Positions 1 through 64,000 of a stretch of DNA of 64,000 bases are shown here, in pieces. A model generated the notes under the pieces. The model had not been told where the DNA came from, made no database searches, and saw only the letters and a program-made list of their open reading frames with translations. The DNA comes from an uncultured Halobacteriales archaeon (GTDB lineage Archaea > Halobacteriota > Halobacteria > Halobacteriales > Halobacteriaceae), in the NCBI GenBank assembly GCA_964594685.1, contig CAZQNH010000002.1, positions 2,816 to 66,815 of the forward strand, given 5' to 3'. Each line of letters begins with the position of its first letter. The stretch's first letter is position 1. A program made the position numbers and the translations under genes.

Positions 1-238
1 GCGGATGGCCCCGGAGAAACGGGATTACATGGTCATCGAGGACATCCCGGATGTCCTTCACGCGGGTCATGTTCACAAGCTGGGTGTCGGTGCGTATCAC
101 AACGTTCGGCTGGTGAACTCCGGCTGTTGGCAGTCCCAGACGGAGTTCCAGCGGAGTGTGAACATCGAACCAGACCCCGGAACGGCCCCGATCCTCGATC
201 TGGATACCCTCGAGGTGACGGTGCGGAAGTTCGCCTGA
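1..238 (+). CDS. polD1: DNA polymerase D small subunit (DP1), C-terminal fragment; 5' part lies outside the window
   Basis: Calcineurin-like phosphoesterase C-terminal motifs PDVLHAGHVH and VNSGCWQSQTEFQRSVNIEP, typical of DP1; stop TGA at 236-238. Confidence 0.92.
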   Translation, partial: RMAPEKRDYMVIEDIPDVLHAGHVHKLGVGAYHNVRLVNSGCWQSQTEFQRSVNIEPDPGTAPILDLDTLEVTVRKFA

Positions 239-411
239 ACGGTGAGTGGTCGTGTAAGCGGATTCTCGCAGGGGTATCGTTGTGGGATACCACCGGTAGA
301 GACTGCGTGGCTATGCCACCGCGAACAACGAGCGAGGATATCTCCGAGTGAATGAAAGAGGGCCCTGGCGTGAATGTCTCTCTAGAATCAATTCGGGCTC
401 AACGCCGTCGA

Positions 412-792
412 TCAGGTCGGGTACCGATACCGGCGTGAGGCCTCGCCTTCGAATATCGGTCCGTCGCCATGATACTCGAACCCTGCCGCCTCGACGGCAG
501 CCCGGAGCTCCTCGTCGCCCTGAGGGACGATGACTTCTATAGGGAACCCTTCCCGCTCCGCGAAGCGTCGTGGCTCCACGAGGAGCGCGTCGACGACCCG
601 TCGGTCGCCGACAAGCGTACTCACATGGACCGTCCCGTTCCAGGTGTCATAGGACAGGAACCCTTCCAGTTCGTCGCCCGACTCCGCCACAATCACCCGT
701 CGGTCCCGGACGAGACGGTCGGCGTCGAGGTCGCCGGGGACCAGCGACTCGATGCCCGGGGCGTCCCCCGGTGTGGCCTCCCGAACATCCAT
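412..792 (-). CDS. Small GNAT-fold-like conserved hypothetical protein
   Basis: 126 aa acidic ORF; 'VREATPGDA...VIVAESGDELEGFLSY...AVEAAGFE' resembles an acetyltransferase fold. Confidence 0.65.
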   Translation of the reverse strand: MDVREATPGDAPGIESLVPGDLDADRLVRDRRVIVAESGDELEGFLSYDTWNGTVHVSTLVGDRRVVDALLVEPRRFAEREGFPIEVIVPQGDEELRAAVEAAGFEYHGDGPIFEGEASRRYRYPT

Positions 793-967
793 GGATGGGC
801 CTTGGGAGCGAGATATTAATAGCCCAGGGCTTCGGTGGGCGAGACGTCCCGGCGAGACACGACCCGAGTGGTCCCGGGTGAAAAAACGCCCCGAAGGACA
901 GGATTATCCCCGCCCAGGGTTTCCCAAGGGGTATGAGTCTCTCTCACATCCTCGAGGGGTCGGTCGT

Positions 968-2152
968 ATGCGGATAGTCACAAAGTTCGGGGGAACCAGC
1001 CTGGGTAGCGGGGAACGCATCGAACGGGCGGCCGACTCCATCGCGGGGGTGGTGGAAGCTGGCCACCAGATAGCGGTCGTGGCGAGCGCGATGGGTGATA
1101 CAACCGACGAGCTCCTGGATACCATCAATTTCGAAGCGAGCGATCGTGACCAGGCCGAGATCGTCTCCATGGGCGAGCGGACAAGCGTTCGCCTGCTCAA
1201 GGCCGCGCTGTCGGCCCGTGACATCAACGCCGAATTCCTCGAACCCGGGCATCCCGATTGGCCCGTGGTGGCGAACGATGTCGGAGAGGTCGATGTCGAA
1301 GAGACCCAGCGCCGGGCGACCGCACTCGCCGAGCACCTCGAGGACACGGTACCGGTCATCACCGGTTTCCTCGCCGAAGATCTCGACGGGAACGTCACGA
1401 CCCTCGGTCGAGGGGGGAGTGACACCACCGCGGTGATGCTCGGCCGGTACATGCACGCCGACGAGGTGGTGATCGTCACCGACGTCGAAGGTATCATGAC
1501 GGGAGACCCGAACGTGGTCGAAGGGGCTCGGAACGTCGGCCAGATCACCGTCGACGAACTCCGGAACCTTTCCTTCCGTGGGGCAGAGGTGGTCGCACCG
1601 AGCGCACTAACCTTCAAAGACGCCGACCTCTCGATACGCGTCGTACACTACCAGCACGGCGATCTGCTCTCCGGCGGGACCGACATCGAGGGCCAGTTCG
1701 AGCACATGATCGACATGCGGGATACGCCACTGTCGTGTCTCACTGTCGCCGGGCGGGCGATCCGGAACCAGCCGGGCATCCTCGCGGTCCTCTCGGAGGC
1801 GCTGTTCGAGGCCGATATCAATATCGACGCGGTGGCTTCGGGAATGGACTCGGTGACCTTCTACGTCGACCACGACGTGGCCGAGACCGCAGAGGCCGTC
1901 CTCCACGACCGGGTCATCGAAGACCACACCCTCTCGAGTGTGACCGTCACCGAGGACATCGCGGTCATCCGGGTGCTGGGGACGGAGTTCCCCAACCAGC
2001 CGGGTGTCGTCCAGGGCATCGTGGGACCGATCGGGGAGGCCAGGATCAATCTCGTCGACGTCATCACCAGTGCGACGTCGGTCGCGGTCTTCGTCCCATG
2101 GGAGCACCGGGAGGACACGCTGTCGATCATCCAGGACGAGTTCGAGTCCTAA
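968..2152 (+). CDS. lysC: Aspartate kinase with C-terminal ACT domains
   Basis: MRIVTKFGGTSLG, VASAMG, TTLGRGGSDTTA and ACT-like repeats; ATG at 968. Confidence 0.97.
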   Translation: MRIVTKFGGTSLGSGERIERAADSIAGVVEAGHQIAVVASAMGDTTDELLDTINFEASDRDQAEIVSMGERTSVRLLKAALSARDINAEFLEPGHPDWPVVANDVGEVDVEETQRRATALAEHLEDTVPVITGFLAEDLDGNVTTLGRGGSDTTAVMLGRYMHADEVVIVTDVEGIMTGDPNVVEGARNVGQITVDELRNLSFRGAEVVAPSALTFKDADLSIRVVHYQHGDLLSGGTDIEGQFEHMIDMRDTPLSCLTVAGRAIRNQPGILAVLSEALFEADINIDAVASGMDSVTFYVDHDVAETAEAVLHDRVIEDHTLSSVTVTEDIAVIRVLGTEFPNQPGVVQGIVGPIGEARINLVDVITSATSVAVFVPWEHREDTLSIIQDEFES

Positions 2153-2241
2153 CTGGGCCAAAGACCGCCGTACTGGTGGGGCGGCCACGGATCTAGTGGG
2201 AGCGGCCAAGGCATAGAACATATCCACCCATGAAGCGCAAA

Positions 2242-2263
2242 TCTCTCTCTGTCTCTCTCTCTC
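2242..2263 (+). repeat. Short (TC)n microsatellite upstream of tnaA
   Basis: tctctctctgtctctctctctc. Confidence 0.8.
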
Positions 2264-2371
2264 GAAATCCGTCCGGCGATGTACACCCTTGGTGCGTGGG
2301 GCCCGGATACCGCCTTCGACGGATAGGTCCTTTCAGGAAGGCGTATGTGGCCTCGGGCGGGCGGAGTAGGT

Positions 2372-3739
2372 ATGCGATCGTACATCTCGAAGATGGTGTC
2401 CCCGATCACCCTCCCGCCGCGTGAAGAACGGGTGGCGAACATCGAGGCCGCCGGCTTCAATGTCTTCAATCTCGATGCAGCGGACGTTTTCGTCGACCTC
2501 CTCACCGACAGCGGCACCGGCACCATGAGCGCCGAACAGTGGGCCAGCCTCTTCCGTGGCGACGAAGCCTACGCCGGTAGCCGAAGCTTCCACGCCCTCC
2601 AGGAGGCCGTCGAAGACATCATGGGATTCGAGCAGGTCGTCCCTGCCCATCAGGGCCGCGGGGCGGAGAATGTCCTGTACGGCTCCATCATCGCGGAAGG
2701 GGACGTCGTGCCGAACAATACTCACTTCGACACGACACGAGCGCACGTCGTGGCCAACGGCGGCCAGCCCGTGGACTGCCCGGTTCCCGGGGCGATGGAT
2801 CCAGACGAAGCGGGTGATTTCAAAGGGAACTTCGACGTGGACGCGGCGAGGCGCCTGGCCGACCAGCACGGTACCGAGGCGATCCCGCTCGTCGTCCTCA
2901 CGATCACGAACAACTCGGCGGCGGGGCAGCCGGTGAGCATGGCGAATACCCGGGCGGTGCGCGAGTTGGCCGACGAACTCGACGCCACATTCGTCATCGA
3001 CGCGTGTCGGTTCGCGGAGAACGCCCACTTCGTCCGCGAACGCGAGGACGGTTACGCGAACACCACGGTGTCCGAAATCGCCAGCGAACAGCTCTCCTAC
3101 GCTGATGCCGTGGTCATGAGCGGAAAGAAGGACGGTATCGCGAACGTCGGGGGATTCGTCGGTGTCAGAGACGATGTCCTCTTCGAGCGGACGAAACAGC
3201 GCGCCATCCTCTACGAAGGCTTCTCGACGTACGGGGGCATGGCCGGCCGCGACCTGGAGGCCCTCGCCATCGGCCTCCGCGAGGCCGTCGAACCACCGTA
3301 CGTTGCAGAACGGGTCGCCCAGACCGAGGAACTCGCCGACCGGCTCGAGGCTGCGGGCGTGCCGGTCTATCGCCCCGTGGGTGGACACGCGGTGTACGTG
3401 GATGCGAGTGCGGCCCTCCCCCACATCCCCGACCAAAAGTTCCCCGGCCAGGCGTTCGTCGTCGAGCTATACACCGAAGGCGGCGTCCGTGGGGTCGAAC
3501 TCGGGAGCTTCGCGTTTCCGGACACCGACCGCCCGGAATTCGTCCGACTCGCGATCCCTCGCCGCACCTACCACCGCGAACACCTCGAACACGTGGCCGA
3601 AACCGGGGGCGCCGTGATGGACCGCGCCTCGGACGTGCGGGGGTACGAGGTCCGCAGGGAACCGCCGATGAAGGAACTCAGACACTTCTCGGCGGAACTC
3701 GCGCCAGTTGGCGACCGCGCGGCGATCGCCGGGGAGTAA
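2372..3739 (+). CDS. tnaA: Tryptophanase (PLP-dependent beta-eliminating lyase; tyrosine phenol-lyase not excluded)
   Basis: DLLTDSGT, HQGRGAE, DACRFAENA, PLP-lysine motif MSGKKDG, RLAIPRRTY. Confidence 0.93.
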   Translation: MRSYISKMVSPITLPPREERVANIEAAGFNVFNLDAADVFVDLLTDSGTGTMSAEQWASLFRGDEAYAGSRSFHALQEAVEDIMGFEQVVPAHQGRGAENVLYGSIIAEGDVVPNNTHFDTTRAHVVANGGQPVDCPVPGAMDPDEAGDFKGNFDVDAARRLADQHGTEAIPLVVLTITNNSAAGQPVSMANTRAVRELADELDATFVIDACRFAENAHFVREREDGYANTTVSEIASEQLSYADAVVMSGKKDGIANVGGFVGVRDDVLFERTKQRAILYEGFSTYGGMAGRDLEALAIGLREAVEPPYVAERVAQTEELADRLEAAGVPVYRPVGGHAVYVDASAALPHIPDQKFPGQAFVVELYTEGGVRGVELGSFAFPDTDRPEFVRLAIPRRTYHREHLEHVAETGGAVMDRASDVRGYEVRREPPMKELRHFSAELAPVGDRAAIAGE

Positions 3740-3898
3740 GGCGGTTCTCCCGGGGCCACGGAGAAACCGGTGTCGCTTGAGGAAATGGAGGAGGACGTTA
3801 CTTCCGCTGGGGTTTTGCATCGAGGGATACCTATCCGAGAGGGACTCGGCAGGCCCGATTCCGGTCCGGTGGGTATCCCCTCCAGAACCGAACTGTCC

Positions 3899-4558
3899 TC
3901 AGCGCCCGTCCCGGAGCCGGGAGCCGGTTTCGGGCGGAAGCCCCGCTTCCGCGACAGCCGTTTCCACCTGGTCGATGTTGTACTCGACCCGGTGTGGCGT
4001 TGCGGTCTCTGTGTCGAGGTCGAGCACGGCATAGGCCGCCCGCGGATCCCGGTCGCGTGGTTGGCCCACGCTTCCGGGGTTCAAGACGATGCCCGCGGTC
4101 GTCGACTCGACGTGTTGCACGTGGGTGTGGCCCATCACCAGCATTGATTCGTCCGCGAGGAGGTGCGATCCAAACTCCTCGGGATACGTGTAGCGATTGG
4201 GGTCCTCTGGGTGGCCATGCACGACCTTCAGCCGGTCGTCGAAGATGGTCCGCTCGGTGGGGAGGGACCCCAGCCACTCGACCTGGTCGTTGGTGAGTTC
4301 CCGCCGGGCATGGGTCACGCCGGCCTGAGCCATCCGGTTCGCCCCGAAGTTCCGGCCGGTCGCGACCTTCCGGTCGTGATTGCCCATAACCGTCGGGATA
4401 TCCCGTGAACGCATCGCCTCCACCGACTCGGCTGGCCAGGGGTTGTACCCAACCACGTCGCCGGCACAGACCATCTCGTCGACCGGCGGCATGTCCTCGA
4501 GGACCGCCTGTAGGGCGACCACGTTGCTGTGGATGTCGGAGATGACCCCGACGCGCAT
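3899..4558 (-). CDS. Metallophosphoesterase (YfcE/MJ0936-like)
   Basis: SDIHSN, CAGDVVGY, MGNHD, VHG, GHTH, NPGSVGQPRD motifs. Confidence 0.92.
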   Translation of the reverse strand: MRVGVISDIHSNVVALQAVLEDMPPVDEMVCAGDVVGYNPWPAESVEAMRSRDIPTVMGNHDRKVATGRNFGANRMAQAGVTHARRELTNDQVEWLGSLPTERTIFDDRLKVVHGHPEDPNRYTYPEEFGSHLLADESMLVMGHTHVQHVESTTAGIVLNPGSVGQPRDRDPRAAYAVLDLDTETATPHRVEYNIDQVETAVAEAGLPPETGSRLRDGR

Positions 4559-4712
4559 GTGGGGTCGTTTCGACGCCCGGTTGCAAAGTGTTTACCACCG
4601 CTATGGGCTGGCGCCACACGAAGCCGGCTCAGCACGCCCGCCGAACACGAGTTCCTCACCTGGACATATCGCGATGTCGTCGACCATCGATCAGATGGAG
4701 CGACGGCAGCGG

Positions 4713-5282
4713 TCACCCATTATATACTACGACCTCGAATCCCGCTTGGTTCCGACGAACCCCCGCTGCAGCGACCGGGTGCTCGAACTCGGCGTCGTAC
4801 ACGTCTCGGGCTGCATCCGCGGCCGAATCGACACTCCATTCGTAGGGCTCAGGGGTGTCTTTCTCGTAGGTCCCTACCAGCGTTGGCTCGTCGACCGCCC
4901 GCACAAGTAAGGCATCAGACCTGACGATACCGATCAGTGCGGACTCGCCCAACACGCCGACGATACGGGGGGTGTCGTAGTCGTCCTTCTCGAAGTCGAG
5001 GGCGAACAGCCCTGTGACCATGGCATCCCGCGGCGGGTAGCCCAGGTCGAGTTTCTCCGCGATGGGGTCGACGTGCGAGCCGTTCCCGAGGACGAGGGCG
5101 TCCCCACCCGGTCTCACGCAGTTGTACGAGACGTAGGGATTGTCCGTCGAAGGGGCGTCTGCGGTGGGGACGACGGTCAGGGTCTTCCCACGTTCGACCA
5201 CCTGTCGATTCGGAAAGGAGCGGGACGAAACCCGGTATGCGGCCGACTCGGGGCCGACGACGAGGAAGCGACCGATGTACAT
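4713..5282 (-). CDS. purO: Archaeal IMP cyclohydrolase PurO
   Basis: [47 protein letters not shown]-like motif ([12 protein letters not shown]); ATG at 5282. Confidence 0.95.
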
Positions 5283-5473
5283 ACGGGTGGAAACCGGGAA
5301 CTGGGGCAAAAGGGTGGCGGTCCGCCCCATCGGCCGGCCCGTTGCAGGACACCTCCATGCAATTTATACTGTGGGAGAGGTGGGGGATCGGCTTCCGACC
5401 CCATGGCCGAATGTCGTTGCTCGATTCGCCAGAAAGGACCGACGACCTGGGGCTACACTCCTTCGCAACACTC

Positions 5474-5480
5474 TTAAAAT
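5474..5480 (+). promoter_or_regulatory. TATA box of the tRNA-Gln gene
   Basis: TTAAAAT ending about 23 bp upstream of the mature tRNA 5' end. Confidence 0.6.
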
Positions 5481-5502
5481 ACAGTCTCGTACCGGCTAAC
5501 GG

Positions 5503-5575
5503 AGTCCCATGGGGTAGTGGCCAATCCTGTCAGCTTCTGGGGCTGACGACCCAGGTTCGAATCCTGGTGGGACTA
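5503..5575 (+). tRNA. tRNA-Gln, anticodon CTG; no intron, CCA not encoded
   Basis: Acceptor stem AGTCCCA/TGGGACT, anticodon arm TCAGC-TTCTGGG-GCTGA, T arm CCAGG-TTCGAAT-CCTGG. Confidence 0.97.
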
Positions 5576-5772
5576 TCGACTCGACGTTTCGAACCCCTAT
5601 CGCCGTTTTCCCGTTACAGTGTTCCTTCAAGGACCCGCGTTACTCTGTTCCGTTCAGGGCTCTCGTGACACCGTTGCCAAGGCGGTACGTCGCTGGTGCG
5701 AGCAGAGCTTCAATCCCCGACCAGGCATTCTCGTTTGTGTGAGGAGAGACCAGCCGGCACCGTTCGGCGCGG

Positions 5773-6348
5773 TCACTCGGGCCGAAAAATCGGGAGTGTA
5801 TGGAGCGTGTGGACGTCACTGTGAGTGCGACCTTCCTCGAAGATGGCGGTTTTCGTCAGGACGTTCGCACCCACCGTTCCCAGGATTCGTTCGACCGAGG
5901 CCAAGGTCCCACCGGTCGAGACGACGTCATCCACGATCGCGACAGTGGTGTCATGGATCTTCTCCGCGGTTCGCCCGTCCAGTACGAGGTGCTGGGGTTC
6001 GTCGGTGGTGATGGAGTCAACCGTGACCGACACCGGGTCCTGCATGTAACTCTTTACGCTCTTCCGCACGACCACGTATTCGAGGTTTGTCTGTCGGGCG
6101 ATCGAGTGGGTCAACGGTAGTGCCTTTGCCTCCGGTGTCACCAGATAGTCGATCCGATCGGTGGCCAGGCCGTCGGCAAGCGCCGAGGCCGCAGCATCGA
6201 TGAACTCGGTATCGCCAAGCACTAGCCCCGCATCCGAGGCGATGTATACGTCGGGTTGGACTTCGACGAGCGGAAGCTCCCAGGCGTTGCCAAAGAGGGC
6301 GACTGTATACTGTCCTCGCCCGTCATAGGACTGTTCGAACTCAGGCAT
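5773..6348 (-). CDS. Type I purine phosphoribosyltransferase (Apt/Xpt-like)
   Basis: TPEAKALPL, VVVRKSVKSY and PRPP loop VAIVDDVVSTGGT. Confidence 0.9.
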   Translation of the reverse strand: MPEFEQSYDGRGQYTVALFGNAWELPLVEVQPDVYIASDAGLVLGDTEFIDAAASALADGLATDRIDYLVTPEAKALPLTHSIARQTNLEYVVVRKSVKSYMQDPVSVTVDSITTDEPQHLVLDGRTAEKIHDTTVAIVDDVVSTGGTLASVERILGTVGANVLTKTAIFEEGRTHSDVHTLHTLPIFRPE

Positions 6349-6354
6349 GGGCAG

Positions 6355-7143
6355 TCAGGCAAATCCCCCCAGCCACATCGTCAGGGTTCCAACCGTGAAG
6401 ACCACGCTCGTTCCGATGACCAGGTAATCCGGTTGGGAAAGGGACCCGTGGGTGGGCTGGGATCGATTGTTCGCGTTCGAAAACCCCTTCAATTCGAGCG
6501 CCATGGCAAGGTCTTCACTTGCCTGCACGCCCCTGACAACGGCCGGGACCAACACGGCGCTATTGGCCCGCAGCCTGGCACGAAGGCCACCACGATCCAG
6601 GACGGCCCCCCGAGCCTGCTGGGCGTGTCGTATCTCCCGGATCTCGTCGAGAAACACGTCCACCATCCGTAAGACCAACCCGAAGCCGAAAGCCACTTTG
6701 TACGGTACCTTGAGTTGGACGAGGGCGGCGACCAGCGCTTCTCGCCGAACGGTCATCAAGACGAACAAGGGCGTGGTTATCATGACGAGCAACCGAAGGG
6801 GCATTCCCAGGCCCCGATAGAGGGACGTTTTGGAGACCCGCAGGGGTCCGAAAGCCACGAGGGTCTGTGATCCTGCCCCAGCGAGGGAGAGGTGACCGAA
6901 AAAGGTCCAGAGGACGAAGGAAAAGAGCGCGAACGGGAGCAGTAGCCGGAGCCACTGGAACATCTCGGGGTGTACACGAGCGACCCGAGCGAGTGCGAGC
7001 ACCGTAAGGAAGACGGTGCCGATGACCAGCGGATTATCGAACAGGAGCCCGATCACGATCACGGTAACCGCCATGGCCAGGATCGCCCGGGGATCGAGTT
7101 CGTGGATGATGGAGTCACGATCCACGTACTCGACGACCTTCAT
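6355..7143 (-). CDS. ecfT: ECF transporter transmembrane component T (EcfT/CbiQ)
   Basis: Hydrophobic; AQQARG and ALELKGF (Ala-Arg-Gly-type motifs); HELDPRA N-terminus. Confidence 0.92.
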   Translation of the reverse strand: MKVVEYVDRDSIIHELDPRAILAMAVTVIVIGLLFDNPLVIGTVFLTVLALARVARVHPEMFQWLRLLLPFALFSFVLWTFFGHLSLAGAGSQTLVAFGPLRVSKTSLYRGLGMPLRLLVMITTPLFVLMTVRREALVAALVQLKVPYKVAFGFGLVLRMVDVFLDEIREIRHAQQARGAVLDRGGLRARLRANSAVLVPAVVRGVQASEDLAMALELKGFSNANNRSQPTHGSLSQPDYLVIGTSVVFTVGTLTMWLGGFA

Positions 7144-8657
7144 GTTCGTTTACTCACCCGTCCGTGTGCGGGTTCCTCGGTATCCGACCCATCACCCGAC
7201 GATGACTTACGCTCAGCGATTGCGCCGTTGCGGATCGCTAGCGTCCGGTCAGTCCAGGTGTCGACGATAGCCCAGTCATGCGATACCACGACGAGACTTC
7301 GATCTCCGCCCATGAACGCAGATTCGATCGCCTCCATGATGGCCCAGAACTCGCGGTAATCGAGCCCGGTCGATGGTTCGTCGAGGATCAGTACCGTCGG
7401 ATCGAGGGCTAACACGCTCGCGATAGCGAGCCGTTGTTTCTCCCCCCGCGACAGCGCGCCGACGGACGCCGACCGACGTCCCTCGAGTCCAACAATCGAT
7501 AGTGACTGGGCGACCCGTTTCTCGACCGAATCGACCCCGAGATTGCTCGGGCCAAACGCCACCTCTTCTCGGACCGTTGGGGCATACAACTGGGTATCCG
7601 GTTCCTGGAATACGTACCCGATATCCGAAGCGAGTTCGGCGGCCGGCGTCTCGGTCACATCCGTGCCTCGAAACTCGATCGATCCGGAGTCCGGGAGCAA
7701 TAGCCCGTTCAATTGCTTGGCGAGCGTCGTTTTGCCGGACCCGTTTGCCCCGACCAGGGCGAGGGTTTCGCCACGATCGATCTGCACGTCGAGGCCCTGA
7801 AGGACCGGCCCCGACCCGTAGCTGAAGTGGAGGTTTTCGACGGACAGGTTCGGCGATTTCCCACTGGTTGTGGGGCCAATCGCCGCCCCCGGCGGGGTTG
7901 GGGCGTCACGAACCGGAGGGTTCGCACTGGTGGGGGGAACCAATCCGAGGGCGGATTGGAGGGCTCTATCGGACCGAAATGCCGCACCAGGCAGGTCGTG
8001 AGCGAGACGCCCATCCCGGAGGACGAGGGCGCGGTCGGCTAACTCGGCGGTCTCGTCCAACTTCGATTGGGTCAGGAGCACTGTTTTCCCCTGCGAACGG
8101 AGGTCCGCGATCGTGTCCCGGATGATGGCACTGGCGTCGGGATCGAGATTGAAGGTCGGTTCGGCCACCAGGAAGATGTCGGGGTCTTTGGCCATCGCTG
8201 CCGCAAAGGCGACCCGGCGCTTTTCGCCGCCGGACAGGTCTTTGGGATCGGCAGATCGAAGGTCCGCGATCTTCAGTCTCGCCGTCACCGCCGATACACG
8301 TTCTTCGATGGTCGCCGAGGACAAACCCAGATTTTCCGGAGCCAGGCGAACGTCCTCATCGACGGTCAATCCAACGAGCTGGGTGGCGGGATTCGGAAAG
8401 ACGACCCCAATGCGTTCGGCCAGATTCGTTCCGGACAGGCGGCGCGTGTTCCGGGAATCGATCTCGACTGCACCCGTGAATCGGTCGACACGCCGAAGCT
8501 TAGGGATGACACCGACGAGTGTCAACCCCAATGCGAGTGTTGCTTTGGGGTCTTCACCCGTCAGCAGGACACAACTTCCGTCCGGAATCGACACCGACAG
8601 CTCTGTAAACCGCGGCGATCCGTCCGTCTCGACGCCAACATCGGTTGCTTCGATCAT
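7140..8657 (-). CDS. ecfA: ECF transporter ATPase with two fused ABC domains
   Basis: Domain 2 has GANGSGKTT, LSRGEKQR, ILDEPS; domain 1 is degenerate (GEDPKAT, LSGGEKRR, LVAEPT); ATGA overlap with ecfT. Confidence 0.92.
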   Translation of the reverse strand: MIEATDVGVETDGSPRFTELSVSIPDGSCVLLTGEDPKATLALGLTLVGVIPKLRRVDRFTGAVEIDSRNTRRLSGTNLAERIGVVFPNPATQLVGLTVDEDVRLAPENLGLSSATIEERVSAVTARLKIADLRSADPKDLSGGEKRRVAFAAAMAKDPDIFLVAEPTFNLDPDASAIIRDTIADLRSQGKTVLLTQSKLDETAELADRALVLRDGRLAHDLPGAAFRSDRALQSALGLVPPTSANPPVRDAPTPPGAAIGPTTSGKSPNLSVENLHFSYGSGPVLQGLDVQIDRGETLALVGANGSGKTTLAKQLNGLLLPDSGSIEFRGTDVTETPAAELASDIGYVFQEPDTQLYAPTVREEVAFGPSNLGVDSVEKRVAQSLSIVGLEGRRSASVGALSRGEKQRLAIASVLALDPTVLILDEPSTGLDYREFWAIMEAIESAFMGGDRSLVVVSHDWAIVDTWTDRTLAIRNGAIAERKSSSGDGSDTEEPAHGRVSKRT

Positions 8658-8666
8658 CGGGTGGCG

Positions 8667-9257
8667 TTAGTAGCGATACGAGAGAAGGTCCCGATCGCGG
8701 AGCACCGGGACGACCGCCCGGAGGACGATCGGCGTCCCGATGACGATCGCTGGCATGTCCGCGGGTACGAGGGTTCCGATGGCAGCGAAGAAGGGGGCGA
8801 CCCCGACGACTTCGAAGCCGAGGGCCACGATGGGAATCATGACAAGCCCGGCCACCGTCGCGATCAGCGTGGCTTTCGCGAGCCCAGCTGTCGTGTCACA
8901 GTCATCCGGCGTGAGCAGATACCCGGGGATCGCCCCCGTCAGACCGACCCCGACCAGGTCGAACACCGGCGTCGCGGGGTTGAAATAGCCGCCCAGGATG
9001 GCCCAGATGAGGTTTCCTACCCCACCGGCGATGAAACCGGTTCGCCATCCATAGAGCACGCCGAACACCACCGGGAGAAAGGCCATGATCCGCAATTGAA
9101 TGGCCCCAGGGATCAGCGGAATCGGTGCGGTTAACAGAAAGCCGACGCCGGTAATCGCCGACGTGATCGCCATCATGGCGACGATCCGGGCCTCCGAAGG
9201 CGTCTCATCGACCGACTTTTCGGGTTGGATTGTTCGGGTGGACTCGGAATGTCCCAT
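8667..9257 (-). CDS. ECF transporter substrate-binding S component
   Basis: About 195 aa, ~6 TM; 'FLPVVFGVLYGWRTGFIAGGVGNLIW' is S-component-like; first gene of the ecfA-ecfT-PRTase run. Confidence 0.85.
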   Translation of the reverse strand: MGHSESTRTIQPEKSVDETPSEARIVAMMAITSAITGVGFLLTAPIPLIPGAIQLRIMAFLPVVFGVLYGWRTGFIAGGVGNLIWAILGGYFNPATPVFDLVGVGLTGAIPGYLLTPDDCDTTAGLAKATLIATVAGLVMIPIVALGFEVVGVAPFFAAIGTLVPADMPAIVIGTPIVLRAVVPVLRDRDLLSYRY

Positions 9258-9686
9258 ACACAATATTCCAATTTCCGGCAGTCTAATAATTCTTTTTAGT
9301 CACGTTCATGCATATAACTGTGTTGAGAGACGGAAAGTAGCGAGCAGCCTTCGGCCGGAAACACATACCGCACTAATCAGCGAAGATGGCTGAAAACTCG
9401 CTTTCGATACTGATCTGAACACTCCGGGCGAACCCAACCGGCGGTCAGGCGATACCTCCGCGACGAAAAAGCCAAACCGACTCTCGAGTGGCTAGCTGTC
9501 GCAGGTGGACCGACGCAGCGAGAACAAGACCCTTCTGAGGGCGTATCGAGTCGGGGATATTAGTGACAGGCGTGGGGGCACTTGAAGGGCTGCAGTCTTT
9601 TGATTACTGAGATGCGCTTCCGGCCGGTCGAACGTCGCAACGGGGAGGCGGCCAGTAATCTCGACGCCGAAACGGATGGGCCCTTC

Positions 9687-10162
9687 CTACTCGGCATCCT
9701 GGCGGAATCGCAGGAGAACCCATCCCGGGAGCAGCACGATGGTCAGGAAGGTCGGTATCGCGGAGCTGCAGGCGAGGAGATTCGAGATGATACTCCAGGC
9801 CAAGAGATGGAGGAGCCCGATCCAGAACGGGAGCAGGCCTACCAAACGGTCATCGCCGATTATCGTACGGGTCCCGAATACCGAGATGGCGAGTGGGAGA
9901 CCGAAGAGTATCGACAGGACGATCGCCGCCAACCACGGCTCTTGGACGCCAAGTTGCCCTGCGGCTGCGAGAAGAATCACCGCCCCCCTCAACCCGAGGC
10001 CGAGCCACTGGACGGCGTCGGGCCATCTGGTGGCGAAGAAGCCCAAGAACACGAAGGGAAGAGGATCAGGGCGATGATCGTACCAGTGACCCATTATACG
10101 GCCACGACGGGTGCGTCGTACACCGCGAACCGCGCCAGCGCTTGTATCCAAGATGGCCCCAT
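9687..10162 (-). pseudogene. Probable disrupted membrane-protein gene (in-frame TAA plus 1-nt frameshift)
   Basis: ATG 10162 reads MGPSWIQALARFAVYDAPVVAV, TAA at 10096-10094, then WVTGTIIALILF continues in frame; a 1-nt shift at ~10057 joins hydrophobic PFVFLGFFATRW... Confidence 0.4.
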
Positions 10163-10477
10163 CCTATGATTTACCAGTATCCCGCCCCCTGCGACGCGTC
10201 TGAAAAGCCGTCTTCACCGTCGTGTGGTTCGATCACGACCAGGGACGGATCCGCCGGGATTACGTTCCGGTTTAGATGCCACGTTGTTCAATCTCGGCAA
10301 CGCGCTGTTTCCGCCGTGACTTTGGCACTGTTTGGCACTCGAGGAACCTCTCCGAGGATATGAACCTTCGGTACCCCCCGTGTGAAAATCCGGGTTTAGA
10401 GAGCCGGCCCAGCATATTATGGGCCCGTACGTCGGTCCCGTCATCTATTTAAACGCTTCCTCGTTAATGGTTATCAA

Positions 10478-10494
10478 TCCGTGTGCGACACGGA
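10478..10494. promoter_or_regulatory. Palindrome between the TATA box and the dppA start (candidate operator)
   Basis: TCCGTGT-gcg-ACACGGA; TATTTAAA at 10446-10453; ATG at 10514. Confidence 0.45.
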
Positions 10495-10513
10495 GCACTG
10501 CGAGTGACACACA

Positions 10514-12238
10514 ATGCCAAAAGATACAGAAAACTGGCACGTGCGCCGACGCCGAATCCTCCAAGGACTCGGCGGCGCAAGTATCGTGGGTCTCGCCGGC
10601 TGCACCGGTGGAGACGGCGAGGACACGACCACCACGACCACCGAAGAGGGTGGCGGCGGTGGTGAGACGACGACCACCGAGGAGGAGATGACCCAAGAGG
10701 GCGGCAAACTCAATCTGGCCCAGGTCAAAAGCCCGATCGAGTTCGACCCGATCGTGCTCAACGACGTCCCGTCCCTTCAGGTCTCCCAGAACGTCTTCGC
10801 CGGACTCTATCAGTACGATGCCGGCACGAACGTCGTTCCGGACATGGCCGAGGGCGAACCCGACGTCTCCTCGGACGGGACCGAGTGGACGGTAACGCTG
10901 AAGGAGGGTCCACAATTCCACAACGGGGATCCGGTGACGCCGGAAGACGTCCGGTATTCGTTCCTGGCGCCGGTGGAGGAGGAGACGGAGAACGCTTCGG
11001 AGCTGAACATGATCGAGTCCATCGACATCGATGGACAGGACATCACGTTCAACCTGAGTTTCCCGTACGGAGCCTTCATCCACAACCTTACGTGGCTCAT
11101 CGTTCCCGCAGACGTGCGCGGCGAGATAGGTTTCGAAGGGGAAGGTGAGGACAAGGAGTTAAAGGACAAAGCGAGCAAGGACAAGTTCAACACCCAGAAT
11201 CCCATCGGGTCCGGGTCGTTCAGGTTCGTCGACTGGCAGGAAGGAAACTATGTGCGACTCGAGCGGTGGGACGACTACTGGGGGATGGACTCCCCGAACC
11301 TTCAGGAGATCGAGTTCGTCCCGATCGAGGAGGGGACGACCAGGGTCACCACACTTCGGAACGGCGAGAACGACATCATTGAGGAGATTCCCCCGCGGCT
11401 GTGGGGTACCGTGGAAGGAATCAGCGATGCACAAATCGACTCGGTGCCGGGAATCGGGTACTTCTACCTGGCGTTCAACTGCAACGAAGGCCCGACCACG
11501 GACCCGAAGGTGCGGGAGGCTGTCGACTACGTCTTCAGCATGGACCAGGCGGTGTCGAACTTCGTGGAGCCGACCGGGCTGCGACAGTACAGCCCGCTGC
11601 CGCGTCCCATCGCCGAGGATTGGGAGATGCCACTCGACGAGTGGGAGGCTATTCCCCACGACAAGGACATCGATATGGCGAACCAGTTGTTCGACGAAGC
11701 GGGCGTCGATTCCGGCTACCAGTGGAACATCATCGTCCCACCGGACGACAAGCGCGAACAGATCGGCGTCACGGTTTCGAACGGCCTGAAGGAGGCCGGG
11801 TTCGAAAACGTCTCGGTCCAGCGACTCGACTGGGGTGCCTTTCTCGATAAGTACATCACCGGCGATCCGGACGAGTACAACATGTTCACGCTGGGGTGGT
11901 CTGGAACGCCCGACCCGGACGCGTTCACGTACTTCCTCTTCGGCCGGACGGATGACACCCTGGGTGTCACGAACGGGTCGTTCTACGGGAACAACTCGGA
12001 GCGGGGCAAGGAAGCTGCCCAGATGTTCGTCGACGCTCGCGAGAGCTCAGACTACGATGAGCGCCAACAGCTCTACCAGGAAGGTATCACGATGCTCCTC
12101 GAGGATCGTGCCCACTTGCCGGGCTACAACCTGAAGAACAGCTTCGGGGTCAAGGACTACGTCAACGACTTCACCTCCCACCCGACCGATTCATTCCACA
12201 TCTTCAGTGGACACAACAACGTCTCGGTCAACAAGTAG
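10514..12238 (+). CDS. dppA: Peptide ABC transporter substrate-binding lipoprotein (family 5), Tat-exported
   Basis: RRRILQGLGG Tat motif, LAGC lipobox, Thr/Glu/Gly linker, FHNGDPVTPEDVRYS, PIGSGSF. Confidence 0.93.
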   Translation: MPKDTENWHVRRRRILQGLGGASIVGLAGCTGGDGEDTTTTTTEEGGGGGETTTTEEEMTQEGGKLNLAQVKSPIEFDPIVLNDVPSLQVSQNVFAGLYQYDAGTNVVPDMAEGEPDVSSDGTEWTVTLKEGPQFHNGDPVTPEDVRYSFLAPVEEETENASELNMIESIDIDGQDITFNLSFPYGAFIHNLTWLIVPADVRGEIGFEGEGEDKELKDKASKDKFNTQNPIGSGSFRFVDWQEGNYVRLERWDDYWGMDSPNLQEIEFVPIEEGTTRVTTLRNGENDIIEEIPPRLWGTVEGISDAQIDSVPGIGYFYLAFNCNEGPTTDPKVREAVDYVFSMDQAVSNFVEPTGLRQYSPLPRPIAEDWEMPLDEWEAIPHDKDIDMANQLFDEAGVDSGYQWNIIVPPDDKREQIGVTVSNGLKEAGFENVSVQRLDWGAFLDKYITGDPDEYNMFTLGWSGTPDPDAFTYFLFGRTDDTLGVTNGSFYGNNSERGKEAAQMFVDARESSDYDERQQLYQEGITMLLEDRAHLPGYNLKNSFGVKDYVNDFTSHPTDSFHIFSGHNNVSVNK

Positions 12239-12319
12239 GTCGACGCAGCCCCCAGATTTCGAATCGTTTATAGCCAGGAAAGTCTTCGTACCCGAAAGAA
12301 CGAGACGGAGGACCAACCC

Positions 12320-13372
12320 GTGGGTCTCACCAGATATACCATCCGCCGGCTGTTGCAGGCCGTCCCCGTGATAGTTGGTATCATCACGATCACCTTCTTC
12401 CTTACAGACGCGATTCCAGGCGACCCGGTGTCGATCATGCTGGGCCCCTCGCCGAGTGCGCAACAAGCGGCCGCGATTCGGGCGAAGTATGGACTCGACC
12501 AACCACTGTTCATCCGCTATTTCAACTACCTCGGTGACGTCTCGCCGATCTGGTTCGACACGACCTCGACGTTCCCGTTCCTGGAGCCCACCTTCGGCGT
12601 GGACCTGGGCCAGAGCATCTATTACAAGGTGCCCGTGGTCCAGAAGATCGCCGAACGGTTGCCGGTGACCCTGTTGCTCCTCGTCTCGAGTTTCTCCTTT
12701 GCCCTCCTGGCGGCGGTCCCGCTGGGCGTCATCTCGGCGAAGCGCCGGAACAAGCCGGTCGACCACGTCTCCCGGGTCGTCGCCCTCATCGGCGTCTCGA
12801 CACCGAGCTTCTGGATCGGGCTTATCCTCATCATCGTCTTCGCCTTCCACCTCGACATGTTCCCGGCGACCAATCTCGTGATGCCGTATGCCGATCCAGC
12901 GGAGGTGGAAGGGGCAGAAAGCTGGGTCGACGTGCTGGTGGTATCGGGCAAACACCTGCTGTTACCGACCCTCTCGCTCGGGACATTGCAGATGGCGGCT
13001 ATCACGCGTATCGAGCGCTCGGCCATGCTCGAGAACCTCTCGAAGGACTACGTGCAGCTGGCCCGCGCCTACGGGGTCAGGGAACGGACCATCCTCCGGA
13101 AGCACGCCTTCCGCCCGGCCCAGCTGCCCGTCATCACCATCGTGGGACTGGGACTCACCCAGGCCCTCGGTGGCGCGGTCCTCACCGAGACAGTCTTCAG
13201 TATCAACGGGATGGGCCGACTCATCATCACGGCCATCTACAACCAGGACATCCCTCTGGTGATGGGTACGACCATCTTCTTCGGGCTGATGTTCGTGATC
13301 GGGGTCATCATCACGGACATCTCGTATGCCTATGTGGATCCGCGGGTGTCCTACGGGGAACAGGAGGGATAA
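12320..13372 (+). CDS. dppB: Peptide ABC transporter permease
   Basis: IPGDPVSIMLG, EAA-like loop DYVQLARAYG, GGAVLTETVFSINGMG; GTG start. Confidence 0.95.
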   Translation: MGLTRYTIRRLLQAVPVIVGIITITFFLTDAIPGDPVSIMLGPSPSAQQAAAIRAKYGLDQPLFIRYFNYLGDVSPIWFDTTSTFPFLEPTFGVDLGQSIYYKVPVVQKIAERLPVTLLLLVSSFSFALLAAVPLGVISAKRRNKPVDHVSRVVALIGVSTPSFWIGLILIIVFAFHLDMFPATNLVMPYADPAEVEGAESWVDVLVVSGKHLLLPTLSLGTLQMAAITRIERSAMLENLSKDYVQLARAYGVRERTILRKHAFRPAQLPVITIVGLGLTQALGGAVLTETVFSINGMGRLIITAIYNQDIPLVMGTTIFFGLMFVIGVIITDISYAYVDPRVSYGEQEG

Positions 13373-13373
13373 T

Positions 13374-14390
13374 ATGGGAACGCAGGACAGAACTGATACA
13401 GGCATCACCGATAATCCGGCCTCGGACGAACCCATAAGCGAGGAATCGAGTACCGGTGGCGTCGCCCGCGAGGAGGTTGCGGCTCGCGTCGGCTGGCGGT
13501 ACACCTACGCGCAGATCAAACGGGACCCGACCGCACTCGCGGGATTAGGCATCGTCGGCTTCTTCGGCACCATCGCTATCATCGCGGCGATCGATTTCTA
13601 CATCCTGGATTACTGGCTTGCCACCACGTTCTGGGTGCACCCGGAGAACGATCCGGCCACTATCGAGACGCTCCTACCGCCGGTGGGCCTCGAAAACGAG
13701 TTCGGATCCGGAACCATGGCCCACCCGCTCGGGACCGACCACCGAGGACGGGACCTCTTGGTCCGGCTCTTCTATGGCACCCGGATCGCGATGACCGTCG
13801 GATTCATGGCGACCATCATCGGATTCGTGGGCGGCACGGTCGTCGGCGCCGTCTCGGGCTACTACGGTGGGTGGGTCGACGACGTGCTCATGCGGGCCGT
13901 CGAGACCATCTACGCTATCCCGTTCCTGGTCCTCGTGATCGCCTTCATGACCGCGTTCGGCCGCGATCTGACCTTCGCCATGGTGGGCGTGGGAATCGCG
14001 TCGATTCCGACCTTCGCCCGACTCATCCGCTCACGCGTGGTGAGCGTGCGGGAGGAGGACTACGTGGAGGCGGCTCGGGCGGCCGGGGTCCGTGATAGCG
14101 GTATCATCCTCCGGCACGTGATCCCGAACAGCTTCGCGCCGGTCCTGGTCCAGGCGACCCTCCAGATCGGCGTCGCTATCCTGATCGTTGCCGGGCTCTC
14201 CTTCCTCGGGTTCGGTGCCCAGCCGCCGACGCCCTCTTGGGGCCAGATGCTTTCGGCCTCGCGGAACTACATGCTCCCGGACCCGTGGTTCAGCGTCTGG
14301 CCGGGGTTGGCCATCCTCATTACGGTGGTCGGCTTCAACCTGTTCGGCGACGGCCTTCGAGACGCACTCGATCCCCGAATCAATAATTAA
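13374..14390 (+). CDS. dppC: Peptide ABC transporter permease
   Basis: HPLGTDHRGRD, EEDYVEAARAAG, LSFLGFGAQPPTPSWG, RDALDPR. Confidence 0.95.
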   Translation: MGTQDRTDTGITDNPASDEPISEESSTGGVAREEVAARVGWRYTYAQIKRDPTALAGLGIVGFFGTIAIIAAIDFYILDYWLATTFWVHPENDPATIETLLPPVGLENEFGSGTMAHPLGTDHRGRDLLVRLFYGTRIAMTVGFMATIIGFVGGTVVGAVSGYYGGWVDDVLMRAVETIYAIPFLVLVIAFMTAFGRDLTFAMVGVGIASIPTFARLIRSRVVSVREEDYVEAARAAGVRDSGIILRHVIPNSFAPVLVQATLQIGVAILIVAGLSFLGFGAQPPTPSWGQMLSASRNYMLPDPWFSVWPGLAILITVVGFNLFGDGLRDALDPRINN

Positions 14391-14392
14391 CA

Positions 14393-15589
14393 ATGTCCGA
14401 TCCCCTCCTCGAAGTCAAGAATCTCAAGACCCAGTTCTTCACCGAAGAAGGCGTCGTGCGTGCCGTCGATGGCATCTCGTTTACTGTCAACGAAGGCGAG
14501 ATCGCCGGCCTGGTGGGTGAATCGGGTGCGGGAAAGAGCGTCGCTGCCCAGTCCATCATGCGTCTGGTCGAAGAGCCCGGGGAGATCGTTGGCGGAGAGG
14601 TCCTGTTCAAGGGCCAGCCGCTGATCCAGTACGAGGAGGTCGGCGAGGCCAAGGCTGACCCGGAATCGATCCTCGACGACGCGGACGATAACGTCGTCCG
14701 GCAGACCGACAGTGGGGCGGTCGAACTCCGGCCCACCGACGCGATGCTGACGAACGAGGAGATGCGACGCCGCATCCGTGGTCGCGAGATCGCGATCATC
14801 TTCCAGGATCCCATGGAATCATTGAATCCGGTGTACACCGTTGGGGGTCAGCTCCGGGAGTTCATCGAGATCAACCGGAACATGGGCGAGTCGGCGGCCA
14901 AGGACCTCGCGATCGAGATGTTCCGCGAGGTGGGCATCCCCGAGGCCGCCGACCGGTACTCGGATTATCCCCACCAGTTCTCCGGCGGGATGCGCCAGCG
15001 GGTGCTCATCGCGATGGCGCTGTCGTGCGAGCCCTCCCTCATCATCGCGGACGAGCCGACGACGGCCCTCGACGTCACCGTCGAAGCCCAGATTCTCGAA
15101 CTCGTCGACGAACTCCAGAAGGAGTACGCCACCTCTTTCATCTGGGTCACACACGACATGGGCGTCATCGCGGAGATCTCCGACCGGGTGAATGTGATGT
15201 ACCTCGGGGAGATCGTCGAACAGGCCGAAGTGGACGACCTGTTCCACGACACCAAACACCCCTACACCGACGCGCTGCTCGATTCGATACCGCGGCCGGA
15301 CCAGACCGTGGAGGATCTGCACCCAATCGCCGGGGTCATGCCTGAGGCGATCAATCCCCCGTCTGGCTGTCGGTTCCACCCGAGGTGTCCCGAGGCAAGA
15401 GAGGTGTGCACGCGGGTCCATCCGCATCCCGAGATCGTTGAGATGGACGGGGCACCCCACCGCTCGGCGTGTTTCAGGAACGATGACGTCTTCGACGTGG
15501 ATTACTGGGGGAGCGAACCCATCGAACTCCAGGCGGGTGCCGGGTTCGGTGCCGGGCTCGCCGAGGACCGCGGTGGTGGTGAGGAATGA
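14393..15589 (+). CDS. dppD: Peptide ABC transporter ATPase
   Basis: [31 protein letters not shown]-terminal GCRFHPRCP. Confidence 0.96.
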
Positions 15590-16902
15590 GTCTCGCCGAC
15601 GGCCACGACGAACTCGTCTCGGAGGATGACGTCGACTTCGGGGAGACGCTCCTCGACGTCGATGGTCTCAGCAAGTACTTCCCGAACGAGACTGGCTTCC
15701 TCGCGGGTCTCAAGTTCGATGGCGATGGCCGGATTCCCCGTCCGCGGCTCGATCGGCAGTGGGTGAGGGCCGTCGACGACGTCACCTTCAAGATCAGGAA
15801 GGGCGAGACCCTGGGGTTGGTGGGCGAGTCCGGGTGCGGGAAGTCGACGCTCGCGCGGACGGTCCTCAAGCTCCTCGAACCCTCCGCCGGGGACGTCTAC
15901 TTCAAAGGGGACAACCTCGCGGAGATGTCCGGCGACGCTCTCCGGTCGACCCGAAAGGACATGCAGATGATCTTCCAGGACCCACAGTCCTCCCTCGACC
16001 CGCGGATGAAGGTGGGTCCGATCGTCGAGGAACCGTTGCGGGCCCACGGGATTTTCGACGAAGAGGGCCGAGAGCAGCGCGCCAGGGACCTCCTCGAGCG
16101 TGTCGGGCTCGACCCCCAGCACTACAACCGGTACCCACACCAGTTCTCCGGAGGACAACGTCAGCGGATCAACCTCGCCCGGGCGATGTCCGTGAACCCG
16201 GACCTCATCGTGTGTGACGAGCCCACGAGCGCCCTCGACGCCTCGATCCAGGCCCAGGTGCTCAACACGATGCGTGACCTCCAGGCGGAGTTCGGTCTCA
16301 CCTACCTGTTCATCAGCCACGACCTCTCAGTCATCCGTCATATCTCCGATCGGGTCGCCGTCATGTACCTCGGCGAGATCGTCGAGGTCGCGGACAAAGA
16401 AGAGCTATTCGAGAACCCTCAGCACCCCTACACCGACGCGTTGCTCGAGGCCATCCCGGTCCCTGACCCGCGGGCATCGGGGACCCGCAGTGCCCTCGCG
16501 GGAGACGTCCCGAGCCCCATCAATCCGCCCTCAGGCTGCCGATTCCGGACGCGGTGCCCGCAACTCATCGCGCCCGAGGAGTTCGACCTCAGCGACGTGG
16601 AATGGGACGAAGTTCGGGATTTCCTCCGGGCGGTGGACCGCCGGACGTTCAAAGTCACTGACGAGTCCCAGATCAGGGCGGAGTTCTTCCCTGACGGCGT
16701 GCCGCGGGGCCGCGCCGGGGATGTGATCGAGGAGAGTATCGACCTCCTGTTGGCGGAGGACTGGGAGAGCGCACAGTCGCTCGTCCGCGAGGAACTCGCC
16801 GATCCGAGCATCTGTGCCAAGGAGAAGCCCGCCTACGAACTGGAGCCCAAGATGGGTGAGAACCGGCACTTCGTTGCCTGCCACCTCCACCGCGAAGGGT
16901 GA
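15586..16902 (+). CDS. dppF: Peptide ABC transporter ATPase
   Basis: [38 protein letters not shown]; ATGA overlap with dppD. Confidence 0.96.
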
Positions 16903-17014
16903 CCTACGACAGACAGGCTGGAGGGAACTGGTCCCACATACTTCAGTCTGGGAAGTGACTGACCGGATACTCCAGCGAAACGAGACTCACTCAGACAGTC
17001 CGCAGGCAAGAAAC

Positions 17015-17410
17015 TCACTCCAGGGTCCTATCTCCCATCGCGTTACGCACAGACCGCCGGGTCCAGGCGGCCGCTGGAGCGGATACCGCCCCCTCGATGG
17101 TGAAAAGCGGCAGGATCAGGACGATCATCGCGAACCAGGTGAACAAGGCCCAATCGATGGCGAACCCGGTCCCGATCACCCGGTATCGGTAGGCGCCGAC
17201 GAGGGCGACCGTTCCCACGAAGAGTCCCGCGCCCAGGGCGCCGGCTTTCGCCCCGCGGATCAGGCCGGCGTCGGTCGGACGACCCGACAGCCCCACGACG
17301 ATGCCGGCGGCCAGTCCACAGGGGACGATGGCTGTCCGGGTGATCTGGGTCCAGGCGAGCAGGGACAAGACTCCCGTCAGGACCCCCCCGAGGAGGAGTG
17401 GTCTATCCAT
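17015..17410 (-). CDS. Small multi-pass membrane protein
   Basis: 131 aa with ~4 hydrophobic Gly-rich helices; last gene of the usp-pit run. Confidence 0.7.
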   Translation of the reverse strand: MDRPLLLGGVLTGVLSLLAWTQITRTAIVPCGLAAGIVVGLSGRPTDAGLIRGAKAGALGAGLFVGTVALVGAYRYRVIGTGFAIDWALFTWFAMIVLILPLFTIEGAVSAPAAAWTRRSVRNAMGDRTLE

Positions 17411-17416
17411 AATCGA

Positions 17417-17893
17417 TCACCTCACCTCGATCGTCGTCCGGTCCTCCGGACGGGGGTGGCCCTCCACGGCGATGAAGGCCGAGATCTCGTGACGGCCCGG
17501 CGTGAGCGGCTCCCACCTGTCGGGTGATCCGGTCCGCCGGATGGTGCCCTCCCACCGGCGGGTGATGCGTTTCCGTTCCCGGCCCCGGAAGCTCATCATC
17601 GCTTCCTCGGGACTGAGGTATCGTCGCTCTTCGCTCGCCTCGAGGGCACCGTCGACGGCCCACCCCCAGAGTCGGGCTCGCGGGGTCTTGACCGTCACGG
17701 GGACGGGGAGTCGGTTCTGGAATTCGATGGCTATCTCGACGGCCTCACCCGGGGCGTACTTCGTGCGGTCCGTCGTGACGTCGACGTCGATGGCCCGGCG
17801 AGCGAGCCGCTGGGGAATCAGTCGGCCGAGGGCCTCGGTCAGGTAATTCGTGGTTTCATCGAACCCGGTCCGGTCCAACTCGTCCGCGGCCAT
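17417..17893 (-). CDS. Conserved hypothetical protein, probably beta-sandwich; start could be up to 17941
   Basis: 'VDVTTDRTKYAPGEAVEIAIEFQNRLPVPV...LWGWAVDG...PGRHEISAF'; tightly packed with neighbours. Confidence 0.75.
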   Translation of the reverse strand: MAADELDRTGFDETTNYLTEALGRLIPQRLARRAIDVDVTTDRTKYAPGEAVEIAIEFQNRLPVPVTVKTPRARLWGWAVDGALEASEERRYLSPEEAMMSFRGRERKRITRRWEGTIRRTGSPDRWEPLTPGRHEISAFIAVEGHPRPEDRTTIEVR

Positions 17894-17937
17894 CGTTTCT
17901 CGGTAGGTGACAACTCGTCTTCGCTTTGTCGGTCCGG

Positions 17938-19143
17938 TCACCCGCCCAGGATGATCGCGAACACCCGGTAAAGCCCGAAACCGACCAGGATCGACGACGT
18001 GAGCGTGATGATCCAGAATACGAGCGTGACGCCGATCTTCCGACGTGAGACCCCCGCAGAGCCCCCAGCCAGGCCCCCGCCGATGACGCCCGACAGGATG
18101 ATATTATTGAACGAGATCGGGATCCCCAGCGCGATGGCGACCTGGGCGATGATGAAGCCGGGCACCAGGGCGGCGATGGATCGTCGGATTCCCAGTTGTG
18201 CGTACTCCCGGGACGTGGCCTGGAGGAGTCGGGGGGCGCCCATCCAGGCCCCGCCGAGGATCCCCAGCGCGCCCAGCCCGAGCAGCGTGATACCCGGGAG
18301 GCCAAGTTCGGCCCGGAACAGGTTCTCGAGCGGACCGGTTGCCAGTCCCACCTGGCTGCCGCCGCTGGAGAACGCGACGACGCTCCCGAGGACGACGAGG
18401 AACGTGCTGACGCCCTGCTCGACGGACTCCTGTGTGCGGCGTCGTATGTAGGTGAAACTGGCAGCGGCGAGGGCTGCGGTGACCACCGGAACCAGCAGGT
18501 CGATCCCCCCGACCGAGGGTGTGTCCACCAGCATCGAGACGAACCCTGCTAATGAGTTCTGGGATTCCCCCGGCAGGGCCGGGATCACCCCCAGTCTGAT
18601 GTTCGCCAGGACTGCACCGACCAACCCGGCGAGGAGCGGTATCGCCAGTGTATCGGGGATGTCGTCTCGGCGGAGTAACGTGGCGGTCCCGTACGCGAGG
18701 CCACCCGAGACCGGCGGGACCATCAGCCAGAACAGGCCGATCCGGCGGTACGTGTCGAATGCTGGATCGCCACCGAGTGAGAGCCCGACGCCGATCATGG
18801 CCCCGGTCGTCGCGAACGCGGCGGGGATGGGATACCCGAAGAATATCCCGGTGGCCATGAAACTGGCCGCGGTCAAGAGCCCGGCTGTGGCGGCCAGCGA
18901 GGAGAAGGCGACCCCGCTGATGAGGTGCGATCCCACGGTCTCGGAGATGGCGCCGCCCTGGGTCAGGGCTCCCAGGGCAGCCAGGATCCCGATCAGGAAG
19001 GCCGCCCGCATCGTGGAGATGGCGTTGGCACCGATGGCAGGCGCGAATGGCGGGGAGTTGCTGTTGGCGCCGAGGGTCCAGGCGGTGAACAGGCTGATCA
19101 CGGTCGCGAGCACGACGAGCGACCAGAATCCGAATGCGGTCAT
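17938..19143 (-). CDS. pit: Inorganic phosphate transporter, PiT family
   Basis: PiT signature GANSNSPPFAPAIG and second repeat AFSSGGSQVG; PISFNN. Confidence 0.88.
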   Translation of the reverse strand: MTAFGFWSLVVLATVISLFTAWTLGANSNSPPFAPAIGANAISTMRAAFLIGILAALGALTQGGAISETVGSHLISGVAFSSLAATAGLLTAASFMATGIFFGYPIPAAFATTGAMIGVGLSLGGDPAFDTYRRIGLFWLMVPPVSGGLAYGTATLLRRDDIPDTLAIPLLAGLVGAVLANIRLGVIPALPGESQNSLAGFVSMLVDTPSVGGIDLLVPVVTAALAAASFTYIRRRTQESVEQGVSTFLVVLGSVVAFSSGGSQVGLATGPLENLFRAELGLPGITLLGLGALGILGGAWMGAPRLLQATSREYAQLGIRRSIAALVPGFIIAQVAIALGIPISFNNIILSGVIGGGLAGGSAGVSRRKIGVTLVFWIITLTSSILVGFGLYRVFAIILGG

Positions 19144-20024
19144 CGTCGAAGAATGGTAGAGAGTCGCCCGAGGACGCCACCGACGACGGCAGCGTCTCGG
19201 GCCACGATCACGGTTGTCTCTGATCGGCGCACCACCCGTCTGGGGACCGAGCCTACGAGTCGACCCCGGAGCGGTCCTTTCCGGGTGGCGCCCAGGATAA
19301 CCACATCATGTGACTCCGCCTGGGCGACGATAACCTCGGAGGGATGTTGCCCCTGGCGAACGGTCGTCTCGACCTCGATGCCGTTCTCCGCCACGTCCCT
19401 TACCGTCGCCGCCGCGGCCTCGGCGAATCCCGTTGCCTCTCCCTCGGTCGTCCCGTCTGTGGTGACGGAGAGGAGGTGAATCGTCGCATCGTTCGCGGCG
19501 GCGATGGCGGTTGCGACACGCCCCGCCGCGTCGACGTGCGGCCCGCCGGCGACCGGGACCAGGACGGACGAGACCCCCTCGGCTTCTCGACCGATGCGTT
19601 CGACATACACGTCGGTCTGGGCCCCGGCGAGGATCGAATCGACCGTCGTCCCGAGCAGTGCGTCGCTGGCCCTGGGATCTTCGTCCCACCCGATCACCAG
19701 TGCATCGGGCTCGTCCTCTTTGACTGCCCTGGTGATTCCCTTGGCGACGGAGCGGGCCACGACCAGGTCCCGGACTACCTCCACTCCCTTCGGGGCCGTC
19801 GCCTGCTCGAGCAACTCGTGGCTCTTGGCCGCGAACTCGCGGACGATGGTCTCGTCGGTGAAGACGCCGAACGGCGAGTCGTATGGCTTGGCGACAACGG
19901 TGACCAGCCGGACGGTCTTCGAGCCGCGCCTGGCGAGGTCCCCCGCTGTGCGGACCAGCTGTTGGACTTCATCCGGGTCTTCGACGGCCACCATCACGTC
20001 GCCCTCGGTCCCACGTTCGGCCAT
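19140..20024 (-). CDS. Universal stress protein with tandem Usp domains
   Basis: VMVAVEDP...ALVIGW; VLVPVAGGPH...VVILGATRKG...LVGSVPRRVVR. Confidence 0.9.
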   Translation of the reverse strand: MAERGTEGDVMVAVEDPDEVQQLVRTAGDLARRGSKTVRLVTVVAKPYDSPFGVFTDETIVREFAAKSHELLEQATAPKGVEVVRDLVVARSVAKGITRAVKEDEPDALVIGWDEDPRASDALLGTTVDSILAGAQTDVYVERIGREAEGVSSVLVPVAGGPHVDAAGRVATAIAAANDATIHLLSVTTDGTTEGEATGFAEAAAATVRDVAENGIEVETTVRQGQHPSEVIVAQAESHDVVILGATRKGPLRGRLVGSVPRRVVRRSETTVIVARDAAVVGGVLGRLSTILRR

Positions 20025-20172
20025 CAACAGGTGGTTTGGCGCGATACCGGAAAAGCGTTCGCGGGGCGGAACCGCCAATCACCCCAGCCCGCTCGCGGGA
20101 GCGGATATGTAATGTACAGACATGCACATAAACGCACACAATTTATCACGAGGGGGGCCGTCGGCGGCGGTA

Positions 20173-21324
20173 ATGTCAGACGGAACGTTCAAAGGATACG
20201 GCGGTCGGCACGTCCCGGACCCGCTCGCGGAGCCACTCGATCGTCTTGCGACGGCCTACGACGAGATCGCAGACGACGAGGCGTTTCGCGGGGAGCTAGA
20301 CGACCTTCTCGCGGCGTTCGCCGGCCGACCGACACCGCTCTATCACGCCGAGAACTTAGGAGAGCGCTACGGGGTCGAGATATATCTCAAACGCGAGGAC
20401 CTCCTCCACGGCGGCGCCCACAAGATCAACAACACACTCGGACAGGCACTCCTGGCGGAGAAGGCGGGTAAGGGCCGCCTCATCGCCGAGACGGGCGCCG
20501 GGCAACACGGCACCGCGACGGCCATGGTCGGGGCCCTCCTGGGCCTGGACACGGAGATCTACATGGGGAAGAAGGACGTCGAGCGCCAGCGGATGAACGT
20601 GTTCCGTATGCGGTTGATGGGCGCCGAGGTCAACGAGGTGACCCGCGGCGATGCGGGCCTGGCCGATGCCGTCGACGCCGCCCTCGAGGATTTCGCGGCG
20701 AATATCGAGGACACCCACTACCTCGTCGGCAGCGTGGTTGGACCCGATCCGTTCCCCCGGATGGTCCGGGATTTCCAGGCAGTGATCGGTCGGGAGGCCC
20801 GCGAGCAGTTCCGGGAACGGACCGGTGGATTGCCCGACGCGGCCGTCGCGTGTGTCGGCGGTGGCTCGAACGCACTCGGCCTCTTCCACGCGTTTCGGGA
20901 CGACGACGTGGCCTTCTTCGGGGCCGAGGGAGGCGGCGAGGGAACTGATTCGAGGCGGCACGCTGCCCCACTGGCTTCGGGTCGTGACGATGTCCTCCAC
21001 GGTATGAAGACGCGGGTCCTGAACGAGGACACCCAGGTCCATTCCGTCTCCGCGGGCCTGGATTACCCGGGTGTGGGTCCCGAACATGCGATGTTCCGGG
21101 CGATCGGTCGGGCTGAGTACCGGGGTATTCCGGACGACGAGGCGCTGTCGGCCTTCCGGGACCTGTCGGAGACGGAGGGGATCATCCCCGCACTCGAATC
21201 CAGCCACGCCATCGCCCTGGCGAAGGAACTCGCCGAGGACCACGAGACCATCCTCGTAAACCTCTCGGGTCGGGGTGACAAGGACATGGACATCGCCGCC
21301 GAGCAGTTCGACTTGCGCGGCTAG
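20173..21324 (+). CDS. trpB: Tryptophan synthase beta chain (TrpB1-type), stand-alone
   Basis: [15 protein letters not shown] (PLP lysine), [39 protein letters not shown]. Confidence 0.96.
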
Positions 21325-21681
21325 GATACCGATCCCATCGAACCCGATCCGCCTTCTCGAACAGCAATTTCTCGCGACCCTGCTCACGATCAGCACAGCC
21401 AGTTGGCGCCGGCCTGAGGGTTGGAAATCGAACGAGCCGGACCGAATGGTGGCGGAGCCGCCACGGTGGTAGCGGCGGGCGAGCCGACCGCTCGTTCCGG
21501 GAATCCCGCCGGGTTGATCACCGCAGCGAACGTGAGACACGACCCGAGGGGCGCCGGAAGCGGCGCGCCTGTGGAGGGGGGGAGGTGCTTTCGGTAATCG
21601 GATTCGAAAGGCGCGTCGTCTCCATCCAGCGGCCGATCCCCATACAGAACTGTTAACGGCAGACCCAGCATACCCTCCCAC

Positions 21682-22782
21682 ATGGCAGTGGGCGTCTTCT
21701 CGGACCTCCAGATCCGGGCAACCAGTGTGCCGAATCGGCTCGCGGTCTCCCCGATGTGCCAGTACTCAGCCGAAGGCCGGGACGGGTTGCCGACAGCGTG
21801 GCACCACGTCCATTACGGCACCCGGGCGGTGGGGGGCGCGGGTATCGTGCTCTCCGAGGCCGTGGCCGTCGAGCCGGCCGGTCGGATCACCCCATACGAT
21901 CTGGGCATCTGGTCCGACGAGCAGGCAGCGGCACTCTCGCGGACAGCGTCCTTCATGGCCGAACAGGGCAGCGTCCCGGGCATCCAACTCGCCCATGCGG
22001 GGCGGAAGGGCTCTAAGACTCGCCCGTGGGAGGACAGCCGCCCAATCCAGCCGGCGGACGGGGGGTGGGAAGTCCCATCCCCGAGCGGGATCCCGTATCC
22101 CTACTCGGAGGGGGAGGCGCCGCCGACCCGTGAGATGGACCCGGCTGAGATCGAGGGCGTCGTCGAGTCATTCGTCGAGGCCGCCGAGCGGTCGGTCGAG
22201 GCCGGCTTCGAGATCATCGAGATCCACGCCGCTCACGGCTACCTCCTCCACCAGTTCCTCTCGCCGGTGACGAACGACCGAACGGACGCCTACGGCGGTG
22301 ATTTCGAGAGCCGGACGCGGCTCCTCCGGGAGGTTGCCGAGGCGGTACGGGCGACAGTGGGCGAGGATGTCGGCCTCTTCGCGCGGATCTCGGCGACGGA
22401 CTGGTTGCCGGATCGGGACTCCTGGACCCCCGAGCAATCGGTCCGACTGGCTGCGGACCTGGCCGGTCTGGGCGTGGACCTCATCGACGTGAGCACCGGG
22501 GGTATCCATCCGGACCAGTCGTTCCCCGAAACGGGCCCGAACTTCCAGGTCCCGCTTGCCGAGCAGCTCAAGACCAAGACAGACTCCGAGATTTTGGTCG
22601 GTGCCGTCGGACGGATCACGACGCCGGAGCAGGCCGAGGCCATCGTCAGGAACGGCCGGGCTGACCTGGTCATCCTCGGTCGGAAGTTCCTCCGGAACCC
22701 TTACTTCCCGTTGCACGCTGCGGCCGAACTCGGCAAAACCGACGCCCTCGAGCCCCCGGTGCAGTATCGGCGAGGCTTCTGA
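21682..22782 (+). CDS. NADH:flavin oxidoreductase (old yellow enzyme, YqjM/NamA-like)
   Basis: NRLAVSPMCQYSA, QLAHAGRK, EIHAAHGYLLHQFLSP, NDRTDAYGG, QYRRGF. Confidence 0.95.
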   Translation: MAVGVFSDLQIRATSVPNRLAVSPMCQYSAEGRDGLPTAWHHVHYGTRAVGGAGIVLSEAVAVEPAGRITPYDLGIWSDEQAAALSRTASFMAEQGSVPGIQLAHAGRKGSKTRPWEDSRPIQPADGGWEVPSPSGIPYPYSEGEAPPTREMDPAEIEGVVESFVEAAERSVEAGFEIIEIHAAHGYLLHQFLSPVTNDRTDAYGGDFESRTRLLREVAEAVRATVGEDVGLFARISATDWLPDRDSWTPEQSVRLAADLAGLGVDLIDVSTGGIHPDQSFPETGPNFQVPLAEQLKTKTDSEILVGAVGRITTPEQAEAIVRNGRADLVILGRKFLRNPYFPLHAAAELGKTDALEPPVQYRRGF

Positions 22783-22844
22783 GCGGTTCCCAGTGGGCCT
22801 ATCGGATCCTCCCATTCGCCGACCGCTCGCAGTATAGACTGGTC

Positions 22845-23120
22845 TCAGTTGGGAGCGTTAGCCGTTCCATCGCGAGCCAGTTGGATGGCGCGGGCGATGA
22901 TGTACATGAGCACGATTCCGGTCCCGACCGCGAGGATGAACTGGGCGAGCAGGGTGAACAAGAAGCCGAAGGGGGAACCGCCACCGATCATGAATGCGAG
23001 CCCAATCGGCACGAGGGCCAGTCCGCCGAACAGGGCGATGAGCCCGGCGAGTGGATAGGCTTCGGTTCGAATCTGTGTCGTGTCCAACGTGGGGCTCCCG
23101 TCGACGAGGAACGGAGGCAT
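22845..23120 (-). CDS. Small two-TM membrane protein; start 23120 or 23129
   Basis: EAYPLAGLIALFGGLALVP...QFILAVGTGIVLMYIIARAIQL. Confidence 0.7.
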   Translation of the reverse strand: MPPFLVDGSPTLDTTQIRTEAYPLAGLIALFGGLALVPIGLAFMIGGGSPFGFLFTLLAQFILAVGTGIVLMYIIARAIQLARDGTANAPN

Positions 23121-23139
23121 GTGAGACATACCCAATCTG

Positions 23140-23158
23140 TTTACGGAGACTCCGTAAA
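23140..23158. promoter_or_regulatory. Perfect 19-bp palindrome overlapping the presumed TATA region of the small membrane-protein gene
   Basis: TTTACGGAG-a-CTCCGTAAA, 20-38 bp upstream of ATG 23120. Confidence 0.6.
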
Positions 23159-23374
23159 AACGTTCACCGCAGGGAGACGCTGAAGAGTCGAACGCATTCG
23201 CAATTTCGGACCGAGCGTACGCGGGGAGGCGGCTAGAACATATCCGTTGGGTTGATTGGCTCCGGAAGCTCGTTGCAGGTGGACGTTCTCGCTACTGATC
23301 GTTGTCTCTGTACATCAGCAGTCCGTCTGGAGGATCCTCGATCGACAAAAGAGACTGATCGAGGCAGCCGGGAG

Positions 23375-24199
23375 TTACGCCCAGGACTGCGCCGATTCGA
23401 TCCACTGGGTGGCCTTCGGTTCGGTGATCTCGGCCGTTTCGGCGACAGCCGCCGCGTTGGCCTCGGCGAGAGCTTCGATGGATTCGATACCGGCGCTGAC
23501 CAGCCGGTCGGCGTAGGTGGGGCCCAACCCGTTGATGGCCTCGAGCGAGTCGGCCGTGGCTTCGACGGCATCCGCCTGGGCCGAAACCTGCGTGTCCGCG
23601 GCGTCGGCAATCTCTTCGGAGGCGGTCTCGAGCTGGCCGAGGACCCCGCTCAGCTGCCCTTCGAACTGTTCGAGCTGGGCAGCCAGGGCCTCCCGAGCGA
23701 GTTCGCCCTGTGATTCGAACTCCTCCCGGAGTTCCTGGAGACTCCCCTCGTACCGCTCGACGGACTCGTGCGTCTGGGCTTCGATGTCCTCGTGGGCTGC
23801 GAGGAACGTCTCGACCTGTTCGTCGAGGACGTCGACGAATGTTTCGAGACCCGCCGCAACCGACTCGCTGCTGTATTCGGCACTCGACCCGGCACTTTCG
23901 AAGGCCTGGGCCTGGGACGTCTCGATGGTGTCGAGGTGTGTTTCGATGGTCGTCCGAACATCGTCGAGGACGGGACCCGTTCCGGGGGTCGTGGCCTCGA
24001 TGCCACCGAAGTAGATATCGAGGGCCGTCCGGGCGGCATCGAAGCTCTGCGTGTGGACCCGCTCGGCGGGTGCGCCATCGACGAAGGCCTCGCCGAACGC
24101 CCGCTGAGCGTCGAGGCTCCGCTGAAACGCTTGCTGGCTCTGTTCGATCGCTGTGCGCTGGAGGTTGAATACGAGACTGACCGGTGTGGTTTGACTCAT
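23375..24199 (-). CDS. Haloarchaeal phasin (PhaP)-like protein fused to a C-terminal helix-hairpin-helix domain
   Basis: N-terminal LQRTAIEQSQQAFQRSLDAQR...IEATTPG (phasin-like amphipathic helices), acidic coiled coil, C-terminal LEAINGLGPTYADRLVSAGIESIEALA (HhH). Confidence 0.7.
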   Translation of the reverse strand: MSQTTPVSLVFNLQRTAIEQSQQAFQRSLDAQRAFGEAFVDGAPAERVHTQSFDAARTALDIYFGGIEATTPGTGPVLDDVRTTIETHLDTIETSQAQAFESAGSSAEYSSESVAAGLETFVDVLDEQVETFLAAHEDIEAQTHESVERYEGSLQELREEFESQGELAREALAAQLEQFEGQLSGVLGQLETASEEIADAADTQVSAQADAVEATADSLEAINGLGPTYADRLVSAGIESIEALAEANAAAVAETAEITEPKATQWIESAQSWA

Positions 24200-24245
24200 T
24201 GTAGGTGGAAAGTGGGGCCCGATCAATATAAGTCTACCTCTCTAT

Positions 24246-24270
24246 ACCATCTATTACCATTTTCCACCAT
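24246..24270. promoter_or_regulatory. Three phased ACCAT boxes upstream of the phasin-like promoter
   Basis: ACCAT at 24246, 24256 and 24266 (10-bp period); minus-strand TTATAT about 30 bp upstream of ATG 24199. Confidence 0.5.
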
Positions 24271-24555
24271 AAGAAGGTTCAAACTGGGTAAAACTGGCGC
24301 AAAAACCCAGATACTCGTCGCCTGCCGGACGAGAAATCCCTCCGGCGGATCTCACGGCAAACACGGCAGCGCTGAGGGAAATAACGTCGGATCTAACACA
24401 AACCCTGTCATCGGGTACCTGAGACGCGGAATCTCTCGAGGGAGGGAAACGAGAACCGACTGGGGACGACAGGACCATGAGATTGGGGCCCGCAACATCG
24501 GTGCTTGGACGCACATTTTTACCAGACCGGAGACGATTTATCACCTGGTGGAATC

Positions 24556-25983
24556 GTGACTACCGACGTGGATCTCCCTGGCGGAACGGGTGAGAACGTT
24601 GCCGGTGAGACCCCGGATACGGAACCGGTCGAGCACTCCGAAGAGGCCACCGTACACGAGGACGCCGAACTCGAACGGACTATCGGTCTCACCGGGGGCC
24701 TCACGATCGGGATCGGGACGATGATCGGGGCGGGGATCTTCGTCTTTCCGGGCCTCGCGGCCGGGAGCGCGGGTCCGGCAGCTGCACTCTCATTCGCCGT
24801 CGGTGGGGTGATCGCGTTGCTCGTCGCCTTACCGGCCTCGGAGTTGGCGACCGCGATGCCGAGGAGCGGCGGGGGGTATTACTTCGTCTCGCGGAGCATG
24901 GGAACAGCGTATGGCGCGATCATCGGGATCGGCCTGTGGCTTGGGCTGGTGTTCGCCTCGGCGTTCTATCTCGTCGGGTTGGGCCACTACGCTACCGCCG
25001 TATTTGCCGAGATCGGGTTCACGTTGCCGATCTCCCCGGTGATCCCGCTCGCGCTGGCGTTCGGGGTTGCCCTGACCGCCTTGAGTATCGCCGGCACGGA
25101 GAACACCACCAAGATCCAGAATCTCGTCGTGGGCATCTTGCTGGTCATCCTCACCCTCTTGCTCTCCTATGGGAGCCTCGACTCCCTCGGTGTCTTCGGT
25201 CGGGAGACGGCCCCAGCGGCGTTCTTCTCCCAGGGGTACTTCCCCGTGCTCACCACCGCCGCCTTGGTGTTCACCTCATATCTGGGCTTCGCCCAGGTGG
25301 CGACGGTCGCCGGGGACATCAAACAACCCAGCCGGAACCTGCCCCGTGCCATGGTGGGATCGGTCCTCATCGTGACCGTCTTTTATGTGGTGACGATCTT
25401 CGTCGCGACATCGGCGTTCGGCGCCGAACACCTCGAGACTCTCGGTGAAACGGCCATGGTGGAGGTCGGCCGCGAGTTCGTCGGGCTTCCTGGCGCGGTG
25501 GCGATCCTCTTCGCGGGCCTCCTGGCAACCTTCTCGAGTGCGAACGCCTCGATCCTCTCTGCCTCTCGCACGGTATACGCGCTGAGCCGCGATGCCTTGC
25601 TTCCCCAGCGGGCCGGGACGGTCAACCTGCGATACGGCACGCCGCATGTCGCCCTCCTCGCCGCCGGTGGGCCCATCCTCGTCCTGGTCGCCACGGGGCA
25701 GGTCGAGGTGCTCGCCGAGGTCGCCTCTTTCCTGCACCTCATCATGTACGGACTGATCTGTGTCGCGGTACTCATCCTGCGGCGCCAGGACCCGAACTGG
25801 TACGATCCGACCTACCAGACGCCGGGAGCGCCGGTATTGCCGGTGATCGGGGCGGTGGCAAGTTTCGGGCTGATCGCATTCATGCAACCGGCTTCGATCG
25901 TCATCGGGGTGCTCGTTATGGGCGTCTCGTATGTGTGGTATCGGTATTATGCTGGATCAGTGACACTCAAAGGAGACTTCTGA
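24556..25983 (+). CDS. APC-family amino acid permease
   Basis: [47 protein letters not shown]; probable GTG start at 24556. Confidence 0.93.
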
Positions 25984-25985
25984 GA

Positions 25986-26729
25986 ATGTCAGACCGACCA
26001 ACGGTACTTGTCCCGATTCGCGTCCTCGAAGGGGAATCGATCCCCGAAGGCGTGCCACGATTACTGACCAACGCCCACGTGGTCCTCCTGGGATACCACG
26101 TGGTCCCGGAACAGACGGCGGCCGGCCAGGCCAGGAACCAGTTCCAGGAGCGGGCGAACCAGCGACTCGAAGAATTCGAGGAGATCCTCACCGGCGCGGG
26201 TGCAATCGTCGATACCAGGCTCGTGTTCACCCACGAGGCCCAGAAGACGATCGATCGCTTGATCTACGAATACGAATGCCTCGCAGTCCTGGTCCCGAAG
26301 GCGACGGCCTCACCGGAAGACGTCCTGGTGGCTGTGCGGGGGACGGTGGGACTCGATCGGCTCGTTCGAGTCGTGTCCGGGCTCTTCGCTGAGACCGATA
26401 TCGCCGTGACCCTGTATCACGTGGCCAATGAGGAGGAGACCGACGAGGACGTGGGGATGCTCCTTTCCGGGATCGAAGACAGATTGGTCGAGACCGGCAT
26501 GGGAGCGGACCGTATCGAGACCCGCACGTCGCGGGCGCAATCACCCCTTGACGCCATCCTGGAGGCATCCGGCGAGTTCGACGCCGTGGTGATGGGGGAA
26601 TCCGACCCGTCCATCGTGACCTTCGTGTTCGGGATGCGCGCCGAGCAGGTCGCCGAGCAGTTCCTGGGCCCGGTGTTGGTGGTGCAGCGCGAGCGGCCCG
26701 GAAAAGCGGAGAACGAAGGCGGCGACTAA
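25986..26729 (+). CDS. Universal stress protein paired with the APC permease
   Basis: VLVPIRVLEGESIP...FDAVVMGESDPS...FVFG; starts 2 bp after the permease stop. Confidence 0.85.
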   Translation: MSDRPTVLVPIRVLEGESIPEGVPRLLTNAHVVLLGYHVVPEQTAAGQARNQFQERANQRLEEFEEILTGAGAIVDTRLVFTHEAQKTIDRLIYEYECLAVLVPKATASPEDVLVAVRGTVGLDRLVRVVSGLFAETDIAVTLYHVANEEETDEDVGMLLSGIEDRLVETGMGADRIETRTSRAQSPLDAILEASGEFDAVVMGESDPSIVTFVFGMRAEQVAEQFLGPVLVVQRERPGKAENEGGD

Positions 26730-26771
26730 GGACCCGACTGGACCCGTGGACTCCGTTATAGCGGGGGTAGA

Positions 26772-27257
26772 TCAGGGCGAAGAGACGTCGAAGCGCCGCC
26801 CGATGGCCTGCACCAGCATGCCCCCGACCGCCCCGGAGACGAAGAGCCCCATGGTGTAGAATGCCATGAGGTTCCGGGCGATAACTCCCTGCGGAACACC
26901 GTTCCCGTCCACTCCCCGGTAGACCCCGACCGCTGAAAGGACCCAGAAGGCGAGGAACAGCCCGATCACCCCGACCACCCAGGCGTACGATGTCGCCCGG
27001 ATGCTCCGGGTCACCGCGTAGGCCCCGACCATCGCGAGGGTCACGGCAAGTATCTGCAGCATGCTCGTCGAGACGACGAGGGCGGCTCCGATCCAACCCA
27101 GCAGGAGCAAGCCGAGGACGCCTGAGACGAGGCGGTCGTAGGACCCGTACCCCAGCCGTGCTCCGATCTCGGCGAGGCCGACGGAGACCACTCCGGCCAC
27201 GAGCGCCGGGATCACCGTCAGGAGGAGTAGGAACCCTCCTGGATCGAAATTCGTCAT
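26772..27257 (-). CDS. Hypothetical membrane protein
   Basis: 161 aa with ~5 hydrophobic segments. Confidence 0.7.
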   Translation of the reverse strand: MTNFDPGGFLLLLTVIPALVAGVVSVGLAEIGARLGYGSYDRLVSGVLGLLLLGWIGAALVVSTSMLQILAVTLAMVGAYAVTRSIRATSYAWVVGVIGLFLAFWVLSAVGVYRGVDGNGVPQGVIARNLMAFYTMGLFVSGAVGGMLVQAIGRRFDVSSP

Positions 27258-27331
27258 CTTTCGAACGCCGTCTCGCTCGCCGTGACCCTCCGTTGTCTGA
27301 GGGTTGCTCGAAGGTTCGGTTGCGAGCCGGT

Positions 27332-27400
27332 GGCTGGCCGCCCGTCCGATGGGCTACCGGTCCTAAGCCGGCCCGGCGGGTTACGGGTCTTGGGCCAGCC
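27332..27400. ncRNA. Candidate structured element: four-way-junction, cloverleaf-like
   Basis: Stems GGCTGGCC/GGCCAGCC (8 bp), GCCC/GGGC, CCGG/CCGG, CCCG/CGGG, all Watson-Crick; intergenic. Confidence 0.3.
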
Positions 27401-27531
27401 CGACGGGATGGCACCGAGCATGGTGTTGCATGGTTATCGACGGACAAACCCTTTCTGGGGCCGAGAACCCGACATCTCGCAGACTTCGTCGATACCGGTC
27501 CTTATAGTGGCGCCTGCAGAACGGATGCGGC

Positions 27532-27981
27532 ATGGCGACCGGCTGGGGCGGTCCACTCGCTGCCGTGTTCGTCCTCTGGGTCTTCGTCGCGCTCGCCTGT
27601 GTGCCACTACTGGCGATATCCCACCTCCGCACCGCCATCTCGGGGTGGCCCACCCGGACTTTCGTGTGGAACTATCTCCTCGTCACGGGGGTCGCGGTTG
27701 CGGGTCAGGGGGTACTCTTCCTCTCGTTCGTTGTCGTCACCGGTGGAATAGGGGGCACCAGCCTCGTCCAGTGGACGATCGGCGTCGCCGGCGGGTATCC
27801 GTTTGCCCTCTGGCTGCTGGTCGGCACCGTCGCGACCGCGACAGGGCAGTGGGGTTCGGTCCGCGACGAACTCGATCGGTGGCTCTGGCTGGCTCTCGCA
27901 ACGATCTGGTATGCCATAGCCACCACCGTCGCCGCGGCTGTGGTCTTCTTCGTGTTGTTTGTGGCGTTCTTCCCGGGGTAG
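27532..27981 (+). CDS. Hypothetical membrane protein
   Basis: 149 aa, ~4 TM; CTTATA upstream; ends FFPG as in many haloarchaeal membrane proteins. Confidence 0.7.
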   Translation: MATGWGGPLAAVFVLWVFVALACVPLLAISHLRTAISGWPTRTFVWNYLLVTGVAVAGQGVLFLSFVVVTGGIGGTSLVQWTIGVAGGYPFALWLLVGTVATATGQWGSVRDELDRWLWLALATIWYAIATTVAAAVVFFVLFVAFFPG

Positions 27982-28083
27982 GCGGGGGTCTTCCTCGACA
28001 GTAAGCTCTTTGCCACTCGGTGCCGACAGTCGCTGTTTCACCTTTGGGGGATAGTAACACGCCATCACCAGTGCATCGGTACC

Positions 28084-28671
28084 ATGAATGGCACTTTGGA
28101 CGGACGAGGTCCGCTGACGTTCGGTCTCGGTTTCGTGATCGCCGGTGCACTGTTGGTCTCGGTGGTGGGTATCGCGACCGCGACGGGTTCGGCAACTGGG
28201 GTGGAGAATGTCACACTCTACACGACCGAGGACGGGGCGGACGATGCCGTGGGAGACATCGAGGCCGTCGTCAAGGAGGCCTCACTCAGACCCGAAACGC
28301 GTCTGGTCGTCGGCGAGACGCTGGTGGTCGAGATCGAGTCCGAGCGATTCGAGAGCGGTCTGGCCGAGCGGAGTGGGACCACCACCGAACGGTTCCTTGC
28401 CGCCGTCGAGGGCGACGCAAACCCCACCCTCTACCAGACGAATCCCACTGCCGAGATTCCACCGAAGGGGAGCCAGGTCGGGCCGTCGGAAGGCTCATCG
28501 AATGGCAAACCGGTCTACCTCCGCCGGTCGACCCTCGATACGAGGGTTCAATGCGGCTCACCTTGCGACCAGGTCGTGGCTGAGAAACACGGTCATGCGA
28601 CCCGTTATCTTGTCCCAAAATATTCAGCTTGTTACACCAATCGAATCGGCTTGGTACCCAACTACTTATAG
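28084..28671 (+). pseudogene. Probable truncated cell-surface or secreted protein
   Basis: Signal peptide plus acidic domain (LVVGETLVVEIESERF...TTERFLAA...YQTNPTAEIPPK); composition changes abruptly to basic, AT-rich sequence after ~28500. Confidence 0.45.
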
Positions 28672-28753
28672 CGGTTCTGTTGTCTACTTCTCTCTTTTAT
28701 ATCATCGTCAAAAACAATTTATGCGGATGGTATGGAGAGCCACCTAGAGGCCG

Positions 28754-29905
28754 ATGGATCCCATCCAGTCCCTACTCACCGACAGCCTCTTCGTGGTGTT
28801 CTGTGCCGTCCTGGCCGGCTACCTCCTGGGCCGCCTGGAATATAGGGGGTTCAAATTCGGCGTCTCGGGGGCGCTTTTCACGGGACTTCTCCTGGGTCAT
28901 TTCGGATTCACCGTACCGCAAAGTTACTTCCTCCTCTCGCTTGCGCTCTTCGTCGCGGCGGTCGGGCTGATCGCCGCGAAGGATATCGGGGGAGTGATCC
29001 GGTCCCACGGGCCGAAGCTCGTGGTCATCGGGTTGGTGATGCCGACGGTCGCCGCCGTTATCACCCTCCTCTGCACCACGGTGGCCCCGACCGGCATCGA
29101 CCCGCGACTGTTGGAGGGGACCTTCACCGGAGCGCTTACAAGCTCACCTGGCCTGGGGGCGTCCCTCGAGACTGCCGGCGCCGCGGCCAGCGCCCAGATC
29201 ACCATCGGTCACTCGGTGGCGTACCCCTTCGGGGTGGTACTGGTGATCCTGGCCGAACAGTTTTATCCCAGAGTCGCGGGCATCGATATCCAGGAACAGA
29301 GACGCGAATTCGCCCGCGCCATCGCGGACGGCGGCAGACGGTCCGGTGCAGATCGCTCGGAGGTGACCTTCAGCCTCGCCGGGTTCTCGCTCGCGGTCGT
29401 GCTGGGGGCCGTCGTCGGCTCGATCCCCATCCCGCTCGGGCCGATCGGCTCCGCGAGTCTCGGCATCACCGGCGGGACGCTGCTCGCAGCCCTCGGGATC
29501 GGGTATGTCGGCGAGATCGGCCCGATCAAAACCAGGATGCCCGAGGAGGTACTCGCTGCGATCCGGACCCTCACGCTCGCCTTCTTCCTGGCGGTGGTGG
29601 GCATTCAGGCCGGCGAGGGGTTCATCGCCGTCATCGAGAAGACCGGCCCCACGCTGGTCGGCATCACCATCCTCACCGGGCTCGGTGCCATCCTTGCCGG
29701 CCTCTTCCTCGCCCGGCGGCTCTGGGACCTCAACTGGGTCATCGCCGCGGGGGCCATCACGGGTGGGATGACCTCGACCCCGGGCCTCGGGGCGGCCATC
29801 GAGGCGACCGGGACCGACGAGGTGGGTGCCGGGTACGGCTCGAGTTACCCCATCGCTCTCATCGGGATGGTGATCTTCGCGAAGGCCATCGGCTTGCTAC
29901 TCTGA
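28754..29905 (+). CDS. AspT/YidE/YbjL-family transporter consisting only of the two membrane repeats
   Basis: GVSGALFTGLLLGH, GTFTGALTSSPGLGA, GHSVAYPFG; second repeat GAITGGMTSTPGLGAA, GYGSSYPIA. Confidence 0.85.
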   Translation: MDPIQSLLTDSLFVVFCAVLAGYLLGRLEYRGFKFGVSGALFTGLLLGHFGFTVPQSYFLLSLALFVAAVGLIAAKDIGGVIRSHGPKLVVIGLVMPTVAAVITLLCTTVAPTGIDPRLLEGTFTGALTSSPGLGASLETAGAAASAQITIGHSVAYPFGVVLVILAEQFYPRVAGIDIQEQRREFARAIADGGRRSGADRSEVTFSLAGFSLAVVLGAVVGSIPIPLGPIGSASLGITGGTLLAALGIGYVGEIGPIKTRMPEEVLAAIRTLTLAFFLAVVGIQAGEGFIAVIEKTGPTLVGITILTGLGAILAGLFLARRLWDLNWVIAAGAITGGMTSTPGLGAAIEATGTDEVGAGYGSSYPIALIGMVIFAKAIGLLL

Positions 29906-29973
29906 CGCCGGGCGCGAGTGGGGGAGGAGGGTACGAGCCAGCGGCCGCATATTCTAGAATGGAGACCCTGACC

Positions 29974-30016
29974 AACAGCCATAGAGAACCCGACAAACAG
30001 CCATGGAGAACTCGAC
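29974..30016 (+). repeat. Two-copy 22-bp-period tandem repeat upstream of arsR
   Basis: aacagccatagagaacccgac (29974-29994) and aacagccatggagaactcgac (29996-30016), 19/21 identical. Confidence 0.75.
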
Positions 30017-30185
30017 CACCCTCCCGGCGCTCGACCTGTCCACTTCTTGTGGGGGAGACCCTGGAGACTGGTTCCGCGCACGGACGTCATCAGGCGACCC
30101 GGCAGCTGGCTCCTTCCTGCGAAGGGCGCTGGGCTCCGACATCGGAACCTTTATCAACCATATTCCTATATGCACAAATGAACAA

Positions 30186-30572
30186 ATGAGTCAGGAGACA
30201 AGTGCGGACGCGACGGAGGACTCCGGGTCCCGGGCTACCAACTCGCCCGAGGGCCCCTGCTGTACGACTGTTGGACACAATCTCTCCGAACACACCATCG
30301 AGGTCGACGTCCGTACGCTGTCGGCCATGGGGAACGACACCCGGTACGAGGTCCTTCGACTCCTCGCGGCGACGGACGAGGAGGTCTGTTCGTGTGACCT
30401 CGCCCCGGAACTCGGGGTGGACCAGAGCACCACGAGCCGGGCTCTCAAGGCGCTGTTTGAGGCGGGGCTGGTCGACCGCCGGAAGGACGGCCGGTGGCGG
30501 TACTACACCACCACGGCCCGCGCCGAGACCATCTTGACGGCGATCGATGCGAGCCGAGGTGAGCGTCGATGA
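30186..30572 (+). CDS. arsR: ArsR/SmtB-family metalloregulator
   Basis: GPCC N-terminal Cys pair, LSAMGNDTRYEVLRLL, VCSCDL, QSTTSRALKALFEAGLVDRRKDGRWRYY. Confidence 0.9.
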   Translation: MSQETSADATEDSGSRATNSPEGPCCTTVGHNLSEHTIEVDVRTLSAMGNDTRYEVLRLLAATDEEVCSCDLAPELGVDQSTTSRALKALFEAGLVDRRKDGRWRYYTTTARAETILTAIDASRGERR

Positions 30573-31516
30573 CGGAGGAGTCCCGGGAGACGGACTCGCC
30601 GGACAACGAGCACCTCTCGCCCGAGGACCAGCGGACGGTGGTCCGCCAGCGGTACGGGACCATCGCGGCGAGTGGATCCAGGGACTCGGAACACGCTGCG
30701 GAAACCGAGACGGACGATTCGACGGGCTGCTGTGGCGGCTCCGGCTCGGGCTCGACCCGCACCGGGTCGTCGACCGCCGGCGGTTCCTCGACGGAGGACC
30801 GGGAAACGGATTCCACCTCGTGCTGTGGCGACGATGGCTCGGCCTCCCGGGCCGAAAGGCTCGGGTACTCCCCAGCCGACCTCGAGTCGGCCCCCGAAGA
30901 TGCCAACCTCGGTCTCGGATGCGGGAACCCGAAGGCCCTCGCCGACCTGGAACCCGGTGAGACTGTCGTGGATCTGGGCTCTGGCGGCGGTTTCGACTGT
31001 TTCCTCGCCGCCGAGGCGCTCGGAAACGAGGGCCAGGTCATCGGCGTGGACATGACCCCCGAGATGGTCGAGCGCGCACGGCGGACCGCCGAGCGCAAGG
31101 GGATCGAGAACGTTGAGTTCCGCCTCGGCGAGATCGAGGCCTTGCCCGTCCCGGACGAACACGTCGACGTCGTCATCTCGAACTGTGTCATCAATCTCTC
31201 GCCCCGGAAGGACCGGGTCTTCGACGAGTCCTATCGGGTCCTCGAGCCCGGGGGCCGGCTCGCGATCTCCGACATCGCCGTGACCCCCGACGGCCGCGCG
31301 GCGGTAGACCGGTCCGATCCCGACCAGCTCGCCTCCTGCATCTCGGGCGCGGCGACCCTTGAGGAACTCCGGGAACTGGCCCTCGAGGCTGGATTCGAGG
31401 CCGTGACCGCCCGGGAGACTCGCCAAAGCGACGAGGTCATCGGCGACATGGTCGCGGAGCCGGACCTCCGCGAGGCCCTCCTCGCGGCCACCGTCGAAGG
31501 GAGGAAACCGGTGTAG
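30569..31516 (+). CDS. arsM: Arsenite S-adenosylmethionine methyltransferase
   Basis: NLGLGCGNP, VVDLGSGGGFDCF, GVDMTPEM, ISNCVINLSP, ASCISGA; overlaps the arsR stop. Confidence 0.93.
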   Translation: MTEESRETDSPDNEHLSPEDQRTVVRQRYGTIAASGSRDSEHAAETETDDSTGCCGGSGSGSTRTGSSTAGGSSTEDRETDSTSCCGDDGSASRAERLGYSPADLESAPEDANLGLGCGNPKALADLEPGETVVDLGSGGGFDCFLAAEALGNEGQVIGVDMTPEMVERARRTAERKGIENVEFRLGEIEALPVPDEHVDVVISNCVINLSPRKDRVFDESYRVLEPGGRLAISDIAVTPDGRAAVDRSDPDQLASCISGAATLEELRELALEAGFEAVTARETRQSDEVIGDMVAEPDLREALLAATVEGRKPV

Positions 31517-31635
31517 GCGGCTCGAATCTCCTGTGAACGCCGACATGGGAGCAACGGAGATTGCCCGACGAACCACGATACCCTCAAAAGCGGCCCCAAC
31601 ACCACGCTACCGTTCGTAAACGGCCCAAAAACCTC

Positions 31636-31926
31636 ATGTATGTACCACCGGCCTCCCCCCGAGACCCGCCCCTCCTCCACGACCGGTCGTGGAGCGACGT
31701 CCTCAGTGCCTACGCTATCATGCTGGCGATCCCGGTCCTCCTCTGGCTGGCGAGCTATCCGCTGGTCGGCGCCGGCTCCGTGCTCGGCCTGCTTGGCCTT
31801 CGGATGGCCGTCAGCCGGGCCCGTGCCAGCCTTCGACGACTCTTCGACCGGTGCTGCATCGTCTTCCGGATTGGCGAGAACATCCGGATCACCATCACGC
31901 GGACCCCGAGGGAGAACTCGGGGTAA
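31636..31926 (+). CDS. Small membrane protein
   Basis: One long hydrophobic segment (YAIMLAIPVLLWLASYPLVGAGSVLGLLGL), then basic tail with CC. Confidence 0.6.
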   Translation: MYVPPASPRDPPLLHDRSWSDVLSAYAIMLAIPVLLWLASYPLVGAGSVLGLLGLRMAVSRARASLRRLFDRCCIVFRIGENIRITITRTPRENSG

Positions 31927-31991
31927 CACGATACCAGGATGAGGAGCGCAGGCCGACGACACTCCATTGAACGTCCCGAACCGACCCACGC

Positions 31992-32492
31992 ATGACGGGC
32001 TCGAACCACTCTCCCGACCAGCTGGCCGACGTCTTCGACCGCGAGGGGCTGTCCGACCGGGTATCGATCGGCCCCCTCGAGGCCGACCAAATCGACCAGG
32101 TGGTGGCCATTCTCGACGGCAACGACCTGCCGTCTCATCACGTGCGAACCGGGCCGGTCGAGTTCGTCGGTGCCGTCGCAGGCGGGGACTTGGTCGGCGT
32201 CGCCGGTCTCGAACGATACGATTCGGTCGGTCTCCTGCGCTCGGTGGCCGTCGACGAATCGGCCCGGGGACAGGGCCTCGGAACCCTGCTGTGCGACAAA
32301 CTCGAAACCCGTGCGAGGGACGAGGAGGTCGAGACTCTCTATCTCCTGACGACGACGGCCGCCGATTTCTTCGATGACCGAGGGTACGAGGAGGTCGAGC
32401 GGTCGGCGGCGCCACCCTCCATCCAGGATACGAGCGAGTTCCGGGAGGTCTGTCCGACGAGGGCGGTCTGTATGCGGAAAGACCTGAAATAG
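31992..32492 (+). CDS. arsN2: GNAT acetyltransferase, ArsN2-like
   Basis: VGLLRSVAVDESARGQGLG, LYLLTTTAADFF, C-terminal EFREVCPTRAVCMRK. Confidence 0.82.
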   Translation: MTGSNHSPDQLADVFDREGLSDRVSIGPLEADQIDQVVAILDGNDLPSHHVRTGPVEFVGAVAGGDLVGVAGLERYDSVGLLRSVAVDESARGQGLGTLLCDKLETRARDEEVETLYLLTTTAADFFDDRGYEEVERSAAPPSIQDTSEFREVCPTRAVCMRKDLK

Positions 32493-32730
32493 ATTGCTCA
32501 ATCGTGGCGACCCCATCGGTGTCCTCCGTACAGTCCTTTGACTCGGGCCGGCCGCCGACCGCCATGCCACAGGAGGGGTCGATCGTTCGTTCGCGAAGGC
32601 AAGCAACTGCTCTCACTCTAGAATGTGGGGATGGGTAAAGTGCGATCGGACGTCACCGCTGCCCGCCGGTAACTCAAACTCGCGTTGATGCCATCTCAAA
32701 CCCTTTTGGTGTCGGACGCAAGGCTCACCT

Positions 32731-34068
32731 ATGAAGCGTCGGGGCTTCCTGGCGACGCTCGGGGGCGGCACACTCGCCGGCTGCATCGAGCTCCCGGGCT
32801 CGACCCCCTCGAGCGATTCGGACTCCCGGACACGGTCACCACAGCCGTTCCATTCGCCGGCGGAACCCCTCGACTGGCCCGCGCCCCATTATGATAGTGG
32901 GCACACACGCCACGCCCTGGACCGACCGGCGATGGGGGCCAGTGAACGATGGCAGCATCCCGCTTCGCTGGCCGACGACCCTGCCTCCCTGCTCGTCGCG
33001 GCGGACGGGCAGGTGTATTATGCGTACAAACACCGAGCCAAACGGGAGGAAGACCGTTTTACCGGACTCGTGGCCCTGGACGCGGAGACGGGCCGCGAAC
33101 GCTGGAGCCGCGAGTTCGGAACCTGGGACGGCGGTTTCAACCCGCCCCACGGCCCACTGCCGACCGTCTTCGGCGAGTTGCTCGGCTTCGGACTCGACGC
33201 TCCAGACCGCCTCGGCGCGTACGCCGCGGCAACCGGGGACGAAGAGTGGTCGACGCCCAGCCACGGTGGCCAGCGCGCACTGGTTCCGGGCGCGGGGCTG
33301 CTCCATGTCCTCAGGGGGAACCCGGACCAGGAGACGCCATCTCGAACCGTCGCCGCCCTCGACCCGCTGACTGGTGCGGACGTCTGGACCCACACATTCG
33401 AGACCGGGGTCCCGGAGTACCCCTCCTTCGACGGCCAATTCCTCTATTATCCGCTCTCGGCCGAGGATGATGAGACAGACGACGAAGTCGCCGTCGTGGA
33501 CCCGGTGGACGGGACAGTCACACGCCGCTTCCACCGAACCGTCCAGTCCCTCGCACCGGTCTCCGACGGTCGGCTCTTCTCCGCGCGATGGGGTGGCGAA
33601 CGGATCGTCGCCCTCGATACGCAGACCGGCGCGGTGGATTGGGAGACGCCGGTCATGTTCCACCACGAACTCGGGGCGGGTGACCCCGAGGTCGTCAATG
33701 TTCGCTATCGGTTCGGCGGGGTGACCCCCGATCGGCTGGTCGTGCACAAGCACTTCCACGGGTACCGGTCCGACGAGATCCGGGGGTACGATTCCAAGAC
33801 TGGACGGGAAGACTGGCGGGTCGAACCCGACCCCGAGGACCCGGTGGTCGCCTTCAATCAACCGATCGTGGTGGGGGAAACGATCTACGTTACCGGCACG
33901 AAGAGCCCTCACTCCGACTCGCGGGACGGGTTCCTCCACCGGTACGATGTGGCGACCGGCGATCGAGTCGCGGACCGTCCACTCTCGAGCCCGTGTTTCC
34001 GACCGCCGATCGTCGCCGGCGAGCAGCTGTTCGTGGTGGCGTGGGACGGTGTCTACGCCTTCAGGTGA
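32731..34068 (+). CDS. Tat lipoprotein with PQQ-like beta-propeller repeats
   Basis: MKRRGFL...LAGC; repeats ALDAETGRERW, ALDPLTGADVW, ALDTQTGAVDW, YDSKTGREDW. Confidence 0.88.
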   Translation: MKRRGFLATLGGGTLAGCIELPGSTPSSDSDSRTRSPQPFHSPAEPLDWPAPHYDSGHTRHALDRPAMGASERWQHPASLADDPASLLVAADGQVYYAYKHRAKREEDRFTGLVALDAETGRERWSREFGTWDGGFNPPHGPLPTVFGELLGFGLDAPDRLGAYAAATGDEEWSTPSHGGQRALVPGAGLLHVLRGNPDQETPSRTVAALDPLTGADVWTHTFETGVPEYPSFDGQFLYYPLSAEDDETDDEVAVVDPVDGTVTRRFHRTVQSLAPVSDGRLFSARWGGERIVALDTQTGAVDWETPVMFHHELGAGDPEVVNVRYRFGGVTPDRLVVHKHFHGYRSDEIRGYDSKTGREDWRVEPDPEDPVVAFNQPIVVGETIYVTGTKSPHSDSRDGFLHRYDVATGDRVADRPLSSPCFRPPIVAGEQLFVVAWDGVYAFR

Positions 34069-34154
34069 AACGGATCCCGCCGGAGAGCGTGCGGACCAAG
34101 TTCCACCCTGCGGCGAAGTCTTATGTAGTCAGCGGCGTGCGTACTCGTTGAGCA

Positions 34155-35153
34155 ATGGAGCAGTATCTGGACCTCGTGGAACGGGTGCTACGTGAGGGGA
34201 CCTACAAGCCGAACCGGACCGGGGTCGACACCGTCGCGGATTTCTCGGCCCACTATACGATCGACCTCCAGGAGGGCTTCCCGCTTTTGACGACCAAGGA
34301 CCTCTCGGGGTTCCGCTGGAACTCGCTCATCCACGAACTCCAGTGGTATCTCTCCGGGGAGGAGCATATCCGGAACCTCCGGGAGGAGACCAACATCTGG
34401 GACGCTTGGGCCGACGAGAAGGGACACCTCGATACCGCCTACGGTCGGTTCTGGCGTCGCTATCCCGTTCCGGAGGACGAGGCTCGCCTCCCGGGCGAGG
34501 CCTGGCCCGAGGCGGATACTCCCTATCTCAACGACGATGGGACCTTCGACCAGATTGCCCATGTCCTCGACCAGCTCGAACACGATCCGCACACCCGGCG
34601 GATGGTGGTTAACGCCTGGCACCCCGCAAACGCGGCCGTCTCCCAGCTGCCGCCGTGTCACTACACCTTCGTCTTCAGCGTCCAAGATGGCCGGCTACAT
34701 ACCCACCTCCAGCAGCGATCGGGTGACATCGCATTGGGGATCCCGTTCAATATCGCGGCGTACGCGCTGCTGACCCACGCGGTCGCCCAGCAGGTCGATC
34801 TGGCGGTGGGGGAGTTCGGCCACAGTATCGTCGATGCGCATATCTACGTCGGGGAGGGCGACCGGGGCGTGTGGTACGAGGACAACCTGGCCGAGTTTCA
34901 GGACCGCATGACGTCCCTCGACTCCCGGGCCGGCTACCGGGAGGTCCGGGACTGGATCGAGCGCTCGGCCCCGCCGGAGGACGAGGAGGGGTATGACCAC
35001 GTCCCGGGCTTGCTCACGCAGTTAACTCGCGAGCCACGTGAGCGCCCCTCGATAGAGATCGCGGACAAACCCCTCGACGACCTCGGATACGAGGACTTCG
35101 AACTCGTCGGCTACAACCCGGCCCCCGGCATCTCCTTCGCCGTCGCGGAATGA
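34155..35153 (+). CDS. thyA: Thymidylate synthase
   Basis: NRTGVDT, GFPLLTTK, HELQWYLSG, NIWDAWAD, LPPCHY, QRSGDIALGIPFNIAAY, DAHIY. Confidence 0.97.
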   Translation: MEQYLDLVERVLREGTYKPNRTGVDTVADFSAHYTIDLQEGFPLLTTKDLSGFRWNSLIHELQWYLSGEEHIRNLREETNIWDAWADEKGHLDTAYGRFWRRYPVPEDEARLPGEAWPEADTPYLNDDGTFDQIAHVLDQLEHDPHTRRMVVNAWHPANAAVSQLPPCHYTFVFSVQDGRLHTHLQQRSGDIALGIPFNIAAYALLTHAVAQQVDLAVGEFGHSIVDAHIYVGEGDRGVWYEDNLAEFQDRMTSLDSRAGYREVRDWIERSAPPEDEEGYDHVPGLLTQLTREPRERPSIEIADKPLDDLGYEDFELVGYNPAPGISFAVAE

Positions 35154-35683
35154 AGCTCGCACTCGTCGTGGCCGTGGCCGAGAACGGGGTCATCGGCGCC
35201 GATGGTGACATCCCCTGGGACTATCCCGAGGACCTGGCCCGGTTCAAGGAGACCACGATGGGCCATCCGGTGATCATGGGCCGCCGGACCTTCGAGTCGA
35301 TCCTGGAGCGGCTCGGCGAACCGCTCCCGGGACGGACGAATATCGTCCTCTCCACACAAGACCTGGACCTCCCCGAGGACGCTGTACAGGCCGGAAGCGT
35401 GACGGAAGCGATCGAGACCGCCGAAGAAACCGGAAGCGCTGTCGCCTACGTGGTCGGCGGGGCGGACGTCTACCGCCAGTTCCTCCCCCGGGCAAACCGC
35501 CTGATCTGGACTGAGATACACGAGAGCTACGATGGTGATACCTGCTTCCCGACGTTCGATCGGGACGCCTGGACCGAGGTCAGCCGCGAGGACCGGTCGG
35601 ATCTCTCCTTCGTCATCTACGAACGAACCGGGGCCGGCGACGGGGGGAATGACCTCGAGAGACGGGGCCGGCCCCGCCACTGA
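35150..35683 (+). CDS. folA: Dihydrofolate reductase
   Basis: AVAENGVIG, IPWDYPED, MGRRTFESI, PLPGRTNIVLS, VVGGADVY, GDTCFP; ATGA overlap with thyA. Confidence 0.96.
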   Translation: MKLALVVAVAENGVIGADGDIPWDYPEDLARFKETTMGHPVIMGRRTFESILERLGEPLPGRTNIVLSTQDLDLPEDAVQAGSVTEAIETAEETGSAVAYVVGGADVYRQFLPRANRLIWTEIHESYDGDTCFPTFDRDAWTEVSREDRSDLSFVIYERTGAGDGGNDLERRGRPRH

Positions 35684-35792
35684 TCGGCGATCCAATCCAG
35701 CGACCGCCCCTGACGGGCGAGTTCGAGGGGACGTCTAGCCGGACCTCTACACCCAGCTAAATAGTCCGTGGACCGACGGTAGACCGATACCC

Positions 35793-35993
35793 TTACTCAG
35801 TGACGGTGATGGCCTCGACCGGACAGGCCGCCTCCGCCTCGCGGGCCATGTCGACGTCGGCACCGTCGAGTTCCGACATGCCATCTTTCACGTAGGCCAT
35901 CCCGTCATCGCCCATCTCGAAGATATCTGGCTGGGTCGCCGCACACACCTCATCGCCGATGCACAGGTCTTGATCGACTTCGACTGTTGGCAT
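35793..35993 (-). CDS. fdx: Monocluster ferredoxin with C-x2-D-x2-C...CP ligation
   Basis: MPTVEVDQDLCIGDEVCAATQPDIFEMGDDG...AEAACPVEAITVTE; minus-strand TTTATAT about 30 bp upstream. Confidence 0.9.
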   Translation of the reverse strand: MPTVEVDQDLCIGDEVCAATQPDIFEMGDDGMAYVKDGMSELDGADVDMAREAEAACPVEAITVTE

Positions 35994-36030
35994 TGTGATC
36001 CCGGCCCTGACTTCCATTTCGGCATATAAA

Positions 36031-36059
36031 AGACACGCTATATCGACGTCTGCGTGTCT
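36031..36059. promoter_or_regulatory. Inverted repeat immediately upstream of the ferredoxin TATA box
   Basis: AGACACGC-N13-GCGTGTCT. Confidence 0.5.
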
Positions 36060-36228
36060 GTGAACACCACTCAGCACAATTTTCGGGGATGAAATCAGGT
36101 GTATTCCCCCGGGGCTGGATTGCGACCCAAAATATGATGGACCACTGTGGGATGGGTTGACTTGCGAATCGGTTCCAATCCACTGGAACCGACCATTCCC
36201 CCGCTACCGACCCCCGAATGTCCAATCA

Positions 36229-36299
36229 CCCGATGCACCCAAACCCCGGCCTCTCGACCCGATGCGCCCAAACCCCGGCCTCTCGACCCAATGCACCCA
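36229..36299 (+). repeat. 29-bp tandem repeat, about 2.4 copies
   Basis: cccgatgcacccaaaccccggcctctcga / cccgatgcgcccaaaccccggcctctcga / cccaatgcaccca. Confidence 0.9.
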
Positions 36300-36417
36300 C
36301 TCTCCACCGGAAGCGACGAACCGTCGGCACTCGGTGTGAGACCCGGACAAGGCTAGCAGCCAGGGAGATGTGCCGGCGACGAACGGTTTAGAACCCCGTG
36401 ACCCATACGTGGAAGTC

Positions 36418-38001
36418 ATGCGACTGCCTGCCGGGTTGGCGCCCGGCCGACTCGGCAAGCCCGAACTCGCCGTCTTGGTCTCTGGGGTGTCGAGTATGGG
36501 CCTGGAGATCCTCGCGGGGCGGATGATCGCTCCGTCCTTCGGGAGCAGCATCTACACCTGGGGGAGCATCATCGGCGTCTTCCTCGCCGCGCTGAGTCTG
36601 GGCTACTACCGTGGCGGCAAGCGGGCCGCCACCAGGGCCCGCATAGAGGAGTTGACAACCCTGCTTCTCTGGGCCGGCGCCTACGTCGCCTTCTTGTTGT
36701 TCGCGGGGGACTACCTGCTGCGCATCTCGGGGGCGGTTCCGGTCCCACCCCGATTTGCGCCGCTGGTTCCGGTCACCCTGATGTTCGGGCCGCCGGTCTA
36801 CCTGCTGGGCTTCATCAGTCCCTACGCCGCGGAACTGTCGACGACCGAGAACACCGGGGAGGCCTCGGGGCAGGTCTACGCCATCGGAACCACGGGGAGC
36901 ATCGTTGGCGCGTTCGGGACCACCTTCCTGCTCATCCCCGCCTTCTCCATCGAGGTCATCGGCCTCCTCTTCGGCGGCCTGCTCGTGGTGACCGCAATCC
37001 GGCTATCCTGGCCGGGGATCTCCCCTCGCGGGGCCCTCAGGATCGGAGTGGTCATCCTCGTCCTGGTCGCCTCGGTTGCCGGCCCGTCCTTCGGCGTCGC
37101 GGTGCCCGGCCAGGTGGTCTACGACACCCAGACCACCTACCAGGACCTCCAGGTCATCGACCGCGGAGACACCCGGACACTGTATCTCGACGGGCAACCC
37201 CACAGCGCCATCGACCTCGAAGAGCCCGATAGACACGTCTTCACCTACACCCGATACTTCCACCTGCCGCTGCTCATGACCGAGGACGTCGACCGGGTGT
37301 TGTTTGTCGGTGGTGGCGGCTTCACCGGCCCCCGAATCTTCGCCGAGCGCTACGACGTGGCGGTGGACGTGGTCGAGATCGACCCCGAGGTGGTTCGAGT
37401 CGCGACGGAATACTTCCAGGTGGGGCCCCCCTCGAACATGAACATCCATGTCGGCGACGGGCGCCAGTTTCTCCAGGAAACCGATCGGACCTACGACGTG
37501 ATCATCCTCGACGCGTACAAGAAGGACAAGGTACCCTTCCAGCTGACGACCCGGGAGTTCTTCGAGCTGACAGCCTCGCATCTCGACGAGGATGGCGTGT
37601 TGCTCGCCAACATCATCTCCGCGCCCAGCGGTCCGGGCTCGGCCTTCTTCCGGGCGGAGTACAAGACGGTCCAGACGGCCTTCCCGCAGGTCTACGCCTT
37701 CCGGACGGCGAGTCCTGGCGCGGTCCAGAACGTCGAACTTGTGGCCACAAAACGGGACGAACGGCTCGCGCTTGCGGAACTCGAAGCCCGAAACAGACAG
37801 CGGGACATCGGCTATGACCTCGAGGACGCCATCGAACGGTCGGTCGGCGAGGTCGAGACCGCCGACGTCCCAGTTCTCCGGGATGGGAAGGCCCCTGTGG
37901 ACGCCCTCCTCGACCCGATGCTGGGTCGGAAGTACATCATCGAAGAGTCCGGTGAACCCGGCAACGTGACCGTCCCACCGACCGTCCCCGCTCCGGGGTG
38001 A
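36418..38001 (+). CDS. Membrane-fused spermidine synthase-like SAM-dependent transferase
   Basis: N-terminal TM block (SGVSSMGLEILAGRMIAPSFGSSIYTW), then VLFVGGGG, VVEIDPEVV, HVGDGRQFL, IILDAY. Confidence 0.85.
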   Translation: MRLPAGLAPGRLGKPELAVLVSGVSSMGLEILAGRMIAPSFGSSIYTWGSIIGVFLAALSLGYYRGGKRAATRARIEELTTLLLWAGAYVAFLLFAGDYLLRISGAVPVPPRFAPLVPVTLMFGPPVYLLGFISPYAAELSTTENTGEASGQVYAIGTTGSIVGAFGTTFLLIPAFSIEVIGLLFGGLLVVTAIRLSWPGISPRGALRIGVVILVLVASVAGPSFGVAVPGQVVYDTQTTYQDLQVIDRGDTRTLYLDGQPHSAIDLEEPDRHVFTYTRYFHLPLLMTEDVDRVLFVGGGGFTGPRIFAERYDVAVDVVEIDPEVVRVATEYFQVGPPSNMNIHVGDGRQFLQETDRTYDVIILDAYKKDKVPFQLTTREFFELTASHLDEDGVLLANIISAPSGPGSAFFRAEYKTVQTAFPQVYAFRTASPGAVQNVELVATKRDERLALAELEARNRQRDIGYDLEDAIERSVGEVETADVPVLRDGKAPVDALLDPMLGRKYIIEESGEPGNVTVPPTVPAPG

Positions 38002-38076
38002 CCCAGCGATTACCGGGGCTGTGTGGCGGTTTGACCCGTAGCGTGGACGGTAACTCCGAGCTCCTGGCTCCTCCTG

Positions 38077-38109
38077 CGGGCACGTCCGATCGGGGGGACG
38101 GCGTGCCCG
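38077..38109. terminator. GC hairpin between convergent genes (possible terminator)
   Basis: CGGGCACG/CGTGCCCG arms enclosing an inner GTCC/GGAC pairing. Confidence 0.35.
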
Positions 38110-38168
38110 TATGAACGGCGGGAAGAGAACACCCGCAAACGATCCCGTTTCGACCGATTGCCCCCCGA

Positions 38169-38864
38169 TCAGGCGAAATCGTCGAGTCCGGTCTGGGTCT
38201 CGGTGTCGGGCTCGACCGGCTCGATGACGGCGGCGGAATCGTTCTTCGGGTCGTTGACGGCCCGTGAGATGGGATAGGTATCGAGGTCGTCCTCGGGATA
38301 CGGCTGGAGGAGTTCAACCGCGTCCGCCGTCGTGTCCGCCCGCAGCCAGTCGCGCTCCACGTCAACCGGCAAAATCACGGGCATGCGGTCATGGATGGGT
38401 TCGAGGACCTCGTTAGCGTCGGTCGTGACGATGGTCACGGTTCGTTTCTGCTTGCTGTTATCCTCCCACTCGTTCCAGAGGCCCGCCATCGCGAACGGCT
38501 CCTCGTCCGCTCGCTCGATTCGGTAGGGCTGAGATGGGCCGCCGGGTTGGTCCTGCCACTCGTAGAACCCATCCGCGAGTACCAGACACCGTGTCTCCGC
38601 CACCGCGTCCCGGAACATCGGCTTCTCGGCGACCGTCTCGCCCCTGGCGTTGATGGGGCGGTAGGAGTCATCCGGACCGTCTGCCCACGAGGGCAGAAAG
38701 CCCCATTCGAACTGCTCGATGGTCTCGGGGGCGGCATCTGGGACCACCGGAAGGTCCTCGAACGGGGCGATGTTGTACCGCGGTTCGAGCGGTGCCGCGG
38801 CCTCGGCCTCGAACCGTGACTCCACGACAGCCTGGGGCAGGTAGAGGGAGGTCCGCCCGCACAT
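38169..38864 (-). CDS. SOS response-associated peptidase (SRAP/HMCES)
   Basis: N-terminal MCGR, PRYNIAP, INARGET, RCLVLADGFYEW, IHDRMPVIL. Confidence 0.95.
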   Translation of the reverse strand: MCGRTSLYLPQAVVESRFEAEAAAPLEPRYNIAPFEDLPVVPDAAPETIEQFEWGFLPSWADGPDDSYRPINARGETVAEKPMFRDAVAETRCLVLADGFYEWQDQPGGPSQPYRIERADEEPFAMAGLWNEWEDNSKQKRTVTIVTTDANEVLEPIHDRMPVILPVDVERDWLRADTTADAVELLQPYPEDDLDTYPISRAVNDPKNDSAAVIEPVEPDTETQTGLDDFA

Positions 38865-39074
38865 GGCACCGCCAACGGGTGGGGCGGATATAACAACGTC
38901 GGGGAAATGGCAGTACCCACCATCGCGCCGGACGGATACCACAGCGTCGGGCGGACCGGGAAAACCATCGATTGGGAGGGCGCGTATCGGTCCCGCCGGT
39001 GGCCAGCGGAATGGGACCGGATCACGCACCTCGTTCCGGGGGAGTTTTTACCCAGTCCAGCCTACTCATGGCCC

Positions 39075-40349
39075 ATGGACTCGCGTCTATCCGGCTTCTA
39101 CAAACTCCCCGTCGAGGAGCGACGGGAACGCATCGCGGAACTGGCGGACCTCGACACCGAGACCGTCGATGCCATCGGCGGCGACGGGCTCGACGACGTT
39201 CGGGCCGACACGGTGAGCGAGAACGTCATCGGCACCCTTGGGTATCCGCTGTCGATCGCGACGAACTTCACCATCGACGGCGAGGACCGGCTCATCCCGA
39301 TGGCCGTCGAGGAGACGAGTGTGGTGGCAGCCGCCTCCTACGCCGCCCGGATGGCCCGGGAGCAGGGCGGGTTCACCACCAACGTGAGTGGCCCGCTCAT
39401 GATCGCCCAGATCCAGGCGGTCGATATCGAGGACCCGCAGGCCGCAAAGATGCGCATCCTGGAGGACAAAGCGCGCCTCATGGAACTTGCCGACGAGCAG
39501 GACCCCACGCTGGTCAAGTTCGGCGGAGGATGTGAGGACGTCGAGGTCCGGGTCATCGATACCCCGCAGGGCGAGATGGTCGTCACCCATCTGATCGTGA
39601 ACGTCCAGGACGCGATGGGCGGTAACGCGGTGAACACGATGGCTGAGGCCCTGGCTCCCGAGATCGAATCGCTCACCGGTGGAACTGTCGAGCTTCGCAT
39701 CCTCTCGAACCTGGCCGACCGGCGGCTCGCGCGGGCGACGTGTACGATCTCCCCCGACCAACTCGAGGACGACGACAGCGAGCTCTCGGGCGAGGCGGTC
39801 CGTGACCGGATCGTCGATGCCTGGGCGTTCGCAGCGGGCGACCCGTATCGGGCGGCCACGCACAACAAGGGCATCATGAACGGCATCGATGCCGTCACGA
39901 CCGCCACGTTCAACGACTGGCGCGCGATGGAGGCCGGCGCCCACGCCTACGCCGCCCAGGGGGGCTACGGGTCGCTTACGACCTACGAGGTGGACGGCGA
40001 CGGGAACCTCTCCTGCACCATCGAACTCCCGATCCAGGTGGGGACCGTCGGCGGCGCGACCCAACTCAACCCCGTCGCCCAAGGTGCAATGGAGATCCTG
40101 GACGTGGATTCGGCCGACGAGATGGCCGGGGTCCTGGCGGCGGTCGGCCTGGCCCAGAACCTCGCCGCGCTCCGGGCCCTGGTCAGCGAGGGGATCCAGC
40201 AGGGCCACATGAGCCTCCACGCCAAGAACATCGCCATCCAGGCGGGTGCCGAGGGCGAGCTCGTCGACGAGGTGGCCGAGCGGATGGTCGCCGAGGACGA
40301 GATCCGCCAGGACCGCGCCGAGGAACTCATCGACGAGCTTTCGGCCTAA
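39075..40349 (+). CDS. mvaA: HMG-CoA reductase, class II ('degradative' type)
   Basis: SRLSGFYKL, ENVIG, PMAVEETSVVAAAS, DAMGGNAVNT, YRAATHNKGIMNGIDAV, NDWRAMEAGAHAYAA, GIQQGHMSLHAKN. Confidence 0.93.
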   Translation: MDSRLSGFYKLPVEERRERIAELADLDTETVDAIGGDGLDDVRADTVSENVIGTLGYPLSIATNFTIDGEDRLIPMAVEETSVVAAASYAARMAREQGGFTTNVSGPLMIAQIQAVDIEDPQAAKMRILEDKARLMELADEQDPTLVKFGGGCEDVEVRVIDTPQGEMVVTHLIVNVQDAMGGNAVNTMAEALAPEIESLTGGTVELRILSNLADRRLARATCTISPDQLEDDDSELSGEAVRDRIVDAWAFAAGDPYRAATHNKGIMNGIDAVTTATFNDWRAMEAGAHAYAAQGGYGSLTTYEVDGDGNLSCTIELPIQVGTVGGATQLNPVAQGAMEILDVDSADEMAGVLAAVGLAQNLAALRALVSEGIQQGHMSLHAKNIAIQAGAEGELVDEVAERMVAEDEIRQDRAEELIDELSA

Positions 40350-40671
40350 GGCTCGTCCGGCAACTCCCGGGGAATGGACCCCAGCGGTACTGAATCGCCG
40401 GATCGGACACCGTTCGCAGGCCGTCGCCGGTCTCCGTTCTCCAGGGGAGAGCGGTGCCAGCAGTCGGCCCAAGCCTGCGAACAGTTCGTACGATTCTATA
40501 CAATATTCGTCCCACAAAGTGTGCCAGAGTTTCCCAATATTGTCTCACTGGCAGCCTCGATTACCTGCAAGTAACCCCGTTATCGACCGTATCAGTAGGT
40601 CTCTGGCGGGCGGGCCCGGGCAATCCGAGCCCAACACATATTAATACCTGGGGTGGTAGTGTTGAGATAAG

Positions 40672-41313
40672 ATGGCAATACTATCCGATCAGAACCGAAG
40701 CGACGTCGAGGAGGTCTTCGCGGAGATGGCCGAGGAGGTTACCGCCTACGTCTTCGTCGACGACGCGTGTGAGTACTGCGACGAGACCATCGAACTCAAC
40801 GAGGAACTCGAAAAACTCACCGACAAGTACACCCTCGAGGTCCACGATATCGACAGCGAGATGGCCGAAGAGTGGGACGCCGGGAAGTACGGCAACGCCC
40901 CGGTCACGATCATCACCGACGGCGACATCCGTGGGGTCCGGTACTACGGGATCCCCTCCGGCCAGGAGTTCGGCGCCTACGTGCGTGACATCGTCGCCGT
41001 CTCCACCGGCGAGAGCGGCCTCGACGAGGGAATCAAGGCCGAACTGACCGAGATCGACGAACCGGTGAACATCAAGGTCTTCGTCACGCTGACCTGTCCC
41101 CACTGTCCCCAGGCCGTCGAGACCGCCCACAAGTTCGCCATCGAGAACCCGAACATCACCTCCGAGATGATCGAGGCCCAGGAGTTCATGGAACTCTCCC
41201 AGGACTTCGGCGTCCGGGGGGTACCGCAGGTTAATATCAACGACGACGCCGGGCAGTTCACGGGTGCCCAACCGCCCCAGCAGTTCCTCCAGCAGGTAAA
41301 AAGCGCGCTTTAA
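40672..41313 (+). CDS. Protein-disulfide oxidoreductase (PDO / AhpF N-terminal-like, two thioredoxin folds)
   Basis: CEYC and CPHC motifs; YYGIPSGQEF, VFVTLTCPHCP, VRGVP, FTGAQP. Confidence 0.9.
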   Translation: MAILSDQNRSDVEEVFAEMAEEVTAYVFVDDACEYCDETIELNEELEKLTDKYTLEVHDIDSEMAEEWDAGKYGNAPVTIITDGDIRGVRYYGIPSGQEFGAYVRDIVAVSTGESGLDEGIKAELTEIDEPVNIKVFVTLTCPHCPQAVETAHKFAIENPNITSEMIEAQEFMELSQDFGVRGVPQVNINDDAGQFTGAQPPQQFLQQVKSAL

Positions 41314-41426
41314 GCGGGTCTTGGTCACCTTCTACGGGTTCTTTCGAAACCTCCGTCGCCGTTTGCCCGGACGGATGTGAGTTACCACGAGGGTGATACG
41401 TGGGATTTCGAGCGGCCCAGACGCAC

Positions 41427-41461
41427 TTTCTATTCGATACATATTCGATTGAAATATTTGT
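41427..41461. other. AT-rich patch (candidate DNA unwinding element)
   Basis: 27 of 35 bases are A/T; contains TATTCGAT twice (41431, 41442). Confidence 0.5.
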
Positions 41462-41490
41462 CAGACGACCGGCTGCCGGCCGCGGGCGCC

Positions 41491-41504
41491 GTTTCGGGTG
41501 CAAC
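41491..41504 (-). other. Mini-ORB-like box
   Basis: Minus strand GTTGCACCCGAAAC. Confidence 0.5.
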
Positions 41505-41525
41505 AACCCCTCCGTTTCAACTGGA
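41504..41525 (-). other. Origin recognition box (ORB) with G-string, copy A
   Basis: Minus strand TCCAGTTGAAACGGAGGGGTTG matches the archaeal ORB pattern TCCA-N3-GAAAC-N2-AGGGG. Confidence 0.75.
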
Positions 41526-41541
41526 TTGCCGGTTTCTTGAT

Positions 41542-41553
41542 GTTTCGGGTGTT
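41542..41553 (-). other. Mini-ORB-like box
   Basis: Minus strand AACACCCGAAAC; shares CACCCGAAAC with the 41491 box. Confidence 0.4.
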
Positions 41554-41608
41554 CCACGAATTCAACTGATAAATACACCTACCGTAATCGCGTTACTGGG
41601 ACACGTCC

Positions 41609-41630
41609 CAACCCCTTCGTTTCGTGTGGA
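41609..41630 (-). other. Origin recognition box (ORB) with G-string, copy B
   Basis: Minus strand TCCACACGAAACGAAGGGGTTG; 18/22 identical to copy A and 105 bp from it. Confidence 0.75.
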
Positions 41631-41641
41631 GTATCCTCCGG

Positions 41642-42299
41642 TCAGCCGGCTCCTGGGTCACTTTTCGACGTCCAGTAACGCCACGCGTTCGACGACGAGG
41701 GCTTCCAGGTCAGCGTCGGTCGCGCTTCGCTCGTCATCGGTGATCGCGAAGAACGATTCGATCCGCTCCGGATCCGGCTCGACGGACGCGGGTTGGATGC
41801 GTTCGCGGATCGCCTCCGCCGCGGCTGCCTCGTCGCCGCCGACTGCGACGACCACGAGGTGCTGGTCGCCCGTATCGACTCCCATCTCCATCGCCCGGTC
41901 GATCTGCCGCCGGCCCGCCGCGTAGAGCAGGACCTCCACGGCGGGCGAATCGGCCACGTTCTCGCCACGAGCGATGGCGCGTCGGGCGTGCTCGACCGCC
42001 GACCGGAGGTGTCCTGGCCCGGCCACGTACCTGGCATCGAAGGCCTGCACGATGCACTCGTGGGAGTCGGCGATGGAATCGAGTTCCTCGAGGAACGAAT
42101 CGAGGGAATCGAACCTACCCCGGGCAGCCACGTCGGCGCTTCCACCGTCTTCGTCGTTACCGGCGGTACTGGGGCCTTGATCGCTACCCTCGGCCCCGGG
42201 GCCCCTATCGCTTCCGGCGCTTCCGGTGTCGTCATCGGTACCCATCGGCTCGTCGCCGTCTGCCGGCCCGATCCGGACCCGACCCTCGATCACCTTCAC
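41642..42299 (-). CDS. cgi121: KEOPS complex subunit Cgi121
   Basis: [56 protein letters not shown]; GTG start overlaps the hel308 stop. Confidence 0.92.
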
Positions 42300-44587
42300 C
42301 CGAAATCACCCAGGTCGGATTGATCTGGCGAGTCGGGCGAGCCGCGTCCGTCCTCGCCGGTCGTCGTCGCGAGCCCGCTCGGCTCCGAGACGTCCGCCTC
42401 GAGATCGGACATGTCCGGGTCCGGGTGGCCCGCGCTAGCGAGGACCTTCTCGGCGGTCTTCCGCCGGCCGTTCAATGCCCGGAGGACTGCCGGCTTGTCG
42501 GCGTTCCGCAGGGCCTCCCGGCTCTCGAAGCCCGCATCGTGGAGCCGGCGGGCCCGTTTCCGGCCGATGTGCCGGACGCCGACCAGGTCGAGGAGATCCT
42601 CGCGGACGCCGTGCTCGACTCGGACACGGGCCTCGCGGACCCGCGCTGCGTTCCCCAGGTCGAGCTCACCGGCCAAGCTTTCGGCGGCGTGCAGCAGCCA
42701 GTCGGCGGTCTCGACCTTTCCGCGGATGTCCCCAGGACCCACGCCGTACCGCTCGGCGATGCGGTCCTCGTCGACCTCGTCGGCCCAGTCCTCGAGGAGG
42801 CGGCCGGTCTTGAGGGCGGAGAGCCAGTCCTCCCACTCGCCCTGGGCGAACTCGCTGGGTTGGTGGCCCAGTAGCTCGGCCTCCCGCTCGTAGGCGATCT
42901 CGGTATACGTCGACTCGTCGCCCGAGCGGAGATAGAGTTCGTACATGTCCGGGGTGCGGCTCACCAGGTGGTAGAGCCCGAGCGCGCTTGGCTCGTTCCC
43001 GCCGTCCCGCAGCCCATCGATGATCTCCGCGGCAGACATCGGGTCGACGTAGAGCTGGGAGACCAGATGCCCGCTCGGCGTCGCGGCGAGGCCATCGCCA
43101 TCGCGGTCGAGGAAATCGTTCGCGGCGAGGTACTCGAGGACGTCGTCGGTCACCCGCTCGAGTCGGCCGGGTTCCGCGGTCTGGGACGCATACAGGGTCC
43201 CCTCCAGGAACTCGAGGAGTCCGTCCCGGGTGGTAGCGAACCCGGTGGCCACGGTCGAGAGGACATGGGTCCTGAGGGCCGGCTCGGCCGCGAGCTTCGA
43301 CCGGACCGGTTCGGGCTCCCCGTAGATGTACTGGTCGAACAGTTCCTCGAGTTCTCCGTGGGAGTTCGCCAGGAGAAGCGCCTCACCGTAGGGGTCGAGT
43401 CCCGGGCGGCCCGCCCGTCCGAACATCTGGTGGATCTCCAGAGTCGAGAGCGGCTGCATCCCGCCCGCGGAACCGTCGTAGCGCTGCCAGTCCCTGACGA
43501 CAACCCGGCGGCTTGGCGTGTTCACCCCCGCTGCGAGGGTCGGGGTGGCACAGACCGCACGGATCCGCCGCTCGCGGAACGCCGTCTCGACGAGCGTGCG
43601 GTGGTCCCTGGCGAGGCCGGCATGGTGGAACGCGGCACCCCGCTCGACCGCATCTGCGAGGTCTTCACTGGTCTCCGTGTCGCTCACGGACCGGATCTCC
43701 GCGGCGATATCGGCCAACTCGTCCCGGTCTTCCGGGGTGAGATGCTCCTCGGTCACTTCGGCCTGTCGCCTGGCCGCAGCCTCCGCATTCCGTCGGGAAT
43801 TGACGAACACGAGGGCCGATCCGTCGTCGGCCAGGGTGTCCGCCACGATGGCCGCGGTCTGGCTCTTGCCGCCGGTGGATAGCTCCACCTGGGACCCGTC
43901 GTCGAAGTGCAGCGCGTTGCCGTAATGGACTCCCTTCTTCAGCTCTATCGGTCGCCAGGTCGAATCCACGAGGGCGGCCTCGAGCCAGGTCGCGATCTCG
44001 TCGGCGTTGCCGATGGTGGCCGAGAGCGCGACGACCTGCAGGCCGGGGACCCGCTTCCGGAGCTTCGCGAGGGTGACCTCGAGGGTCGGTCCCCGGTCGC
44101 GGTCGTCCACCAGGTGGACCTCGTCGGCCACCACGCAGGCCAGGTCGTCGATCCAGCCCGCGTCGTTCCGCATGAGGGAGTCGACCTTCTCCGAGGTCGC
44201 GACGATGACGTCCGCGTCGCCGAGCCAGGCCCCGTCACTCTCGTAGTTGCCCGTCGAGACCGCGACGTCGAGGCCGAACCGCTCAAGGTCCTCGAACTCC
44301 GCGGCTTTCTCGCTGGCGAGCGCCCGGAGCGGGACAATATATAATGCGGTCCCTCCTCCGTCACTGCCGCCATCGCCACGTTCCGGGCCGCCGATCGCGG
44401 ACAGCATCGCCAGCTCCGCGATCAGCGTCTTGCCGCTCGCCGTCGGGACGCTCGCGACGAGGTTCGCTCCTTCGAGCACGCCGGCCTCGACCGCCGCCGC
44501 CTGGGGCGGATAGAGCTCCTCGATACCCTCCTCGGCGAAGTGTGCCCCGACCCCGTCGGGCAGCCCCGACAGGTCCTCGACCTTCAT
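42296..44587 (-). CDS. hel308: Ski2-like DNA helicase Hel308/Hjm
   Basis: [49 protein letters not shown]-terminal Hh[10 protein letters not shown]. Confidence 0.96.
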
Positions 44588-44668
44588 CGAGCCGGGATAG
44601 GTCCGTCCTGCGGTTTAAACTGTCGGGGTCGCCGTCAGGGATAAGCCCGCGTGGCGTGATGATGCGGT

Positions 44669-44914
44669 ATGCACATTCGCCTCGACCGGGACACCTGCAT
44701 CGGGATGTTCCAGTGCGTCGCGGAGTGGGAGGCGGCCTTCGAGAAGGACGAAGACGCGGGCAAGGTCACGCTGCTCGACAGTGAGGCGGTCGAGGACCAG
44801 CTGTTCGAGCGGGCGGTCCCAGAGGACGCCGAACTCGACGCGAAGTTCGCCGCCCGCGCCTGCCCGGTCGACGCCATCGCCGTCTTCGAGGACGACGAGC
44901 AGCTCATTCCCTAA
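44669..44914 (+). CDS. Small [3Fe-4S]-type ferredoxin
   Basis: DRDTCIGMFQCV...ARACPVDAI. Confidence 0.88.
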   Translation: MHIRLDRDTCIGMFQCVAEWEAAFEKDEDAGKVTLLDSEAVEDQLFERAVPEDAELDAKFAARACPVDAIAVFEDDEQLIP

Positions 44915-44956
44915 CCGAGGACTCCCCGAACCCCCGTAGCCGTGGTCACTCGAAAG

Positions 44957-45316
44957 ATGGTCCGCCGCTGGGCGCCACCATTCGTCATCGCGATGGCCAT
45001 CTTCGTCGGCTCGATCGTGGCAGCTCCATCGGGGATGAGCGGCGCGGACGCCAGATTCCTGGGCGTCATCGACAAAGTCGTCCATTTTGCCGGCTATGCG
45101 CTCCTCGGCGGGACCCTGGCTGGGGCGATGGAGGAAACGCCAGCCTCCCGCGGTGCGCTGACGATCGCCCTCGTCGCCCTGTTAACCGTCTATGGCGCCG
45201 GCCTCGAGGTTCTCCAGAGCGTCCTGCCGACCCGATCCTTCTCGGTCGGTGACATCTTTGCGAACGCGCTTGGGGGTGTCCTCGGCGTGTGGCTGGTGCT
45301 CGTTCGAGATCGGTGA
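44957..45316 (+). CDS. VanZ-like membrane protein
   Basis: DKVVHFAGYALL, EVLQSVLPTRSFSVGDIFANALG. Confidence 0.85.
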   Translation: MVRRWAPPFVIAMAIFVGSIVAAPSGMSGADARFLGVIDKVVHFAGYALLGGTLAGAMEETPASRGALTIALVALLTVYGAGLEVLQSVLPTRSFSVGDIFANALGGVLGVWLVLVRDR

Positions 45317-45393
45317 CAGCGCGGGGACAGAGGTTCGGGCGTGGCGTCGAATACGTGCCCGATCCGCAGAGGAAATCGACCGACGTATCTCCC

Positions 45394-46308
45394 TTACGAG
45401 ATCTCCGCGTACTGCTCCGAGAGCTTCTCGGCCGCGTCATCGAGCTGGTCACGTTCGAAGTCCGTCAGGTCCCACTCCACGACCTCCTCGACGCCCTCCC
45501 GCCCCAGTTTGAGCGGGACACCGAGTGCGACATCATCGAGACCATATTCGCCCTCGAGCGGGATCGAGCCCGGGATGACCTCGCCCGTATCCCGGAGGAT
45601 GGCCTCGACCATGTGGGCGACGCCGGTCGCCGGCCCCCACTCCGTGGCGCCTTTGCGGGAGATCACATTCATCGCGCTCTCCTGCAGGTCGGAGAGGATC
45701 TCCTCCTTCTCCGCGTCGTCGAAGGCCGGATCGCGACCGTCCACGCGGACCTTCGAGAACACCGGTACCTGGTCGTCGCCGTGCTCGCCCATGATCGCGG
45801 CGTCGACGTTCTGTACCGGGACGTCGAAGCGCTCGGCCAGCACGTACCGGAACCGGGCGCTGTCGAGCCGGTTACCGAATCCGATGACCCGGTGGCGGTC
45901 GCGGTCGCCGACCTCGTAGAGGTGCCGGTTGAGGATGTCGACCGGGTTCGAGGTGGTGACCGACACGAAGTCGTCGTTGTACTCGGCGAGCGAGGAGCCG
46001 ATATCCTCCATGATGGGGGCATTGTCCCCCGCGAGATCGAGCCGGGTCTGGCCCGGTTTCCGCGGGATCCCCGCCGTGATGATCACCACGTCCGACCCCT
46101 CAGTGGCCGAGTAATCGCCCTGGACGACCGTGGTGTTCGAGTCGTAGGCCACTCCGTGATTCACGTCTGCGGCCTGGCCGACAGTCTCGTCTTCCTTCTC
46201 CGGGATATCGACGAAGACGAGTTCGTCGACCACGTCCCGATACGCGAGGTTGTACCCGGATGCTGCCCCGACCGTGCCCGCTGCACCGATGACACTGACC
46301 TTGGACAT
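45394..46308 (-). CDS. mdh: Malate dehydrogenase (LDH-like)
   Basis: [48 protein letters not shown]. Confidence 0.96.
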
Positions 46309-46411
46309 ATGTAGCAAGGCGTCGCGAACCGATTTCAACCCTGGGGCATCATATACGGGGGAGGCCTGGATGATCTGGTGGGGCCCGCGGCGACCACCCG
46401 GATACTGTCGC

Positions 46412-48388
46412 TTAGTCGTCGGCGGCCGTGGGGCCGCCCTCACCCGATTCGTACTGCTTCTTGATGTGTGAGAGCTTCCCGCCGTCGGCGAGCATGCGGT
46501 ACTCGCGATCGGAGGCGTCGAGGTGTACCGTTGCCTCCCAGTCGTCCGCGACGCGGATGGTGAACGACTCCCGCCGCTCCGCCACTGCCGCGGCGACGTC
46601 CTCGACGATCTCGATCGGATCGTTCTCCTTGATACGGTCGTAGGTCGCCTCGTCGATCTCGAGGGGCAGCAAGCCGAAGTTGATGAGGTTGGCCTTGTGG
46701 ATGCGGGCGAATGATTTCGCGAGGACGCCTTCGACCCCGAGATACATCGGGCAGAGCGCGGCGTGTTCCCGCGAGGAGCCCTGGCCATAGTTCTTCCCCG
46801 CGACGAGGAACCCACCGTCCGCCGCGGCGGCCCGGTCGGCAAAGTCCTCGTCGATGCGCGAGAGGGTGTACGTCGAGAGCTCGGGGATGTTCGACCGGTA
46901 CATCAGGATGTCCTGGGTCGCGGGGATGATGTGGTCGGTCGTGATGTCATCACCCATCTTGAGGAGGGCCGGTCCCGACACGTCGCCGGAAAGCGGTTCT
47001 TTGAGGGGGACCTCGCCGATGTTTGGCCCCTTGATGAGTTCGTCGTCGACGGCCTCCGCGGGGGTGATGAGATCGGCCTTCGAGCCGTCGTACTGCTCGG
47101 GCATCTCGAACCCCGGGTCCGTTAATTCGGGAATCTCTTCGGCGAGGTCCCGTGGGTCGACGATCTCCCCGCTGAGGGCCGAGGCCGCCGCCACCTCCGG
47201 GGAACTCAGATACACGCTGTCCTCCTCGATCCCCGAGCGGCCTTCGAAGTTGCGGTTGAACGTCCGCAGGCTCACCGAGTCACTCGCCGGGACGTGACCG
47301 ATACCGATACACGCCCCGCAGGTCGATTCCGAGAAGTTTACCCCGGCGGCCATGAGTTTCGAGACCCAGCCGTGCCGGGCGAGCAGTTCCGAGGCCTGCT
47401 TGGAGGCCGGCGCCACGATCATCTCCGTGGCTTTGTCGATCTCACGCCCCTCGAGCATCTTCGCGACGGGGAGGACGTCTTCGTAACCGCCGTTCGTGCA
47501 GGAGCCGACCAGGACCTGGTCGACCGGCGTGCCGGCGACCTCTCGCACCGGGACGACGTTGTCCGGCATCGACGGTTTCGCGATCAGCGGCTCGACCTCC
47601 GAGAGATCCACGGTGATCCGGTCGGCGTACTCCGCGTCCGGGTCGGGTTCGAGTTCCTCGTAGTCCTCCGGGCGGCCGAGTCGCTCGAGGTAGTCCCGGG
47701 TGTGTTCGTCGGTGGGGAAGATGGACGTGGTCGCGCCGAGTTCGGTCCCCATGTTGGTGATGGTGGTCCGTTCGGGCACCGAGAGCGTGTCGACCCCCGG
47801 TCCCGTGTACTCGAATACCTTCCCGACTCCGCCCTCGACACCCAGCCGTCGGAGCATCTCCAGGATGACGTCCTTGGCCGTCGTCCACTCGCCGAGTTCG
47901 CCCGTCAGGCGGACCTCGACGACCTCCGGCATCTCGATATAATATGCGCCCCCACCCATCGCCACGGCGACGTCGAGACCGCCGGCCCCGATGGCGAGTT
48001 CTCCCAGGCCCCCGGGGGTCGGCGTATGTGAGTCGCTGCCGAGCATCGTCTTGCCCGGCGCGGCGAAGTTCTCCTTGTGGACGTTGTGACAGATGCCGTT
48101 GCCAGGCCGCGAGAAGTACGCGCCGTACGTCCCTGCGGCCGAGCGGAGGAACCGGTGGTCGTCGGTATTCTTATAATCGAACTGGTAGGTCTGGTGATCG
48201 CAGTACTGGGCCGCGAGTTCCGTCTGGAGTTCTTCGAGTCCGAGCGCCTCGAACTGAAGCCACACCAGCGATCCCGTGGTGTCCTGGGTGAGCACCTGGT
48301 CGATCTCGATGCCGATCTCTTCGCCCGGTTCGAGGTCGCCCTCGACGAGGTGGGCCGCCAGGATCTTCTCCGTGAGTGACTGTCCCAT
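46412..48388 (-). CDS. acn: Aconitate hydratase (short archaeal/mitochondrial-like type)
   Basis: [59 protein letters not shown]. Confidence 0.93.
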
Positions 48389-48549
48389 ACTACATCGTTA
48401 CCGGAAACTCGCCCAATAGGGTTCCGCTCGGGGAACGCGGTGTGGTCGATCGCCGGCCGAGTGTCTCTGGGTAGCCACCAGCCGAGTACCGCCTGTTGCG
48501 GCGGCCTGGAGTGCCCACTATTGAGGGGCCCGGGGCCCAAGGCCCGGTC

Positions 48550-49818
48550 GTGCGCCGACCGTCCCTGGACTCCGTCCGCGGGTTCGACCGGGCCGTGTAC
48601 GTGGTCGCCGTCGGTCAACTTATCAACGTCTTCGGCGGCGGCCTGGTCTATCCCTTCGCGACCATCCACTTCCACCTCCGGCTGGGCATCGCCCTCTCCG
48701 TCGTGGGCGCTGGATTCCTGGCGAAGAACGTCACGACGGCGGTCGCTACCTCGATCGGTGGGTATGTGGCCGACCGTCGCGGTCGGAAGCCAGTCATGGT
48801 GGGCAGCATGGCCGGGAACGCGGTCACGCTCGCCGCGTTCGCGTTCGTCCCGGGGATCGCGGCCGCGATCGGCCCGCTGTCCCCCGGCGGTGCCTTCATC
48901 CTTGTTGCGGCGGCGTCGGGTGCCACTGCCGGTCTCTACACGCCGGCCGCACAGGCCTACACGGCAGACGTGACCGCCGGGGAGGCGCGAGACCAGGCCT
49001 ACTCCCTGCTCAAGGTGGCGAACAACGTGGGCTTCGGCACCGGATTCGTGGTCGGGGGACTGCTCTATCAGGTGGCCAACGTCGCCATCTTCCTCGCGGA
49101 CGGCGGGACCTCCGCGGTGGTGGCCATCGTATTACTCCTGACCGTCCCGCGGCTCTTCGATGGGGAGTCGACCGGTCGCACGAGCGAGGCCCTGTCCACC
49201 TGGCGGCGGGCCATCACGGATCGGCGGGTGATCCACCTGGCTCTGCTGAACATCGGCTTCGCGATCATGTACGCCCAGATGCGGACCACCATCCCGATCG
49301 TGGCCGAGGAGCGGGTGGGCCTGGACAGCGCCCAACTGGGTACTCTCTTCGTGCTCAATCCACTCACCCTGGTCCTGCTCCAGATCCCGTTGGTCGACGC
49401 CATCGCCTCGTGGCGCCGGACCCGCGGACTCGTCCTCTCGGCCGGGTTCTGGGCGGTATCGATGGTCTCTGTCTGGCTGGCCTATCGCGCCGATCCGGCC
49501 TTCCTCCTCGGCGTGGCCCTCGTTGGGAGTCACCTGGTGTTGCGGACCATCGGCGAGGTGCTGCACTCCCCGATCGCCACGTCGCTGATGAGTGCTCTCG
49601 GAACCGCCGAGGAGCGGGGGTCCCAGCTCTCCGTCCTCGAGATCGCCAAGCGGTTGGGCTTCGGCCTCGGCTCCTTCGTCGGCGGTCTCTTCTTCGATTA
49701 CGGCCTTCAGGAGATCTTCTGGCCCCTTCTCGCGGTTTTCGCGGCGGTCCTCGTCGTGGGCATCCTCGGACTCGAGCGCCATGTGACCGCGACGGAGAAC
49801 GGGGTTCTCGCACAATAG
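48550..49818 (+). CDS. MFS transporter
   Basis: Motif A GGYVADRRGRKPVM, ~12 TM; start uncertain (GTG 48550 or TTG 48496). Confidence 0.9.
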   Translation: MRRPSLDSVRGFDRAVYVVAVGQLINVFGGGLVYPFATIHFHLRLGIALSVVGAGFLAKNVTTAVATSIGGYVADRRGRKPVMVGSMAGNAVTLAAFAFVPGIAAAIGPLSPGGAFILVAAASGATAGLYTPAAQAYTADVTAGEARDQAYSLLKVANNVGFGTGFVVGGLLYQVANVAIFLADGGTSAVVAIVLLLTVPRLFDGESTGRTSEALSTWRRAITDRRVIHLALLNIGFAIMYAQMRTTIPIVAEERVGLDSAQLGTLFVLNPLTLVLLQIPLVDAIASWRRTRGLVLSAGFWAVSMVSVWLAYRADPAFLLGVALVGSHLVLRTIGEVLHSPIATSLMSALGTAEERGSQLSVLEIAKRLGFGLGSFVGGLFFDYGLQEIFWPLLAVFAAVLVVGILGLERHVTATENGVLAQ

Positions 49819-50139
49819 ATACTGGGGACAAACAGATCGGATGACCCGGATGGACCGTCGAAACGGGCCGACCGGTCGGACGGCGTGACGACGCGAGGAC
49901 CGCAGGACGTGGGCGGTGACCGCGAGAGGTGATCACGGGGATTGTCGCCGGATGTGCGAGCGGCGAAGCCGCGAGCCGAACTGACCCTTGCGTCCCGGCC
50001 GGTCGAGCGGGAGGGAGTTCGGCATGGGATTATTGGAAAGATCACTTGCCCGCCCCGATCTGCGAGGGGGAGGCCCAATCCCAGAAACGGAGCGGTCTCA
50101 CCCGGTCGCTTTTATGCCGTACGTCCCGATTGCTGGGAT

Positions 50140-50787
50140 ATGAGCGAGGACTTCGACAAGGAGGCCGAACGCGAGCGCCTCCGGGAGAAGTACGAGGCCG
50201 ACCGGGAGGACCGGGAGGCCACCGAGCGGATGAGCGAGTTACTCCTCCAGGGTGCCACGATGACGAACCAGCACTGTGACACCTGTGGCTCCCCCATCTT
50301 CCGGTACCAGGACCAGGCGTTCTGCCCGACGTGTCAGCAGGAACGGGGCGAGGCACAGGCCGACTCGGGGGAGTCGGCTCGAACTGGTGGGAAGGGATCC
50401 CCAACCGGCGGACAGGAATCTTCGGCCGGTGTACAGAACCAAGCCGGTCGGGGAGACGCGGCGACCGGTACGGAAGCCGAAGGCGGGGCCCCGGGCAGTG
50501 TGGCCAGTCCGGGAACCACGGAGGCGAGTCAAACTGCCGGAACTGCAGCGGGTGGACCCGATCACGCCCGGGCTCCGACAGGCCAGACGCCCGAGGGGGC
50601 GGTGGGGGGAGCCGGACAGTCCGCTCCGGCGGGCTCACTGGACGAGGCCAGACAGTCCCTGGTGCAGACCATCACGTCGCTGACACGCCGGGCGGCGGCC
50701 ACCAAGGACCCACGACAGGCCAAAGAGTTGCTCGCGGCGGCCCGGGAGGCGGCCGAGACACTGGCGACGCTTCAGGGGTCCCGATAG
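50140..50787 (+). CDS. Sjogren syndrome/scleroderma autoantigen 1-like Zn-ribbon protein
   Basis: MSELLLQGATMTNQHCDTCGSPIFRYQDQAFCPTC followed by a low-complexity linker. Confidence 0.88.
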   Translation: MSEDFDKEAERERLREKYEADREDREATERMSELLLQGATMTNQHCDTCGSPIFRYQDQAFCPTCQQERGEAQADSGESARTGGKGSPTGGQESSAGVQNQAGRGDAATGTEAEGGAPGSVASPGTTEASQTAGTAAGGPDHARAPTGQTPEGAVGGAGQSAPAGSLDEARQSLVQTITSLTRRAAATKDPRQAKELLAAAREAAETLATLQGSR

Positions 50788-50788
50788 G

Positions 50789-51190
50789 ATGACGCCCTCG
50801 AGCGTGCTGGTGCCGATCGACGGGACCGACCCGAGTTTCCGGGCGCTCGAGTTCGCGACCGGCTTTGCCGACCGGTACGACGCCGACCTCGACGTCGTCC
50901 ACATCACCGACGAGGAGACTGACGCCACCGCGGACATCCTGGATAGAGCCGAACGGGTCCTCGAGGCCGCGGGGATCGAGGCGAGGCCCGAAGTCTCCCC
51001 CGACCTCGAACTGGATTTCCGGCCCGCGGACCGCGTCGGGGAGGACATCATCGAACTGGTCGAAAAGCGGGGCTACGACCACGTGGTGATGGGTCACCAG
51101 GCAACGGGGACCGTCGAACGCGCGATAATCGGGAGTGCAGCGGAGACGGTGCTGCTGGCCGAGCGCGTGCCGGTCACAGTCATCCCATAG
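50789..51190 (+). CDS. Universal stress protein
   Basis: VLVPIDGT...DHVVMGH...IIGSAAETV. Confidence 0.92.
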   Translation: MTPSSVLVPIDGTDPSFRALEFATGFADRYDADLDVVHITDEETDATADILDRAERVLEAAGIEARPEVSPDLELDFRPADRVGEDIIELVEKRGYDHVVMGHQATGTVERAIIGSAAETVLLAERVPVTVIP

Positions 51191-51260
51191 GGAGTTCGCG
51201 GATCCGCTTCGCACAGGAGTCAGTTGATTCGAGTGCCAAGTGAGCGGCGCGTCTCCGCGT

Positions 51261-53834
51261 TCACGCCGGGTCGTACTCGGTGCCCACGACCTCCCGGATC
51301 CGGTCGGCGGTCACCTCGCCCACGCCCTCGACCCCGAGGAGGGTCTCCTTGTCGGCTGTCAGGACGGCTTCGACGTTCCCCAGCGCCGCCAGGAGCCGGC
51401 GGGCCGTCACCGGGCCGATATCCGCGATCGAGGCCACGACGTACTCCTGCTGTTCGGCGAGGGTCTTCTGGGTCTTCTCGCCGTGGAGGCTGACCGCCCG
51501 GTCCGTGGCCGTTTGCTCCCGGTCGGCGATCGTGGCGAGCAGGTCGGCGGTGTCATCGGCGTCGCGGGTCCAGAGCATCGACACGCCGAAGTCCACCGCC
51601 AGGCTCGCGAGTGCACCGCGGATCGCGTTCGGGTGGACGTTTCGCTCGGCGTAGATGTCCGCCTCGCCCTCCAGGAGCACGACCGGCCGGCCGTAGTGGG
51701 TGCTGAGGTCACCGACCTGGTCGAACAGCGACCGGTCGCCGTCGAGCAGCGTCGAGAGGAAGTCCCCGATGGTCTTGCGCTCCACCGCGACCCGGTCGCT
51801 GAGGACATAGTCCCCCACTGCTACTGTCTCGAGTCGCGTCTCGATACCCGCCCGTTTCGAGAGATCGCGGGCGATGGGCGAGTCCAGTTCCCGCTGGTCG
51901 ATCACGATCTCGACCGCCTCGCCATCACCTCCCGCTTCGGCGAGGACGCCCGCTTCGTGCCCGTCATCCGTCTCGGGTTCCGCGTCGCTGGGGGCAGCGT
52001 CAGGTGCCTTCCCCCGGTCGAAGTCCGTCAACCCGGCCTGTCCCTGGGTGCCGGCACTGGCCCGGATCTGCTCGCTCGAGCCGTCTTGGCTCCCATCGTC
52101 GGCGGTCGTGACAGCTGCCTGGGAATCGGATTCCGGTCCGGCGCCCTGGCCGGACGAGTCGTGGTCAGTATCCGTGTTTTCCGAATCGGGATCTTCGTCG
52201 TCTTCGGCCGTTTCAGTCGGCCCCCCTGACCCGTCCCCGGCCGTCGCGAAGTCCGAGACGTCGGCCTGTGCACCCGCCACCTCGGACTCGAGTTCGTCCG
52301 CGACGTCCCGCAGGGTCTCGAGTTCGTCGGCCATCTCCTGTTCGCGCCGACGGGAGATCCAGAAGTAGGCCTCGTCGCGGGTGTCCTCGGCCATGAGGAC
52401 CACGACCCGACCCTCGGTCTGGCGCCCTGTGCGACCCTTCCGCTGGACCGATCTGATCGCCGTCGGCACGGGCTCGAAGAAGAGCACCAGGTCGACCTCC
52501 GGGACGTCTAGTCCCTCCTCGGCGACGGAGGTCGAGACCAGCACCTCGAACTCGCCAGCGCGGAAGTCCTCGAGGACCGCCTTCTGCTCGCGCTGGGTCA
52601 TCCCGTCGGAGCCCTCCTTATCGCCCTGGCCGACAAACCGGCGTACGTCGAAGTGCCCGGCGAGGAACTCGGAGAGTGCCTCCGCGGTGTCCCGGGACTC
52701 GGTGAAGACGATGACTCGCTCCCCGCCCTGGATGCCAAGGGTCTCCGCGAGGAGCATCCGGGTCCGGCGGAATTTAGGGTGCAGGTCGTCGAAGGCCCGG
52801 GTCTTCTCCATGGCCCGTTTCACCCGGGGATCCGAGACCAACCGCATACTGGCCTTCGACGCGCCCGAGGACCGGGCAGCGTTCTCCTGGCGCTCGAAGT
52901 AGCGTTCGAGGGCGTCGACGCTCTGGGTCTCGACCAGTTCGACTGCCCGGCGGAGCTTCATCACCTCGGCGTGGACGGACATCCCCTCGTAACCGGCGGA
53001 GTCACCGTCGTCGATGAGCCGCTGGAGTTTGGCCCGGATGCCGTTCAGGTCCTTCTGGGAGAGGTCCGGATCGGTCCTCGAGGCCACCCCCAGCTCTCCG
53101 AGAGTCTCGAGCCGGTCGGTGACCACCTCCTTCAGGAGGTCCCGGATCTCGATCACCGGCTCGGGGAGTTCCACCGAGATCCACTCCACGTCGGTATCGT
53201 AGGTGTACTCGGCCACGTCGGGATCCGATTCGGTCTTTACCGCGACGTTACTCAACCCGAGGTTCTCCATCACTGTCAGGATGGACGCTTCGTCGTCACC
53301 TGGCGAGGCGCTCATCCCGGTCACCAGGGGGTCGACCGCGTCGGCGTGATATCGCTCCGCGATGTAGGTATAGGGATAGTCGCCGGTCGCCCGGTGACAT
53401 TCGTCGAACGTGCAGTGGACCACGTCCGAAAGCGAGATGCGATTGCCGACCAGGTCGTTCTCCACGACCTGGGGCGTGGCGACGACCACCCGCGCTGACG
53501 TCCAGAGTTCGGCGCGGTCGTCGGGTCTGGTCTCGCCGGTGAACACGACGATCTCGTCATCGTCGATCGTGAGGGCCGCCCGGTAGAAGTCGGCATGTTG
53601 CTCGACGAGCGGCTTGGTGGGCGCGAGCATGAGGGATTTCGCTCCCACGTCCTCGTGGAGCCGGGCTACCGTCACCCGGAGGCTGACCGTGGTCTTCCCG
53701 AGCCCGGTCGGCAGCGAGACGAGGGTGTGATCCGACAGTGCCTCCTCGACCAGGGCTGTCTGATAGGGGCGAGCCTCGATGACCCCGGGTTCGAACAGTG
53801 GGTGGTCGACGTACTCCGGCGTGCCCTCGGCCAT
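51261..53834 (-). CDS. hef: Hef helicase-nuclease (FANCM-like DEAH helicase plus ERCC4/XPF nuclease)
   Basis: PTGLGKT, DECHRATG, SVAEEGLD, QRKGRTGR, ERKTIGDF nuclease motif, C-terminal HhH. Confidence 0.96.
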   Translation of the reverse strand: MAEGTPEYVDHPLFEPGVIEARPYQTALVEEALSDHTLVSLPTGLGKTTVSLRVTVARLHEDVGAKSLMLAPTKPLVEQHADFYRAALTIDDDEIVVFTGETRPDDRAELWTSARVVVATPQVVENDLVGNRISLSDVVHCTFDECHRATGDYPYTYIAERYHADAVDPLVTGMSASPGDDEASILTVMENLGLSNVAVKTESDPDVAEYTYDTDVEWISVELPEPVIEIRDLLKEVVTDRLETLGELGVASRTDPDLSQKDLNGIRAKLQRLIDDGDSAGYEGMSVHAEVMKLRRAVELVETQSVDALERYFERQENAARSSGASKASMRLVSDPRVKRAMEKTRAFDDLHPKFRRTRMLLAETLGIQGGERVIVFTESRDTAEALSEFLAGHFDVRRFVGQGDKEGSDGMTQREQKAVLEDFRAGEFEVLVSTSVAEEGLDVPEVDLVLFFEPVPTAIRSVQRKGRTGRQTEGRVVVLMAEDTRDEAYFWISRRREQEMADELETLRDVADELESEVAGAQADVSDFATAGDGSGGPTETAEDDEDPDSENTDTDHDSSGQGAGPESDSQAAVTTADDGSQDGSSEQIRASAGTQGQAGLTDFDRGKAPDAAPSDAEPETDDGHEAGVLAEAGGDGEAVEIVIDQRELDSPIARDLSKRAGIETRLETVAVGDYVLSDRVAVERKTIGDFLSTLLDGDRSLFDQVGDLSTHYGRPVVLLEGEADIYAERNVHPNAIRGALASLAVDFGVSMLWTRDADDTADLLATIADREQTATDRAVSLHGEKTQKTLAEQQEYVVASIADIGPVTARRLLAALGNVEAVLTADKETLLGVEGVGEVTADRIREVVGTEYDPA

Positions 53835-53907
53835 TCGGTACGAGATTGGTCGGTCTCGCGTTTAAGGATTCGCGTGGCTCGGTGAAACTGGTCCAGGCTT
53901 CTCCACC

Positions 53908-55128
53908 TCAGGACGGACGGAGACCCCCGGTCGTCGGACTCAGTGTGCCGGTCTCCCGGTAGACGCCGACCACCATCACCACCCCGGCTAGCAGTGGCAG
54001 GACCGCACAGGCCACGTAGACGGCGACGAACCCGATCTGATCGATCACCGGGAGGGTCACCATCGGGCCGAGGGCACCCCCCAGATCCCCGAGTACGTTG
54101 TTCGTCCCGACGGCTCGGCCCATCCGGTCGTTCGGCGTGAGGTCGGCGAGGAGCGCCATCAGCGGGCCGCTCGTGCCCCCGAATCCCGAGCCGATCATCA
54201 CGCAGGCCGCGGCGAGCGCCACGAGGGATTCCACCGAGGCAAGAAGCAGATAGCCACCGAAGGAGACGACGATGAAGGCGAGGAGGACCGGAATCCGACG
54301 TCCCTTCCGGTCGCTGTAGACGCCCGAGGTGAGCATGAACACCGACGCCGAGAGGACCGTGATCGCCATGAATGCGCCCGAACTGCCCTGGGGGCCGTAT
54401 CCCAGGACGAGCGTGTCGCGGGCCTCCACGAACAACACGAGGGTGGAAAAGAGGGCGCCGATGTACGCAAAGAGCAGCCCGAAATTGACCAATCCGACCG
54501 TTAGGGAGGGGATGGTGGTATCGAGTTCCCACGGTTTGATCGCGGTGCGGTGTGCCGAGACGTGTGTTTCCGGGATCAGCCAGTACGCGAGCACGCTGGC
54601 CAGGACGGCGAATCCGGCCGCGACTACGAAGGCGGCAGTGACGCTGTAGACGTCACTCACCACCCCGCCCAAGACGAGCCCGGCGGGGAATCCCAGGGTG
54701 ATCCCGCCCCGAACCACCCCCATGTTCGCCCCTCTGGAATGGGCTTTGCTGACGTCGGCGGCGATGGTGTACGCGGTCGCGAAGACCGCCGCACTGCCGA
54801 GCCCCCAGAGGAGGCGTGCGACGATGAACCACGCCGCTGGCGCCGGGGCCCGCAGTGCGATCACGTAGCCGAAGACGGCGACGGCCTCGACGGCGAGCCC
54901 AGCCACGAACGGGGCCCGGGTGCCGATCCGGTCTACGAGCGAGCCCGCGGGGCCGTTGGCCAGGATCCGGGCCACCCGGTTCGCGCTCAAGATGGCCCCC
55001 ACCACGAACGGCGAGATTCCCAGGATATCACCCAGGTTCGGGAGGATCGGGAACACCACGCCGCCTCCGAATCCGACGAAGAACGTGCTTCCGATCACCG
55101 TCAGCACGATGCGGCGATCCGCGCTCAT
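53908..55128 (-). CDS. MFS transporter
   Basis: GSLVDRIGTR and GVYSDRKGRR motif-A repeats, ~12 TM. Confidence 0.9.
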   Translation of the reverse strand: MSADRRIVLTVIGSTFFVGFGGGVVFPILPNLGDILGISPFVVGAILSANRVARILANGPAGSLVDRIGTRAPFVAGLAVEAVAVFGYVIALRAPAPAAWFIVARLLWGLGSAAVFATAYTIAADVSKAHSRGANMGVVRGGITLGFPAGLVLGGVVSDVYSVTAAFVVAAGFAVLASVLAYWLIPETHVSAHRTAIKPWELDTTIPSLTVGLVNFGLLFAYIGALFSTLVLFVEARDTLVLGYGPQGSSGAFMAITVLSASVFMLTSGVYSDRKGRRIPVLLAFIVVSFGGYLLLASVESLVALAAACVMIGSGFGGTSGPLMALLADLTPNDRMGRAVGTNNVLGDLGGALGPMVTLPVIDQIGFVAVYVACAVLPLLAGVVMVVGVYRETGTLSPTTGGLRPS

Positions 55129-55245
55129 GGGGGCCTGTAGCCGCGTTCAGGTTGGGTATTCACTGTCCGGACTCCGTGTTACTGGTTCCCGCACTGGTCG
55201 GTTATCCCTGTCGTTTCTCGTTCGGTCCACACGATGCCACCACGT

Positions 55246-55806
55246 TCAGACCAGGACCAATCCCACCTGCATCGCGACCCCCGCGGCGATCGGGATGGTG
55301 AGGTTGTCGTCGATGACCCGGCCGGCGATCGTCGGTTTCAGCCCGTCGGCCGCCGTGGCCGCCCCGGCGGCGGCTACCGCCGGCCACAGGGGAACCAGTA
55401 GGACCGACGCGATGGCCATACACACACCGAACATGGCGAGGAGGACGAACCCCTGTTTCACCCCGAGATCATCCCGGGAGAGGACACCACTCACCGGGTC
55501 GGCGATGGTGAGCATGAGCATCGCCGGGACCGCCACGAAGGGCTCGAAGGCGACGGCCGTGATCGTGCCCCCGAAGATGGCGAGTGCGTAGCCCGCGATA
55601 TTGTCGTCCTCGTAGTCCCTGGTCAGGCGATTGTACGCCCAGAAATCGATCCCGCGGGTGAGTCTGATCGTCTCGAGGGTCACGGCGATAACCGACGCGA
55701 GCGCCAGGACGTACTGCACGTGGACCCAGGTTGCCACGTCGAGCAGGTAGAGCCCAGGCAGGAGGGATCCCGAGATGTGGACCGCCCGCCGGCCGAGTTC
55801 GCTCAC
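55246..55806 (-). CDS. Dolichol/phytol kinase-like (CTP-dependent) membrane protein
   Basis: ELGRRAVHISG, ADPVSG, DDNLTIP; GTG start overlaps the glyS stop. Confidence 0.85.
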   Translation of the reverse strand: MSELGRRAVHISGSLLPGLYLLDVATWVHVQYVLALASVIAVTLETIRLTRGIDFWAYNRLTRDYEDDNIAGYALAIFGGTITAVAFEPFVAVPAMLMLTIADPVSGVLSRDDLGVKQGFVLLAMFGVCMAIASVLLVPLWPAVAAAGAATAADGLKPTIAGRVIDDNLTIPIAAGVAMQVGLVLV

Positions 55807-57545
55807 AGGTCCTCGAAGGACCGCGTGCCGTCCCGGAGTCCCGACAATGTGGGTGCAAGCTCGGCGGTCTCGAGCCGGATCTGGGCCGTCGAATCGCGCT
55901 CCCGTAGCGTCACCGTGTCGTCCTCGAGCGTGTCGTAATCCACGGTGACACAGAACGGTGTGCCGATCTCGTCCTGGCGACGGTACCGCCTCCCGATGGC
56001 CCCCGAATCGTCGTAGGCTACCGAGAACCCCGCCTGCCGGAGGTCCTGGGCCACCTCGCGAGCCCGCTCGCCGAGCCCGTCCGTGTGCATCAGCGGGAAG
56101 ACGCCCACGAACGTCGGCGCGACCTCGGCTGGGAGCCGGAGGACGGTCCGTTCCTCCTCGTCCACCACGTCCTCGTGATACGCGTGGACCAAGATCGTGT
56201 AGACCGTCCGGTCGATACCGAAGGAGGGCTCGATGACGTGGGGGGTGATATGCCGACCCGACTCCGTGATCTCCTCGACGGCGAAGCCGGTTTGCTCCAC
56301 TGGAACCGTGTAGGATTCGTCGTCGACGGTGACGGTCACGGAGTCGCCCTCGAAGGCGGCGCGGTCTCGTTCGGCGAGGTCGGCCAGGGTGTCGGCGATC
56401 GCCCCCGCGGCCGACCCGAACTCCGGCCCGAGTTCCGACATATCGGGGTCGACCGTCGCCCGCTCGACGGTCTTGGGTTCCTCGTACTCCTTGAAGACCG
56501 TGAAGGACTCGCCGGAGTGGGCCTCGTGATTCGACAGGTCATAGGTGCCCCGGTTGGCAAAGCCCGCGAGTTCGATCCACTCGGGGTCCGCGCCGGGGGC
56601 GCTGACGTCGCTTTCGGCGTCCCAGCACTCCTTGGCGTAGTGGGCGAGTTCGCCCGCCTGGTGCTGTCGGAACCGGAAACGGTCCATATCGACCCCAACG
56701 CTCTCGTACCACTCGGTCGCGATGCCCAGGTAATAGGCGATCCAGTCGTCGGCAACGATACCCTCGTCGACGGCCTCGCCGATTGTCATCACGACCGGTT
56801 CGCCGTCGGGGTCGGCCTGGGCGCGCGCACTATATACTGGGGCATCGACATCGCGGACTGCGGACAGATCAGGCTCGTTTTCCTCGGGGTCGAAGAAGAG
56901 TTCGAGTTCGGCCTGGCTGAACTCTCGGGTCCGGACCACGGCGTTCCGCGGGCTGATCTCGTTGCGGTAGGCCCGCCCGATCTGGGTGACGCCGAAGGGC
57001 AACTCGCCCCGTGCGTACTCCTTGAGCCGCGGGAAGTCGACGAAGATGCCCTGGGCGGTCTCCGGTCGGAGGTACCCCGGATTCGCCGATCCGGGACCGA
57101 TGTTCGTCTCGAACATCAGGTTGAAGTCCTCGACTGGCTCGCCGGCCAACGCGGTGCCGCAGTTCGGACACCGGATGTCGTGCTCCCGGATGAGGCCCTC
57201 GATCTCATCGATCGGGAGGCTCTCGGGTTCCTCGAGGTCGGTCTCGTCCTCGATGAGATGGTCGGCGCGGTGGCTCTCGGCGCACTCGGGACACGCCACA
57301 AGCATGTCGTCGAAGCCCTCGAGGTGGCCGGAGGCCTCGAAGACGGCTTCGGGCATCACGGTGGGTGCGTCTATCTCGGTGTGACCCTCCATCACCGACC
57401 AGCGATCTCGCCAGGCCTCCTCCACGTTCGCCTTGAGCGTCGCACCGTGGGGGCCGTAGGTGTAGAAGCCGGCGACGCCGCCGTAGGCCTCGCCAGTCTG
57501 GAAGAAGTACCCCCGGCGCTTGGCAAGTTCGATCAGGAGTTTCAT
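55803..57545 (-). CDS. glyS: Glycine--tRNA ligase (archaeal/eukaryotic type)
   Basis: LAKRRGYF, YLRPETAQG, AYRNEISPR, VIEPSFGIDR, IGRRYRRQDEIGTPFCVTVD. Confidence 0.97.
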   Translation of the reverse strand: MKLLIELAKRRGYFFQTGEAYGGVAGFYTYGPHGATLKANVEEAWRDRWSVMEGHTEIDAPTVMPEAVFEASGHLEGFDDMLVACPECAESHRADHLIEDETDLEEPESLPIDEIEGLIREHDIRCPNCGTALAGEPVEDFNLMFETNIGPGSANPGYLRPETAQGIFVDFPRLKEYARGELPFGVTQIGRAYRNEISPRNAVVRTREFSQAELELFFDPEENEPDLSAVRDVDAPVYSARAQADPDGEPVVMTIGEAVDEGIVADDWIAYYLGIATEWYESVGVDMDRFRFRQHQAGELAHYAKECWDAESDVSAPGADPEWIELAGFANRGTYDLSNHEAHSGESFTVFKEYEEPKTVERATVDPDMSELGPEFGSAAGAIADTLADLAERDRAAFEGDSVTVTVDDESYTVPVEQTGFAVEEITESGRHITPHVIEPSFGIDRTVYTILVHAYHEDVVDEEERTVLRLPAEVAPTFVGVFPLMHTDGLGERAREVAQDLRQAGFSVAYDDSGAIGRRYRRQDEIGTPFCVTVDYDTLEDDTVTLRERDSTAQIRLETAELAPTLSGLRDGTRSFEDL

Positions 57546-58390
57546 AGCCCCGCGAGGAGGTCGACGTCCCGGACGATGCCGGACAGCTCGTCGCCGCGCA
57601 AGAGCGGGATCTGCTCGATGTCGTGGTTCAGGAGCATCTGGGCGACCTCCTGGGCGGTGCGTGACCCCGAGACGGTCACCATGTCCGCGGTCATGTACTT
57701 CCGCACCGGCTCCTTGGGAATCTCGACGTTTCGGGTGGGGAGATACCGGTTCCCGACGGCCTTGATCCCTTCCCACATCCACTCGTCGTCTTGGTTCGCG
57801 ATGCTATCTCCGGTTGCGTCCTCACCTTCGACGACCTCGGCCACATCGATGATGTCGACCTCGGTGATGATGCCCGCGGTTTCAGCCTCCTCGTCGAGCA
57901 CGACGGCGTACGGCACCTTCGCGTAGGCGATCTCCCGTTCGGCGACCGGGAGCGGCGTCTCGATATAGGTGGTATTGACGTCGGATCGTGCCAGGTCACC
58001 GGCCGGAACCTCCCCGTTTACGTCCCCGTCGGCGATGGGTCGGATGACGTCGGTGACGGTGATCATCCCCTCGATGGTCCCGCCGTTGACCACCGGGATA
58101 CGCCGCTCGTCGATGTCGGCCATGAGACGGGCCACCTCCACGATACTCGCATCATGGCTCGTCGTTGGTACCTCATCCATCAATAGCGCCAGTTGGTCCT
58201 CGTCCGGATTGGCGATAAGATCCTCCCTGGAGACCAGGCCCCGGTAGCGTTCGCCCTCGGCTTCCTCCTTGACCACCGGCACCGAGGAGAACTCCCGCTC
58301 CTGGAGATATTCGAGCACATCGTCTCGCGTCCCTGGGAGCGAAACCTTGATCACGTCCTCCCCGGGAGTCATCGCGTCGGCGACCTTCAT
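57542..58390 (-). CDS. CBS-domain protein (four CBS motifs)
   Basis: FSSVPVV, RRIPVV, GIITEVD, IEQIPLL; ATGA overlap with glyS. Confidence 0.92.
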   Translation of the reverse strand: MKVADAMTPGEDVIKVSLPGTRDDVLEYLQEREFSSVPVVKEEAEGERYRGLVSREDLIANPDEDQLALLMDEVPTTSHDASIVEVARLMADIDERRIPVVNGGTIEGMITVTDVIRPIADGDVNGEVPAGDLARSDVNTTYIETPLPVAEREIAYAKVPYAVVLDEEAETAGIITEVDIIDVAEVVEGEDATGDSIANQDDEWMWEGIKAVGNRYLPTRNVEIPKEPVRKYMTADMVTVSGSRTAQEVAQMLLNHDIEQIPLLRGDELSGIVRDVDLLAGL

Positions 58391-58603
58391 GGACCGGTTT
58401 ACTATGCCCTCGCATTTGTAGGCTACGACACCGCGCGAGGAATTCACACGGACGCATGATCTGCACCAGTCCGCTCTCAGCCCATGAAACCATGACCGGG
58501 AGTAGGCCGTCAGGAGCGCCTTCCCGCCGACGCCAACACCGTTCGGACCGTGTCGGGGATCTCACGGGTGCAAAGCTGGCACCTGGGCCATGAAACCGGG
58601 AAT

Positions 58604-58645
58604 GGGCAACATCTTCCGAGATGTCGCTTCGTTGCCCTTATATAT
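58604..58645. promoter_or_regulatory. Nested inverted repeats abutting a TATA box upstream of the small-ORF/DUF296/polD2 run
   Basis: GGGCAAC...GTTGCCC enclosing ACATCT-tccg-AGATGT, then TTATATAT at 58638-58645; ATG at 58671. Confidence 0.45.
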
Positions 58646-58670
58646 CGGATGCGACCTTCTATCATACGTC

Positions 58671-58841
58671 ATGGCGACGGATGCCACGTCCGCGGCCGAT
58701 GCGGGCCCGACCCCCGAGGTCATGGCCTCGGTGGAAACGGCCGGTGCCGAGCCCCGTCTCGTCATCGCCGACATCTCCAGGGACGACGCCTGGGTATCGG
58801 CAGCGACGACGGCGACACGGGGCCTCGAGGCGTGGCGATAG
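58671..58841 (+). CDS. Small conserved haloarchaeal protein
   Basis: EVMASVE...LVIADISRDDAWVS...WR pattern, 56 aa. Confidence 0.75.
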   Translation: MATDATSAADAGPTPEVMASVETAGAEPRLVIADISRDDAWVSAATTATRGLEAWR

Positions 58842-58876
58842 GTCACCTTTTTTGTCCCCGCTACCGACCGGCCAGT

Positions 58877-59299
58877 ATGGACTACCAGGCGGTGACGCCG
58901 AGTCAAACACTCCTCGTCACCCTCGAGTACGGGGCGCCGCTGGCGGGGGAACTCGAGGCCGCCGCGGCCGAGGCGGACCTCGCCTCGGCCTGGGTCGCGG
59001 GGTCGGGAGCGGTCGAGGACGTCGAGATCGGATTCTATGACCAGGACGCGTTCGAACGCGAGAGCGTGACCTTCGATGAGCCGCTTCAGATGCCCGTCGT
59101 GGCAGGGACGATCGCCGAAACCGGGGACGGACCATCCGCCGCGGTCTCCGCCGTCTTCGCCCGCCCGTCCGGGCAGGCGATCTCGGGGACGGTGGAAGCA
59201 GCCACCGTCTTCGGCGGCGAGATGCTCGTGCAGGGGTTCGAGGAGCCGCTGTCCCGCCAGGTGGACGACGCGTCTGGCATGGAGTTGTTGACCCCGTAG
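58877..59299 (+). CDS. PPC/DUF296-domain protein
   Basis: AWVAGSGAVEDVEIGFYDQ...FDEPL; stop TAG directly abuts the polD2 ATG. Confidence 0.85.
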   Translation: MDYQAVTPSQTLLVTLEYGAPLAGELEAAAAEADLASAWVAGSGAVEDVEIGFYDQDAFERESVTFDEPLQMPVVAGTIAETGDGPSAAVSAVFARPSGQAISGTVEAATVFGGEMLVQGFEEPLSRQVDDASGMELLTP

Positions 59300-62200
59300 A
59301 TGCGCCCGGAGGACGCCGCGTACTTCGAGGGGCTGGAATCCCGGCTCGAGGACGCCATCGCGCTCGCGGAGACCGCCCGCGAGCGGGGCGAAGACCCCTC
59401 CTCTTCGGTGGAGATCCCGGTCGCCAAGGACATGGCCGACCGGGTCGAGAACATCCTCGGTATCGAGGGGGTGGCCGAACGGGTGCGGGAACTCGACGAG
59501 GAGGTCTCCCGAGAGCGGGCGGCCCTGGCACTCGTGGAGGACTTCGTCGAAGGGACTGTCGGGGACTACGACACCCGCGAGGGCAAGGTCGAGGGCGCAG
59601 TTCGGACTGCGGTCGCCCTCCTGACCGAAGGGGTCGTCGCGGCTCCCATCGAGGGTATCGACCGGGTCGAACTCCACCAGAACGACGACGGCACCGAGTT
59701 CGTCGCGGTCTACTACGCGGGCCCCATCCGCTCGGCGGGCGGCACGGCTCAGGCCCTCTCGGTCCTGGTTGCGGATTACGCCCGGACGCTCCTGGGTATC
59801 GAGAAGTACAAGCCACGCGATACCGAGGTCGAGCGCTACGCCGAGGAGGTCGCCCTCTACGACCAGGAGGTGGGCCTCCAGTATTCGCCTTCGGACGAGG
59901 AGACGAAGCACATCGCCAGGCACTGTCCCATCCTCCTCGATGGGGAGGCGACCGGTGACGAGGAGGTCTCAGGGTTCCGCGATCTGGAGCGGGTCGACAC
60001 CAACAGCCCGCGGGGGGGCATGTGCCTGGTGCTCGCCGAGGGGTTGGCACTCAAAGCCCCGAAGATCCAGCGGTATACGGACGACCTCGCGGACGTCGAA
60101 TGGCCCTGGCTGCAGGCCCTCATCGACGGGACGGTGGGCCAGGACGCTGTCTCGGCGGACTCACCGTCGGGGGACGGAGCCGCCGAAGAGTCCGAGGACG
60201 AACACGAGGACGGCCCCCCGCGGCCGAAACCCAAAGGAACGTATCTCCGGGACCTGATCGCCGGCCGCCCGGTCTTCGGCCACCCGAGCGAGCACGGCGG
60301 GTTCCGGCTCCGGTACGGCCGGGCACGGAACCACGGCTTCGCGACGGCGGGGGTCCATCCGGCCACGATGCACCTCGTCGATGACTTCCTGGCGACCGGG
60401 ACCCAGATCAAGACCGAACGCCCGGGGAAGGCTGCCGGGGTCGTGCCGGTCGATTCCATCAAGGGCCCCACCGTGAAACTCGCGAACGGGGAGGTTCGCC
60501 GGATCGACGACCCGGCCGAGGCCCTCGAGGTCAGGAACGGGGTCGAGACCATCCTGGACCTGGGCGAGTACCTCGTGAACTACGGGGAGTTCGTGGAGAA
60601 CAACCACCCGCTCGCCCCCGCCTCGTACACGGTCGAATGGTGGGTGCAGGACCTCGGAGCGGCGGGCGCCGATGTCCAGGCCCTGCGGGATTCCCCGTAC
60701 GTCGACCTCGAGGACCCGGAACCGGGGCAGGCGCTGAACTGGGCACGGGACCATGACGCCCCGCTGCACCCCGAGTTCACGTACCTCTGGCACGACATCG
60801 ACGTGGAGACCGCGGACCGCCTCGCGGACGCAGTCGCGTCGGGCGAGCTAGCGCAGGGGGCTGCCATGACAGATAGGGCTGCACGAAACGGCGACGAGGG
60901 TGGGCAACGAGAAGGCGACGGCGGTGGGCCCCGAGACGGCGACGAAAGAGCGGAGTCGATCGGGGACATGCTCGTCATCGATACCACCCCACCGGTCAGG
61001 GAGGCACTCGAGGCCCTGCTCGTAGAGCACGTCCAGCGCGAGGAGACGATCCGGGTCCCGGTCTGGCGGCCACTCGTCCGCTCGTTAGGTGTCAGTACCG
61101 ACCTCGAGCGCGAGTGGACCCTGGCCGATCTCCCGGAGCGTGCCCGCGAGTGGGCGAACGCCGTCGAGGCGATCAACGCCGTCGCCCCCTTCGAAGTCCG
61201 CGAGCGGGCGCCGACCCGGATCGGCAACCGGATGGGTCGACCCGAGAAGTCAGAATCACGGGAGTTGAGTCCCGCCGTCCATACACTCTTCCCGATCGGA
61301 AACGCCGGCGGCGACCAGCGGGACGTCAGCAAGGCCGCCTCGAACGGCGACGCTGTCGACGGCACCCAGGGGACTGTCGACGTAGATCTCGGGGTCCGGG
61401 AGTGCCCGGCTTGCGGGGCGCATACGTACCGGTCGCGATGTCAGGACTGCGGCGAGCGCACGCGCCCGTACTATGAATGTGACGAGTGCGGAATCGAAGC
61501 CCATCCGGACGAAGCCGGCCGGGTCGAGTGTCCCAACTGCGGGGAGCGGCTCTCGAGTGTGACCGTCCAGACAGTGGACGTTCGCTCGGAGTTCCAAGAC
61601 GCACTCTCCGCGGTGGGCGAGCGCGAGAACGCCTTCGACATCGTGAAGGGCGTCAAGGGACTCACCTCGAAGGCCAAGGTCCCGGAACCGATGGAGAAGG
61701 GGATCTTGCGGGCCAAACACGGGGTCTCGGCATTCAAGGATGGGACGGTGCGCTACGACATGACCGACCTGCCGGTGACCGCGGTGCGGCCGGCGGAACT
61801 CGACGTCTCTGTCGGCGAGTTCCGGGACCTCGGGTACGAGGTGGACATCCATGGCGACCCGCTGGAACACGACGACCAGCTGGTCGAACTCCGGGTCCAG
61901 GATATCGTGCTCTCGGACGGGGCGGCAGAGCACCTCCTCAAGACCGCGGACTTCGTGGACGAACTCCTCGAGGACTACTATGACCTCGATGCGTACTACG
62001 AGGTTGAGGAGCGCGAGGACCTCCTCGGCGAACTCGTCTTCGGTCTGGCACCCCACACGAGCGCAGCGGTCGTCGGCCGCATCGCTGGCTTCACCAGCGC
62101 CGCAGTCGGCTACGCCCATCCGTACTTCCACGCCGCCAAGCGCCGCAACTGCTTCCACCCGGAGACCGAGATCCGGTACGCCACGGGGGAGGCCGACTTC

Positions 62201-63475
62201 GCCGACCGGACCGCCACCATCGAGCGATTCGTCGAGGAGCGCCTGGAGGACCCACGGACGGACGACTTCGGGACCCTCGTCCAGGAGATCGACGACCCGG
62301 ACGTCTTCGTCCCCTCGCTCTCACCCGAGGGGGACTTCGATTACAAACCGGTGACTGCGGTATCGAAACACCCGTCGCCCGACCACTTGCTCCGGATCGA
62401 GACCACGGAACGCGAACTGACCGTCACGCCGGATCACTCGATGCTCCGGGTGGTCGAGGGCTCGAACCCCGGTCGGGCCACCGACGTCGAGCGGGTGGAT
62501 GCCTCACAACTCGAAGCAGGCGAGCGGATCCCGATCCACTACATCAAGCGGAGCCCGGTCGTCGAGGGGTCCGGACCGACCGGCCCCGAGGACCGGCAAC
62601 GGATGCACGCGGCGGGCTACGGCAACATCGAGGAAATCCAGATCGTGGATTCCCCCGTCGAATCCGTCTATTCTTTGACCGTCGCTGACACCCACACCCT
62701 GGTCGCCAACGACGTCTACGTCGGCCAGTGCGATGGGGACGAGGACTGCGTGATGTTGCTGATGGACGGCCTCCTCAACTTCTCGAAGCAGTACCTGCCC
62801 GACAAGCGTGGCGGCCGGATGGACGCCCCACTCGTGATGTCTTCGCGGATCGACCCCGAGGAGATCGACGACGAGGCCCACAACGTCGACGTCGTCGGCC
62901 AGTACCCCCGCGAGTTCTACGAGACGACCCGCGAGATGGCCGACCCAGGGGCCGTCGACATCACCATCGCGGAAGACAACCTTGGGACCGAGACCGAGTA
63001 CGCTGGATTCGGATTTACACACGACACCACCGATATCGCGCTCGGTCCGGACCTCTCGGCCTACAAGACCCTGGGCTCGATGATGGACAAGATGGACGCC
63101 CAGCTCGAACTCGCCCGGAAGCTCCGGGCCGTCGACGAGTCCGACGTCGCAGAGCGGGTCATCGAGTATCACTTCCTTCCTGACCTCATCGGCAACCTCC
63201 GGGCCTTTACCCGACAGGAGACCCGCTGTCTCGGCTGCGGGGAGAAGTACCGCCGGGTCCCCCTTACCGGGAAGTGCCGGGAGTGCGGGGGCGATATGAC
63301 CCTCACCGTCCACGAGGGGTCGGTGACGAAGTATCTGGATACGGCAATCGAGGTGGCCGAGGAGTACGGCTCCCGCGAGTACACCAAACAGCGCCTCCAG
63401 CTCCTCCAGCGATCCATCGAGTCGCTGTTCGAGAACGACAAGAACAAACAGAGCGGCATCGCGGACTTCATGTAA
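59300..63475 (+). CDS. polD2: DNA polymerase D large subunit (DP2) containing one intein
   Basis: PIRSAGGTAQALS, RIGNRMGRPEK, Zn fingers, HAAKRRN|intein|CDGDEDC catalytic motif, C-terminal CxxC pairs. Confidence 0.97.
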   Translation: MRPEDAAYFEGLESRLEDAIALAETARERGEDPSSSVEIPVAKDMADRVENILGIEGVAERVRELDEEVSRERAALALVEDFVEGTVGDYDTREGKVEGAVRTAVALLTEGVVAAPIEGIDRVELHQNDDGTEFVAVYYAGPIRSAGGTAQALSVLVADYARTLLGIEKYKPRDTEVERYAEEVALYDQEVGLQYSPSDEETKHIARHCPILLDGEATGDEEVSGFRDLERVDTNSPRGGMCLVLAEGLALKAPKIQRYTDDLADVEWPWLQALIDGTVGQDAVSADSPSGDGAAEESEDEHEDGPPRPKPKGTYLRDLIAGRPVFGHPSEHGGFRLRYGRARNHGFATAGVHPATMHLVDDFLATGTQIKTERPGKAAGVVPVDSIKGPTVKLANGEVRRIDDPAEALEVRNGVETILDLGEYLVNYGEFVENNHPLAPASYTVEWWVQDLGAAGADVQALRDSPYVDLEDPEPGQALNWARDHDAPLHPEFTYLWHDIDVETADRLADAVASGELAQGAAMTDRAARNGDEGGQREGDGGGPRDGDERAESIGDMLVIDTTPPVREALEALLVEHVQREETIRVPVWRPLVRSLGVSTDLEREWTLADLPERAREWANAVEAINAVAPFEVRERAPTRIGNRMGRPEKSESRELSPAVHTLFPIGNAGGDQRDVSKAASNGDAVDGTQGTVDVDLGVRECPACGAHTYRSRCQDCGERTRPYYECDECGIEAHPDEAGRVECPNCGERLSSVTVQTVDVRSEFQDALSAVGERENAFDIVKGVKGLTSKAKVPEPMEKGILRAKHGVSAFKDGTVRYDMTDLPVTAVRPAELDVSVGEFRDLGYEVDIHGDPLEHDDQLVELRVQDIVLSDGAAEHLLKTADFVDELLEDYYDLDAYYEVEEREDLLGELVFGLAPHTSAAVVGRIAGFTSAAVGYAHPYFHAAKRRNCFHPETEIRYATGEADFADRTATIERFVEERLEDPRTDDFGTLVQEIDDPDVFVPSLSPEGDFDYKPVTAVSKHPSPDHLLRIETTERELTVTPDHSMLRVVEGSNPGRATDVERVDASQLEAGERIPIHYIKRSPVVEGSGPTGPEDRQRMHAAGYGNIEEIQIVDSPVESVYSLTVADTHTLVANDVYVGQCDGDEDCVMLLMDGLLNFSKQYLPDKRGGRMDAPLVMSSRIDPEEIDDEAHNVDVVGQYPREFYETTREMADPGAVDITIAEDNLGTETEYAGFGFTHDTTDIALGPDLSAYKTLGSMMDKMDAQLELARKLRAVDESDVAERVIEYHFLPDLIGNLRAFTRQETRCLGCGEKYRRVPLTGKCRECGGDMTLTVHEGSVTKYLDTAIEVAEEYGSREYTKQRLQLLQRSIESLFENDKNKQSGIADFM
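60884..60946 (+). repeat. In-frame 24-nt tandem repeat within polD2 (about 2.6 units)
   Basis: Encodes RNGDEGGQ / REGDGGGP / RDGDE. Confidence 0.7.
62150..62728 (+). mobile_element. 193-aa mini-intein in DP2, no homing endonuclease, C-terminal Gln
   Basis: Begins CFHPETEI; block B TVTPDHSML; block F VYSLTVADTHTLVAN; ends VGQ before the +1 Cys of CDGDED. Confidence 0.92.
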
Positions 63476-63563
63476 CCCTCGTGACGGCCGATTCCGATGC
63501 CGAGCGCCCGTAGTCTCCGCCGGAGGGGCAACGTTTGATTCGCTCGACTCCATTATCGGAGAT

Positions 63564-64000
63564 ATGACCGATGGTACCGAAGGCCTCGATGGCTCCGATA
63601 GCACCGCCGGTCCCTCGGCGGTCGCCGAGGAGGCCATGCATCTGACCCTCGACGCCCCGTTCGAGGATGCCGTCCCGTACGTCCAACTCGAACACGAGTT
63701 CGTGGGATTCGAGACGGTACAGGTCACCCGCCTCGATTCGATGATCGAGGGGATGCTGGGCGAGGCCTACCCCAGGACGGCACTGCTGGTGATGTGTCAC
63801 GCGGAGATCGCCCGCGACGCTCTCGAGATCGACCCTCGGATCACCAGTCTGCTCCCCTGCACCACGATCGTGTACGAACGACCCGGCGACGAACGCGTCC
63901 ACGTCCACCACCTCTCCGCGACAAAGGCCATCCGAGATCTGGGTTGTGCCCCCGAGGGAACCTCCGCGGCCGTCCAGGCGATGGTCGAACGCACCGGGGA
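63564..64000 (+). CDS. DUF302-domain protein, running off the window end
   Basis: Hand translation: MTDGTEG...LTLDAPFEDAVPYVQ...LLVMCHAEIARDALEIDPRITSLLPCTTIVYE. Confidence 0.8.
   Translation, partial: MTDGTEGLDGSDSTAGPSAVAEEAMHLTLDAPFEDAVPYVQLEHEFVGFETVQVTRLDSMIEGMLGEAYPRTALLVMCHAEIARDALEIDPRITSLLPCTTIVYERPGDERVHVHHLSATKAIRDLGCAPEGTSAAVQAMVERTG

What the first reader, a model, noticed from the sequence alone, without database searches (positions are those of the whole stretch)
5773..9257. ECF transporter operon ending in a purine phosphoribosyltransferase: candidate nucleobase uptake-and-trap module
Seen: S component, dual ATPase, EcfT and PRTase are co-oriented with gaps under 10 bp or overlaps, close to purO. 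Established: ECF importers are best known for vitamins and metals, and PRTases trap bases as nucleotides. Inference: a dedicated (group I) ECF system for a purine base or base analogue or cofactor precursor, a substrate class poorly characterised for ECFs, especially in archaea.
Basis: partly seen in the sequence, partly recalled or inferred. Interest (0 to 1): 0.6.

Follow-up and report, generated by a model that had tools for sequence, protein, structure and literature searches.

The report
ECF importer coupled to purine-salvage enzyme
A salt-loving archaeon has acquired a four-gene unit that joins a vitamin-type (ECF) ATP-driven importer to an adenine-phosphoribosyltransferase-like enzyme. 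The unit is conserved across many archaea and most likely scavenges a purine-ring base, either AICA or adenine, a substrate class I found no paper describing for this transporter type.

Summary
On the minus strand, an S component (8667-9257), a fused double ATPase (7140-8657), EcfT (6355-7143) and a 191-aa phosphoribosyltransferase (5773-6348) are separated by 9, -4 and 6 nt.

- **S component:** it has the S-component fold but belongs to no characterised vitamin family.
- **PRT:** it is PRK07322-type. Its sister clade holds the adenine-specific Thermus APRT.
- **Conservation:** the same S family is followed by A/A', T and this PRT type in all 42 archaeal loci long enough to tell. Halophile relatives keep the link in three different gene orders.
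- **Neighbours:** the only other conserved neighbours are PurP genes (AICAR to FAICAR; 20/48 loci) and a PurR-like HTH-PRT (11/48).
- **Phyletic pattern:** in one archaeal class, genomes lacking both PurC and histidine synthesis keep PurP only if they carry the module (7/7 versus 1/12).

I therefore favour import of AICA, trapped as AICAR (about 0.42). Adenine is the close rival (about 0.33).

In this genome the operon is a rare lateral acquisition. It was found in 0 of 300 other genomes of the class and lies in a variable region beside tRNA-Gln, so its nearness to purO is incidental.

The scan met this operon family before on other DNA. I found no published description of it.

The parts
8667..9257 (-). 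S component (196 aa) of a distinct, highly conserved archaeal family
   Evidence: PF07155 at 29.7 bits, marginal. It is 55-65% identical to homologues in Thermoproteota, Nitrososphaeria, Bathyarchaeia and Aenigmatarchaeota, with 58 invariant columns. The AlphaFold model has pLDDT 86 and a six-helix S-component fold; TM is 0.5-0.6 to RibU, ThiT, FolT and BioY at 12-23% identity. An AxxxA motif (AITSA) is present in helix 1.
7140..8657 (-). Fused EcfA-EcfA' ATPase (505 aa) with a degenerate first nucleotide site
   Evidence: Two ABC_tran domains; cbiO subfamily above its cut-off, and ECF_ATPase_1/2 at 301/295 bits, just under their cut-offs. The N-terminal Walker A reads TGEDPKAT and Walker B reads VAEP. 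The C-terminal half is canonical. L061 shares this pattern; L116, L117 and L119 do not.
6355..7143 (-). EcfT / CbiQ-type transmembrane coupling subunit (262 aa)
   Evidence: PF02361 at 103 bits. An ARG coupling motif is present. Its start overlaps the ATPase stop by 4 nt.
5773..6348 (-). PRK07322-type type I phosphoribosyltransferase (191 aa), APRT-like
   Evidence: NF005592 at 204 bits, cut-off 143. PDB 5zgo and 6fsp (Thermus APRT) at E 1e-41 and 1e-39, about 50% identity. The PRPP motif VAIVDDVVSTGGT is present. It falls in a clade (SH-aLRT 96) with the Thermus/Deinococcus APRTs.
9283..9317 (-). Conserved AT-rich upstream block, promoter-like, with an imperfect palindrome CATGAACGTG
   Evidence: This is the only block conserved between the upstream regions of the window and L061. 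TATA-like stretches lie 26-41 and 55-60 nt before the ATG. Its function is inferred. The palindrome is not enriched genome-wide.
5503..5575 (+). tRNA-Gln(CTG), marking the edge of the variable region that holds the operon
   Evidence: The tRNA is 89-91% identical in three same-genus genomes, directly after purO. Synteny is lost from there to about window position 18000.
4713..5330 (-). purO (IMP cyclohydrolase): a possible downstream pathway enzyme, not part of the operon
   Evidence: NF003167 at 254 bits. The askA-tnaA-purO-tRNA-Gln order is conserved in same-genus genomes that lack the operon.

Best explanation
The four genes encode a dedicated ECF-type ABC importer and a cytoplasmic APRT-family phosphoribosyltransferase that work as an uptake-and-trap unit for a purine-ring base. 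My preferred substrate is AICA (5-aminoimidazole-4-carboxamide).

Proposed mechanism:
1. The S component binds the free base outside the cell.
2. It topples on the EcfT scaffold when the fused A-A' ATPase, which has one competent site, turns over ATP.
3. It releases the base inside the cell.
4. The PRT condenses the base with PRPP to give AICAR.
5. In this haloarchaeon AICAR would enter the last two steps of IMP synthesis, through the PurH AICAR-transformylase domain and then PurO.
6. In most other carriers, which lack de novo purine synthesis, AICAR would feed the adjacent PurP enzymes.

What is shown: the gene content, the folds and family assignments, the conserved linkage, the PurP linkage and the phyletic pattern. 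What is inferred: the identity of the substrate, the direction of transport, co-transcription, and any physical coupling between the proteins.

The operon reached this lineage by lateral transfer.
For: - **Module anatomy and family assignments:**
- **Conserved order:** the S-A(A')-T-PRT order occurs in 42/42 informative loci from several archaeal phyla.
- **Link survives rearrangement:** the same S family and the halo-clade PRT stay linked in three different arrangements in L061, L116, L117 and L119.
- **Conserved neighbours:** among all ORFs within 7 kb in 48 loci, the only further conserved neighbours are PurP-family genes (20 loci, often a tandem pair) and an HTH-PRT (11 loci). No other pur gene occurs in more than 4 loci.
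- **Purine genes in the 48 carrier genomes:** PurP in 46, PurC in 6, PurO in 0. Fifteen genomes have PurP but neither PurC nor HisA/F. In 12 of those 15, PurP is within 7 kb of the module, against 8 of 31 His+ genomes.
- **Control class of 76 genomes:** among the 19 lacking His and PurC, PurP is present in 7/7 with the module and in 1/12 without it.
- **Stated open question:** Brown et al. [quoted passage not shown]
- **AICA as an APRT substrate:** that classical APRTs of E. coli and mammals (not this PRK07322 family) accept AICA is established biochemistry from my own knowledge.
- **Own genome:** it has a PurH AICARFT domain, PurO and HisA/F.
- **Selection:** all four genes are under purifying selection against L061, with dN/dS 0.09-0.29.
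Against: - **Nearest characterised relative:** Thermus APRT, in the sister clade at about 50% identity, is a 6-aminopurine enzyme. It did not accept the AICA-like 1,2,4-triazole-3-carboxamide. AICA itself was not tested (PMC6317416).
- **No sign of a specificity switch:** only one conserved column (position 81) separates the ECF-linked Thermoproteota PRTs from the standalone and Thermus APRTs.
- **Background pattern:** PurP without PurC is a class-wide trait. Thirty-eight of 55 module-less genomes also have PurP, so most of the phyletic signal rests on the His-less subset, which represents only a few lineages.
- **Data quality:** the genomes are MAGs of unknown completeness.
- **This host does not need the module:** it has de novo synthesis genes and other purine PRTs.
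- **No direct data:** no ligand, transport or expression data exist.
Confidence: 0.42

Rival explanations
1. This is an adenine (6-aminopurine) uptake-and-trap unit. The ECF system imports adenine and the PRT makes AMP. PurP adjacency in other archaea would then reflect a shared purine regulon, or the ATP to AICAR to IMP route through histidine synthesis.
For: - The PRT falls in a supported clade with the Thermus/Deinococcus APRTs.
- TthAPRT is specific for 6-aminopurines. It belongs to this family: T. thermophilus matches PRK07322 and gives no classical Apt hit, and the subunit is 19 kDa / 178 aa.
- Active-site residues are conserved family-wide.
- No archaeal Hpt/Apt-type PRT scores above its cut-off in any of the 48 carrier genomes. 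In about 33 of them the ECF-linked enzyme is the only PRK07322-type copy, so it may be their housekeeping APRT.
- Most carriers lack PurC and need external purines.
Against: - It does not explain why PurP is kept, and sits next to the module, in genomes with neither histidine nor de novo purine synthesis (7/7 versus 1/12; 12 of 15 adjacent).
- Twelve carriers have a second, standalone PRK07322-type PRT that could be the housekeeping APRT.
- The window's host already has an archaeal Apt/Hpt-type PRT.
Confidence: 0.33
2. The importer is for another heterocyclic base or cofactor precursor, such as hypoxanthine, guanine, xanthine, a deazapurine or a benzimidazole, which the PRT phosphoribosylates.
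For: - The S family is unlike any characterised one.
- TthAPRT shows side activity on guanine and allopurinol.
- ECF systems for base-like precursors have been proposed (QueT/QrtT, CblT; own knowledge of Rodionov 2009, which I could not read here).
Against: - The PRT family is APRT-like, not Hpt-, Xpt- or CobT-like.
- G329 and G323 carry a separate Gpt-like 6-oxopurine PRT.
- No cofactor-pathway genes are conserved nearby.
Confidence: 0.13
3. The PRT-like protein is not a salvage enzyme. It is a PRPP-sensing regulatory or accessory subunit of a transporter for an unrelated micronutrient.
For: - PurR-type proteins use a PRT fold as a PRPP sensor, and the PRT scores weakly against purR_Bsub.
- HTH-PRT genes accompany the module in 11 loci.
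Against: - The protein has no DNA-binding domain.
- It keeps the full PRPP motif and the family-wide catalytic residues.
- It is about 50% identical to an enzyme with measured APRT activity.
Confidence: 0.06
4. In this genome the operon is a decaying, non-functional remnant of a lateral transfer.
For: - The first Walker A and Walker B of the ATPase are degenerate.
- The operon is absent from 300 other genomes of the class.
- The host does not need it.
Against: - All four ORFs are intact.
- dN/dS against L061 is 0.09-0.29.
- The degenerate site is shared with L061, while the second site is canonical. Many ABC transporters work with a single competent site (own knowledge).
Confidence: 0.06

Closest known systems
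Dedicated (group I) ECF transporters such as CbiMNQO, BioMNY, YkoEDC and QrtTUVW
   Same: S component, EcfT and two ABC ATPase domains are encoded together in one operon. The system has the S-component fold, a CbiQ-type T subunit and CbiO-type ATPases.
   Different: - The S family is distinct from all characterised ones.
- The inferred substrate class is a purine-ring base, not a vitamin or a metal.
- A phosphoribosyltransferase gene is an obligate fourth member.
- In this copy one ATP site is degenerate.
Base permease plus PRT operons such as xpt-pbuX (B. subtilis) and upp-uraA (E. coli) (own knowledge)
   Same: They follow the same logic: a base transporter is co-transcribed with the PRT that traps the base as a nucleotide.
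   Different: Those transporters are secondary carriers of the NCS2/NAT family. Here the transporter is a primary, ATP-driven, presumably high-affinity ECF system.
Thermus thermophilus APRT (PDB 5zgo, 6fsp; TthAPRT)
   Same: It belongs to the same PRK07322 family and forms the sister clade. It is about 50% identical and has the same PRPP motif and conserved residues.
   Different: The Thermus gene stands alone with no ECF genes nearby. Its measured substrates are 6-aminopurines, and AICA was not tested.
RibU / PF07155 riboflavin S components
   Same: The only Pfam model the S component passes, by 3 bits. TmRibU is the top fold match.
   Different: - Identity is about 20% and TM about 0.5, no better than to ThiT or FolT.
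- No NCBIfam RibU hit was found.
- The profile search of PDB sequences finds nothing.
- No riboflavin genes lie nearby.
ECF ATPases fused in frame to a purine PRT in acid-loving archaea
   Same: An ECF importer is tied to a purine-type PRT, which suggests the same uptake-and-trap principle.
   Different: According to those notes the S family and the PRT type (Gpt/Hpt-like) differ, and the link is a gene fusion, not a separate gene. I did not examine them.

Membership tests
ECF-type ABC importer, dedicated (group I-like) | A small integral-membrane S component with the six-helix S-component fold | tested here: met
   The model has pLDDT 86. The top 26 PDB fold matches are all ECF S components, with probability 0.87-1.00.
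ECF-type ABC importer, dedicated (group I-like) | An EcfT/CbiQ transmembrane coupling subunit | tested here: met
   PF02361 at 103 bits, cut-off 25. An ARG motif is present in the sequence.
ECF-type ABC importer, dedicated (group I-like) | Two EcfA/CbiO-type ABC ATPase domains | tested here: met
   Two ABC_tran domains. TIGR01166 cbiO at 259.5 bits, cut-off 211.8. ECF_ATPase_1/2 score 301/295, just under cut-offs of 315/330. The first site is degenerate.
ECF-type ABC importer, dedicated (group I-like) | S, A and T genes in one operon, as opposed to an orphan S gene sharing a common module | tested here: met
   The junctions are 9, -4 and 6 nt, and the order is conserved in 42/42 informative loci. 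Co-transcription itself is not shown. Three other CbiQ genes exist in the genome.
ECF-type ABC importer, dedicated (group I-like) | ATP-dependent substrate import | not testable with these tools
   This needs reconstitution or uptake assays.
RibU (riboflavin S component, PF07155) | A significant match to RibU models and closer similarity to RibU than to other S families | tested here: inconclusive
   PF07155 at 29.7 bits against a cut-off of 26.7. No NCBIfam RibU hit. The PDB profile search gives no hit at E<=10. By fold, RibU is no closer than ThiT or FolT.
PRK07322-type adenine phosphoribosyltransferase | A score above the curated family cut-off over the full length | tested here: met
   NF005592 at 204.1 bits, cut-off 143, covering residues 13-189.
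PRK07322-type adenine phosphoribosyltransferase | The PRPP-binding motif and conserved catalytic residues of type I PRTs | tested here: met
   VAIVDDVVSTGGT is present. The family-wide invariants E73, K75, R95, K96, K99, D140, D141 and S144 are present.
PRK07322-type adenine phosphoribosyltransferase | Adenine as the physiological substrate | not testable with these tools
   Only the Thermus member has been assayed. The conserved PurP context suggests AICA may be the relevant base.

The most novel reading that the evidence does not exclude
The ECF-PRT module is the missing AICA salvage route of archaea. It would be a primary-active importer for the ring-open purine precursor AICA, whose PRT makes AICAR for PurP (or for PurH/PurO). 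This would explain how archaea with neither de novo purine nor histidine synthesis feed their retained PurP genes. It would also be the first ECF transporter for a nucleobase-class substrate.
Probability: 0.42. Interest if true: 0.75.

Novelty: new variant of a known kind. Interest (0 to 1): 0.6.

Why it matters
ECF transporters are textbook vitamin and metal importers. A widely conserved archaeal ECF system hard-wired to a purine-salvage enzyme would add a new substrate class.

It would also give a concrete candidate for the 'unidentified salvage pathway' that Brown et al. (2011) invoked for AICAR supply in Korarchaeum. More generally, it bears on how the many archaea that lack PurC obtain purines.

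The hypothesis is directly testable with a binding assay on one small membrane protein and a PRT assay on one soluble enzyme. The halophile copy may be a convenient handle, because haloarchaeal genetics (for example in Haloferax) are available.

Tried and rejected
- **Riboswitch or leader RNA upstream of S:** Rfam found only the tRNA at gathering threshold, and nothing credible in 9150-9700 at E<=10.
- **Integration scars:** no att-like direct repeat of the tRNA-Gln 3' end was found in 5400-19000.
- **Bacterial-type promoter and terminator scan:** uninformative for an archaeon.
- **Upstream palindrome CAyGAACGTG as a regulon operator:** it occurs 22 times in the genome with no link to purine genes, so I dropped it.
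- **purO adjacency as functional clustering:** rejected, because purO-tRNA-Gln is ancestral in the genus and the close relative L061 has no purO nearby.
- **'Carriers lack PurC' as specific evidence:** weakened, because the control class lacks PurC generally (7/76).
- **Specificity-determining residues between ECF-linked and standalone PRTs:** only one column differs.
- **Literature:** six full-text searches combining ECF, S component, PRT, adenine, AICA or nucleobase terms found no description. A seventh, for the term HtsT, returned only unrelated papers. Rodionov et al. 2009 (PMC2612444) is not held, so its S-family list could not be checked. The 2024 S-component fold survey mentions neither purines nor PRTs.
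- **Expression:** no RNA holder is listed. The stretch is held only by four sediment-metagenome DNA runs of one study, two of which may be its source. I did not lay any reads.
- **Protein-protein docking of PRT to the ATPase:** not attempted, because I do not claim that they bind.
Full report
**1. What is there**

The window is GC-rich (about 62%). Four minus-strand ORFs occupy 5773-9257.

- The first gene (8667-9257, ATG at 9257) encodes a 196-aa membrane protein. It passes only Pfam PF07155 (ECF-ribofla_trS), and only just: 29.7 bits against a cut-off of 26.7. Its best NCBIfam hit is the FolT family model at 16.7 bits against a cut-off of 60.
- The second gene (7140-8657) is a 505-aa fusion of two ABC ATPase domains of the CbiO/EcfA type. 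TIGR01166 scores 259.5 bits (cut-off 211.8), and ECF_ATPase_1/2 fall just under their cut-offs.
- The third gene (6355-7143) is a CbiQ/EcfT protein (PF02361, 103 bits).
- The fourth gene (5773-6348) is a 191-aa type I phosphoribosyltransferase. NCBIfam places it in NF005592/PRK07322 at 204 bits (cut-off 143).

The junctions are a 9-nt gap, a 4-nt overlap and a 6-nt gap. purO (4713-5330) follows on the same strand after a tRNA-Gln(CTG) gene on the opposite strand (5503-5575).

**2. The S component is a family of its own**

A search of 5.8 billion proteins found only five homologues at 76-87% identity. Beyond those it found a large set at 55-65% identity from Thermoproteota, Nitrososphaeria, Bathyarchaeia, Methanomethylicota and Aenigmatarchaeota. 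An alignment of 22 of them has 69% mean column identity and 58 invariant positions, which is unusually tight for S components.

A profile of this alignment finds no chain of the PDB by sequence, even at E<=10. The AlphaFold model (pLDDT 86, pTM 0.82) has the six-helix S-component fold. It matches RibU, ThiT, FolT, BioY, PanT and HmpT about equally, with TM 0.5-0.6 and 12-23% identity. The protein is thus an S component by fold, but it does not group with any characterised vitamin family.

**3. The PRT**

By sequence the closest solved structures are the Thermus thermophilus adenine PRTs 5zgo and 6fsp (E 1e-41 and 1e-39, about 50% identity). Next come 1vch and an adenine phosphopsicosyltransferase, 7f06.

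TthAPRT has been assayed. It converts adenine and 2-substituted adenines. It works poorly on hypoxanthine and moderately on guanine and allopurinol. It does not convert 1,2,4-triazole-3-carboxamide. AICA was not tested (PMC6317416).

TthAPRT belongs to this family. T. thermophilus matches the PRK07322 model and gives no hit to the classical Apt model, and the enzyme is 19 kDa.

**4. The linkage is conserved**

A pattern scan of one genome per prokaryotic species gave 48 archaeal loci that carry the S family. In all 42 loci whose contig extends far enough, tblastn with the window's proteins finds the same order on one strand: S, one fused or two separate ATPases, T, then a PRK07322-type PRT. 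The other six contigs end before the PRT position.

Halophile-type relatives found through the PRT show the same S family (60% identity), a fused ATPase and T linked to the PRT in three different arrangements:
- S-AA'-T-PRT in the window and L061;
- AA'-T-S, with the PRT either convergent (L116) or divergent (L117);
- PRT-AA'-T in L119.

Two members stand alone: L071 (Halarchaeum sp. P4) and L118. A link that survives reshuffling argues for functional coupling and against mere inheritance of an operon.

**5. What else travels with it**

I clustered every ORF within 7 kb in the 48 loci. Beyond S, A, T and PRT, only two families recur:
- PurP-type formate-dependent FAICAR synthetases, in 20 loci and often as a tandem pair;
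- a protein of about 237 aa combining an HTH domain with a PRT domain (NF006328/PRK08558, with PurR-like features), in 11 loci.

No other pur gene occurs in more than four loci. PurP uses AICAR. The obvious way for a PRT to feed PurP is to phosphoribosylate the free base AICA, a reaction that classical adenine PRTs are known to catalyse (own knowledge). Earlier notes of this scan on other genomes suggested the AICA idea. I tested it independently here.

**6. Phyletic tests**

In the 48 carrier genomes PurP is present in 46, PurC in 6 and PurO in none. A strong HisA/HisF pair is present in 31. Fifteen carriers have PurP but neither PurC nor HisA/F, so they have no known internal source of AICAR. 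In 12 of these 15 the PurP genes lie within 7 kb of the module, against 8 of 31 His+ carriers.

As a control I surveyed the whole class of one carrier, 76 genomes.
- Lack of PurC is general there (7/76), so by itself it says nothing about the module.
- PurP is also common without the module (38/55).
- Among the 19 genomes without His and PurC, however, all 7 with the module keep PurP, and only 1 of the 12 without it does. The uncorrected Fisher p is 1.6e-4.

Put another way, PurP is retained in 58 of 64 genomes that have any AICAR source (His, PurC or the module) and in 1 of 12 that have none. This is what AICA import predicts, and adenine import does not. Two caveats apply: these are MAGs, and the His-less genomes represent only a few lineages.

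Brown et al. (2011) noted the same puzzle for Korarchaeum. [quoted passage not shown] They mention neither a transporter nor a PRT. The 2019 survey of the last two purine steps does not mention them either.

**7. Evidence pulling the other way**

In a maximum-likelihood tree, a clade with SH-aLRT support of 96 contains four groups:
- the window's PRT;
- the other halophile PRTs;
- the Thermus/Deinococcus APRTs;
- the standalone paralogues found in 12 Nitrososphaeria carriers.

The 40 ECF-linked PRTs of Thermoproteota and DPANN lie outside this clade. The tree came from a quick search, and the outgroup sits on a long branch.

Only one conserved column separates the ECF-linked group from the standalone and Thermus group: position 81, Y versus H, with Q or H in halophiles. 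The catalytic residues are invariant family-wide. So there is no sign of a specificity switch, and the one assayed member is an adenine enzyme.

In addition, none of the 48 carriers has an archaeal Hpt/Apt-type PRT above its cut-off. In many of them the ECF-linked enzyme may therefore simply be their APRT. I keep adenine as a close rival (0.33, against 0.42 for AICA). The two are not exclusive if the enzyme takes both bases and the S component sets the specificity.

**8. This genome**

The assembly (2.57 Mb, 90.6% complete) has only this one copy of the S gene. None of 300 other genomes sampled from the same class has the S component at E<=1e-10, including three genomes of the same genus.

Those three same-genus genomes keep askA-tnaA-purO-tRNA-Gln but lack the operon. 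Nucleotide synteny resumes only at about window position 18000. The operon therefore lies in a variable region of about 12.4 kb next to a tRNA gene and was most likely acquired laterally. Its nearness to purO is an accident of the insertion site. The closest relative, L061 (S 86% identical), has no purO nearby.

The host also has:
- a PurH AICAR-transformylase domain, PurO, a weak PurC match and HisA/F, but no PurP;
- other PRT-domain genes, namely an archaeal Apt/Hpt-type PRT, an HGPRT-like protein, an HTH-PRT, PyrE, Upp and PRPP synthase;
- three further CbiQ-type genes.

Either AICA or adenine could be used by this host, and the module is an extra, not a necessity.

All four genes look functional. 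dN/dS against L061 is 0.09 for S, 0.29 for AA', 0.20 for T and 0.24 for PRT, although dS is near saturation.

One peculiarity stands out. The N-terminal ATPase half has lost its Walker A (TGEDPKAT) and the Walker B aspartate. L061 shares this state, whereas L116, L117, L119 and the Thermoproteota keep a canonical Walker A. That points to a stable transporter with one active site and argues against decay.

**9. Regulation and expression**

No Rfam family matches the 320-nt upstream region. The only block conserved with L061 is an AT-rich stretch at 9283-9317 that contains TATA-like elements and an imperfect palindrome. The palindrome is not enriched in the genome.

**10. Verdict**

What is established is the anatomy, the distinct and highly conserved S family, the near-obligate PRT partner, the PurP and HTH-PRT associations, and lateral acquisition in this lineage. 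What is inferred is the substrate (AICA favoured, adenine close behind) and the mechanism of coupling.

I found no published description of this system, although I could not read Rodionov et al. 2009. The scan has met the same operon family before on other DNA. I rate it a new variant of a known kind and of solid but not exceptional interest. It is directly testable and bears on a stated open question about archaeal purine supply.

Noticed in passing
window 7140-8657 (N-terminal half, about 8500-8560 and 8130-8170): The fused ATPase has a degenerate first Walker A (TGEDPKAT) and lacks the Walker B aspartate (VAEP). The second half is canonical. L061 shares this state. L116, L117, L119 and the Thermoproteota do not; many of the Thermoproteota instead have DD in place of DE in the first Walker B.
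   Followed up: partly
window 5503-18000: tRNA-Gln(CTG) marks a synteny break with three same-genus genomes. The roughly 12.4 kb that follow differ from the roughly 10.9 kb found at the same place in G010. They hold the ECF-PRT operon, an unassigned 195-aa ORF at 9582-10169 and a Dpp/Opp-type peptide ABC transporter. No integrase or att repeat was seen.
   Followed up: partly
window 9283-9317: A block of about 32 nt is conserved with L061 upstream of the S gene. It contains TATA-like stretches and the imperfect palindrome CATGAACGTG (CACGAACGTG in L061). It may be a promoter or an operator. There is no genome-wide enrichment.
   Followed up: partly
L099 (G323:C5:60592-61119) and its counterparts L091, L092, L094, L096, L097, L102, L104, L090: Twelve Nitrososphaeria carriers have a second, standalone PRK07322-type PRT. 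These paralogues form their own clade (support 100) and group with the Thermus APRTs, not with the ECF-linked copies. They may represent a split between a housekeeping APRT and a transporter-coupled enzyme.
   Followed up: partly
L047 7001-8603: This looks like a decayed copy of the module. The S component matches only query residues 26-155, T only 107-251, and no ATPase lies between them. The PRT and a PurP-family gene are intact.
   Followed up: no
L002 5599-6978, L007 4005-5420, L019 9164-10630, L022 10665-12053, L029 10387-11832: These are long PurP-like proteins (459-488 aa) next to the module. Their Pfam DUF1297 match is split (about 1-130 and 135-188), which suggests an inserted segment in a PurP variant.
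   Followed up: no
G350 (class of G323): This is the single exception to the pattern: a genome with two PurP genes but no S module, no PurC and no strong HisA/F match. It may be an incomplete MAG, or it may have another AICAR source.
   Followed up: no
P0053, P0096, P0100, P0112: Some public records name members of this S-component family 'histidine kinase'. This is probably an annotation carry-over from the fold shared with 5TMR sensor kinases.
   Followed up: no
G000:C43:8430-9167 and 9856-10377: The host's own HTH-PRT (PRK08558 type, 319 bits) lies about 700 nt from pyrE, far from the ECF-PRT operon. In other archaea this protein type sits beside the module.
   Followed up: no

What the first reader, a model, noticed from the sequence alone, without database searches (positions are those of the whole stretch)
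41314..41641. Orphan replication-origin-like locus: phased ORB/G-string boxes and an AT-rich element with no cdc6 gene
Seen: a 328-bp gap between convergent genes, where no promoter is needed. It contains minus-strand TCCAGTTGAAACGGAGGGGTTG (41504-41525) and TCCACACGAAACGAAGGGGTTG (41609-41630), 18/22 identical and exactly 105 bp apart (10 helical turns). There are also two mini-boxes sharing CACCCGAAAC (41491, 41542), and all four point their 3' ends toward a 77% AT patch (41427-41461) carrying TATTCGAT twice. Established: archaeal Orc1/Cdc6 binds ORBs, haloarchaeal ORBs carry a G-string, and known haloarchaeal origins almost always sit beside an orc1/cdc6 gene with inverted ORBs flanking the unwinding element. 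Here there is no cdc6 in the 64 kb window, and I found no inverted ORB left of the AT patch. Inference: a cdc6-less origin fired in trans, a dormant or half origin left at the edge of the inserted block, or a non-origin Orc1 site (titration, one-directional MCM loading or a fork barrier) next to hel308.
Basis: partly seen in the sequence, partly recalled or inferred. Interest (0 to 1): 0.85.

Follow-up and report, generated by a model that had tools for sequence, protein, structure and literature searches.

The report
Orphan initiator-binding boxes, probably not an origin
The gap after the hel308–cgi121 repair-helicase genes of this uncultured salt-loving archaeon holds genuine, evolutionarily conserved binding boxes for the replication initiator Orc1/Cdc6. 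It lacks the features a working replication origin needs, so it is most likely a non-origin docking or regulatory site for initiator-family proteins.

Summary
Two 22-nt boxes (41504-41525 and 41609-41630, minus strand, 105 bp apart) match the classic archaeal ORB. They score 30.6 and 31.8 bits on an ORB matrix; the next best site in 64 kb scores 3.0.

No orc1/cdc6 gene lies in the window. The true gap is 41314-41657, because cgi121 ends at 41658.

Relatives (Halodesulfurarchaeum, including cultured H. formicicum) keep ORB-A and a 47-nt composite element (mini-ORB, then GGCGCCCGCG, then two CWGACG boxes; window 41458-41504) at the same positions, while the rest of the gap has diverged. About a quarter of 80 sampled Halobacteria carry an ORB just downstream of cgi121.

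Origin hallmarks fail:
- All boxes are head-to-tail, with no inverted partner.
- There is no extended halophile G-string.
- The 35-bp AT patch is specific to this organism and lies on the wrong (G-string) side.
- Genes converge on the site.

The composite element is dispersed. In Halorubrum it sits upstream of, and co-oriented with, other genes, notably the rpa3-type RPA operon. Lone ORBs sit 43-115 bp upstream of other genes.

Best reading: a conserved non-origin Orc1/Cdc6-box cluster with a regulatory or sink role. An origin fired in trans is unlikely, about 0.12.

The parts
41314..41657 (.). Intergenic gap between the convergent genes pdo (+) and cgi121 (-)
   Evidence: ORF, GC3 and Pfam assignments. 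The gap is 344 bp.
41609..41630 (-). ORB-A: a classic ORB (mini-ORB plus short G-string), 28 bp after the cgi121 stop codon
   Evidence: 31.8 bits on the ORB matrix. Conserved at this position in all 8 aligned gaps, with invariant columns, and present in H. formicicum.
41504..41525 (-). ORB-B: a second classic ORB, 105 bp from ORB-A and 22 bp from the composite element
   Evidence: 30.6 bits. Present with the same 104-105 bp and 22 bp spacings only in the closest relatives, L001 and L108. Only degenerate remnants remain in the other relatives.
41458..41504 (-). Composite element: mini-ORB TTGCACCCGAAAC (41491-41503), GC box GGCGCCCGCG (41481-41490), then two CWGACG-type boxes (about 41458-41478)
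   Evidence: 54.7 bits on a 47-nt matrix, against a next best of -10 and a null maximum of -4.6 +/- 5.9. It is the most conserved block of the gap. It belongs to a dispersed family.
41541..41551 (-). Second mini-box (ACACCCGAAAC region)
   Evidence: Present in the window but not conserved in L108 or L001. Probably not functional.
41570..41577 (-). TATA-like GTATTTAT, preceded in relatives by a short hairpin and a T-run. Either the terminator of hel308-cgi121 or the promoter of an unannotated transcript.
   Evidence: A TTTA(T/A)-type box sits 35-38 nt after the ORB-A G-string in 6-7 of 10 relatives (alignment, sequence). No transcript data exist.
41427..41461 (.).
   Evidence: Real but specific to this organism. 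The aligned positions in L108 and L001 are GC-rich, and the other relatives lack the segment altogether. The maximum AT content over any 100 bp of the gap is only 54%.
41394..41412 (.). Small conserved block TGATACGTGGGATTTCGAG of unknown role
   Evidence: Partly conserved among the window, L108 and L001.
41658..42299 (-). cgi121 (KEOPS subunit), last gene of the hel308-cgi121 pair
   Evidence: Pfam CGI-121, E = 1.4e-11; homologues.
42296..44587 (-). hel308 helicase
   Evidence: Pfam Helicase_dom4_arc, DEAD and HHH_5.
40672..41313 (+). pdo: protein disulfide oxidoreductase (two thioredoxin folds), convergent with cgi121
   Evidence: NCBIfam TIGR02187, 234 bits; Pfam Thioredoxin_3.

Best explanation
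The gap holds a conserved cluster of recognition boxes for Orc1/Cdc6-family proteins. There are two classic oriC1-type ORBs and one 47-nt composite mini-ORB element, all head-to-tail on the cgi121 strand and on one face of the helix (spacings of 105 bp and 22 bp).

Shown:
- The boxes are real, and the oriC1-type ORBs are unique within the 64 kb window.
- They are under purifying selection in relatives.
- No orc gene lies within at least 22-41 kb here, or within 10 kb on either side in two relatives.
- Both box types occur elsewhere as single, intergenic, mostly promoter-upstream sites.

Inferred: initiator-family protein(s) bind here in a single polarity and therefore cannot load the head-to-head MCM pair that an origin needs. 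Instead the site acts in cis as a regulatory docking site at the 3' junction of the hel308-cgi121 operon and pdo. Most likely it controls transcription across the junction. That could be read-through or termination of hel308-cgi121, or a short unannotated transcript starting from the conserved TATA-like box. Either would couple this locus to initiator status, as DnaA boxes outside oriC do in bacteria and as Orc1-2 sites do in Sulfolobus. A secondary sink (titration) effect is possible.
For: ORB identity:
- Pattern search and matrix scores.
- Match to the euryarchaeal consensus GTTCCAGTGGAAAC-AAA----GGGGG (PMC1868953).
- Match to Halalkalicoccus ORBs next to an orc gene, TCCAGTTGAAACGAAGGGGT (PMC3528665 supplement).

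Conservation:
- The invariant columns of the 8-way gap alignment fall on ORB-A and the composite element, while mean identity across the gap is 40%.
- The same elements are present in cultured H. formicicum and in metagenome relatives.
- There are 22 ORB hits within 0-500 bp downstream of cgi121 in 78 loci, and none inside hel308 or cgi121. Of these, 19 of 22 are in the same polarity as here.

Not origin-like:
- No inverted partner.
- No extended G-string (compared).
- The AT patch is not conserved and lies on the G-string side, whereas canonical oriC1 has the TCCA ends facing the unwinding element.
- Both inverted ORBs and their extended G-strings are essential at H. hispanica oriC1 (PMC3936714). 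Each of ORB2 and ORB3 is essential in Sulfolobus (PMC12141716).

Regulatory flavour:
- 63 of 68 strong ORB hits are intergenic.
- Lone ORBs lie 43-115 bp upstream of, and co-oriented with, a speE-like gene, a rhodanese gene in many Natrialbaceae and mdh in Haladaptatus. One lies 15 bp upstream of orc1 itself.
- The composite element lies upstream of and co-oriented with the next gene in 10 of 10 non-gap contexts, including the rpa3-type RPA operon.
- It shows no consensus RNA structure and has no Rfam match.

Precedents: non-origin Orc1 ChIP-seq sites in Sulfolobus (PMC3607249), and Orc1-2 binding a GTTTC-containing promoter element (PMC6061795).
Against: - In this gap both flanking genes end, so no annotated promoter is available to be regulated. 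The promoter or terminator reading of the TATA-like box and T-run is untested, because no RNA data exist for this organism.
- No protein binding has been shown for any of these sites.
- The regulon-like contexts of the composite element come mainly from one genus (Halorubrum) and are functionally mixed: RPA, an SMC-like protein, a DHH protein, eIF2-gamma, GTP cyclohydrolase III and a methyltransferase.
- The ORB matrix was built from relatives' sites chosen with the same core pattern, so it is partly circular, although it agrees with published consensus sequences.
- Only 12-20 kb around each relative's locus could be inspected, so the genome-wide distribution is unknown.
Confidence: 0.5

Rival explanations
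1. A replication origin without its own cdc6 (an accessory or dormant origin). Orc1 made elsewhere binds the ORBs, and MCM is loaded at the AT-richer DNA in the gap.
For: The ORBs are genuine oriC1-type. There are three boxes on one helical face. The spacer between ORB-A and ORB-B is the most AT-rich 100 bp locally, at 47% GC. The locus lies in the set of replication and repair genes (hel308, hef, PolD) that surrounds oriC1 in H. volcanii (PMC1868953). Origins not adjacent to orc genes are acknowledged as possible (PMC3528665).
Against: - There is no inverted ORB pair. Loss of either inverted ORB abolishes activity in H. hispanica and Sulfolobus.
- There is no extended G-string, which is essential in H. 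hispanica.
- The AT patch is 35 bp, not conserved, and on the wrong side of the boxes.
- Most relatives keep only one ORB plus the composite element in a GC-normal gap of 210-290 bp.
- Genes converge on the site from both sides.
- There is no GC-skew inflection.
Confidence: 0.12
2. An initiator sink, like datA or oriC2D. The boxes titrate Orc1 and damp firing of oriC1, without any local transcriptional role.
For: In H. hispanica the ORB-rich, non-origin oriC2D negatively controls oriC2, and ORBs downstream of ori-cdc6 pairs are said to be common (PMC3936714). In Haladaptatus the cgi121-downstream ORB lies about 6 kb downstream of oriC1-orc1, in the same polarity as the origin-side ORBs. Retention after separation from orc1 fits a function that works in trans.
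Against: There are only 2-3 boxes here, and 1-2 in most relatives, against 11 in oriC2D. The site is not next to any cdc6. The strict positional conservation at the 3' end of one operon and the fixed polarity are not needed for a sink.
Confidence: 0.15
3. A protein roadblock, insulator or chromosome-architecture site at a convergent junction. Bound protein stops read-through or marks a domain boundary, and the binder need not be Orc1.
For: In several lineages the ORB or composite element sits between convergent units: cgi121 or a small acidic gene on one side, pdo or a tRNA on the other. A hairpin plus T-run follows ORB-A. The palindromic CTGACG..CGTCAG part of the composite element suggests a dimeric binder.
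Against: Elsewhere both box types are promoter-upstream and co-oriented with genes. No data on 3' ends or chromosome contacts are available.
Confidence: 0.1
4. The conserved blocks are RNA-level features: a small RNA gene or a structured 3'UTR.
For: A TATA-like box is conserved upstream of the composite element. In Halorubrum, RNA-derived contigs span the element together with rpa3.
Against: There is no Rfam match at E up to 10. RNAalifold finds no consensus structure in 29 copies. The sequence equals known protein-binding ORB DNA. Contigs cannot show transcript ends and may contain DNA.
Confidence: 0.05

Closest known systems
Haloarchaeal oriC1 ORB elements (Halo-ORB; Norais 2007, Wu 2012)
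   Same: The core is the same: TCCA-N3-GAAAC-N3-GGGG, that is, mini-ORB plus G-string. The boxes are near-identical to ORBs found next to orc genes, such as TCCAGTTGAAACGAAGGGGT.
   Different: The boxes lack the extended halophile G-string (GGGGTGGGGGG). They are not in an inverted pair around an unwinding element, and they are not next to orc1.
oriC2D, the ORB-rich negative-control region of Haloarcula hispanica (Wu 2014, PMC3936714)
   Same: It is a cluster of ORBs with no expected origin activity, and it offers a plausible initiator-titrating role.
   Different: oriC2D has 11 ORBs directly downstream of its cognate cdc6E. Here there are 2-3 boxes with no cdc6 within tens of kb. These boxes are of the oriC1 type and are conserved at the end of the hel308-cgi121 operon across genera.
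Non-origin Orc1/Cdc6 sites and the Orc1-2 DNA-damage-response element of Sulfolobus (PMC3607249, PMC6061795)
   Same: An initiator-family protein is used away from origins. The element core GTTTC/GAAAC is shared, the position is promoter-upstream, and DNA-damage genes are among the neighbours (the rpa3 operon, and hel308 nearby).
   Different: It is a different phylum. The element here is far longer (47 nt, with a GC box and a palindrome). Binding and regulation are untested, and the window copy has no gene downstream.
DnaA boxes outside oriC in bacteria (datA, DARS, promoter boxes)
   Same: Origin-type initiator boxes are reused as dispersed, conserved, non-origin sites.
   Different: The initiator family is unrelated, so this is an analogy only.

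Membership tests
Archaeal Orc1/Cdc6-dependent replication origin | ORB elements matching the consensus | tested here: met
   Two boxes at 30.6 and 31.8 bits against a null maximum of 5.2 +/- 3.1. Consensus sequences.
Archaeal Orc1/Cdc6-dependent replication origin | At least two ORBs in inverted orientation flanking the unwinding element | tested here: not met
   All four boxes are on the minus strand. There is no plus-strand ORB or inverted repeat in the gap. The requirement is shown.
Archaeal Orc1/Cdc6-dependent replication origin | An AT-rich duplex unwinding element on the mini-ORB (TCCA) side of the boxes | tested here: not met
   The patch is 35 bp, lies on the G-string side and is not conserved in L108, L001 or the other relatives. 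Canonical polarity was read from L030 and from the H. jeotgali sequence.
Archaeal Orc1/Cdc6-dependent replication origin | Halophile-specific extended G-string on the ORBs that flank the unwinding element | tested here: not met
   The boxes end in GGGGTTGGGAC and GGGGTTGTTGC. Bona fide oriC1 ORBs end in GGGGTGGGGGGG. Essentiality is shown.
Archaeal Orc1/Cdc6-dependent replication origin | An adjacent orc1/cdc6 gene | tested here: not met
   None in 64 kb. None within 10 kb on either side in H. formicicum or the L081 MAG.
Archaeal Orc1/Cdc6-dependent replication origin | Autonomous replication or a marker-frequency peak | not testable with these tools
   Only assembled metagenome contigs are available for this organism.
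ORB-rich initiator-titrating region (oriC2D type) | A dense ORB cluster directly downstream of the cognate cdc6 gene | tested here: not met
   There are 2-3 boxes and no cdc6 nearby.
ORB-rich initiator-titrating region (oriC2D type) | Negative effect on firing of the cognate origin | not testable with these tools
   This needs genetics.
Orc-type transcriptional operator (Orc1-2/DDRE-like) | Promoter-upstream position, co-oriented with the regulated gene | tested here: inconclusive
   Met for the other copies: 10 of 10 non-gap composite elements, and lone ORBs 43-115 bp upstream of genes. Not met for the window copy, which lies between two gene ends.
Orc-type transcriptional operator (Orc1-2/DDRE-like) | Binding by an Orc1/Cdc6 paralog and dependence of expression on it | not testable with these tools
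   No ChIP or expression data exist for these organisms.
Structured non-coding RNA | Match to a curated RNA family, or a conserved secondary structure with covariation | tested here: not met
   No Rfam match. RNAalifold predicts 0 pairs in 29 copies.

The most novel reading that the evidence does not exclude
Halobacteria use ORB-derived operators to wire initiator-family (Orc1/Cdc6) proteins into gene control. Two operator types would be involved: single classic ORBs, and a 47-nt composite element (mini-ORB, GC box, then two CWGACG boxes). The hel308-cgi121 junction, the rpa3 RPA operon and other loci would form a replication and repair regulon read by Orc1 or by one of the many 'orphan' Orc paralogs whose function is unknown.
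Probability: 0.3. Interest if true: 0.8.

Novelty: new variant of a known kind. Interest (0 to 1): 0.6.

Why it matters
Haloarchaea encode up to about 16 Orc1/Cdc6 paralogs, and most have no origin and no known job.

If origin-type boxes are conserved far from any origin or orc gene, this gives concrete, testable DNA targets for non-initiator roles of these proteins. The boxes sit at the end of a repair-helicase operon. A related composite element sits upstream of the UV- and radiation-inducible rpa3-type RPA operon.

The finding also warns that ORB matches alone over-predict origins. Polarity, the extended G-string and conservation of the unwinding element have to be checked as well.

Tried and rejected
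- **RNA-level explanations.** Rfam at gathering threshold found only tRNA-Gln at 5503. Permissive Rfam searches on the gap and on a Halorubrum copy found nothing credible. RNAalifold on 29 copies predicted no structure. The RNA gene idea was rejected.
- **Reaching the rest of the 120.7 kb contig** to look for oriC1. The window's own proteins are not on record, so the distance to the nearest orc1 in this organism stays unknown.
- **Transcript evidence.** There are no RNA runs for this organism. Halorubrum RNA contigs span the composite element and rpa3 but cannot give transcript ends.
- **GC skew** across the window shows no inflection at the gap and is weakly informative.
- **att-site or mobile-element idea** for the composite element. 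It has no hits in viral contigs and only chance-level hits in PLSDB plasmids. The L003 insertion carries cargo genes and no integrase. The idea was not supported, although recombination between copies is likely.
- **A 37-codon ORF** after the AT patch. Its TATA-like box is too close to the start codon and it is not conserved in relatives. It was rejected.
- **Literature search** for the exact box sequences found no paper. The composite element is absent from the orc-adjacent intergenic regions of 15 haloarchaeal genomes.
Full report
**1. What is in the sequence**

The region lies between two convergent genes. On the left is a protein disulfide oxidoreductase (40672-41313, plus strand; NCBIfam TIGR02187). 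On the right is cgi121 (41658-42299, minus strand; Pfam CGI-121), which overlaps the end of hel308 (42296-44587, minus strand).

That ORF is in the wrong frame: it has no Pfam hit, and its GC3 does not support it. The gap is therefore 41314-41657, or 344 bp.

They are 18/22 identical and 105 bp apart. They are the only matches in 64 kb, against 0.06 expected. The two CACCCGAAAC mini-boxes and the 35-bp, 77% AT patch with TATTCGAT twice are also real.

**2. The boxes are true ORBs**

They fit the euryarchaeal consensus GTTCCAGTGGAAAC-AAA----GGGGG quoted for H. volcanii oriC1 (PMC1868953). They are almost identical to ORBs printed for an orc-adjacent origin of Halalkalicoccus jeotgali, TCCAGTTGAAACGAAGGGGT (PMC3528665 supplement).

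A position matrix built from 56 exact-core ORBs found in relatives' loci scores them at 31.8 and 30.6 bits. The next best site in the window scores 3.0, and the null maximum per 64 kb is 5.2 +/- 3.1.

**3. The boxes are orphan**

Pfam scans of about 50 ORFs and a six-frame tblastn with a verified Orc1 from Haladaptatus found no orc1/cdc6 anywhere in the window. That covers at least 41 kb to the left and 22 kb to the right.

The organism is an uncultured haloarchaeon. Its nearest named relatives are Halodesulfurarchaeum, at 59-66% Cgi121 identity. The gene neighbourhood (hef, hel308, PolD large subunit) is the repair and replication set that surrounds oriC1 in H. volcanii.

**4. Relatives**

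I fetched 80 loci around cgi121 from one genome per species, plus longer loci from a Halodesulfurarchaeum MAG and from cultured H. formicicum.

The order hel308 - cgi121 - gap - pdo (convergent) - hmgA is kept in the Halodesulfurarchaeum clade. An alignment of eight gaps has 40% mean identity. Its invariant columns fall on two blocks:
- ORB-A, the box next to cgi121.

H. formicicum has both blocks in a 211-bp gap.

ORB-B occurs only in the window and its two closest relatives, L001 and L108. In those three, the 104-105 bp ORB-A to ORB-B spacing and the 22 bp ORB-B to composite spacing are the same. The second mini-box and the AT patch are not conserved, even in these two relatives.

Across all 80 species, matrix hits form a sharp hotspot. 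There are 22 hits within 0-500 bp downstream of cgi121 and none inside hel308 or cgi121. Of the 22, 19 are in the polarity seen here. The taxa include Halodesulfurarchaeum, Haladaptatus, Halomicrococcus and Halonotius (inverted in the last). Halorussus and Halospeciosus carry theirs a little further out, at 660-900 bp. The site is therefore old and maintained, not debris.

**5. Why it is not a canonical origin**

Haladaptatus loci show what a real oriC1 looks like next to this operon. An ORB on the minus strand and an ORB on the plus strand, both with extended G-strings (GGGGTGGGGGGG), flank an AT-rich stretch. Their TCCA ends face inward, and orc1 starts about 650 bp further on. The H. jeotgali sequence shows the same polarity.

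The window differs on every point:
- All boxes share one polarity.
- Their G-strings are short.
- The AT patch lies on the G-string side, is 35 bp long and is organism-specific. The richest 100 bp of the gap is only 54% AT.
- Most relatives have only ORB-A and the composite element, in a short gap of ordinary composition.

Experimental literature supports these criteria:
- At H. hispanica oriC1, deleting either inverted ORB or mutating either extended G-string abolishes autonomous replication (PMC3936714).
- In Sulfolobus, each of ORB2 and ORB3 is individually required (PMC12141716).

Genes converge on the gap from both sides. GC skew shows no inflection.

**6. The composite element is a dispersed family**

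An exact-pattern scan of metagenome contigs found 25 loci, and only about five of them are the cgi121 gap. The flanking part that was not in the search pattern (G.C.GACG..CGTC.GACG) is 81-97% conserved, so the unit is about 47 nt. The window copy scores 54.7 bits, the next best site in the window scores -10, and the null maximum is -4.6 +/- 5.9.

Outside the cgi121 gap the element lies upstream of, and co-oriented with, the next gene in every context examined:
- In at least eight loci it lies about 130 bp upstream of the TTTTAATAC TATA box of an operon whose first gene is a replication factor A (NCBIfam NF005553, 485 bits). That protein is 99% identical to the Halorubrum lacusprofundi protein.
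- It lies upstream of an SMC/Rad50-like coiled-coil protein.
- It lies upstream of a DHH (RecJ-like) protein.
- It lies upstream of eIF2-gamma, divergent from a NOG1-type GTPase.
- It lies upstream of GTP cyclohydrolase III.
- Three tandem copies lie upstream of a methyltransferase.

In all 10 of these non-gap copies the element points the same way as the next gene.

Other properties of the element:
- It has no consensus RNA structure and no Rfam match.
- It is absent from the orc-adjacent intergenic regions of 15 haloarchaeal genomes, from viral contigs and from PLSDB plasmids.
- In Salarchaeum (L050) it occupies the slot (after a small acidic gene, before a tRNA) that a full ORB occupies in Haladaptatus. 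In Halospeciosus (L024) it follows the same small acidic gene, with two further ORB-like boxes between it and the tRNA. This links the two box types.

**7. Lone classic ORBs are also promoter-upstream elsewhere**

Of 68 strong hits, 63 are intergenic. Examples:
- 43 bp (H. formicicum) to 114 bp (L081 MAG) upstream of a spermidine-synthase-like gene in Halodesulfurarchaeum.
- 54-91 bp upstream of a rhodanese gene in many Natrialbaceae.
- About 110 bp upstream of mdh in Haladaptatus.
- 15 bp upstream of orc1 itself.

**8. Most likely mechanism**

Shown: real, conserved, polar, orphan initiator-type boxes, and sister sites in promoter-upstream positions.

Inferred: Orc1 and/or an Orc paralog binds here in one polarity and so cannot set up the head-to-head helicase loading of an origin. 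The site works in cis at the end of the hel308-cgi121 operon.

A hairpin, a T-run and a TATA-like box sit at a fixed 35-38 nt after ORB-A in most relatives. This could be the operon terminator or the promoter of an unannotated transcript running over ORB-B and the composite element, antisense to pdo. I cannot tell which, because no RNA data exist.

Precedents:
- Many non-origin Orc1/Cdc6 ChIP-seq sites, with altered transcript profiles in single orc mutants, in Sulfolobus (PMC3607249).
- Orc1-2 binding a GTTTC-containing element in DNA-damage promoters (PMC6061795).
- Secondary UV-response roles suggested for H. volcanii Orc1 and Orc10 (PMC12890983).
- UV and radiation induction of the rfa3 operon in Halobacterium (PMC5924565).

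My confidence that this is a non-origin initiator-box cluster acting in cis on transcription is 0.5. If the sink and roadblock rivals are counted with it, the broader verdict that this is not an origin stands at about 0.75-0.8. The specific transcriptional sub-mechanism is the weakest step.

**9. Rivals**

- An origin fired in trans: 0.12.
- A pure initiator sink like oriC2D or datA: 0.15.
- A roadblock or architectural site whose binder may not be Orc: 0.10.
- An RNA element: 0.05.

Each rival is set out with its refuting experiment in its own section.

**10. Novelty and score**

Known already: ORBs, non-origin ORB clusters next to a cdc6 gene (oriC2D), and non-origin Orc binding in Sulfolobus.

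Not found in the literature I could search:
- An oriC1-type ORB cluster conserved at the 3' end of hel308-cgi121 across Halobacteria, independent of any orc gene.
- A 47-nt composite mini-ORB element dispersed upstream of genes such as the rpa3-type operon.

I rate this a new variant of a known kind, with interest 0.6. It is still substantial because it gives testable targets for the unexplained Orc paralogs.

Noticed in passing
L003:2422-2455 and L003:5592-5625: In one Halodesulfurarchaeum MAG the cgi121-pdo gap carries a 3170-bp insertion encoding an MFS transporter and a gamma-glutamyltranspeptidase. It is flanked by a perfect 34-bp direct repeat of the composite element and carries no integrase. 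This suggests that gene cassettes move by recombination between copies of the element.
   Followed up: partly
L012:11636-11665, L052:8864-8893 and about 12 other Natrialbaceae loci: A single, near-perfect ORB sits 54-91 bp upstream of, and co-oriented with, a rhodanese-domain gene 2-6 kb downstream of cgi121. It is conserved across many Natrialbaceae genera.
   Followed up: partly
L083:14466-14495; L081:14736-14765 and 14795-14824: A lone ORB lies 43 bp upstream of a spermidine-synthase-like gene in H. formicicum, and 114 bp upstream (as an inverted pair) in a related MAG. The window lacks it. At the matching place it has only a palindrome, GGTTCCAGTGGATTGGAACC (window 36162-36191), which scores below background.
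   Followed up: partly
L100:1296-1600: Three tandem composite elements, 123-159 bp apart, lie upstream of a SAM-dependent methyltransferase gene in a GC-rich region with no AT-rich stretch.
   Followed up: partly
L024:7285-7395: In Halospeciosus flavus the region after cgi121 and a small acidic gene holds a composite element, an inverted mini-ORB pair and a degenerate ORB just before a tRNA gene. This is a lineage-specific arrangement that does include opposite polarities.
   Followed up: no
L088:2350-2470: In Halorubrum RNA runs, a stretch of about 70-120 nt upstream of the rpa3 locus has very high depth and joins to many different flanks. It is a multi-copy, highly expressed element, possibly a tRNA or a repeat.
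   Followed up: no
window 38169-39029 (-) and 45394-49818: Compared with H. formicicum, the window has an extra SRAP (SOS-response-associated peptidase) gene between the spermidine-synthase-like gene and hmgA. It also has an extra mdh-aconitase-MFS block upstream of hel308. Other relatives also have mdh there.
   Followed up: no
L030:6538-6912, L024:6526-6913, L050 (upstream of 6867): A small (about 125-145 aa), very acidic protein with no Pfam or NCBIfam family follows cgi121 in Haladaptatus, Halospeciosus and Salarchaeum. It is absent from the window's clade.
   Followed up: no
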